From: Candidatus Saccharimonadales bacterium
GTDB taxonomy: Bacteria > Patescibacteriota > Saccharimonadia > Saccharimonadales > UBA10212
Reading direction: 5' to 3'
DNA length: 25,723 bases
NCBI GenBank assembly: GCA_040900005.1
Contig: JBBDZV010000040.1
Location: 1 to 25,723, forward strand
Part shown: one piece after another, positions 1-25,723 of the stretch
Layout of the letters: each line of letters starts with the position of its first letter
Position numbering within the stretch: position 1 is the stretch's first letter
Notes under the pieces: model-generated
Told to the model about the DNA's origin: nothing
Databases searched by the model: none
What the model saw: the letters and a program-made list of their open reading frames with translations, nothing else
Made by a program: the position numbers and the translations under genes

Positions 1-55
1 ACTTAACGTACTGCAGCTTGATATCCGGTAGCAGGTTAAACTGTACGGCGCTCAT
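1..55 (-). CDS. PilN-like type IV pilus assembly protein, N-terminal fragment (runs off the window edge)
   Basis: ATG at 55, GGAGG just upstream; translates MSAVQFNLLPDIKLQYVK; the 'FNLLP' N-terminus directly downstream of pilM is typical of PilN. Not in the supplied ORF track (too short). Confidence 0.7.
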   Translation of the reverse strand, partial: MSAVQFNLLPDIKLQYVK

Positions 56-160
56 CCCGTTAGACCTCCAAAGCACTTATGTAGGTTATCTGGTGGCTGA
101 AGCAAGCACTGACTATCAAACGTTAACCAATGGAGGGAAATTAAGTGGAGTCTAACGGGA
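55..160. mobile_element. Putative MITE-like or structured insertion, 106 bp, with terminal inverted repeats
   Basis: TCCCGTTAGACCTCCA (55-70) is the reverse complement of TGGAGTCTAACGGGA (146-160) apart from one extra base; CTCA flanks both sides (51-54, 161-164). No transposase in the window. Confidence 0.5.
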
Positions 161-161
161 C

Positions 162-1202
162 TCATTGGTTCCTCTCCGCCAGTCCCACTGCTACGGCAAA
201 GTGGTTGGACACCGCCAGTAGTTCATTTTGTTGACCGGCAGGAAAACTAACATTACGCCAGGAGTTACCGATTTCAACGTTGATGCCGAAGCGATTGGCA
301 ATATATAAGGGGAATTCCGGTAAGCTGGAGGCCCCGCCGGTTACAATAATCCGGTCTAGCTTTGTATTGGGGTAGCGGCTTTGGAAGAATTTTATTGATT
401 TCTCTACCTCTGCCATCAGGCTGTCCACGGTACCGATTATAGCGCCGTAGATTTTGCCTTCAAGCTTATCTCGGGCTACCCCGAACTTAAAAACAAACTG
501 CTGAGCCTGGGCCAACTCAATGCTTAGGTTCTGGACAGCTGCTCGGACAAATGAGCTGGAACCGATAGGAATGGCCCGGGTCAGGTGCGGCGCACCATTC
601 ATAGCTATGACCAGGTCAGTGGAAATACTGCCGACATCAAGCACTAACTGGGGCGAAATCATATCCGGCGGTATGACCGCCCGCATCAACGCCAGACTGT
701 CCGGCTCAAAGGCCAAGACGTTCAAGCCGGCGGCCTCCAGCATGTCCAGTCGGGCCTCAATGAAATCGTTAGGTACACTGGACATCAATACTTCTACCTT
801 TTTAGGATCTTTCGGGGAGTTTCCGATAACAGCCCAGTCAATTTTAGACTGGGCGACCGGTGTGGGTATAAAAGAGTCAGCTTGATAGGTAATGGTATTG
901 GCCATCTCCGGCGGGGCCATGCGGTCCATATCTATTACCGTGGTAAAAACCCGGTTAGAGGGCAAGTTTGCAACAACGTTCTTAGTGCTTATACCACTGC
1001 GTCGCACCAACTCCCTTACGGCAGCCGACACCCTGGCCCTGTCTTCTTTGGCATCGCTCAAAGTCATGTTGCCGGAAGTGGCTATTTGGCCATATTTTGC
1101 CAAAGTTTTGGGGGAGCCGGCCCCATGTAGCTGGACCACCCGGATGGCTGTACTGCCAAGGTCTAGGCCGAAAAAGTCAGATACCCCACTCAGTATGCTC
1201 AT
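162..1202 (-). CDS. pilM: Type IV pilus assembly protein PilM (actin-like ATPase fold)
   Basis: FGLDLGSTAIRVVQL N-terminal motif, AFEPDSLAL, LDVGSISTDL, IIVTGGASSLP, and C-terminal FAVAVGLA. Confidence 0.95.
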   Translation of the reverse strand: MSILSGVSDFFGLDLGSTAIRVVQLHGAGSPKTLAKYGQIATSGNMTLSDAKEDRARVSAAVRELVRRSGISTKNVVANLPSNRVFTTVIDMDRMAPPEMANTITYQADSFIPTPVAQSKIDWAVIGNSPKDPKKVEVLMSSVPNDFIEARLDMLEAAGLNVLAFEPDSLALMRAVIPPDMISPQLVLDVGSISTDLVIAMNGAPHLTRAIPIGSSSFVRAAVQNLSIELAQAQQFVFKFGVARDKLEGKIYGAIIGTVDSLMAEVEKSIKFFQSRYPNTKLDRIIVTGGASSLPEFPLYIANRFGINVEIGNSWRNVSFPAGQQNELLAVSNHFAVAVGLAERNQ

Positions 1203-1211
1203 ATTGTTCCG

Positions 1212-1220
1212 ATTATAGCA
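1212..1220 (-). promoter_or_regulatory. Extended -10 promoter element (TGCTATAAT) for pilM
   Basis: Perfect TGnTATAAT, 9 nt upstream of the pilM ATG. Confidence 0.6.
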
Positions 1221-1277
1221 TGAGCGGCATCATTTGGTAACCTGTTCGGACATCTTTTTCAATCTGTTGAGCTAATA

Positions 1278-2396
1278 TCAAAATACTGGGGGCAGGCTAA
1301 TGATGCTCTGGACCTTTAAAGTCGGACCGGCGGGCTGGTTAAAGAAAGGCCCGCCTACCACCATGGCCGGAGTGTAATTGACTATTTCGGCAATATTATT
1401 ACTGGCTGTGGCACCGCTAAGTGAATCCTCATTGGTTGAAGCCGCACTGATGTCACCACGGGTACGCAGGAAATTAACCTGCTTGGCAATCAAGGCGCCA
1501 TTGACCGTCAGCGGGTTACCGCAGGCCGGAATAAAGTCGGTGTAAACCGGATAGGAATCGTCGCGGTGACAAGTCCAAATAGCCCCGTCATCAGCCGCCA
1601 CGATAGAGCCGGCCGGTTGGGCTATGTAAAGTCCGTCAATCCGGGTGACGGACGGGTCTATATAGATATTGCCTTTCACCACCAGTGCGAGTTTTGGCAC
1701 GTTATTCTCTCTATCCAGCTGATAAGTAATGTTATGGCCAATATAGGCATTGCCGTTCACGAACAAGGTAATCCGGCGTCCGGCGGCAATGTTTACCGCC
1801 CCGCCGGTGACATCATAAGGATTAGAGCCAGTGGCGGTGGCCGTATAAGCACCAGAGGCGGTGGCCGAAGATAACACACCCAGACCGGAAGCCGTAGTGG
1901 TAGAGAGCTTAGAGTAATAATCCGGTAAGCACGACGATTGACGGACACTGCCCTCGTAAAAACCGCCCCACGGTGCCGCGGCACTGTCGTCATTGGCAAA
2001 GCTTAGTTTATTCTTGGCGGTGTTGCTGGCGGCAGTTAGGGCTCCGGCACTGTAAAAGCCGTGGCTTGCGGCACTATTACCCTCAATAATCCCCAGTGAA
2101 AAGGCGCCGTATTGGGACGATGCTCCGCCGTTGGCGTTACCAGACCCATCCTCTTTAGAAAAAGCCAGAATACCCCCTACCCGGTTGTCCGGAGAGCCTT
2201 GGTAGTTAGGGTCCTGGTAATTAGAACCGGCGGCAGTGTTGCAGCTACTGCCATCAGAAAACCAGCCGCCGCTCATTACGTCGGCACCAAACACCTTCAA
2301 ATAGGGTTTAGTGGCCTGCACCGTGGCAATAGGCGCCAACACTAAAAGCGCACCAATCAATACCACAGGTAGTTTTTTGAGGAGTGCTACCTTCAT
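1278..2396 (-). CDS. Secreted pilus-cluster-associated hypothetical protein
   Basis: Start moved to ATG 2396 (MKVALLKKLPVVLIGALLVLAPIATVQA, signal-peptide-like). Contains PYLKVFGADV, LVVKGNIYID..V..IDGLYIA, LTVNGALIA and AEIVNY motifs that I recall from Saccharibacteria pilus-locus proteins; adjacent to pilM. Confidence 0.75.
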   Translation of the reverse strand: MKVALLKKLPVVLIGALLVLAPIATVQATKPYLKVFGADVMSGGWFSDGSSCNTAAGSNYQDPNYQGSPDNRVGGILAFSKEDGSGNANGGASSQYGAFSLGIIEGNSAASHGFYSAGALTAASNTAKNKLSFANDDSAAAPWGGFYEGSVRQSSCLPDYYSKLSTTTASGLGVLSSATASGAYTATATGSNPYDVTGGAVNIAAGRRITLFVNGNAYIGHNITYQLDRENNVPKLALVVKGNIYIDPSVTRIDGLYIAQPAGSIVAADDGAIWTCHRDDSYPVYTDFIPACGNPLTVNGALIAKQVNFLRTRGDISAASTNEDSLSGATASNNIAEIVNYTPAMVVGGPFFNQPAGPTLKVQSIISLPPVF

Positions 2397-2404
2397 ACAT
2401 AAGC

Positions 2405-2413
2405 AGTATACCA
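2405..2413 (-). promoter_or_regulatory. Extended -10 element (TGGTATACT)
   Basis: 8 nt upstream of ATG 2396. Confidence 0.55.
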
Positions 2414-2474
2414 ATTCTCACGGTTTTCTCTAGAAATTCCCCCACCACCCTAGACTGACCCTCACAAATTTGAT

Positions 2475-2500
2475 TTAATTTGTGCTATAGCATAAATTAA
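2475..2500. repeat. 26-bp near-perfect palindrome upstream of the PaaX-like gene
   Basis: TTAATTTGTGCTA|TAGCATAAATTAA, one mismatch; ends 4 nt before ATG 2505. A second inverted repeat overlaps it (CACAAATT 2463-2470 / AATTTGTG 2477-2484). Confidence 0.9.
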
Positions 2501-2504
2501 TTAC

Positions 2505-3083
2505 ATGGCGCGTAATAGTAATACTTCTGCTCTGGTAGACGGTTTGCTGCGTTTTGTAGCGACAGGTGGTATGGTGACAGCTTCCCTGCTGTTGCCAGGC
2601 TTGGCGATTGGTCTTAATAAGCCACTTAGCAAATTCTTAGATGGGCTAGATGAGGCTGCTAAGCGTCGGGAGATAGACCGTACGCTTAAATATATGAAGG
2701 CAGCAAAGCTTATTAATTACTCCGGAAAGTACGAGCATGGTATTGCTATTACCGGTAAGGGCCGGAAAAGGCTTGAGAAAGTACATTTTGAAGATATAGC
2801 TATCCTGACGCCCAAACAGTGGGATCAAAGATGGCGGCTGGTTATCTTTGATGTGCCAGAGGAGCACAAGCAAGCAAGAAACGCGCTTTCACGTAAACTT
2901 CGCGAATTAGGCTTTCAGCCCCTGCAAAGAAGTGTTTGGGTCCATCCCTTTGCTTGTCACGCCGAAATAGAAGCAATTTCTATTTTTTGGGGGCTTACAA
3001 ACTACTTAACCTACGTGGAAACCAGCTATATAGATAAACCCGACTTATTAAAATCTCGCTTTGCTAATATCTTAAAGTTCTAA
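2505..3083 (+). CDS. PaaX-like protein (wHTH plus Cas2-like central domain), CPR type
   Basis: wHTH-like region ending ITGKGRKRL, then WDQRWRLVIFDVPEE...RKLRELGFQPLQRSVWVHP, the PaaX central/Cas2-like signature. Confidence 0.85.
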   Translation: MARNSNTSALVDGLLRFVATGGMVTASLLLPGLAIGLNKPLSKFLDGLDEAAKRREIDRTLKYMKAAKLINYSGKYEHGIAITGKGRKRLEKVHFEDIAILTPKQWDQRWRLVIFDVPEEHKQARNALSRKLRELGFQPLQRSVWVHPFACHAEIEAISIFWGLTNYLTYVETSYIDKPDLLKSRFANILKF

Positions 3084-3114
3084 CTATTTTATGCTATAGC
3101 ATAAAATAGTTAGA
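3079..3114. repeat. 36-bp perfect palindrome overlapping the PaaX-like stop codon
   Basis: TCTAACTATTTTATGCTA|TAGCATAAAATAGTTAGA; its core TTTATGCTATAGCATAAA (3088-3105) matches 2479-2496 at 17/18 positions. Confidence 0.95.
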
Positions 3115-3160
3115 GTTTGTTTATTTTGTGTTGCGGGGGGAGTAGAATACGGATATTGAT

Positions 3161-3766
3161 ATGAAGAGGTTTAAAGTCCCTTCCTCAATCTGGTATAGAC
3201 AACATAAAGTGCTGTCGTTGGTCATAGCCGTGGTGCTGATAGGGATAGTTTTTTGGGGGTATCAGGCCTATAGCGGCTATACCAATAAAAAAAGTTTTGA
3301 GAAGGCTCTGGCGGCGATAGATATTGTTTATGCAGATATAGTGTCTGAAGTTGGCCCGCCCGATAACTATAAGCATACTAACGACTGCAGCCGACCGAGT
3401 GGGGTTTACGAAGACGGTCCCCTCTCCTGCTCCGTTAGCACCTCTTTTATATATGGTGTCGCGAATCGCACCGAAGCCAATAATCTGCTTAAGAAGATCC
3501 AAACTGTTATCGGAGAGCACCAGGATTTATTGAAGCCAACCCAAGCTCTTGCCGCCACTATTGAGGATACTCTGGTGGTAAACACTTATCACCACTCGGC
3601 ACTTGATAGCTACACACGCGGTGGTTCTATGGATTGTTATACTAGCTACTTTTACGATACCTTTGAAGAAATAGACTTAACTATATCTTCAAAGGTAAAA
3701 AAACCTTTCCAAATAAATCTTGGATGCTCTGATTTTGCTAACAAGGAGTATTACCCCATCCATTAA
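3161..3766 (+). CDS. Hypothetical membrane-anchored surface protein
   Basis: 201-aa ORF; one N-terminal hydrophobic helix (VLSLVIAVVLIGIVFWGY) and four Cys in the extracytoplasmic part. Confidence 0.75.
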   Translation: MKRFKVPSSIWYRQHKVLSLVIAVVLIGIVFWGYQAYSGYTNKKSFEKALAAIDIVYADIVSEVGPPDNYKHTNDCSRPSGVYEDGPLSCSVSTSFIYGVANRTEANNLLKKIQTVIGEHQDLLKPTQALAATIEDTLVVNTYHHSALDSYTRGGSMDCYTSYFYDTFEEIDLTISSKVKKPFQINLGCSDFANKEYYPIH

Positions 3767-3827
3767 TTCTTGCTTTATTGCACTTTGGGTGGGACAATTT
3801 GACTGGTTCACATATTACTGTTGAGGT

Positions 3828-6551
3828 ATGCATAAGCTTCTTCGGCCGGGTGTGTTTTCTCTGCTCCTACTCAGTGCTAGTTTAATAGTGGCAACTAATG
3901 CTAAATATGCTTATGCCGAAACATCTTTGGAGTGGTTATCCCCGTCCCTCCTTTCTCTTACGAAGTTGAACGAGGTTGCGGTGATACCTCTCTCCGTGAA
4001 CGGCAACATCGACTGTACCCAAAAAGAAACTTCCGAATGTGTAGTCAATGCATTATATGGATCAGTAGCGTCTAACGGTCGAATCAAGCTAAATAATACG
4101 TCTGTTTATAAAACAGTCATTAACTACCTTAATAATTTACCGCGAATACTAGCTATACCGAACTCCAGCAGCATCATAAGCTACAGTACCGAGCCCCCAT
4201 ATGGTTTCTACCTGTACTTTAACAAGAACTTTAACGCTTCTATTAGCCCCTATACGCCCATCGGGAGCACGGAAATGCAATACCAGATTAATCGGCCGCC
4301 TGACGCTAGGCTGGAAGACAGAAATCATAATCGCTTGGCAGCTGACTATAATTCAATGAGTTTCTCTACTGACGGTAAATGGATGGTTGTGTCTCAGCCG
4401 AATGTATCGGTGCTGCGAGTCAATTTGGAAACGTATGAAGTTCTACCGTTTGCACCCGGGTTCAATCACACGATTGGAATAGCTCCTAATCCTAAAACTG
4501 CTATAACCAACGACGGGCGCTACGCCGTGGTTGCCTCTAGAGATTTTGGCCGATTTACTATATACGACCTAAGTACCTGTGCTACCGTTCCAGCTACCAT
4601 AACCGGGTCGGTTACCTGCCAATCTAGAAGTCTTCTGAGTTTTGTACAAACACAGATACCAGGCTATATAACAGCTTCCCGCATTAGATTTATCGATAAC
4701 CAAAGCTTAAGCTTTTACGCTAGCTATAACGATGGGGGCGGCAACAAAATCGCTAAGTTTGTTCTTAAATCAGGTGGAGGAACATTCAACCAAATAGAAT
4801 ATTTAGCTCTGGGGGATTCTTATATTTCCGGGGAGGGTGCATTTAATTATTTAGAAGGGACCGACACGGAGAATAATAAATGCCACCTTTCAACAGCTTC
4901 ATACCCATATCTTATTGGGTACACCCTTAACTATAATTCTTATCGATCTATAGCTTGCTCCGGCTCTAGAGTGTCTGACATTACAGATTCAAGCACCCAC
5001 TATAAAGGGCAAAATATGAATAAAGTAGAGAGACAGAATCTTGGAAGTCCTAAAATTAATGAAATTCTTGAGATGTTTCAGCCTGGCTATATTTATCAAT
5101 TAAATTTTGTCAGCAAATACCTACCCAAAACTGTCACAGTATCAATTGGGGGGAATAATATTGGATTTTCGCAAATTGTAAAGAAATGTATAGCTCCAGA
5201 TACTTGCTTCAGTTCATTCGAAGATCGGCTGGAATTGGTACGTCGGGTTAATCGAACTTTTCCTGACCTAGTGGGTACCTACCAGGAAATTAAAAATGCA
5301 ACTTCTCCGGATGCCAAAGTTTTTGCAGTGGGCTATCCACAGCTTGCCCTACCGGGTGGCAATTGTGCTCTCAATGTACGCTTAGACTCGCAGGAGCTTG
5401 AATTTTCAAAGCAACTAATTTCTTATATGAACTTAGTAATTTCCCGTGCAGCCCAAAAAGCCGGAGTTATATATGTAGACACCGAGGACGCCTTTAGCGG
5501 ACACCTTCTCTGTGAGACCGTGAGCAGTGACGTTGCCGTGAATGGCTTGACGCTTGGTGATGACTTCCCTGATTTCCTGAATGGACCTATTGGTAATGAA
5601 AGCTATCACCCTAACCAGCTGGGGCATCAATTATTAAAACAAAAGATCCTTGCTGCCACCCAGAATTTCACTCAAACCATGCCCACACCGAACTTAGCTA
5701 TAACTTTTCCGCCTGAGTCGGGACTTTCGATCCTGGATTATCCACCTTCGGGACGTGTAGTGCGAAGTTCTATAGATGCTGACCAATTAGTTGACGATGT
5801 GTTAATCAAAGGAGTCGCCACTACTTTAACCATAGATAACCCTGCTTACCCTTTGAAGCCCTCTAGTGTTTTTGAGGCTGTTCTGCATTCTGACCCAATA
5901 AATATAGGCTCCTATACCTCATCCTCTGCTGGAACCTTGAGTTTCCAATTTCAGATTCCAGACAGCGTTTCACCGGGATTCCACGACCTTCATTTGTATG
6001 GCCAGAATATGTCCGGCGAGCAAATCGATATATATAAAACAGTCTATGTGGGCGCCAGCAGTGACGACCTTGACGGCGATGGAATATTGAATAGCTTTGA
6101 TACCTGCAACGGTATCGTTCCGTCAGGCGTGGACTACGATCAGGATGATATTGATGATGCTTGTGACGGTCTTATCGGTGAGGCTCCTCCGCCCCCCTCC
6201 GATCCAGACCCACCGCCGCCTATTCCCGACCCTTCCTCTTCCAGCCCTGAAGATGATGAGCCCTCACCGCCAAACTCTTCGCCAGACAGGTTGGATAATT
6301 CCCACTCAGACGAGATTCCAGTCGGGTCTATTACACAAACTAATAACCAGAATGACTCGGCATTCATTAACACTTTTATTCATTTAAGACTTCCCCGGGA
6401 TTCTGATAAGCAACTTAGGAGTAGTGTACTTTCCGTACAAAACAGCAAAGGGACTGTAAAAGACTCCTCCTTCGGCTTTCCAATGAAAGCAGGGGTTACC
6501 CTAGCAGCTATAGTTACGGCTCTTGTTGCAAGAGCTGTGGTGCGGCGTTGA
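3828..6551 (+). CDS. Large surface protein with an SGNH/GDSL hydrolase (SEST-like esterase/lipase) domain
   Basis: Signal peptide; YLALGDSYISGEG (block I), IACSGS (II), VSIGGNNIGF (III), ESYHPNQLGH (V); Asp-rich DxDGDG repeats, Pro-rich linker, C-terminal hydrophobic anchor ending RR; GAGG before the ATG. Confidence 0.85.
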   Translation: MHKLLRPGVFSLLLLSASLIVATNAKYAYAETSLEWLSPSLLSLTKLNEVAVIPLSVNGNIDCTQKETSECVVNALYGSVASNGRIKLNNTSVYKTVINYLNNLPRILAIPNSSSIISYSTEPPYGFYLYFNKNFNASISPYTPIGSTEMQYQINRPPDARLEDRNHNRLAADYNSMSFSTDGKWMVVSQPNVSVLRVNLETYEVLPFAPGFNHTIGIAPNPKTAITNDGRYAVVASRDFGRFTIYDLSTCATVPATITGSVTCQSRSLLSFVQTQIPGYITASRIRFIDNQSLSFYASYNDGGGNKIAKFVLKSGGGTFNQIEYLALGDSYISGEGAFNYLEGTDTENNKCHLSTASYPYLIGYTLNYNSYRSIACSGSRVSDITDSSTHYKGQNMNKVERQNLGSPKINEILEMFQPGYIYQLNFVSKYLPKTVTVSIGGNNIGFSQIVKKCIAPDTCFSSFEDRLELVRRVNRTFPDLVGTYQEIKNATSPDAKVFAVGYPQLALPGGNCALNVRLDSQELEFSKQLISYMNLVISRAAQKAGVIYVDTEDAFSGHLLCETVSSDVAVNGLTLGDDFPDFLNGPIGNESYHPNQLGHQLLKQKILAATQNFTQTMPTPNLAITFPPESGLSILDYPPSGRVVRSSIDADQLVDDVLIKGVATTLTIDNPAYPLKPSSVFEAVLHSDPINIGSYTSSSAGTLSFQFQIPDSVSPGFHDLHLYGQNMSGEQIDIYKTVYVGASSDDLDGDGILNSFDTCNGIVPSGVDYDQDDIDDACDGLIGEAPPPPSDPDPPPPIPDPSSSSPEDDEPSPPNSSPDRLDNSHSDEIPVGSITQTNNQNDSAFINTFIHLRLPRDSDKQLRSSVLSVQNSKGTVKDSSFGFPMKAGVTLAAIVTALVARAVVRR

Positions 6552-6567
6552 AAAAAGTGGCGTTTTG

Positions 6568-6576
6568 TGGTATAAT
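6568..6576 (+). promoter_or_regulatory. Extended -10 element (TGGTATAAT)
   Basis: 8 nt upstream of ATG 6585; the gap contains AGGAG. Confidence 0.6.
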
Positions 6577-6584
6577 TAGGAGAT

Positions 6585-6989
6585 ATGCCAGAGCTTAAAG
6601 TAGCACACTTTGATGATCATGATGATGTCCGGGCCTATACCCGGGACTTCCTGGAATTCCACAATCACCAGGTTGTGGCGGACGCCGTTGACAGGAGAAC
6701 CTCCGAGCAGCTTATTGAGTTCCTTAGACTTGGTGTTGTGGAAGCCAATGTTGCTATCCTAGACGGTGATATAAAAGATATTTCCGGCGACGAAATAGCG
6801 CCTCAGATCCGAGAGATGGGTGGTATAGCTATAATTGGGCTGTCCGGCCGTGACCATGGTGTGGCTGGTGTCGATATAAATATCCCGAAAGGAGATGGTG
6901 GTGCTATACTTCAGGTACTTCAAGGCCTGCCAGAGCCCGGAACGCTGGAGTGGGGGGAACGGTTCTCTGCCCAACGGGCTGGAAAATAA
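6585..6989 (+). CDS. Stand-alone CheY-like receiver-domain protein (divergent)
   Basis: VAHFDD acidic pocket, VAILDG phospho-acceptor Asp, IIGLSG Ser, IPKG Lys in the expected order. Confidence 0.75.
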   Translation: MPELKVAHFDDHDDVRAYTRDFLEFHNHQVVADAVDRRTSEQLIEFLRLGVVEANVAILDGDIKDISGDEIAPQIREMGGIAIIGLSGRDHGVAGVDINIPKGDGGAILQVLQGLPEPGTLEWGERFSAQRAGK

Positions 6990-7002
6990 AACTTTTTTTT
7001 GG

Positions 7003-7281
7003 TTAAAAGTTTGAGAGCTCGCTGTCCAGTTGAGATGCGTCCTGGTTGCTGACCGCCGGGTCGTTTTGGTCTAAAAGTTTGGAAGCGGCATCCAGGTCGC
7101 TGGCTTTTTTGATTTCCGGAGCAGAAGAAACATCCCTAGCTGTAGGCGACTGCTCGCTGGCGGCAGCATTTCTAGTCTGTTGCCGGTCATAAACTCTGTA
7201 GCCTACGTAAGCTAACCCCGTTACCACAACAATTATGAGCAGTAATTCTACTACCGAGAAACCTTTTTGAAAACGCTTCAT
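7003..7281 (-). CDS. Short pilin-like protein with a class III (prepilin) signal peptide
   Basis: MKRFQKG|FSVVELLLIIVVV: G|F cleavage site, Glu at +5, hydrophobic helix; only 92 aa. Confidence 0.8.
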   Translation of the reverse strand: MKRFQKGFSVVELLLIIVVVTGLAYVGYRVYDRQQTRNAAASEQSPTARDVSSAPEIKKASDLDAASKLLDQNDPAVSNQDASQLDSELSNF

Positions 7282-7910
7282 TATTCAGCCCCCTCTTCTG
7301 TGGTAGCGGCTTTTTGAGCCTGCGCTACAGCCACAATTAAGTTCTTAACTGCCGTACGATAAGCCTTTAGAGCATCAATCTCTTGTTTGAGCAGGTCTTT
7401 AAAAACTAAAGCTGTGCCTTTGGGGTCCTCGGAATCGCATTTAAACTGCACATCGGACGATTGCAGTGAAGCAACTGCTGCTTCAGCGGCGGCCTTCTTG
7501 ACTTCGACTTGGGCTACCAGCTCATCGTAATTGTCGGCGGTTAGGCCCTTGTCGACATAGAAAGCTTTTACCCGGTCGGCGATTTTAGTGAACAAGACGA
7601 TGTGCTTTTCCCCCCGGTCGTTGATGCGGGCCATAATGTTTTGGATAGCCTTTTCGCGGTTTTGACAGGCTCGGAGCTTGGCGGCTTCCAAGCGGGTTTT
7701 AGCGGCTTCGCGCCGTTCTTCTACCTCGGCTTTGACAGCTTCTTTACGCTCGTTTGCGGTTGCTTGAGCATTTTCCCTCAACTGCTGGGCGTTTTGCCGG
7801 GCTTCCTCTGCCCTAGCCTTGTGGGTTATGGCAAAGGTTGGGGAGCCCACGGTTACAATAAATGCCCCCGCTGTCACTGCTATTAGTATCCGTTTGATTG
7901 ATAAACTCAT
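7281..7910 (-). CDS. Secreted or membrane-anchored coiled-coil hypothetical protein
   Basis: N-terminal signal/TM segment, long Ala/Glu/Lys-rich helical sequence, two Cys; its TAA stop overlaps the next ATG (TAATG). Confidence 0.8.
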   Translation of the reverse strand: MSLSIKRILIAVTAGAFIVTVGSPTFAITHKARAEEARQNAQQLRENAQATANERKEAVKAEVEERREAAKTRLEAAKLRACQNREKAIQNIMARINDRGEKHIVLFTKIADRVKAFYVDKGLTADNYDELVAQVEVKKAAAEAAVASLQSSDVQFKCDSEDPKGTALVFKDLLKQEIDALKAYRTAVKNLIVAVAQAQKAATTEEGAE

Positions 7911-7943
7911 AAATGCAAGTCTTCCTGTTTACTTGTACTTTTA

Positions 7944-7972
7944 AGCTTATAGTTAAAAGGGCAGTCAGTCAA
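7944..7972 (-). promoter_or_regulatory. Possible sigma70 promoter for the coiled-coil/mini-pilin pair
   Basis: TTGACT-N17-TAAGCT, divergent from ychF. Confidence 0.4.
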
Positions 7973-7986
7973 GTCCACTCCCTATC

Positions 7987-7995
7987 TGTTAAAAT
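7987..7995 (+). promoter_or_regulatory. Extended -10 element (TGTTAAAAT) for ychF
   Basis: 7 nt upstream of ATG 8003. Confidence 0.55.
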
Positions 7996-8002
7996 GGTAG
8001 GA

Positions 8003-9076
8003 ATGAGTTTGTCGATTGGAATCATTGGCCTGCCCAATGTGGGTAAGTCTACCTTGTTTAACGCTTTGACGGATAACGAAGTCTTGGCGGCTAACTACCC
8101 TTTTGCGACGATTGAGCCCAACACCGGCATCGTTCCAATTCCTGACCAACGGCTGGAAAAGTTGGCCAAGCTGTACAACACCGAAAAAATCGTTCCGGCA
8201 ACGGTTCAGTTCGTGGACATAGCCGGGCTGGTGGCTGGGGCCAGTAAAGGCGAGGGGTTGGGCAACCAGTTCCTGGCCCATATCCGTTCCTGCGACGCCA
8301 TTGTCCATACAGTCCGGGCATTCTCTGACCCCGATGTTCAAAACAGCGGCACCTCAGATCCAAAAAAAGATATAGATATCATCAATACCGAGCTGGTGCT
8401 AGCAGACCTGCAGACCGTGGAACGACGCCTGCCTCGACTGGAAAAAGAGGTCCGAGCCGATGCCAAACTGCGGCCGATGCTGGAGACGCTGAACCGGGTC
8501 AAAGAACTCTTGGACGGCGGCACTCCCCTTTCCAAAGCCGCCGACATTGATAAGGAGCATATCGCCGACCTGCAGTTGTTGACGGCCAAGCCGGTAATTT
8601 ATGTATTCAATGTGGACGAGCAAACTATGGCCGATGAGGCTAAAAAAAGAGAGTTGGCCGAGCTTGTTAAACCGGCCCAGGCGCTTTTTGTCTGCGCCAA
8701 GATAGAGAGCGAACTGCGCGAGCTGGATGAAACCGACCGAGCCGAGCTTTTAGCCAGCTATGGCCAAGCGGAAAGCGGGCTTAACCAGCTGACCCACGCC
8801 GCTTACGGTACGCTTGGCCTGCAAAGCTATCTGACAGCCGGTGAAAAAGAAGTCCGGGCCTGGACTATACGCCAAGGCTTCACTGCTCCGCAGGCCGCCG
8901 GTGTCATACACAGCGACTTTGAGCGGGGGTTTATTGCCGCGCAGGTGGTAGATTATGATGACCTTATTGCCGCCGGTTCGGAAAATACCGCTCGGAGCCT
9001 GGGCAAGGTCCGTACCGAAGGCAAAACCTACGTGATGCAGCCAAACGACGTCGTTGAATTTAGATTTAACGTCTGA
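8003..9076 (+). CDS. ychF: Redox-regulated Obg-family ATPase YchF
   Basis: GIIGLPNVGKSTLFNAL, ANYPFATIEPN, FVDIAGLV, GEGLGNQFL, HSDFERGFI, C-terminal DVVEFRFNV. Start moved to MSLSIGII (ATG 8003). Confidence 0.97.
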   Translation: MSLSIGIIGLPNVGKSTLFNALTDNEVLAANYPFATIEPNTGIVPIPDQRLEKLAKLYNTEKIVPATVQFVDIAGLVAGASKGEGLGNQFLAHIRSCDAIVHTVRAFSDPDVQNSGTSDPKKDIDIINTELVLADLQTVERRLPRLEKEVRADAKLRPMLETLNRVKELLDGGTPLSKAADIDKEHIADLQLLTAKPVIYVFNVDEQTMADEAKKRELAELVKPAQALFVCAKIESELRELDETDRAELLASYGQAESGLNQLTHAAYGTLGLQSYLTAGEKEVRAWTIRQGFTAPQAAGVIHSDFERGFIAAQVVDYDDLIAAGSENTARSLGKVRTEGKTYVMQPNDVVEFRFNV

Positions 9077-9916
9077 CTAAAGAGTAGCTTGGATGGCCCG
9101 GGCCAGCCCGGCAATATTTTTAGTCCCGACGTTACGAGTCAAGACCGACACAATCAGACTGCGGCCGTCGCCTAAACGGACTATGGCCGTATCGTGGTAT
9201 TCTACGTAGCCGTTGAAGCCGACTTTGTTATAAACCTTGGCGTTGGTAAAACCAACCGGCAGAGCCGAGCGGTAAATCTGACCCGCCAGTGAATCCAGAT
9301 AAGCTTTGCGGGAGACGTTGCTTAGCCCTTCCCCCCGTTCTATGCGGGCTAAAATGACGGCAGCATCGTAAGACGTCGTAGAAAGATTGTTCATATCGGT
9401 ATTTTTAAGACCGTAGGTCTTCAGCTGTTTGGTCAGTTGCTCGCGACCTAGTTCGGCCCACATCTTTTCGGCGCAGGGGCTGTGGGACTCACGTATCATC
9501 GTATCCAGGCATTTGCCGCGACTGTAGCCTCCCAGATATGGTTCGTCCAAACTATAGGTCTTATCGTCCACTTTTTGGTAGCCGATATACGCGACATAAA
9601 GTTTATAAATACTGGCGGCGAAGAAACTCTCTTCGGCACCGGCGGTCGCCAGAGTCCGACCTTGCTTATCCATCAGGGTCACACCGTAGGTACCGCTATG
9701 AACCGATACCCAGCCATCTACGGCAGCTTCCAGTTTGGCCTTGCTGAACTGCAGCGGGGCTTCTTTAGCCGGCTGTTTAACCTCAGCCCCCGGTTGTTTG
9801 GCAGTAGGCTGGGCAGGCGTGACCGGATTTGGTCCCAAGACCAATGCCAAAACGACTGTCAATGCGGTCAGGGCTATGGCCCACCAGCGGGCCTTAGCAG
9901 TCAGATTAATCAGCAC
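9077..9916 (-). CDS. Membrane-anchored serine hydrolase of the class A beta-lactamase/PBP fold
   Basis: AASIYK (SxxK), ESHSPCAE (SxN position), YNKVG (KTG position); N-terminal TM segment. Confidence 0.85.
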   Translation of the reverse strand: MLINLTAKARWWAIALTALTVVLALVLGPNPVTPAQPTAKQPGAEVKQPAKEAPLQFSKAKLEAAVDGWVSVHSGTYGVTLMDKQGRTLATAGAEESFFAASIYKLYVAYIGYQKVDDKTYSLDEPYLGGYSRGKCLDTMIRESHSPCAEKMWAELGREQLTKQLKTYGLKNTDMNNLSTTSYDAAVILARIERGEGLSNVSRKAYLDSLAGQIYRSALPVGFTNAKVYNKVGFNGYVEYHDTAIVRLGDGRSLIVSVLTRNVGTKNIAGLARAIQATL

Positions 9917-11147
9917 CTTCTTGCCCCAGTTTACGCATCGATTCGGCCCAATTCAGCCGCTGGTCTATAGCTGCCTGCAAAGTAGAATCGGCTTTACGGG
10001 TAATCCTTTTGTTGCCGCTGGTATTGCCTATGGCGTCGAACGTAAAGGAAGCCTTAACCTTACGAAGTCCCTGCTGCTTAGCCTCGGCTAAGCAGCTTTC
10101 GGACGAGGCTTGGCACTTGTCGGCCAAAGCCAGCCACTTTTTCAAGTTGTCGTCGTAGCCAAGGCTCATTTTGGCATCAATGCTGGCACCGCGCATGGTT
10201 TCAGCGTCAACCTGGTCAAAGATGAAGTTGCCGGTGGAATAAACTATCAGCTTGTCGTTATAGACCTCGGTGTTCTGCACCCAATGGGGGCTGTTGCCGA
10301 TTAAAAATTCTGGCGGGCCGGCATTGATAATCTTGTGGGCCAAGTCAACCTGGTTAGGCTGGGCCTGGGCCAGATACTCCGTACCGGCGTGCATAAAGGC
10401 AAAGACCGGCATAACGTTGGCGTACTGCTTCATAGCTTCTATCTCCCCGGCTTCGGGGCTGAAAGAGAAATAATGCCAGGCGCAGAAGGCCACCGGGAGC
10501 CTGGCTTTTTCAGCCTTGTTGGCGTCTTTGGTGCTCTTTATTTTGACTGGCAAGGCTATGACCTTGCAGATATCTTCTTTAACCCGGGGGCTATAGTTGC
10601 CTATGGGGGTGATGCCGGCTTTTTTAAGATGCGAGACGGTTTCTGGAAAGCCTTCGGCGCCCATATCGTAGGTGTGGTTGCCGGCCAAGTTAACAATTTT
10701 AAAGTATTTGGCCATCGTTGGCAGCCACTCCGGACGGCAGTTAAAGACCAGGTTGGCTATCTGGGCCTGGTAGCTGACCTGGTTGGTGGTGACCGGGCAC
10801 TCCAGGTCAGCCATCCAAGCATCATAAATATCGGGTTTGAAGGTAGACAGACCGCTAAACGGCTGATTATAGTCACCGCCGGCTTCTTTTTCCACGGCAC
10901 GCGCCAAAACTATAGTGCCGCTAAATAGGTATCGGCCGTCCAGATAGTTGAAGCTATCATCAGAAGATTGGTTCTGCTTAATCAATGTAGAGAGGTTGGG
11001 CGGCGGCGAGTCGTTACGAAAAGCCCAAACCGCACCCGCCAGACCGACTAAAGTCAGCAGGAATATCAGGGGTTTCCGCCAGCGGCGTTTAGGCCTCGGC
11101 GGCTGATAGTTGTTAACCCGATAGGTCTCCGGTCCTACTACTCTCAT
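9906..11147 (-). CDS. CapA (PGA_cap) family metallophosphoesterase-fold protein, membrane-anchored
   Basis: DLECP, NLAGNHTYDMG, FMHAGTEY, IGNSPHWVQ and YSTGNFIFDQ match CapA-family motifs; N-terminal TM after a basic stretch. Confidence 0.85.
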   Translation of the reverse strand: MRVVGPETYRVNNYQPPRPKRRWRKPLIFLLTLVGLAGAVWAFRNDSPPPNLSTLIKQNQSSDDSFNYLDGRYLFSGTIVLARAVEKEAGGDYNQPFSGLSTFKPDIYDAWMADLECPVTTNQVSYQAQIANLVFNCRPEWLPTMAKYFKIVNLAGNHTYDMGAEGFPETVSHLKKAGITPIGNYSPRVKEDICKVIALPVKIKSTKDANKAEKARLPVAFCAWHYFSFSPEAGEIEAMKQYANVMPVFAFMHAGTEYLAQAQPNQVDLAHKIINAGPPEFLIGNSPHWVQNTEVYNDKLIVYSTGNFIFDQVDAETMRGASIDAKMSLGYDDNLKKWLALADKCQASSESCLAEAKQQGLRKVKASFTFDAIGNTSGNKRITRKADSTLQAAIDQRLNWAESMRKLGQEGAD

Positions 11148-11186
11148 ACTATCCTTATTAAAGCAGAGTGCCCAAAATGCTGCTAC

Positions 11187-11906
11187 TTAAGCTTGGCTAA
11201 GTCGATAGAAGCGCTCCAGGTTGCCTTTGGTACCGGCTACCCCGCTATCCGCCTTGGCCCCAATGGTAAACCGTTGGTCTTTGGCCCACTGCTCGAAATC
11301 GCTTAGGATCTGTCGGCGGATTTTATCGTTTTTAACGATACCTTTATTGATTTGTTTTTCGCCGGCTTCAAACTGCGGCTTTAACATCGCCACAATCTGG
11401 GTATCTTTGGTGCCCAGGGCGGCTGCTGCGGGCAAAACTGCCCGCAGGCTTATGAAGCTGACATCTATAAGTATGATATTTGGTTTTATGGTCGGCTTAA
11501 AGTCACGGATGTCGGTTTTCTCATACAGTTCCAGCCTTTTATCACCCCGCAGGCTAGGGTGCATCTGGTCAGAACCTACGTCCACAGCTATTACCTGGGC
11601 GGCGCCGTGCTTCAAGGCGTAATCGGTAAATCCGCCGGTGCTGCTGCCGACATCCAAGACTATTTTGTTCTCAAAATCCAGCTTCAGCGCCGCAACCACA
11701 CTGGCTAGTTTTAATGCTGCTCGTGATACATACTGTTCGCTGACGCTCAAAGCTATCTTATGATCAGGGCGAATCGGGGTGCCGGCTTTTAGGATGGTCC
11801 TACCATTCACTGACACATAGCCAAGTTTGATGTAATGCTCTGCCTGGCTGCGGGTTGCCACCAGCCCGCGCTGAACCAAGGCTTGGTCAAGCCGTAGGTT
11901 TGGCAT
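11187..11906 (-). CDS. tlyA: TlyA-family RNA methyltransferase (S4 plus FtsJ-like domains)
   Basis: RLDQALVQRGL S4 domain, YVSRAALKL, LDVGSSTGGFTD, DVSFISL, LKPQFEAG, GTKGNLE. Confidence 0.93.
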   Translation of the reverse strand: MPNLRLDQALVQRGLVATRSQAEHYIKLGYVSVNGRTILKAGTPIRPDHKIALSVSEQYVSRAALKLASVVAALKLDFENKIVLDVGSSTGGFTDYALKHGAAQVIAVDVGSDQMHPSLRGDKRLELYEKTDIRDFKPTIKPNIILIDVSFISLRAVLPAAAALGTKDTQIVAMLKPQFEAGEKQINKGIVKNDKIRRQILSDFEQWAKDQRFTIGAKADSGVAGTKGNLERFYRLSQA

Positions 11907-12375
11907 TTAAAGCCACCTCCCCTACTACCTGCCGCATATGACGGGCTCGGTCGGTCTCGGCGATAAGATACAGCTTATCCACGTTTAGAATTTCGCCCAT
12001 CCTCAAACGCTGATGGGGCTTTTTGATGCTGATATGCGGAATGTAGCCGTCCCCCATATGCTCCATATGTTCAGGGACAAACCCCGCCGCCGCAAAACTT
12101 CCCAAAAGATGATTGTGGAGTGTCGTAACTTGCTCGGCGCTTAAGGGGTCTAAAAGATTTACCGGTTCCTCACTCAAGGAAGAAAGCTGACCGACTTTTA
12201 TTTTAAGAGGTTCAAGGTCGGCCAAGGTCTGGCGTAGAGTCTCCATAACTGTGTCTTTGGAACCATAAAACCAGGTTAGAAGGACCATGTGCTGGGGCCA
12301 CATTTGCAACTCCTCGGTCGGAACTAAGCCCGGAGTTAAATAAGCAACTGTGAATCTCTGACGCTCCATTTGCAT
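11887..12375 (-). CDS. 2H phosphoesterase (2'-5' RNA ligase superfamily)
   Basis: Two His motifs about 85 aa apart (WPQHMVL; YIPHISI). Confidence 0.75.
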   Translation of the reverse strand: MQMERQRFTVAYLTPGLVPTEELQMWPQHMVLLTWFYGSKDTVMETLRQTLADLEPLKIKVGQLSSLSEEPVNLLDPLSAEQVTTLHNHLLGSFAAAGFVPEHMEHMGDGYIPHISIKKPHQRLRMGEILNVDKLYLIAETDRARHMRQVVGEVALNAKPTA

Positions 12376-12379
12376 AGGG

Positions 12380-12943
12380 CTACTTCACTCTTTCTCGGTA
12401 GGTACCGCTGGCCGTATCAACGCTGATAAGGTCGCCTTGTTTTATAAAGGCTGGCACCTTAATCACCAACCCAGTTTCTAAAGTGGCGTCTTTAGTTATG
12501 GCGCTACTGGTATCGCCTTTTACGACGTTTTCGGTATATGTGACTTTTAGGGAAACGTTTTTGGGAAGTTCGATGCTAATGACCCGGCCATCAAACATTT
12601 GAGCAGTCACAATGTCGCCTTCTTTTAGGTAACTGTCTTTGCCTTCCATGTCGTGGGCGCTTACATTGAACTGGTCATAGTTCTCGGTATCCATGAAGTA
12701 GAATTGCTCGGCGGCACTGTATAAATACTGGGCACTGCGACCGCTGACATCGGCACTTTCTATCTGTTCGCTGCCTTTGAAGGTCTTGTCTAAGACTTTA
12801 CCATCTAGCAAACTCTTGATACGCACATTGACGATGGAGCCGCCGCGGCCCATCACTTTTTGGTTATAATCCATAACCTTGTATGGGACATTATCCAGCT
12901 GGAAAATAGTACCCTTTTTAAGGCTAGTGATACTCAGAGCCAT
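12380..12943 (-). CDS. efp: Elongation factor P
   Basis: LKKGTIF, KVMGRGGSIV loop, QYLY, LETGLVIKVPAFIKQGD, DTASGTYRER. Confidence 0.95.
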   Translation of the reverse strand: MALSITSLKKGTIFQLDNVPYKVMDYNQKVMGRGGSIVNVRIKSLLDGKVLDKTFKGSEQIESADVSGRSAQYLYSAAEQFYFMDTENYDQFNVSAHDMEGKDSYLKEGDIVTAQMFDGRVISIELPKNVSLKVTYTENVVKGDTSSAITKDATLETGLVIKVPAFIKQGDLISVDTASGTYRERVK

Positions 12944-12949
12944 TAATTT

Positions 12950-13153
12950 TTATCCGTTAGTTACGAATGGTAAGAGTGCAAGGTGGCGGGCGCGTTTGAT
13001 AGCACGTGCTAGCTGGCGCTGCTTGGACTCGGTTAAGCCAGTCTTCTTGCGCTGCTCAATTTGTCCGTACTGATTAACGTAGCGCTGCAGGGTCTTAAAG
13101 TCTTTGTAGTCAAAATAGGCTACGTCTGTCCTGTGTTTAAAAATTTTTGCCAT
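12950..13153 (-). CDS. rpsR: 30S ribosomal protein S18
   Basis: FDYKD...LQRYVNQYGQI...KQRQLARAIKRARHLALLPF; downstream of ssb, with an AAGGAG SD. Confidence 0.95.
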   Translation of the reverse strand: MAKIFKHRTDVAYFDYKDFKTLQRYVNQYGQIEQRKKTGLTESKQRQLARAIKRARHLALLPFVTNG

Positions 13154-13162
13154 TAGTTCTCC

Positions 13163-13642
13163 TTAAAATGGGATGTCGTCGAGATTTATAGGTTCGTCAC
13201 CTATATCCTCGATTACTACGTCCTCGTCCTTTTTCTTCTTGGATGGTTTCTTGCTATCATCGCTAGCCGATATGGCCGGTTCGTCGGCGCTCACGGGTGC
13301 TCCACCACCGCCGGGTGCTCCTAAGAAGGTCACATCCTGGGCAACGACTTCCAGTTTGTTTCGCTTTTGGCCGTCTTGTTCCCAGCTGCGGCTTTGCAAG
13401 CGTCCGCTGACCAACGCCGGACGGCCTTTGGTCAGATATTGGGCTACCCGTTCGCCCAGTCCCGCCCAGGCTACGATATCCACATAGTCGGTGGCCTCAG
13501 TCCAGCTGCCTTCGGCATTCTTGTAACTACGATTCAAAGCCAGGCTGAAACTGCATACACTTTGCCCGTTGGGGGTGGTGCGTAGCTCCGGATCCCTGGT
13601 TAAATTACCCATTAACACCACCTGATTAAAACTGCGTGCCAT
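13163..13642 (-). CDS. ssb: Single-stranded DNA-binding protein
   Basis: FNQVVLMGNLTRDPELRTT, GRLQSRSWEQDGQKR, acidic C-terminal LDDIPF. Confidence 0.97.
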   Translation of the reverse strand: MARSFNQVVLMGNLTRDPELRTTPNGQSVCSFSLALNRSYKNAEGSWTEATDYVDIVAWAGLGERVAQYLTKGRPALVSGRLQSRSWEQDGQKRNKLEVVAQDVTFLGAPGGGGAPVSADEPAISASDDSKKPSKKKKDEDVVIEDIGDEPINLDDIPF

Positions 13643-13655
13643 AGTTGCTTCTCCC

Positions 13656-14249
13656 TTATTCCTCTATTTTACTACCGCGGCGCGGTTTTGGCGTTTCTTC
13701 GTCAAGCGAATCTTCATCGCGGTCTTTGCGCTCCGTAGCTTTTTTGGCCTTTTCAGCCCTTAAGGCTTCGGCTTTGGCGATAGCCTTTAGGTCCGGTTTG
13801 GTAATTAAAAAGCGGATGATTTCATCGGTGATGTTAAAAGTTTGTTCAACTTTAGCGACATTTTCCGGTGGTATGTCTACGGTATAAAAGACATATACGG
13901 CAAAGTCTTGTTTAACTATCGGGTAAGCCAGTTTGCGTTTGCCCCAATTGTCAGTTTTTACAATCTTGCCTTTGCTTTCGGTAATGATTTTTTCTACTTT
14001 GCCAGTAGCCTTTTCCAGGTCTATTTCTAGATCAGGATGGTATAGCACGGCTATTTCGTACTGACTCACCGAACTACGCACCGTACTGGCCTGCCCACCA
14101 GCTGAGCTGGTGGCTCCGCCTGTACTTCCTGACGCATTGCTGCCTTCCTGACTGCGGTGCTCACTCGAGGTACTATCTCGTACATCTTCTTTGCGCTCGA
14201 CACGTGCAGCGCCTTGCTCTGCATCAGGCTGCTTAGCTCGTGCACTCAT
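13656..14249 (-). CDS. rpsF: 30S ribosomal protein S6 with a probable 60-aa N-terminal extension
   Basis: QYEIAVLYHPD...NWGKRKLAYPI...IIRFLI core. ATG 14249 has an AAGGAG SD; an alternative GTG start at 14069 would give a standard N-terminus. Confidence 0.9.
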   Translation of the reverse strand: MSARAKQPDAEQGAARVERKEDVRDSTSSEHRSQEGSNASGSTGGATSSAGGQASTVRSSVSQYEIAVLYHPDLEIDLEKATGKVEKIITESKGKIVKTDNWGKRKLAYPIVKQDFAVYVFYTVDIPPENVAKVEQTFNITDEIIRFLITKPDLKAIAKAEALRAEKAKKATERKDRDEDSLDEETPKPRRGSKIEE

Positions 14250-14353
14250 TATGAACTCCTTCTTTGGCTTTGCCCGCACAAACTTTTTAGGGAAAGTTTA
14301 GGTGGGTACAAGCTGGGTGCCTATATGAGTCGCCCCAACCTGAAGTTAAGTTA

Positions 14354-15154
14354 TTACGCTGCTAATTCTACCCCATCCACCTCTGTTTGTAAAGCTAAGT
14401 CTGACAGCCGAGTATACATCCTTTGTATATGCCCTTGGCGAGTTGTTTCTCTTCCAAAGGCATTTTGAACTAATTGATGAACTGACTTAGGAGCATCTTG
14501 CCGCAGTAAGTCATCTCTTTTGGCCTGCTTATACGGCCTAATCCAAGGCTGGACCGCATTAACTACAGCCGACCCGATTAATTTATTCCCAAAATGAAAT
14601 CTGTATGAGCCATTTGGCGTTGAGAGAAAATTATCGATATCTCGGGAATCAAATTCGCCTTGACCGTTATCTAGTAAATACTCGGCAAAAAAATCCTGAA
14701 TTTGAGAATAAGAGCCAACTCTCAGCTCCCCCGACCGTAACCGTTTCATTTCTTCGGGCTTAATTTTGCGTTCGATTGGATAATTTTTAGAGAGGTCAAT
14801 ACCGTACTCTGGTATATAATCAGCCAGCATCATGATAAGATATCCGAACTGTTGGGCCTTAGTTTCGGGAAGTAACGGCCCTTCATATGTTCGATGATAT
14901 ATAGGATGAATACCTGTGTCGTCAGGTACCTCATTAGCTTCATTTAGTAGGGCGGCTGTTCCTCCCGGTCCTTCTACTAACTGCATACGGCTGCACCTTA
15001 CAGCCATCCCGCCTGTATCTTGAAGTAACTCATGGTCCTTGGGGTGGGCGGCATGGTGCCAACTATGAATCCCCTCTAAGCCATTAGGCAGCAAAGGGAG
15101 GGCAATGGGTATGCCGGTCCGTTCATCTACGGGCGTTTCTCTAAGTCTGATCAT
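14354..15154 (-). CDS. Hypothetical protein with His-rich motifs (possible His-Me finger nuclease-like fold)
   Basis: 266-aa ORF with its own promoter; motifs WHHAAHP, SRMQ, IHPIYH, YEGPLLP, DYIP. Confidence 0.75.
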   Translation of the reverse strand: MIRLRETPVDERTGIPIALPLLPNGLEGIHSWHHAAHPKDHELLQDTGGMAVRCSRMQLVEGPGGTAALLNEANEVPDDTGIHPIYHRTYEGPLLPETKAQQFGYLIMMLADYIPEYGIDLSKNYPIERKIKPEEMKRLRSGELRVGSYSQIQDFFAEYLLDNGQGEFDSRDIDNFLSTPNGSYRFHFGNKLIGSAVVNAVQPWIRPYKQAKRDDLLRQDAPKSVHQLVQNAFGRETTRQGHIQRMYTRLSDLALQTEVDGVELAA

Positions 15155-15167
15155 TTACTTTCCCGTA

Positions 15168-15196
15168 GAAATAAAAATCCGCGCCTGATAGCGCGG
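15168..15196 (-). terminator. Intrinsic-terminator-like hairpin inside the orphan gene's leader
   Basis: CCGCGC-UAUCAG-GCGCGG followed by AUUUUUAUUU, ending about 14 nt before ATG 15154. Confidence 0.6.
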
Positions 15197-15289
15197 GTAC
15201 GTGTCGTCTAGACAATTCAACAGTAGAGGTTTTTGCTAGTCCCTCTGGCATAAGAAACCTTTTATCATTTTTGTTTACCTCTGGCTCAA

Positions 15290-15318
15290 ATTGTAAGAAG
15301 CTTGTGCTTAAATAGCAA
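15290..15318 (-). promoter_or_regulatory. sigma70 promoter for the 266-aa orphan
   Basis: TTGCTA (15313-15318)-N17-TACAAT (15290-15295), immediately after the ftsK stop. Confidence 0.6.
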
Positions 15319-15320
15319 GC

Positions 15321-17525
15321 CTATTCTTTAGTTTCTGGTTCGTCAGGCATGTCGTCGTAGACATCGCCTTGGTCATTGCTATTTTTCGCAGCTACGGGTT
15401 CTGCAAATACTTCGTCTATATCACGGACCAGGACTTCGCGTGGACGGTTGGTGCCGTCTGAACCGGCAATGATTCCCCGCTCTTCCATAATATCCATCAG
15501 TCGCGAGGCCCGCCCGTAACCTATCCGCAGCTTTCTCTGCAGCAGCGAAGTACTGGCCTTGCCAGCTGTAGCGACCACGCCGACAGCGTCTTTTAACATT
15601 GCGTCGTCTTCGCCACCGTCCATCTGAGCAACTACCCCTCCCCGGCCATTTAACTGGACGGGCTGGCTAACGACCTCATCATCAAACTGTGGCGCTCTTT
15701 GGCCGCGCAGGAAGTTACAGACTTTGGTGGTTTCGGCGTCACTGATAAGCGAGCCTTGGACGCGTTTGGGCTTGGAATACTCGGGGATAGAAAACAGCAG
15801 GTCACCGCGCCCTAGAAGCTTCTCAGCACCAGCCTGGTCAATAATGGTTCGTGAATCTACCTGGCTAACGACGGTAAAGGATATTCGAGCTGGTACATTG
15901 GCTTTAATAAGGCCGGTTATGACATCCACGCTGGGGCGCTGGGTGGCAATGACCAGGTGGATACCGGCGGCCCGGGCCTTTTGAGCTAGGCGTACGATTA
16001 AGGATTCCACGTCGCGAGCGGCCATCATCATAAGGTCTGCTAGCTCGTCTATGACGATGACGATGTAAGGCATTCCTTGGTCTTGTTTAACCTTGTTGTA
16101 CTCGTTAATGTTGCGTCTACCGACCTCGGCAAAAGCCCGCAGGCGCCTTTCCATCTCGGCAACCGCCCACTTCAAGGCACTTATGCATTTTTCGGGCTCA
16201 TTGATCACCGGGCTCAAAAGGTGCGGAATGTCATGATATAGGGCCATCTCTACCTGTTTGGGGTCTACCAGGATAAGTTTCATATCAGACGGGCTATTTT
16301 TATAAAGCAGGCTGGTCAAAAGCGTATTTATCATCACGCTTTTTCCCGAGCCGGTCTGTCCGGCAATTAGCAGATGGGGCATTTTTTCTAGATCACCAAC
16401 AACTGGGGCACCGGTGATGTCTTTACCAATGACAAACGCCAACTGACTACTCGTTTCTCTCCATTCAGGGCTGGTCAGCAGGCCGTGGATGGTCACGGTG
16501 GCCGGTTTTACATTAGGCACCTCAATACCCACGGCCCGTTTGCCGGGAATCGGGGCTTCCATCCGAATGCTCTCAGCGGCCAAATCTAGAGCTAGGTTAT
16601 TCTCCAGAGCTGTTAGGCGAGTAAGCTTCACTCCGTTAGGCGGTTTTAGAGTAAACTGTGTCACCCGCGGCCCAACGTTGGCTCCTTCCACATCAACATC
16701 GATATTAAAGTTGGCAAAAGTATCTTTAATGATTTCGGCGTTGCCTTTCACGTCCCCAGCATCAGCCTTATCCTGCTTGGGGTCCAAAAGATCCATCGGT
16801 GGAAATTGCCAGTTAGGGTCACTGGCAGCGGTCAAAGCGGCGTGGTCTTCAGTGGGAGCCAGCTTCTGGGCGGTGTTACGCAAAGAGGTCATACGAGCCT
16901 GGTTATGTTCTACCGGCACGCCTTCATTGAGCTTAAAATCATTGTTCATTTTGCCTTTAAGGGCGGCTAAATCTTCTTCCCCATCGCCCTCGGAGGGTTC
17001 GCGTTTAAAGATCTGTAGCAGTTTCAAAAGAGAGCGTGGCTCGACCCCAAAAGTGAACATAGCTGCGAAAAGAGTCAGCACGAAAAATATTAAGGATGCT
17101 AGGAATTTGCCCAGAGCATCCATCAAGGCGTTGCCGATTATTTGGCCGACATGACCGCCATATCCAGGGCCCCCCGTAGCGCCAACAAAAGCCACGTGCA
17201 GCCAACTGGCAAAAAAAGTCACCAGACCTATGACCCCTATCATCTGCGGCAAGGGTATGCGGTGATCTTCGCTCCAAAACTTTAAAGAGCCCAGGTATAA
17301 AAGAGCTAAGGGCATAAGAATTGTGGCGGCGCCGAAAGCCCACCAGGTAGCATCCCAGAATTTATTGGGTATAGGAGCGTTGATAAAAAGTCCAAAACCT
17401 AGGACTATACCGGCAATAATCAGGCTAACTGCGCCAACACCGCGCCAAAATGCGGAAGTATCTTTTTTGGATTTTTTTTCGACCTTACTGCCTTTTGGCC
17501 GGCCGGGTTTGCGTTTTTTAGCCAT
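15321..17525 (-). CDS. ftsK: DNA translocase FtsK/SpoIIIE
   Basis: N-terminal TM helices, Walker A GQTGSGKS, LILVDPKQVEM, IVIDELADLMM, ATQRPSVDVITG, GAEKLLGRGD, gamma domain ASTSLLQRKLRIGYGRA. Confidence 0.97.
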   Translation of the reverse strand: MAKKRKPGRPKGSKVEKKSKKDTSAFWRGVGAVSLIIAGIVLGFGLFINAPIPNKFWDATWWAFGAATILMPLALLYLGSLKFWSEDHRIPLPQMIGVIGLVTFFASWLHVAFVGATGGPGYGGHVGQIIGNALMDALGKFLASLIFFVLTLFAAMFTFGVEPRSLLKLLQIFKREPSEGDGEEDLAALKGKMNNDFKLNEGVPVEHNQARMTSLRNTAQKLAPTEDHAALTAASDPNWQFPPMDLLDPKQDKADAGDVKGNAEIIKDTFANFNIDVDVEGANVGPRVTQFTLKPPNGVKLTRLTALENNLALDLAAESIRMEAPIPGKRAVGIEVPNVKPATVTIHGLLTSPEWRETSSQLAFVIGKDITGAPVVGDLEKMPHLLIAGQTGSGKSVMINTLLTSLLYKNSPSDMKLILVDPKQVEMALYHDIPHLLSPVINEPEKCISALKWAVAEMERRLRAFAEVGRRNINEYNKVKQDQGMPYIVIVIDELADLMMMAARDVESLIVRLAQKARAAGIHLVIATQRPSVDVITGLIKANVPARISFTVVSQVDSRTIIDQAGAEKLLGRGDLLFSIPEYSKPKRVQGSLISDAETTKVCNFLRGQRAPQFDDEVVSQPVQLNGRGGVVAQMDGGEDDAMLKDAVGVVATAGKASTSLLQRKLRIGYGRASRLMDIMEERGIIAGSDGTNRPREVLVRDIDEVFAEPVAAKNSNDQGDVYDDMPDEPETKE

Positions 17526-17573
17526 AATTTCTTTAATTATATCTTAAGCACTACCCTAAAGGGTAATGTTGTA

Positions 17574-17603
17574 ATTATAACATGTTTATATTAATCTTGT
17601 CAA
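17574..17603 (-). promoter_or_regulatory. Strong sigma70 promoter for ftsK
   Basis: TTGACA (17598-17603)-N18-TATAAT (17574-17579), with an extended-10 TG. Confidence 0.7.
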
Positions 17604-17638
17604 CTTCTTGACGTTGGGATAGGAGTTTGGGCTAGCAA

Positions 17639-17875
17639 CTATTGGGGAACTGTGAATTCCTCCACGGCGACCTCGCCAATCTTGCTGCAAAGGAGTGGGT
17701 AAAGATGAAATCGAGATTCCCCTGCTGCATCGTTATCAACCTTCATGTCATAGCCTTCTAGAACTAAATGAGTAGAACCATCTGAGGGATTCCATAAAAG
17801 CCGGACATTATTACCAAAGCCGTCTCTGAATTCATCTAATTCACGCATTTCGGAGCTTATTTCTGCACTACTCAT
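17639..17875 (-). CDS. Small hypothetical protein (78 aa)
   Basis: ORF with a dedicated upstream promoter; RELD..RDG.G..V.LLWNP motif. Confidence 0.65.
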   Translation of the reverse strand: MSSAEISSEMRELDEFRDGFGNNVRLLWNPSDGSTHLVLEGYDMKVDNDAAGESRFHLYPLLCSKIGEVAVEEFTVPQ

Positions 17876-17917
17876 AATTTTTATCTGAGCTCTTTTATTT
17901 TTCAGGCTCTAAGGTCC

Positions 17918-17945
17918 GTTATACGCTTATGCTTGGATTTGTCAA
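17918..17945 (-). promoter_or_regulatory. sigma70 promoter for the 78-aa gene
   Basis: TTGACA (17940-17945)-N16-TATAAC (17918-17923). Confidence 0.55.
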
Positions 17946-17949
17946 GCAA

Positions 17950-20016
17950 TTATTCTACGCGAGTGTCTTGATGGAGCAGCTTCTGGCGCATAGCCGCAAA
18001 GCGGCGCTGTTGTTCTAGGGCTTGTTCCTCGGGGGACTTCTCTGGACCAGTGCCAGCAACCTGCCCTTTATGGAAATTGTTGTTGGTTTTTTCGCTCCGG
18101 CCGCCCACGACATTTACTACCGGTATGACAATCGGGCTACGCTGGGTCTGTTCGTACAAGAAATGGGTAACATAGTCTTTGAGCTCGGCTTTAAACCTAT
18201 CCAGGTCGACCCGTTTAAAGCGCTGAGTAACGGCTCGGCGCAGTTCGGCCCTAAAAGCGTTCATCAGCTCTTCGTTGTCCTTCATGTAGATGAAGCCGCG
18301 GCTGATGATGTCAGGGCTAGTCAGCAGCTGGCCGGTTTTTCTATCAATAGTCAAAACGACAGCTACCAGACCCTCCTCTGCCATCAGCACTCGGTCCTTA
18401 ACTACGACACCGCTGACGATAGATCCGGTTTGATCCACTAGAACGGTACCGTTGGGTACTTCGCCGGCAAGTTCCATCTTATCCGGAGTAAAGCTAATGA
18501 CCTGACCATTTTCGACGTTTAGGCTGTTGGCTCTGGGTATCTTATGCTCCACGGCAATATCGATATGACGCCTTTTACTGCGGAAGTCACCGTAAATAGG
18601 TACAAAAAACTTAGGTCTGATGATATCTATCAGCTCGCCGTATTCGTCAATTGCCCCGTGTCCCGAAACGTGCAGCGGGCCGACGCCGTCCAGCTCGTGG
18701 GTTTCGTGCCGATAGACATGCACGCCCCGTCGCATTAGGCCGTTTATGGTTTCGGCTACGAAAGGCTCGTTGCCAGGGATGGGGGTACTGGATAACACGA
18801 CCGAGTCCTGCTCTTTTAAAGATATTACCTGGTGGTCACCGCTAGCCATTCGCACTAGGGCCGAGTTGGGTTCTCCCTGACCACCGGTGCAGATAACAAC
18901 TACCTCCTCGTCTTTGAGGTTCGGAACCGACGCAATCGGCACTATGGTACCTTTGGGAATTTTCATAAAGCCATTGCGAACAGCCATCTCTAAGGTGCTT
19001 ACCATGCTGCGTCCATCCAAAGCAACTTTGCGATTATGCTGGACAGCGGCATTGACTATCATCTGGATGCGATTAACGTTGGTGGAAAAGATGGCCACAA
19101 AAATCCGACCTGGGGCCCGTTCCATTAGATCCACGAAGCTTTGGGCCAGTGTGCTTTCGCTGGGCGTCCGGCCCAGGCGTTCAGTGTTGGTGCTTTCACT
19201 AAGAAGAGCCAGCACTCCTTCGTCACCGAGCTGTTTAAGACGCTGGGTGTCGGTATGCTGGTGGTCCAGTGGCTCTGGATCTAACCGAAAGTCACCGGTA
19301 TTAATTACCCGACCAACAGGTGTGTCGATAACTACCATAGTGCTTCCAGGAATAGCGTGGGTAACTCTTACAAGCTCAATGAAGAACTCCCCAATTTTTA
19401 GTCGTTCGTGGGTGTCGGCGTTCATAATTACAGTCTTGAGCTCAAAGCCGTCTGGCATCGGCTGGCCAAAATTTTCGAAGATTTCTTCAACTCGGCCAAT
19501 GGTGAACCGACTGCCATAAACTGGCACATTGTATTTGGGCAAAATGTGAGCCATACCTCCGATATGGTCAAGATGTCCGTGAGTTATTACGAAAGCTTTG
19601 ATTTTATTTTTTATCTGATCCAGATAGGTAGTATCGGCGATAGCGTAATTGATTCCCGGCAGGTCTATACCCAGGGCATTGCCGCAGTCAATCACTACCG
19701 CATCATTTTTATACTCAACTACAATCATATTTTTTGAGCCAATGCCGTCCATGCCTCCCAGGGCGGTTACCTTCAGTCGAGGACTGTCGTCTATAAAGTT
19801 GGCCCTCTGTGCGCGCACTTTATCCGGCTTGGCGGCGGCGGCATCTAGATATTGGCTAGTCTTACGGTTAGCATCTAAAACGGAGCGCTTTTGAGCACGG
19901 ATTGCTGCGCCTCTGGAAGCCGTTCTTCCGCCCGAGGGTTTATTATTTCGGGGACGTACACCCGAGCCGCCTCGGCCCTGTTTCTTATCGTTAGTTGGTG
20001 TCATATTTTTTATCAT
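17950..20016 (-). CDS. rnj: Ribonuclease J
   Basis: Metallo-beta-lactamase motif THGHLDHIGG, VTHAIP, TGDFRLD, ALLSESTN, CTGGQGEP, HVSGHG, ISRGFIY. The start may be 20016 or 20004. Confidence 0.97.
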   Translation of the reverse strand: MIKNMTPTNDKKQGRGGSGVRPRNNKPSGGRTASRGAAIRAQKRSVLDANRKTSQYLDAAAAKPDKVRAQRANFIDDSPRLKVTALGGMDGIGSKNMIVVEYKNDAVVIDCGNALGIDLPGINYAIADTTYLDQIKNKIKAFVITHGHLDHIGGMAHILPKYNVPVYGSRFTIGRVEEIFENFGQPMPDGFELKTVIMNADTHERLKIGEFFIELVRVTHAIPGSTMVVIDTPVGRVINTGDFRLDPEPLDHQHTDTQRLKQLGDEGVLALLSESTNTERLGRTPSESTLAQSFVDLMERAPGRIFVAIFSTNVNRIQMIVNAAVQHNRKVALDGRSMVSTLEMAVRNGFMKIPKGTIVPIASVPNLKDEEVVVICTGGQGEPNSALVRMASGDHQVISLKEQDSVVLSSTPIPGNEPFVAETINGLMRRGVHVYRHETHELDGVGPLHVSGHGAIDEYGELIDIIRPKFFVPIYGDFRSKRRHIDIAVEHKIPRANSLNVENGQVISFTPDKMELAGEVPNGTVLVDQTGSIVSGVVVKDRVLMAEEGLVAVVLTIDRKTGQLLTSPDIISRGFIYMKDNEELMNAFRAELRRAVTQRFKRVDLDRFKAELKDYVTHFLYEQTQRSPIVIPVVNVVGGRSEKTNNNFHKGQVAGTGPEKSPEEQALEQQRRFAAMRQKLLHQDTRVE

Positions 20017-20047
20017 TCTCCTTGTTTAGTTTCTAAAAATTATCTTT

Positions 20048-20623
20048 TTAATTAATCGCTGCCAGTACCCGTGGGATTCGCAAGAAATCATCTAGCAAAG
20101 TGGCCCGGAGACTACCGTTATAAAGGGCTGCCGCCGGGTGGAACAATGGCAGATAAACTTGGCCCTGGTAACGCTTAGGCTGGCCGTGGACCTGGCTGAT
20201 TTTCTGTCCGGGCAAGAGGCTATCCATGCTGTGACGACCTAGAGTGGCTACTAGCTTAGGTTTGATTACATCTAGCTGGGCGCGTAAAAAGGGCAAAAAG
20301 GCGATTTTTTCCTCCGGTAGTGGATCTCGGTTATCTGGTGGTCGGTATTTAACGATATTGGTTATATAGATATCTTGGCGAGCCAGCTTTATGCCGCCCA
20401 GCATCTCGTCTAGGAGTTTGCCAGCAGGCCCGACGAACGGCAGGCCCAGTTCGTCTTCCCGTTTTCCCGGCGCTTCGCCCACAAAAACAATTTCGGCATC
20501 AGGACTACCATCGCCAAATACTAGCTGGGTTGCACCGACCGCCAGTCCCGGACAAATATTTTGCTTTAAGATATCTGCTTTAATTTGCTCTAGCCTTTCT
20601 TGTTTATTGAAATTCGCGCTCAT
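20048..20623 (-). CDS. Uracil-DNA glycosylase, family 4-like
   Basis: VFGDG, FVGEAPGKRED, PFVGPAG, YITNIVK.RPPDNRDP, LFHPAAAL. Confidence 0.92.
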   Translation of the reverse strand: MSANFNKQERLEQIKADILKQNICPGLAVGATQLVFGDGSPDAEIVFVGEAPGKREDELGLPFVGPAGKLLDEMLGGIKLARQDIYITNIVKYRPPDNRDPLPEEKIAFLPFLRAQLDVIKPKLVATLGRHSMDSLLPGQKISQVHGQPKRYQGQVYLPLFHPAAALYNGSLRATLLDDFLRIPRVLAAIN

Positions 20624-20632
20624 ATCTGTCTT

Positions 20633-20851
20633 TTACCTATCGCGGACATAACCGAACGCGCCGACCATCCTGTTGATGGCCCAACCGAAGAAAAATATTC
20701 CGGCCGCGTACTCCAGCCAGCTGCCGCTATCAATAGCCAGCGAGATAAAGGCGTATGATGCTCCCAAGAACAGCAGGGCCAACAGGGCCGCAACCCACCA
20801 TTTGTGCATCAGCTTCTGTTCGGGCGATTTTCTAGAAATTCGTTTAGCCAT
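20633..20851 (-). CDS. Small two-TM membrane protein
   Basis: 72-aa ORF tightly packed between pnp and the UDG gene; two hydrophobic segments. Confidence 0.75.
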   Translation of the reverse strand: MAKRISRKSPEQKLMHKWWVAALLALLFLGASYAFISLAIDSGSWLEYAAGIFFFGWAINRMVGAFGYVRDR

Positions 20852-20853
20852 TT

Positions 20854-22986
20854 TTAAGTCTTATCGCCCTGCTCGCGGGCAGCGGCTTTCATGGAAAGCT
20901 GCAGACGACCGCGGTCATCAATTCCCACCAGCTTTACGGTTACTTTGTCCCCTTCTTTTACTACGTCGCTGGGTTTTTCTACCCGTTCCTCGCGCAGCTC
21001 CGAAACGTGGACCAGACCTTCTTTGCCGGGCATGATTTCTACAAAAGCCCCGAAGTCCAAAACGCTGACCACGCGACAATTTTCGTAAATCTTACCGACT
21101 TCCGGTTCGGCCGTTATACTCCGTATAATATCGATGGCTGCATCAATGCTTTTCTTGTCGGGGCTGGCTATCATTACTGTTCCGTCATCTTTAATGTCAA
21201 TCTCGGCACCGGTCTCGGCGATAATTTTGTTAATTGTTTCACCGCCTTTACCGATAACTTCTCGAATTTTCTCCGGGTTGATAGTAATAGCCTCCACGCG
21301 CGGTGCGTACGGACTTAAGTCTTTTCGGGGTTCTGGTAATACACTAAGCAGATGTTCCAAGATGTGGGCCCGGCCAACTTTACCCTGCTCTAAGGCTTCT
21401 CGCATAATGTCGACTGAAATTCCTTTGACCTTGATGTCCATCTGAAGGGCCGTAATACCGTCTTTAGTTCCAGCCACCTTGAAGTCCATATCACCGGCAA
21501 AATCCTCGGCCCCGGCTATATCGCTTAAAATAACATATTTCCCGCTAACCTTATCAGTGACCAGACCCATGGCGATACCGCTGACAGGTGCTTTAATCGG
21601 CACCCCAGCGTCCATCAAGCTCAAGATGCTGCTACAGGTAGCGGCCATACTGGTGCTGCCGTTACTGCTCATAATTTCCGTCACAGTCCGGATAGTGTAA
21701 GGAAAGTCAGTTTCTTCGGGCATAACGGCTTCGAGGGAGCGTTGGGCTAGTGCCGAGTGGCCAATTTCGCGTCGACCGGGGCTTCCCAGCCGCTTTATCT
21801 CGCCGCTGGCGTAGCCGGGCATATTATAGTGGTGGAAGAAACGTCTCTCAGTATTTTCTTCCATTGTGTCAATCATTTGAGCGTAGGAAAGTGGCGCTAA
21901 AGTTGTAACGTTCAACGCCTGGGTGGACCCACGAGTAAAGATGCTGCTGCCGTGCGCCCTGGGCAAGAAGCCCACCTCACTGGAAAGAGACCGGATGTCG
22001 GCCGATTTACGGTTGTCAGGCCGGATGCCTTCCTCTAGAATCGATCGGCGCACTTCCTGCTTGACAATCATTTCAAAGGCCTCTTTATGAGCTGCCAGGT
22101 CTGCGTCTTCTCCCAGCTTCTCGGTTAGATGCTTCACTAGCTCCTCTTTCAGCTTCACCAACTTGTCATGTCTTTCGGCGGCATTGCCACGGGTATCTTT
22201 AATCTTGTCTTTAACAAATTCCGCTACGGCTTTTTGGGTCTGCTCGTCGGGCAGCATTAGTTCGAATTCACTCTCTGTCACGCCGATTTTTTTAATCAGC
22301 TCATTCTGCAGGTCAATGGCGGGCTGGAAGGACTTATGGGCCAACTCAATGGCTTCCAGCATAGTTTCTTCGCTTACCTGCTTAGCGCCGGCCTCTACCA
22401 TCATAATGGCGTCCCGGGTACCGGCCACCGTTAGGTCCAATTTACTATTTTTCAGCTCTTCGGTAGTTGGATAAGCTTTCAGCTTATCGCCTACCATACC
22501 AATGCGTATACCGCCGATGGGGCCATCAAATGGGGCACCAGACAGTTTCATAGCCCCGCTGATGGCAATCATAGCAATGATATCCGGCTTTACTTCTGGG
22601 TCCAGGCTTAATACCATAGCAACCGCCTGTACCTCGTTATGATAGCCTTTAGGGAATAAAGGTCGGATGGGACGGTCAATCAGTCGCCCGGCTAAAATAG
22701 CTTCTTCTGAGGGTCGACCTTCGCGCTTAATGAAGCGGCTGCCGCTGATTTTACCGGCGGCATAAAATCGCTCTTCGTAGTCAACAGATAGCGGGAAAAA
22801 GTCTAGCCCTGGGATGCGCTTTCCCACGCTCACAATGGCCTGCACTATGGTGTCACCGTAGCGGGCCGTCACGCTGGCGCCAGCCTGAAATGCCAAGCGC
22901 CCGGTTTCAAGCGTCAGCGGGCGACCGCAAAAGTCGCCGCTGACGCTCGTTATTTTTTTACCAAATGGGTTAATGGTCTGTGCCAT
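20854..22986 (-). CDS. pnp: Polyribonucleotide nucleotidyltransferase (PNPase)
   Basis: FFPLSVDYEER, FIKREGRPS, RLIDRPIRPLFP, FTRGSTQ, RREIGH, SNGSTSMA, GDMDFKVAG, KH and S1 domains. Confidence 0.98.
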   Translation of the reverse strand: MAQTINPFGKKITSVSGDFCGRPLTLETGRLAFQAGASVTARYGDTIVQAIVSVGKRIPGLDFFPLSVDYEERFYAAGKISGSRFIKREGRPSEEAILAGRLIDRPIRPLFPKGYHNEVQAVAMVLSLDPEVKPDIIAMIAISGAMKLSGAPFDGPIGGIRIGMVGDKLKAYPTTEELKNSKLDLTVAGTRDAIMMVEAGAKQVSEETMLEAIELAHKSFQPAIDLQNELIKKIGVTESEFELMLPDEQTQKAVAEFVKDKIKDTRGNAAERHDKLVKLKEELVKHLTEKLGEDADLAAHKEAFEMIVKQEVRRSILEEGIRPDNRKSADIRSLSSEVGFLPRAHGSSIFTRGSTQALNVTTLAPLSYAQMIDTMEENTERRFFHHYNMPGYASGEIKRLGSPGRREIGHSALAQRSLEAVMPEETDFPYTIRTVTEIMSSNGSTSMAATCSSILSLMDAGVPIKAPVSGIAMGLVTDKVSGKYVILSDIAGAEDFAGDMDFKVAGTKDGITALQMDIKVKGISVDIMREALEQGKVGRAHILEHLLSVLPEPRKDLSPYAPRVEAITINPEKIREVIGKGGETINKIIAETGAEIDIKDDGTVMIASPDKKSIDAAIDIIRSITAEPEVGKIYENCRVVSVLDFGAFVEIMPGKEGLVHVSELREERVEKPSDVVKEGDKVTVKLVGIDDRGRLQLSMKAAAREQGDKT

Positions 22987-23019
22987 ATTTATTTAATTGT
23001 TCCTTCCTGGTTCACGGTC

Positions 23020-23141
23020 AGGGTGCAAATATACGCCACTTGTGCCGGATGAACATTGGCTATATATCTGAGGCTCTGGCCGCAACCGGTCTAAAATTAC
23101 TCTTTAATGTGCACAAGCTTGTACGCCTTTTGGCGCACCCT
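23020..23141 (-). promoter_or_regulatory. Long stem-loop in the rpsO-pnp intergenic region
   Basis: AGGGTGC (23020-23026)/GCACCCT (23135-23141) and nested CTTGTGC (23039-23045)/GCACAAG (23111-23117). Confidence 0.55.
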
Positions 23142-23153
23142 AGTCTGGGCACT

Positions 23154-23420
23154 TTAGCGACGGATGCCGAGTTTCTTGATAAGGCTCAAGTAGGCTTCGC
23201 CGTCTTTGCTGGCGATAAATTTCAAAAGACGTTTACGCTGTCCTACCAGCTGCAGTAACGCCCGGCGGGCAGCAAAGTCATGTTTGTGGGTCTTCATATG
23301 ATCGGTCAGCTCGGCAATCCGGGCTGTCATCAACCCAACCTGCACCGCAGAAGAACCTGTGTCTTTGTCGTGAGCCTGCAGGTCGGAAGCGACCTCGGCT
23401 TTTTTCTCGCTCGTTATCAT
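23154..23420 (-). CDS. rpsO: 30S ribosomal protein S15
   Basis: HDKDTGSSAVQV...HMKTHKHD..ARRALLQLVGQRKRLL...LIKKLGIRR. Confidence 0.97.
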   Translation of the reverse strand: MITSEKKAEVASDLQAHDKDTGSSAVQVGLMTARIAELTDHMKTHKHDFAARRALLQLVGQRKRLLKFIASKDGEAYLSLIKKLGIRR

Positions 23421-23432
23421 TACTTAAGGGGC

Positions 23433-23461
23433 ATCTTAGCAGATGAGAGGTGTTTTGGCAA
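23433..23461 (-). promoter_or_regulatory. sigma70 promoter for rpsO(-pnp)
   Basis: TTGCCA (23456-23461)-N17-TAAGAT (23433-23438), with an extended-10 TG. Confidence 0.65.
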
Positions 23462-23469
23462 CCTTTATT

Positions 23470-24138
23470 TCAGAGTGCGGCGATGGTATTAAGGCTAAGT
23501 TCAGATAGATTCTGGGCATCTTTTAGGCTCAACTGGCCAACCTTCGTCCTACGCAGAGCTGAAAGATAGGCTCCGGTACCCAGACTCTGCCCGATATCCT
23601 CAGCCAAAGAACGGATGTAGGTGCCACTGCTAACCCGGGCCGTAAAGCCTAAGCGTGGATAATCATAGGTTATATCGCTGACTTTATAGATACTAACTTC
23701 ACGAGACTCCAGTTTTATTTGCTTGCCCTGCCGTGCTAAGCGGTAAGCTCTTTGTCCATCAACCTTGATAGCGCTATAAACAGGCGGTGTTTGTTTAATC
23801 TTCCCAGTAAATCGCTTTAAAACCTCTTCTATCTCACCTAGAGTCGGTTGTTTGCCGCTAATTTTACGCTTTTCCCCTTCATTGTCGCCGGTGGTGCTCT
23901 CCTGCCCCAATGTCAGCTCGGCTTCGTAAGTCTTATCTAGTTTAGAAAAATCGCTAGCTTTTTTGGTGTAGCTGCCCAACACCAACACCAAAAGCCCGGT
24001 GGCTGCCGGGTCCAGCGTCCCGGTATGCCCAATTTTTATCTTTTGAGCAGTGCCAGTCTTAATAATCGAACGCACTTTAGCCACGACATCGTGAGATGTC
24101 CAGTCCAACGGCTTATCGACTAGTAAGATTCCGTCCAT
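23470..24138 (-). CDS. truB: tRNA pseudouridine(55) synthase TruB (short form, no C-terminal PUA domain)
   Basis: VDKPLDWTSHDVV, GHTGTLDPAATGLL, QTPPVYSAIKVDG, SSGTYIRSLAEDIG, LRRT. Confidence 0.97.
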   Translation of the reverse strand: MDGILLVDKPLDWTSHDVVAKVRSIIKTGTAQKIKIGHTGTLDPAATGLLVLVLGSYTKKASDFSKLDKTYEAELTLGQESTTGDNEGEKRKISGKQPTLGEIEEVLKRFTGKIKQTPPVYSAIKVDGQRAYRLARQGKQIKLESREVSIYKVSDITYDYPRLGFTARVSSGTYIRSLAEDIGQSLGTGAYLSALRRTKVGQLSLKDAQNLSELSLNTIAAL

Positions 24139-24145
24139 CAGACCA

Positions 24146-24151
24146 AGTATA
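24146..24151 (-). promoter_or_regulatory. -10 element (TATACT) for truB
   Basis: 7 nt upstream of the truB ATG; no SD in between. Confidence 0.5.
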
Positions 24152-24153
24152 GG

Positions 24154-25653
24154 CTAATTCTGGGGAGACGTCGGTAGCGGTGGCGGCAAAGGCGGTGGAG
24201 CCGGTGGAGCAACATCAATAGACTCGGCCGGAGCCGGTGCCCCTGGTGCGCCGTTGGTTGGCAGGCTCAAAGAAGGAGTGCCGTTAGGCTCTGAACTGGG
24301 ATGGGCCGAGGGTTCGCCACCGAAGTTAGGCGTACCCAAATCCAGCGACTGAACGCCAGAAGATTCCGCCGGAGCGGTCGCCAGCGCAGTCTCCACAGCA
24401 TTTCTGGCCTGGTCTACGACCGGCGCCGAAATATCACCGGAGGCCTGGTTAGGTAAACCCTGGCCTAAAAGACTATCCCCGGGCCGTTTTGTTTCACTTA
24501 ATGGATCGATTGGAACACTGTTATAGGGGTCATACCATTCGGGCTGGGTAGCGGCGGTAAAAGGTGTGCCCAAGGCCGGTGGACGATTCTGTGGGTCTAA
24601 CAGCGAGTGTTGGCCGGGCATATCCGATGGTGGAATAGGTGCTTTGGGCGGCGTTGGCGGCAGAAGCGGCTCTATAGACTGCGGCTTCAAAGATGGCTGA
24701 GCAGCTGGTTTTGACCCGCTTCCCCCACTCGGCTGAATATTTCCCTGCTCATCTATGTGGATTTCCGTGGCGTCGACCTGGACTTCCGGACTATCCGGTT
24801 TTTTCTCGTCATGTGAGATATTCAGCATGCCGACGGGCGCAGCGGCCTTATCGGCCGATTTTGGAGTTTTTGGAAACTCCACTTTTTTAGGTACGGTACT
24901 GGTTGGCGGTTCTAGCTTACTGACGATAAGCTGCTGGTTGGCACCAGCGGCCATCAGTTGGGCGCTGATTGTCATTACTTTAGGAGAAGTCTTGGGGTTA
25001 GAAAAACGTTCCGTTTCGGCAACTATACCCGTCAAGAAGGCCGTAGCCATCTGATTATCTATCAATCCTGGTCCAAAAGCCTCGCTGATGCTGACTAGCA
25101 TCTCTGACAGGCTGCTGGCAGTAGGTTCTTGCCAGTTTATTTGTCCGACGTCGGGAGCCTTTCCGGGGCCGGCATTGACGGAAATGACCGTGGCATCATG
25201 CAGTATCCGCCCATGGGCGGTTATAGCGGCGTCAATCTGTGAACGATCATGGATACCAAGGGCCATTACTACTTCTACGTTGAAGTCGCCCTCGCTGAAT
25301 ACCAAGTCCTTCTGACTTAAGCTGGTCTTATACGGTGTTATGAATATCCGTACGACCTGATCTTCTACCTTATAGCGTAGCTTGTCGGCTTTAGATTTAT
25401 CTAGAGAAATAATGAAGTCGCGTAACGAGTCAGTGTTTGTCTCTAGAGTTTTGGCGGGCTGTAAGAACTCTATAGTAGAAGGTACTGTGCCGGAAAATAC
25501 CGCTGTGGCGTGCTTGCCCATCCGGTTTAGTAGCAGGGTCAGCCCTATACAGGAGGCCAGCTGGTCCACCGATGGGTTGTTGCTGACAGTAACCAATATA
25601 TTATTGGCCTGCTTTACGCGTTCTACAATCTGAGTTTTGGCTGCCGCATCCAT
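24154..25653 (-). CDS. DHH/NrnA-like protein with degenerate catalytic motifs and a long Pro-rich C-terminal tail
   Basis: NILVTVSNNPSVDQLAS, ASSLSEML, ATAFLTGIVAETERF, AAQLMAAGA align with DHH-family motifs; located upstream of truB, a usual position for this family. Confidence 0.8.
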   Translation of the reverse strand: MDAAAKTQIVERVKQANNILVTVSNNPSVDQLASCIGLTLLLNRMGKHATAVFSGTVPSTIEFLQPAKTLETNTDSLRDFIISLDKSKADKLRYKVEDQVVRIFITPYKTSLSQKDLVFSEGDFNVEVVMALGIHDRSQIDAAITAHGRILHDATVISVNAGPGKAPDVGQINWQEPTASSLSEMLVSISEAFGPGLIDNQMATAFLTGIVAETERFSNPKTSPKVMTISAQLMAAGANQQLIVSKLEPPTSTVPKKVEFPKTPKSADKAAAPVGMLNISHDEKKPDSPEVQVDATEIHIDEQGNIQPSGGSGSKPAAQPSLKPQSIEPLLPPTPPKAPIPPSDMPGQHSLLDPQNRPPALGTPFTAATQPEWYDPYNSVPIDPLSETKRPGDSLLGQGLPNQASGDISAPVVDQARNAVETALATAPAESSGVQSLDLGTPNFGGEPSAHPSSEPNGTPSLSLPTNGAPGAPAPAESIDVAPPAPPPLPPPLPTSPQN

Positions 25654-25723
25654 TTTTTTCTTTTTTGACTTTTTATTTAGGTGCTTCTTGAGGTCAGATT
25701 ACCATAACCAGGTTGCTTTAGCA

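Follow-up and report, generated by a model that had tools for sequence, protein, structure and literature searches.

A gene-less inverted-repeat element inserted at the pilN start codon in a Saccharibacteria population, with a GIY-YIG nuclease as candidate mobiliser

Introduction

In the 25,723-nt contig of a Candidatus Saccharimonadales bacterium analysed here (GenBank JBBDZV010000040.1, contig C40 of the 552-kb genome G000; the whole stretch is referred to as the window), the minus-strand genes pilM and pilN are separated by 106 nt enclosed in an inverted repeat. This raises the question of what the spacer is, how it came to lie exactly between a stop and a start codon, and how pilN can still be read behind it. 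A sequence-only reading of the window had suggested an inverted-repeat element or an RNA-level insertion aimed at ATGA gene junctions. Comparison with other genomes and with metagenome contigs reveals that the spacer (55-160) is a real mobile insertion, which re-creates the start codon it interrupts.

Results

The pilM/pilN junction carries an inverted-repeat insertion with a 4-nt duplication

The features of the junction are collected in Table 1. The inverted repeat with one bulge that had been described around 55-160 was confirmed, as arms 55-65 and 150-160 are 100% complementary over 11 nt and one bulged C lengthens them to TCCCGTTAGACCTCCA and TGGAGTCTAACGGGA, giving 15 pairs. Immediately outside the element, CTCA is found at both 51-54 and 161-164 and can be extended to CTCAT (51-55 and 161-165), in agreement with the sequence-only reading. 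Read on the minus strand, pilM stops with TGA at 164-162, while the old pilN ATG lies at 165-163 and the rebuilt one at 55-53. Removal of 55-164 in silico gives ...GAGAGGAACCAATGAGCGCC and restores the ATGA overlap of pilM and pilN, as had been expected. pilN carries on at G000:C10:1-702, with C10 beginning at the pilN ATG and overlapping the 55 nt present in the window; C40 ends in pilN, where the polymorphic repeat interrupted the assembly.

Table 1. Features of the pilM/pilN junction (positions in the window)
Feature	Position	Strand	Evidence or remark
pilN, first 18 codons	2..55	-	contig C40 ends here
Downstream copy of the 4-nt target-site duplication, TGAG	51..54	-	its TGA is the mini-ORF stop
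Mini-ORF, 37 codons (MSPVRLHLISLHWLTFDSQCLLQPPDNLHKCFGGLTG followed by a stop)	52..165	-	opened by the retained old pilN ATG (165-163)
Rebuilt pilN start ATG	53..55	-	MSAVQFNLLPDIKLQYVK; A supplied by the element's final base
Gene-less mobile element, 106 nt	55..160	.	own-genome copies, alignment A1 (37 members), missing from the empty allele
Left terminal inverted-repeat arm	55..70	.	first 10 nt invariant across the family
Shine-Dalgarno-like GGAGG in the terminal arm	65..69	-	9 nt upstream of the rebuilt ATG
Right terminal inverted-repeat arm	146..160	.	stem 96% paired (37 members)
Upstream copy of the 4-nt target-site duplication, TGAG	161..164	-	contains the pilM stop TGA (164-162)
pilM, 346 aa, intact	162..1202	-	PF11104 PilM_2, E = 8e-39; orthologues 55-80% identity
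Original pilN Shine-Dalgarno GGAGAGG within the pilM end	171..177	-	now before the mini-ORF

The fold energy of the element region was unexceptional as RNA when compared with shuffles (z = 0.10) and reached z = -1.8 as DNA, indicating that the signal lies in the repeat family and the terminal stem rather than in overall stability. In the alignment of 37 members, 3 pairs of the stem have changed in a compensatory manner, in 15, 6 and 16 sequences. RNAalifold found no consensus structure in the internal part of the same 37 members, and a hand-drawn internal hairpin (ACG.TTGAA / TTCAA.CGT) was dropped since it was only 61% paired. A permissive-threshold Rfam scan of positions 1-1500 matched no structured-RNA family at the element; its sole match, Twister-P5, lies outside the element at chance level (E = 5; 14.8 bits vs a cut-off of 37.6).

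The site is empty in part of the same population and in relatives

X2 and X3, two further metagenome runs from the same study, yielded contigs in which 161 directly follows 50. Exactly 110 nt are skipped, corresponding to the element plus the 4-nt duplication (five bases fit either side of the join), and the flanks of these contigs show 0 mismatches to the window (1-50 plus 161-187; 33-50 plus 161-299). In run X1, the filled form occurs at about half the depth of its flanks (7.2 vs 14.5), together with a loose end that places window positions 40-50 before 161. The element is present in some cells and absent from others of one Saccharibacteria population, the empty allele being seen in assembled contigs, not raw reads. 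Slippage during replication between the 5-nt direct repeats could in principle produce this allele without an enzyme.

The ATGA overlap of pilM and pilN is found in 22 of 29 related genera, in which pilN begins MSAVQFNLLP as it does here, and the motif gcggagagg precedes the ATGA in relatives too. Among 80 further Saccharibacteria loci, 39 have the overlap and none carries the element at this junction. The empty ATGA site predicted from the in-silico deletion was thus found both among relatives and within the same population. These data also bear on an intron-like element that would be removed from the pilMN transcript, for which it can be said that exact excision would give a perfect ATGA overlap and that the fold of the stem brings both junctions together. 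However, the joined form exists as DNA in the X2 and X3 contigs, which refutes the RNA-level alternative put forward by the sequence-only reading; an Rfam intron or ribozyme match is absent and pilM and pilN are complete without splicing, so that we regard such an origin as extremely improbable.

The element belongs to a dispersed family that inserts at start codons

The element falls within the ~105-nt subfamily of a repeat family of the form TCCCGTTAGA...TCTAACGGGA. Other copies, for which a search had been proposed, do exist: G000 harbors at least 7 full-length ones, the closest 89% identical, all at unrelated genes, as well as shorter variants. In G000, pairs of the 10-nt ends at a spacing of 35-270 nt number 7 (reversed-pattern control, 0). 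Across genomes, the exact 10-nt ends turned up in 26 of 49 members of the bacterial family and in 40 of the 301 sampled for the order, again with 0 for the reversed-pattern control. Copy number among sister genera ranges from 0 to 24. With its size of 106 nt, its lack of coding sequence beyond a 37-codon mini-ORF without a family match, its terminal inverted repeats, its target-site duplication with an empty site and its dispersed copies, the element corresponds to the generic definition of a MITE-like element in these respects, in line with the non-autonomous element that had been proposed.

Among 70 distinct elements, the terminal A together with TG opens a long ORF in 65 (67 when contig-end copies are included). 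Identical 4-nt flanks surround 55 of these 65 (TGAA, 27; TGAG, 15; TGGA, 13), where 1 in 256 would be expected, confirming that the CTCA flanks are a genuine target-site duplication. The first base of the old start codon is A in 55 copies and G in 8, and the target can be written as an (A/G)TG start codon followed by AA, AG or GA. The TGGA duplications and the GTG starts make the start codon the common factor, and specific targeting of ATGA gene junctions, as originally proposed, was therefore rejected: TGGA, which accounts for 13 of the 55 clean duplications, cannot be a stop, the ATGA overlap is found in about a quarter, and only 14-18 of the 65 copies lie behind a long ORF whose stop is the duplicated TGA. 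Both orientations relative to the host gene occur in the subfamily (28 vs 17).

The same evidence decides the fate of a locus-specific regulatory hairpin evolved in place, whose stem would hide the pilN ribosome-binding site until ribosomes completing pilM open it. GGAGG and ATG are indeed sequestered in the stem, but the stem is made of the terminal repeats of a family with at least 7 copies at unrelated genes in G000 and with its ends in 40 of the 301 order genomes, and the element is missing from this site in the same population and in 100+ relatives. The copies and the empty site refute an origin in place, to which we assign almost no probability, and translational coupling is left solely as an effect of the insertion.

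Translation probably passes through the element

It had been suggested that the element supplies a new ribosome-binding site. It does carry its own GGAGG in the terminal repeat, and in 41 of 65 copies an SD-like 4-mer precedes the rebuilt ATG by 9-10 nt. However, this is a partial story, as the old SD and the old ATG are kept and a mini-ORF opened by them ends on the new ATG. This mini-ORF spans the whole element, with its TGA overlapping the rebuilt pilN ATG. Across the family, 61 of 65 copies have no stop in frame 0, compared with 14 and 0 for the other two frames, 16 for flipped copies and about 14 for shuffles, and the mini-ORFs stop either at +1 (ATGA overlap) or at -7. The read-through mini-ORF is probably more important than the GGAGG carried by the element.

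The element thus inserted at the pilN start codon within the ancestral pilM/pilN ATGA overlap, duplicating TGAG. Since it ends in A, the pilN ATG is formed anew from A plus TG, while the TGA of pilM is kept in the upstream copy of the duplication, and both genes stay intact. For translation, we infer the following route from the sequence statistics. The old SD and the old ATG would still start translation, giving a 37-codon stop-free mini-ORF across the element. If this is translated up to the TGA overlapping the rebuilt ATG, ribosomes would melt the terminal stem and re-initiate on pilN, and the GGAGG in the terminal arm may aid this re-initiation. As for the lengths of the elements, 0, 1 and 2 mod 3 are all present, each ending the mini-ORF differently, and strict length-phase selection was rejected.

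Siblings with the same ends encode a GIY-YIG nuclease

Elements of 274 nt with the same 10-15-nt ends (for example G000:C50:1061-1334) have as their sole gene a GIY-YIG nuclease of 86-93 aa. The sibling nuclease P0001, 93 aa when read from the hijacked start, matches PF01541 with 60.6 bits over residues 8-75. The nuclease ORF of the 274-nt elements is in frame with the hijacked host start, and these elements precede three different host genes in three genera. Coding elements recur at 271-276 nt in many genera, with GIY-YIG as the sole protein found between these ends, and other GIY-YIG lineages have each their own inverted repeats. The 106-nt element and the coding element have their ends in common and no other sequence. 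The nearest solved relatives of the nuclease are the UPF0213 protein BH0048 (1ZG2, E = 2e-9) and EF2693 (1YWL), and with the NCBIfam model for group I intron endonucleases the score is 19.6 bits, short of the cut-off of 56. The coding partner with matching ends that had been anticipated therefore exists, but it is a GIY-YIG nuclease and no classical transposase; a search of G000 (78% complete) for the transposase domains Y1_Tnp (PF01797), DDE_Tnp_1 and rve was negative.

Among published systems, the Ssn enzymes come nearest; these nucleases cut ssDNA site-specifically and are accompanied by NTS/SRM hairpin repeats (Chenal et al., Nat Commun 2025, PMC11893778). These GIY-YIG nucleases cut ssDNA beside flanking hairpin repeats, and the NTS-ssnA-NTS arrangement was noted by Chenal et al. 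themselves to resemble an insertion sequence; the role published for them is to modulate transformation rather than to transpose, and the IS200/IS605, PATE and REP/RAYT systems are discussed in the same paper (PMC11893778). Common to both are a single-domain GIY-YIG protein of ~90 aa, a gene between inverted hairpin-forming repeats, many gene-less intergenic copies and a cognate repeat particular to each nuclease lineage. They differ in that one end pair here bounds the 274-nt unit and gene-less units of 57-111 nt, whereas the Ssn repeats are separate 30-nt hairpins, and in that the two ends here pair together rather than each forming a hairpin; compared by eye, NTS (CGTCATTCCCGCG...CGCGGGAAT) and the ends here have the TCCCG core alone in common. 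The 4-nt duplication, insertion at a start codon and rebuilding of ATG are absent from the description of Ssn (PMC11893778, in which 'start codon' appears 0 times), as are a nuclease ORF on a host start codon and read-through mini-ORFs. The sibling nuclease would be Ssn-like as a candidate assignment, its nearest solved relatives being UPF0213 proteins.

The Ssn-like nuclease of the 274-nt siblings would recognise the hairpin formed by the ends and move the gene-less element in trans. We lean towards this role, to which the 4-nt duplication runs counter, being unlike what single-strand 'peel and paste' elements leave. Gene-less copies occur in 7 of 8 genomes with a cognate nuclease and in 19 of 41 without, a weak association that was not counted as support. 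A mover other than GIY-YIG, with the GIY-YIG elements as fellow passengers sharing the same ends, could be an unrecognised transposase elsewhere in the genome (78% complete), host hairpin recombination or replication, or a phage- or plasmid-borne enzyme. Such a true MITE-like element would agree with copy-rich genomes that have no cognate nuclease, such as G020 (24 gene-less copies, best GIY-YIG merely 46% identical) and G013 (7 gene-less copies, no GIY-YIG hit), with the 4-nt duplication, typical of DDE-type staggered cuts, and with precise loss, which slippage between the 5-nt repeats can bring about. We nevertheless hold another mover to be rather unlikely, as neither Y1 nor DDE_Tnp_1 nor rve was found in G000, GIY-YIG is the sole protein between the ends at 271-276 nt in many genera, with lineage-specific cognate repeats, and Ssn relatives were shown to recognise such hairpins (PMC11893778).

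A host-domesticated repeat of the REP/BIME or NTS kind, acting in mRNA processing, operon punctuation or control of DNA uptake, would fit the modulation of Neisseria transformation by NTS repeats with SsnA (PMC11893778), the location inside a type IV pilus/competence-like operon and the invariance of the ends across the order. Its presence or absence varies in one population, however, the host genes are unrelated and copy number runs from 0 to 24, while the rebuilt ATG and the open mini-ORF lessen the effect on the host and add no function; domestication is accordingly improbable. Taken whole, a gene-less mobile element that inserted on the start codon and rebuilt the ATG, with a putative mini-ORF hand-over and putative GIY-YIG mobility in trans, is the best explanation, and we consider it very probable, the nuclease as mover being by itself only somewhat more likely than not.

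Discussion

Among known small elements, Correia/NEMIS of Neisseria and ERIC/IRU of enterobacteria are 100-150-nt non-coding sequences with terminal inverted repeats, short duplications and many copies, often co-transcribed with flanking genes, whose expression they can change. Correia elements have a TA duplication and 26-nt ends unrelated to those described here, whereas the duplication here is TGAG, TGAA or TGGA and the ends are TCCCGTTAGA; to our knowledge, neither Correia/NEMIS nor ERIC/IRU targets or rebuilds start codons or is tied to a GIY-YIG gene. IS200/IS605, PATE and REP/RAYT systems are very small, rely on an enzyme that reads DNA hairpins, have short specific targets and give rise to amplified gene-less palindromic derivatives. 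The IS200/IS605 kind uses an HUH Y1 transposase, makes no target duplication and has subterminal hairpins, whereas here PF01797 was not found in G000 (78% complete), a 4-nt duplication is present and the stem is formed by pairing of the two ends.

Rickettsia palindromic elements are selfish palindromic repeats within coding regions that persist by in-frame read-through. The present elements likewise keep translatability, but nearly all sit on a start codon and would be read as a separate upstream mini-ORF. Free-standing GIY-YIG homing genes (phage T4 Seg, I-TevI family), in which a selfish nuclease cassette is wedged between host genes, resemble the coding siblings in this respect. Homing enzymes have an extra DNA-binding domain and copy into one cognate allele, and we know of no homing endonuclease gene with inverted ends, duplications or gene-less derivatives.

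In the literature searched (open-access papers and bioRxiv), no description of the start-codon behaviour of such elements was found. There is about an even chance that these elements form a distinct class of prokaryotic transposon, translationally invisible, active today in environmental Saccharibacteria and with an Ssn-type ~90-aa GIY-YIG hairpin nuclease as its sole protein. Such an element would insert at a start codon, rebuild the ATG with its last base, express its nuclease or mini-ORF from captured host start signals and return the ribosome to the host gene via the ATGA overlap; if true, it would be among the smallest autonomous mobile units known. A selfish element can persist in this way in a sub-megabase genome with almost no intergenic DNA, the start codon being the single position at which an insertion can be neutral, and the element itself restoring translation. 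Mobility would provide a testable role for the large, mostly uncharacterised family of tiny GIY-YIG/Ssn-like nucleases, and the published 'IS-like' NTS-ssnA-NTS architecture would be linked to real insertion and empty-site events. Owing to the polymorphism within one population, activity can be tracked in existing sediment metagenomes. The elements also have practical consequences, as they break MAG assemblies (C40 ends at the copy at 55-160) and lead the annotation of CPR genomes to small ORFs that are spurious and to wrongly called starts. Apart from the copies at start codons, one copy in G000, on contig C94, is intragenic and in frame.

Polymorphic insertion at the pilM/pilN junction

The window forms the beginning of contig C40 of a 552-kb MAG (G000, 78% complete) whose relatives are Candidatus Saccharibacteria/Saccharimonadales MAGs. 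A sequence-only reading of this DNA had described an inverted repeat, its CTCA flanks and the pilM stop and pilN start on either side, every item of which was found in the sequence (table). The fold energy of the element region is unremarkable, and no Rfam family matched in the region.

Of 29 related genera compared, 22 have an ATGA in which the pilM stop overlaps the pilN start, and the codons after it match those of the window (e.g. ...gggccATGAgtgccgtacaattcaacctgctg). Among 80 further Saccharibacteria pilM/pilN loci, the overlap occurs in 39, a spacer of at most 30 nt in 27 and the window element in none, indicating that the empty ATGA site predicted by the sequence-only reading is the ancestral state.

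The window is also present in three sediment-metagenome runs of one study (X1, X2 and X3), whose contigs were compared with window 1-2500. X2 and X3 each contain one contig joining position 50 directly to 161, with CTCAT (five bases) fitting either side and no flank mismatches. Since the skipped 110 nt are exactly the element plus one 4-nt repeat, filled and empty alleles coexist as DNA in one population, and the suspected target duplication is genuine. The element is thus an insertion that is polymorphic today within one population. In X1, probably the source sample, the filled form is covered about half as deeply as the contigs flanking it, and a loose end is identical to window 40-50, directly before 161. 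An RNA-level insertion, with the element removed from the transcript, had been offered as an alternative; it is ruled out by the empty form present as DNA in X2 and X3. The polymorphism also explains the contig break between C40 and C10 at the pilN start; a family terminus is likewise found no more than 130 nt from the end of C52 and from the start of C87.

Features of the junction, full-length family copies in G000 and the coding sibling
Feature	Location	Strand	Description
pilM stop (TGA)	C40:164-162	minus	346 aa; PF11104
pilN start (rebuilt ATG)	C40:55-53	minus	reads MSAVQFNLLPDIKLQYVK
Element between pilM and pilN (full-length copy)	C40:55-160		106 nt; inverted-repeat bounded; CTCA on either side
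Inverted-repeat arms	C40:55-65 and 150-160		11 nt, perfect; 15 pairs if one bulge is allowed
Old pilN SD (GGAGAGG)	C40:177-171	minus	left in place by insertion
Old pilN ATG	C40:165-163	minus	left in place by insertion
Contig C10, 5′ end	C10:1-55		exactly at pilN ATG; overlaps first 55 nt of C40; pilN 234 aa, intact
Full-length copy	C57:1929-2034		89% identical
Full-length copy	C20:5323-5427		
Full-length copy	C83:211-319		
Full-length copy	C52:1438-1542		
Full-length copy	C52:3633-end		
Full-length copy	C71:1527-1632		
Coding sibling	C50:1061-1334		274 nt; ends TCCCATTAGAGCCAG...CTGGCTCTAACGGGA; TGAG/TGAA flanks at start codon

A different insert, 94-130 nt long, occupies the same junction just after the pilM stop in about 10% of other Saccharibacteria (L029 in G020, L033 in G035, L039 in G034, L160, L165, L172, L179, L188, L211 and L227). 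Several have one arm of tandem 6-7-nt repeats (e.g. AGTTACA, GGTTCGA, CACTATC), complementary repeats in the other arm and an SD just ahead of the pilN ATG. These inserts show no relation to the TCCCGTTAGA family; they may represent a second class of junction-inserting palindromic element.

A dispersed family with invariant ends

The search for other copies suggested by the sequence-only reading returned seven full-length copies in the whole G000 genome (BLAST and nhmmer), together with shorter elements of 57-79 nt having the same ends and different interiors (C1, C45, C65, C83, C94 and C106). Of 49 genomes in the taxonomic family, 26 (from 19 of 28 genera) carry the pattern TCCCGTTAGA-N35-270-TCTAACGGGA, with at most 24 matches in a genome; over the order, it was detected in 40 of 301 sampled genomes. 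The reversed-pattern control matched nothing in either set. The core of the earlier interpretation, a non-autonomous mobile element, was right.

Alignment of 37 members of the ~105-nt subfamily revealed no variation in the 10 nt at either end. The stem extends by four more pairs, whose sequence varies while complementarity is kept, with both-side changes at three stem pairs in 15, 6 and 16 sequences. Pairing across the helix is 96%, against at most 53% when the partner is slid; an internal hairpin is unsupported in this alignment. The invariant ends of non-coding copies across an order argue for a trans-acting factor that would read both sequence and stem.

Insertion at start codons

For 70 distinct elements with exact ends, drawn from G000 and relatives' loci, the terminal A and the next two bases form an ATG opening a long ORF in 65 (67 including two contig-end copies). 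The 4-nt flanks are identical in 55 of 65 (TGAA 27, TGAG 15, TGGA 13), and non-duplicated flanks belong mostly to nested or tandem elements. Directly before the upstream copy of the duplication stands an A in 55 cases and a G in 8, the latter implying that an old GTG start was turned into ATG. The ATGA junction had been proposed as the target, which holds at pilM/pilN; however, a long upstream ORF ending in the duplicated TGA accompanies only 14-18 copies, and the common target is the start codon plus two purine-rich bases, the pilM/pilN overlap being one case. Relative to the host gene, members of the ~105-nt subfamily point one way in 28 cases and the other way in 17, as would be expected if a DNA element has symmetrical ends.

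A 77-nt G000 member (C94:1465-1541) with CGAA/CGAA flanks lies off a start codon; its 77+4 = 81 nt are added in frame to the downstream gene, about 8 codons from the 5′ end, and the 363-aa ORF upstream now takes its stop codon (TAG) from the terminal repeat of the element. As a tolerated intragenic copy, it resembles Rickettsia palindromic elements. Nested or tandem clusters were observed at C83:100-350, C65:13120-13270, C106:8820-9000, C67:190-300 and C92:3190-3290 of G000; a second family, whose ends are related (CCCGATTAGAA...TTCTAATCGGGG, CCCCATTAGAGG...CCTCTAACGGGG), is represented among them, and some elements are inserted beside one another's termini.

Proposed translation across the element

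From the old pilN SD and ATG, an ORF of 37 codons (MSPVR...GLTG*) now spans the element from end to end and terminates in the downstream repeat, whose TGA overlaps the rebuilt ATG (ATGA). In the old-start frame, 61 of 65 gene-less elements have a stop-free interior, compared with 14 and 0 in the other frames, 16 when flipped and ~14 when shuffled. The mini-ORF ends at +1 with an ATGA overlap where element length is 1 mod 3, ends at -7 with a TAA within TCTAACGGGA where it is 0 mod 3, and continues in frame into the host gene where it is 2 mod 3. The most economical reading of these frames is that a copy would persist only where ribosomes loaded at the old start can read across the hairpin and begin again at the rebuilt ATG; at pilN, the old start signals would carry ribosomes over the mini-ORF and hairpin to the rebuilt pilN ATG, and mini-ORF translation would probably open the stem that hides the RBS. 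The element had also been credited with supplying its own RBS. GGAGG is indeed present 9 nt 5′ of the rebuilt pilN ATG, and an SD-like 4-mer lies 9-10 nt 5′ of the rebuilt ATG in 41 of 65 copies versus 20 of 65 at the distal end, but for pilN this RBS is probably secondary to the retained old start and mini-ORF.

A coding sibling encodes a GIY-YIG nuclease

The partner with matching ends that had been anticipated exists as the 274-nt sibling on C50, but it codes only for a GIY-YIG protein (PF01541, 60 bits), and the 78% complete G000 yielded no Y1, DDE_Tnp_1 or rve transposase. The sibling's ORF shares the frame of the old host start (MSPIRASMYYVYVLRS...) and ends ...RFLALTG*, its TGA overlapping the rebuilt host ATG. 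At least seven other genera of the family, and more across the order, have 274-276-nt elements that share the sibling's ends and code for homologues 64-76% identical; coding elements in three genera precede three unrelated host genes. One coding copy has no internal ATG, so that the captured host start must be used. The best solved relatives of the protein are the UPF0213 proteins 1ZG2 and 1YWL. It is plausible, on balance, that this candidate nuclease drives element movement.

In these genomes (0.6-0.8 Mb), the other GIY-YIG lineages, with up to seven genes in a genome, are each associated with different inverted repeats. In G000, small GIY-YIG genes at C97:3235-3432 and C66:986-1198 are framed by their own inverted repeats (CACCCCACAAACTTTC/GAAAGTTTTGAGGGGTA and TACCCCATGGAATG/CATGATTCCACGGGGTGA, respectively), with stop codons at or adjoining the next gene's ATG; they are other lineages of the same design within one genome. 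Another, at C11:2361-2561 (L019), lies between tRNA-gene-like 5′ (GGGGCATTGGCGCAGTTGG... upstream) and 3′ (...GGGAGTTCGATTCTCCC...CCA downstream) parts and may be an insertion in or beside a tRNA gene.

Among published systems, the closest is the Ssn family of 94-aa single-domain GIY-YIG nucleases (cd10448), which bind ssDNA at a hairpin repeat (NTS/SRM) and cut next to it (PMC11893778). The ssn genes are repeat-flanked in 42-71% of homologues, gene-less NTS/SRM repeats are dispersed by the hundreds in intergenic DNA, and the authors called the architecture IS-like (PMC11893778). The Ssn paper presents no duplications, empty sites, start-codon targeting or translation hand-over (PMC11893778), and no published account of start-codon insertion with translation hand-over was found in the open-access literature or bioRxiv. 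Correia/ERIC-type MITEs, IS200/IS605-PATE/REP-RAYT systems, Rickettsia palindromic elements and free-standing homing endonucleases all have some features in common with these elements, but each mismatches on a defining one.

Elsewhere in the window, a PaaX/Cas2-like gene (2505-3083) lies between two palindromes (2464-2503 and 3081-3120) with the common core GCTATAGC, together forming a 40-nt inverted repeat, 78% complementary, that could represent operator sites or cassette ends.

Follow-up and report, generated by a model that had tools for sequence, protein, structure and literature searches.

Why should a small gene carry the same symmetric DNA sequence at both of its ends? The question arises at positions 2505-3083 (forward strand) of a 25.7-kb window (the whole 25,723-nt stretch of DNA analysed here), where a gene of 579 nt, encoding a protein of 192 aa that we call mini-PaaX, lies between two palindromes. 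The window belongs to a Candidatus Saccharimonadales assembly (G000) of 552 kb in 110 contigs, which is 78% complete and 49% G+C, and which was also searched as a whole for core sites. The upstream palindrome, O1 (2475-2500), a putative operator, is 26 bp long with arms of 13 nt (TTAATTTGTGCTA and TAGCATAAATTAA) and is interrupted by a single G:T mismatch (2482/2493). It covers -30 to -5 relative to the ATG at 2505, stopping 4 nt short of that codon, and its centre is 17.5 nt 5' of the ATG. The downstream palindrome, O2 (3079-3114), which is both a putative operator and a terminator-like hairpin, is 36 bp long (TCTAACTATTTTATGCTA and TAGCATAAAATAGTTAGA); its arms are 100% complementary, the TAA stop codon (3081-3083) lies inside it, and it includes TAAAAT hexamers facing both ways. 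An 18-mer, TTTRTGCTATAGCATAAA, is common to the two palindromes; its copies, TTTGTGCTATAGCATAAA in O1 (2479-2496) and TTTATGCTATAGCATAAA in O2 (3088-3105), are identical at 17 of 18 positions.

A preliminary description of this DNA had reported the 26-bp palindrome just before the ATG, the perfect 36-bp palindrome over the TAA, and the shared core. Direct reading and a repeat search agree on both palindromes and recover the same coordinates for the core, and the register-kept O1/O2 repeat extends over 28 nt with 86% identity, 609 bp from start to start. The description had not noticed the core elsewhere in the window, and this is correct: the 25.7 kb contain two exact occurrences of the 10-mer TGCTATAGCA, and within the 552-kb assembly the 18-mer has three sites at two or fewer mismatches (the third is on contig C29), the next best match having four. 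Thus the paired palindromes around the mini-PaaX gene are confirmed as real, with a negligible contribution from chance. A C-run and a G-run outside the palindromes, which had been offered as weak support, form no convincing inverted repeat and were given zero weight; as a candidate terminal repeat they were rejected, since the runs do not pair convincingly.

The encoded protein combines features of two well-known families without belonging to either. Its residues 104-178 (nt 2814-3038, forward strand) match the Cas2-like domain Pfam PaaX_M (PF20803) with an E value of 3.7e-22 and 78.6 bits against a cut-off of 24. The match to the NCBIfam model for PaaX itself (TIGR02277) is limited to residues 82-158 and scores 28.9 bits, where the cut-off is 264.55; the Cas2 models also score under their curated cut-offs (19.7 against 23.8 for Pfam; 23.2 against 24.5 for TIGR01573). 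Pfam finds no PaaX_C domain, the protein stopping about 14 residues past the Cas2-like domain, and no match to the PaaX N-terminal domain in the N-terminal region. A PADLOC search returns weak Cas2 models alone, and PHROGs returns nothing; none of these four resources (Pfam, NCBIfam, PADLOC, PHROGs) detects a transposase or recombinase domain of the DDE, HUH/Y1, serine or tyrosine type.

An AlphaFold2 model built with 24 homologues (mean pLDDT 81.5) fills in the N-terminal part. It presents three or four helices and a beta wing, that is, a predicted PaaX-type winged helix at about residues 1-96, followed by a beta-alpha-beta-beta-alpha-beta domain; the model is least reliable at residues 23-36, within the N-terminal region. 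The top Foldseek matches are PDB 8a39 (E 3.6e-5), PaaX of E. coli W, the phenylacetyl-CoA-responsive repressor of the paa genes, and 3kfw, Rv0674 of M. tuberculosis; many Cas2 structures follow. The alignment to 8a39 covers 156 columns, more than the Cas2-like domain alone. The N-terminus of the protein is hydrophobic, a property conserved across the family; this stretch would be the first two helices of the winged helix rather than a membrane anchor. Asp116 (codon 2850-2852, forward strand), in the sequence FDVPE, is nearly invariant among the 24 homologues and aligns with the Asp of Cas2 strand beta1, in the YDV of SSO8090. Because the protein has a PaaX-like fold (a predicted winged helix plus a Cas2-like domain) but scores below the thresholds for both PaaX and Cas2, it is neither, and it is named mini-PaaX. 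The source genome has two additional, distantly related PaaX_M genes, on C65 and C69, which match the query weakly.

Of the characterised proteins, PaaX is the best structural match and the most informative comparison. PaaX is a repressor that acts at symmetric DNA sites in promoters, and its Cas2-like domain is part of a DNA-binding protein. Mini-PaaX appears to share the order of winged helix and then Cas2-like middle domain, and by analogy it is presumed to bind symmetric promoter sites as a repressor. It differs in its size (192 aa rather than about 300 aa), in having neither PaaX_C nor a paa context, and in its site, an uninterrupted palindrome centred on GCnATnGC and present on both sides of the mini-PaaX gene. 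PaaX is not known to have its site on both sides of the paaX gene. With Cas2 and VapD, mini-PaaX has in common the ferredoxin-like fold and the beta1 Asp; unlike Cas2, it falls below the family cut-offs, is fused to a predicted winged helix, and resides in a genome (78% complete) in which no Cas1 was detected. The Cas2 fold may here be a dimerisation module only, or it may still act on nucleic acid.

The arrangement is not peculiar to this window. Within the taxonomic family of the source organism, 20 of 49 genomes have homologues, five at most in any one genome; in the phylum, 301 genomes were sampled and 78 of them contain PaaX_M genes, at 1-12 copies each. A pattern scan in which each prokaryotic species was represented by one genome, and for which the query was an 8-sequence alignment (a single-protein query gave nothing), adds at least 599 further loci; most are from Candidatus Saccharibacteria/Saccharimonadales, and the others are from Parcubacteria, Giovannonibacteria, Gottesmanbacteria, Peribacteria, Berkelbacteria and other groups. 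For the analysis of flanks (100 nt upstream, about 100 nt downstream), 101 non-redundant loci from Saccharibacteria and other Patescibacteria were used, all with both flanks present. An identical word of at least 10 nt is present in both of a gene's own flanks at 66 of the 101 loci, compared with 38 of 600 non-cognate flank pairs, and the central hexamer is identical in both flanks at 61 loci. Palindromes scoring at least 8 are seen upstream of 36 of the 101 genes and downstream of 54, compared with 7 of 190 control windows.

The palindromes differ from one member of the family to the next. Their cores include GCTATAGC (the class of the present gene), GCGATCGC, a hybrid of the form GCGATAGC, other sequences centred on CGATCG, and cores with CATATG, CGGCCG or CGGTCG. 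In the groundwater Saccharibacteria MAG G024 (JACPKF01), there are four paralogues; the two sides of each share a core, and this core differs from one paralogue to another. The class of core follows protein clades: mapped on the protein tree, it requires 22 changes, as against 32-36 in the five shuffles of the labels listed out of 200 run, so the core is inherited with the protein yet is often switched. A comparison of residues between proteins with TATA-centred and GATC-centred sites yielded 5 supported independent pairs, too few for co-variation at any column, those of the recognition helix included, to reach significance. The preliminary description had proposed a test for paired palindromes around homologues; these are indeed found across Patescibacteria, and they differ between paralogues, which supports the encoded protein as the reader of its palindrome. 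Together, these patterns of sequence argue that the protein is what would recognise it.

What, then, might the upstream copy do? The right arm of O1 contains a -10-like hexamer, TAAATT (of the form TANNNT; 2493-2498, forward strand), 6 nt before the ATG. TANNNT lies 4-10 nt before the ATG at 68 of the 101 loci (at exactly 6 nt in 34), a Shine-Dalgarno-like word precedes the ATG at 5 loci only, and in both G000 and G024 there is a genome-wide peak of TANNNT at a spacing of 6-9 before start codons. Given the frequency of TANNNT near the ATG, the rarity of Shine-Dalgarno words and the genome-wide peak, we infer that transcription of the mini-PaaX gene is leaderless and starts at the ATG; with the order TAAATT, 6 nt, ATG, the -10 box would then fall within O1, in its right arm. 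Neighbouring genes have the same promoter pattern, as in p378, where TATACT is followed by 8 nt and the ATG. The single mismatch in O1 means that the mirror hexamer on the opposite strand reads CAAATT, and one may speculate that this gives the promoter a single direction.

The upstream site also tends to keep its position in the family: among 61 loci, 16 have its centre at -17 from the ATG, and 33 have it somewhere from -15 to -20. Relative to the start of transcription, -17 is a classical place for the centre of a repressor's operator. O1 is a symmetric site overlapping the predicted core promoter of the regulator's own gene, and its location on what appears to be a leaderless promoter favours autoregulation, one of the two options put forward in the preliminary description.

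The downstream copy presents a different problem. O2 scores as a terminator-like structure with a stem of 20 pairs, a 4-nt loop and a T-rich tail, GTTTATTTTG; the tail after the hairpin occupies 3115-3130 on the forward strand (GTTTGTTTATTTTGTG). O2 is thus a predicted intrinsic terminator that probably ends the mini-PaaX transcript. Within the family, downstream sites start at the stop codon or no more than about 30 nt from it, and the downstream palindromes are longer than the upstream ones (Wilcoxon p 4e-4). At many loci the next gene is convergent, and so a copy of the O2 type cannot generally be the operator of a promoter. However, the downstream core follows the upstream core through all of the specificity switches, behaviour that a simple hairpin would not require; O2 is for this reason read as a hairpin that would end the transcript and that contains a putative second binding site. 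The perfect symmetry, which reaches 36-48 bp, exceeds what a dimer needs, a point against an autorepressor, and is suggestive of selection for a hairpin or of recombination between arms.

The presence of two copies of one operator-like site invites comparison with lac O1/O2/O3 and with the gal and deo loops, in which an operator at the promoter is joined by a copy several hundred bp away. The analogy has limits: in mini-PaaX, the second site lies at the 3' end of the gene encoding the regulator and is at the same time a hairpin. In addition, the spacing between the two sites ranges from 559 to 741 bp at 61 loci, and there is no helical phasing of these distances (Rayleigh p 0.6), so a phase-dependent loop is unsupported. 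Of the two-operator autoregulatory unit that had been proposed, the idea of autoregulation gains from the upstream site on a putative leaderless promoter and from the paralogue-specific pairs; phase-dependent looping gains nothing.

The hairpin could have a simpler meaning. The palindromes might be cis-acting boundaries of transcripts, a bidirectional promoter or insulator upstream and a terminator downstream, which are not read by the encoded protein at all; their likeness would be kept by duplication or gene conversion, and their reader would be RNA polymerase or another factor. The terminator-like score of O2 and the -10-like hexamers in the palindrome arms are what one would expect of such boundaries. 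Furthermore, related genomes have many dispersed families of palindromes that are unlinked to mini-PaaX, and some palindromes centred on CGATCG are restricted to convergent intergenic spots. Yet a pure hairpin would have no need to preserve a core identical to that of the site on the promoter side, and a T-rich tail follows just 17 of the 54 downstream palindromes and 12 of the 36 upstream ones, leaving two thirds of the family's palindrome flanks without it. Cores that differ among the paralogues of one genome but match between the two flanks of each gene, and an 18-mer that within its genome is nearly restricted to the mini-PaaX gene, also fit poorly with a general boundary, and we regard this explanation as decidedly unlikely.

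It is also conceivable that control is exerted on RNA, the Cas2-like domain (which resembles an RRM) binding or cutting the O2 hairpin, and perhaps others, in its own mRNA and thereby setting the stability of the message. O2 would be transcribed if termination occurs at or past it, its stem of 16-20 bp is a plausible target, the protein still has the Cas2 fold with its Asp, and the greater length of the downstream palindromes is in keeping with selection at the RNA level. Against this, the upstream copy is conserved and positioned to the nucleotide, even though with a leaderless start it would not be part of the mRNA; and PaaX, the closest structural match, houses its Cas2-like domain within a DNA-binding repressor. 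RNA-level control therefore seems highly improbable.

The reading that we prefer is that mini-PaaX is a PaaX-like autorepressor that has two copies of its operator, one on the leaderless promoter of its own gene and the other in the terminator hairpin, the whole forming a self-contained unit; we put the probability of this, judged from sequence and predicted structure, at roughly 60%. According to this model, a dimer of mini-PaaX would bind the palindrome TTTRTGCTATAGCAYAAA; the Cas2-like domain would serve as the dimerisation module beside the winged helix, the C-terminal domain of PaaX being missing. A dimer on O1, lying over the -10 box, would shut off the mini-PaaX gene. The O2 hairpin would end the mini-PaaX transcript, and the O2 DNA would provide a second anchor for the protein beside the promoter region of p201 and the esterase gene. 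A third copy of the site, on C29, is positioned on the start of a rare gene. Operator, gene and operator-terminator would together make up the unit, each paralogue having its own palindrome.

The third site of the present core (C29:5102-5119) lies between the stop codon of ruvA and the start of an ORF of 198 aa and overlaps the start region of that gene, which has no Pfam family and is present in 4 of 49 related genomes. The closest homologue of mini-PaaX, with the core TACGCGATCGCGTA, likewise has three sites: its own two flanks and one between purF and purN. Comparison of these third sites, the 198-aa gene in one case and purF-purN in the other, reveals no conserved regulon. A set of sites comprising a gene's own two flanks and one other position is odd for a regulator and speaks against an autorepressor. 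Certain paralogues also have additional sites elsewhere than at their gene, which is what one would expect of a regulator; in G024 there are 14 sites of the form CAGCGATCGCTG, each a unit of about 32 bp. That these are parts of larger MITE-like repeats was rejected, because the similarity is confined to about 32 bp, and a constant distance of about 55 nt from the sites to start codons was also rejected, because the ORF starts are unreliable.

The neighbourhood of the unit bears on how it came to lie where it does. Divergent from mini-PaaX is p378 (1278-2414, reverse strand; likely true ATG at 2396), a secreted protein without a Pfam family, with the promoter-like sequence TAGAGA-16-TATACT at 2432-2405 on the reverse strand; beyond it is pilM (162-1202, reverse strand). 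Downstream are p201 (3161-3766, forward strand), a small membrane protein preceded by a -10-like TAGAAT (3143-3148, forward strand), and, 3' of p201, a 907-aa SGNH/GDSL esterase (3828-6551, forward strand). The block composed of pilM and p378 on one side and the divergent p201 and esterase on the other is conserved among related genomes. In G007, G021 and G002, mini-PaaX is absent, and p378 and p201 diverge directly from one another, the matches being 61-288 nt apart; these empty junctions appear to consist of back-to-back leaderless promoters and are devoid of TGCTATAGCA. In G046, pilM and p378 are followed by the esterase, with neither mini-PaaX nor p201. Since G000 alone among the carriers of the block has the unit between p378 and p201, and since the closest homologues (57-61% identity) are in unrelated contexts, the mini-PaaX unit was most likely gained at this junction, as far as the comparison of genomes can tell.

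Other loci point to loss and to inversion. In G045 and G024, which are of different genera, an antisense mini-PaaX unit interrupts the rpe-tkt operon; the other four of the five species in the genus of G045 have rpe-tkt without it. Here the figure for the cassette is 62%, against 77% and 62% for its neighbours; a cassette as diverged as the genes beside it fits an old residence with vertical descent and later losses. Next to obg, three genomes have the unit in antisense orientation and a fourth has it co-directional, an outcome expected of recombination between two identical symmetric ends. These comparisons support the view that in the evolution of Patescibacteria the unit has been gained and lost as a whole, and it has probably been flipped as a whole as well. 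Some subfamilies hold the same place across genera.

Such a history recalls insertion sequences, whose left end often overlaps the promoter and thereby provides autoregulation, and REP/RAYT systems. Like these, mini-PaaX is a gene tightly bracketed by protein-specific symmetric copies, the left one over the promoter, in a family with solo intergenic copies, patchy copy numbers and empty sites. The preliminary description had offered, as its second option, a mobile single-gene cassette whose hairpin or cruciform ends are recognised by the encoded protein; such a cassette might be selfish, its palindromic ends being cut or recombined by the winged-helix/Cas2-like protein. Empty sites, whose absence the description had named as grounds for dismissing mobility, do exist. 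The empty sites in the four genomes above, the scattered contexts of the nearest homologues and the patchy distribution (0-12 copies per genome) are all compatible with this idea, as are the frequent occurrence of the gene as a solitary antisense gene amid housekeeping genes, the near invariance of its Cas2-type Asp, the solo palindromes elsewhere in genomes, and the oppositely oriented copy adjacent to Obg. However, the protein lacks any recognisable transposase or recombinase fold, and no match to Y1/HUH was found; three sites in 552 kb stand in contrast to the abundance of REPs. The present gene has a single copy in its genome, copies within a genome are never identical or nearly so, paralogues being 27-61% identical, and in the flanks read at the locus no target-site duplication or flanking direct repeat was seen. 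No solo palindrome is kept at the empty sites of the p378/p201 block or of rpe-tkt, and the positional stability of several subfamilies, together with the divergence seen at tkt-rpe, fits vertical descent with losses. Of this second option, therefore, gain and loss as a unit survives, and self-mobilisation by the encoded protein through hairpin ends is left unsupported; as an account of the locus, we consider the mobile cassette unlikely.

Next to nothing is known of how Patescibacteria (CPR) regulate their genes, and very few recognisable regulators are encoded by these genomes. A literature search on PaaX-like proteins in CPR, Cas2-like PaaX, and leaderless promoters of Saccharibacteria found nothing relevant, and the layout appears to be undescribed. 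If the autorepressor reading is right, its design, with one operator at both the 5' and the 3' end of the regulator's own gene, is an unusual one. The family offers ready-made pairs of regulator and site, because the probable site can be read from the gene's own flanks at about 60% of the 101 loci; in this way, binding specificity, the architecture of leaderless promoters and the content of regulons become directly testable.

A broader and more tentative extension would be that portable cassettes of operator, gene and operator-terminator, each with a private code, are found throughout Patescibacteria, can be deleted or flipped, capture their neighbours, and constitute a main route by which transcription is rewired in these bacteria. 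Two identical symmetric ends amount to both a direct and an inverted repeat, so that the unit can be deleted or inverted when they recombine with each other. If this were true, insertion between genes or into a divergent promoter region, as between p378 and p201 or between rpe and tkt, would put the neighbouring genes under the control of the newcomer. We find this extension doubtful, though worth entertaining.

Contigs of the source sediment metagenome break at the palindrome, and no cassette-less form of the locus is seen among them. One short contig from this metagenome carries positions 3074-3111 of the window between foreign flanks, at a depth about that of the source genome, a hint of a fourth core site outside the assembly.

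An antisense mini-PaaX unit splits the rpe-tkt operon both in G045, a related genome, and in the groundwater Saccharibacteria MAG G024 (locus L033). In the comparison across loci L186-L190 (genomes G044-G048), the rpe-tkt interval of four sister species of G045 lacks mini-PaaX. One of the G024 paralogues lies in two pieces at two contig ends (C5:57562-58078 and C7:66984-67139), so the break in the assembly falls within this paralogue or next to it.

The downstream palindrome (window 3074-3111) is also present on a short contig of the sediment metagenome run X1, where it lies between flanks that the assembly lacks. The depth of this contig is approximately that of the G000 genome, which holds the window; it may represent a fourth site, belonging either to a portion of the genome missing from the assembly or to a relative. 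The downstream palindrome is also a break point of assembly contigs.

G024 as a whole (loci L034-L078) contains several dispersed families of zero-loop palindromes that have no link to mini-PaaX: ATTCTAATATTCTTAAGAATATTAGAAT and TGTGATAGGTTTAACCTATCACA, with at least 12 and at least 13 copies, respectively, and the further families TGCTACAAGGATTATCCTTGTAGCA and GTTTACAAGGAGGCTCCTTGTAAAC. Palindromes of the GTCCGATCGGAC type are found in this genome only between convergent genes. Two CAGCGATCGCTG sites (C2:41096-41250 and C5:44530-44680) are bracketed by an outer inverted repeat, CCTGACTCTCAAAACC, which has 5-7 copies in the genome.

Throughout G000 and G024, many start codons are preceded at 6-9 nt by -10-like hexamers (in the window, at 2396-2432 and 3143-3163), and Shine-Dalgarno words are few. 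These sequence features suggest that in these Saccharibacteria leaderless mRNAs are common.

G000 has a second palindrome family, CCACA..TTAC-YCGRYCG-GTAA..TGTGG, whose copies are intergenic (C65:14240-14283, C65:9134-9177, C97:2537-2574, C92:12568-12601, and C46:3502-3537). The longest copy, at 44 bp, adjoins a distant PaaX_M paralogue on the minus strand (C65:13744-14250) at its start; a third PaaX_M paralogue lies at C69:2476-2889. Other intergenic regions carry the repeated palindromes ACTTGAC-NN-GTCAAGT and ACTTAAC-NN-GTTAAGT (C95:8855, C44:2050, C73:365, C11:3364, and C45:399), which look like another regulon-type motif.
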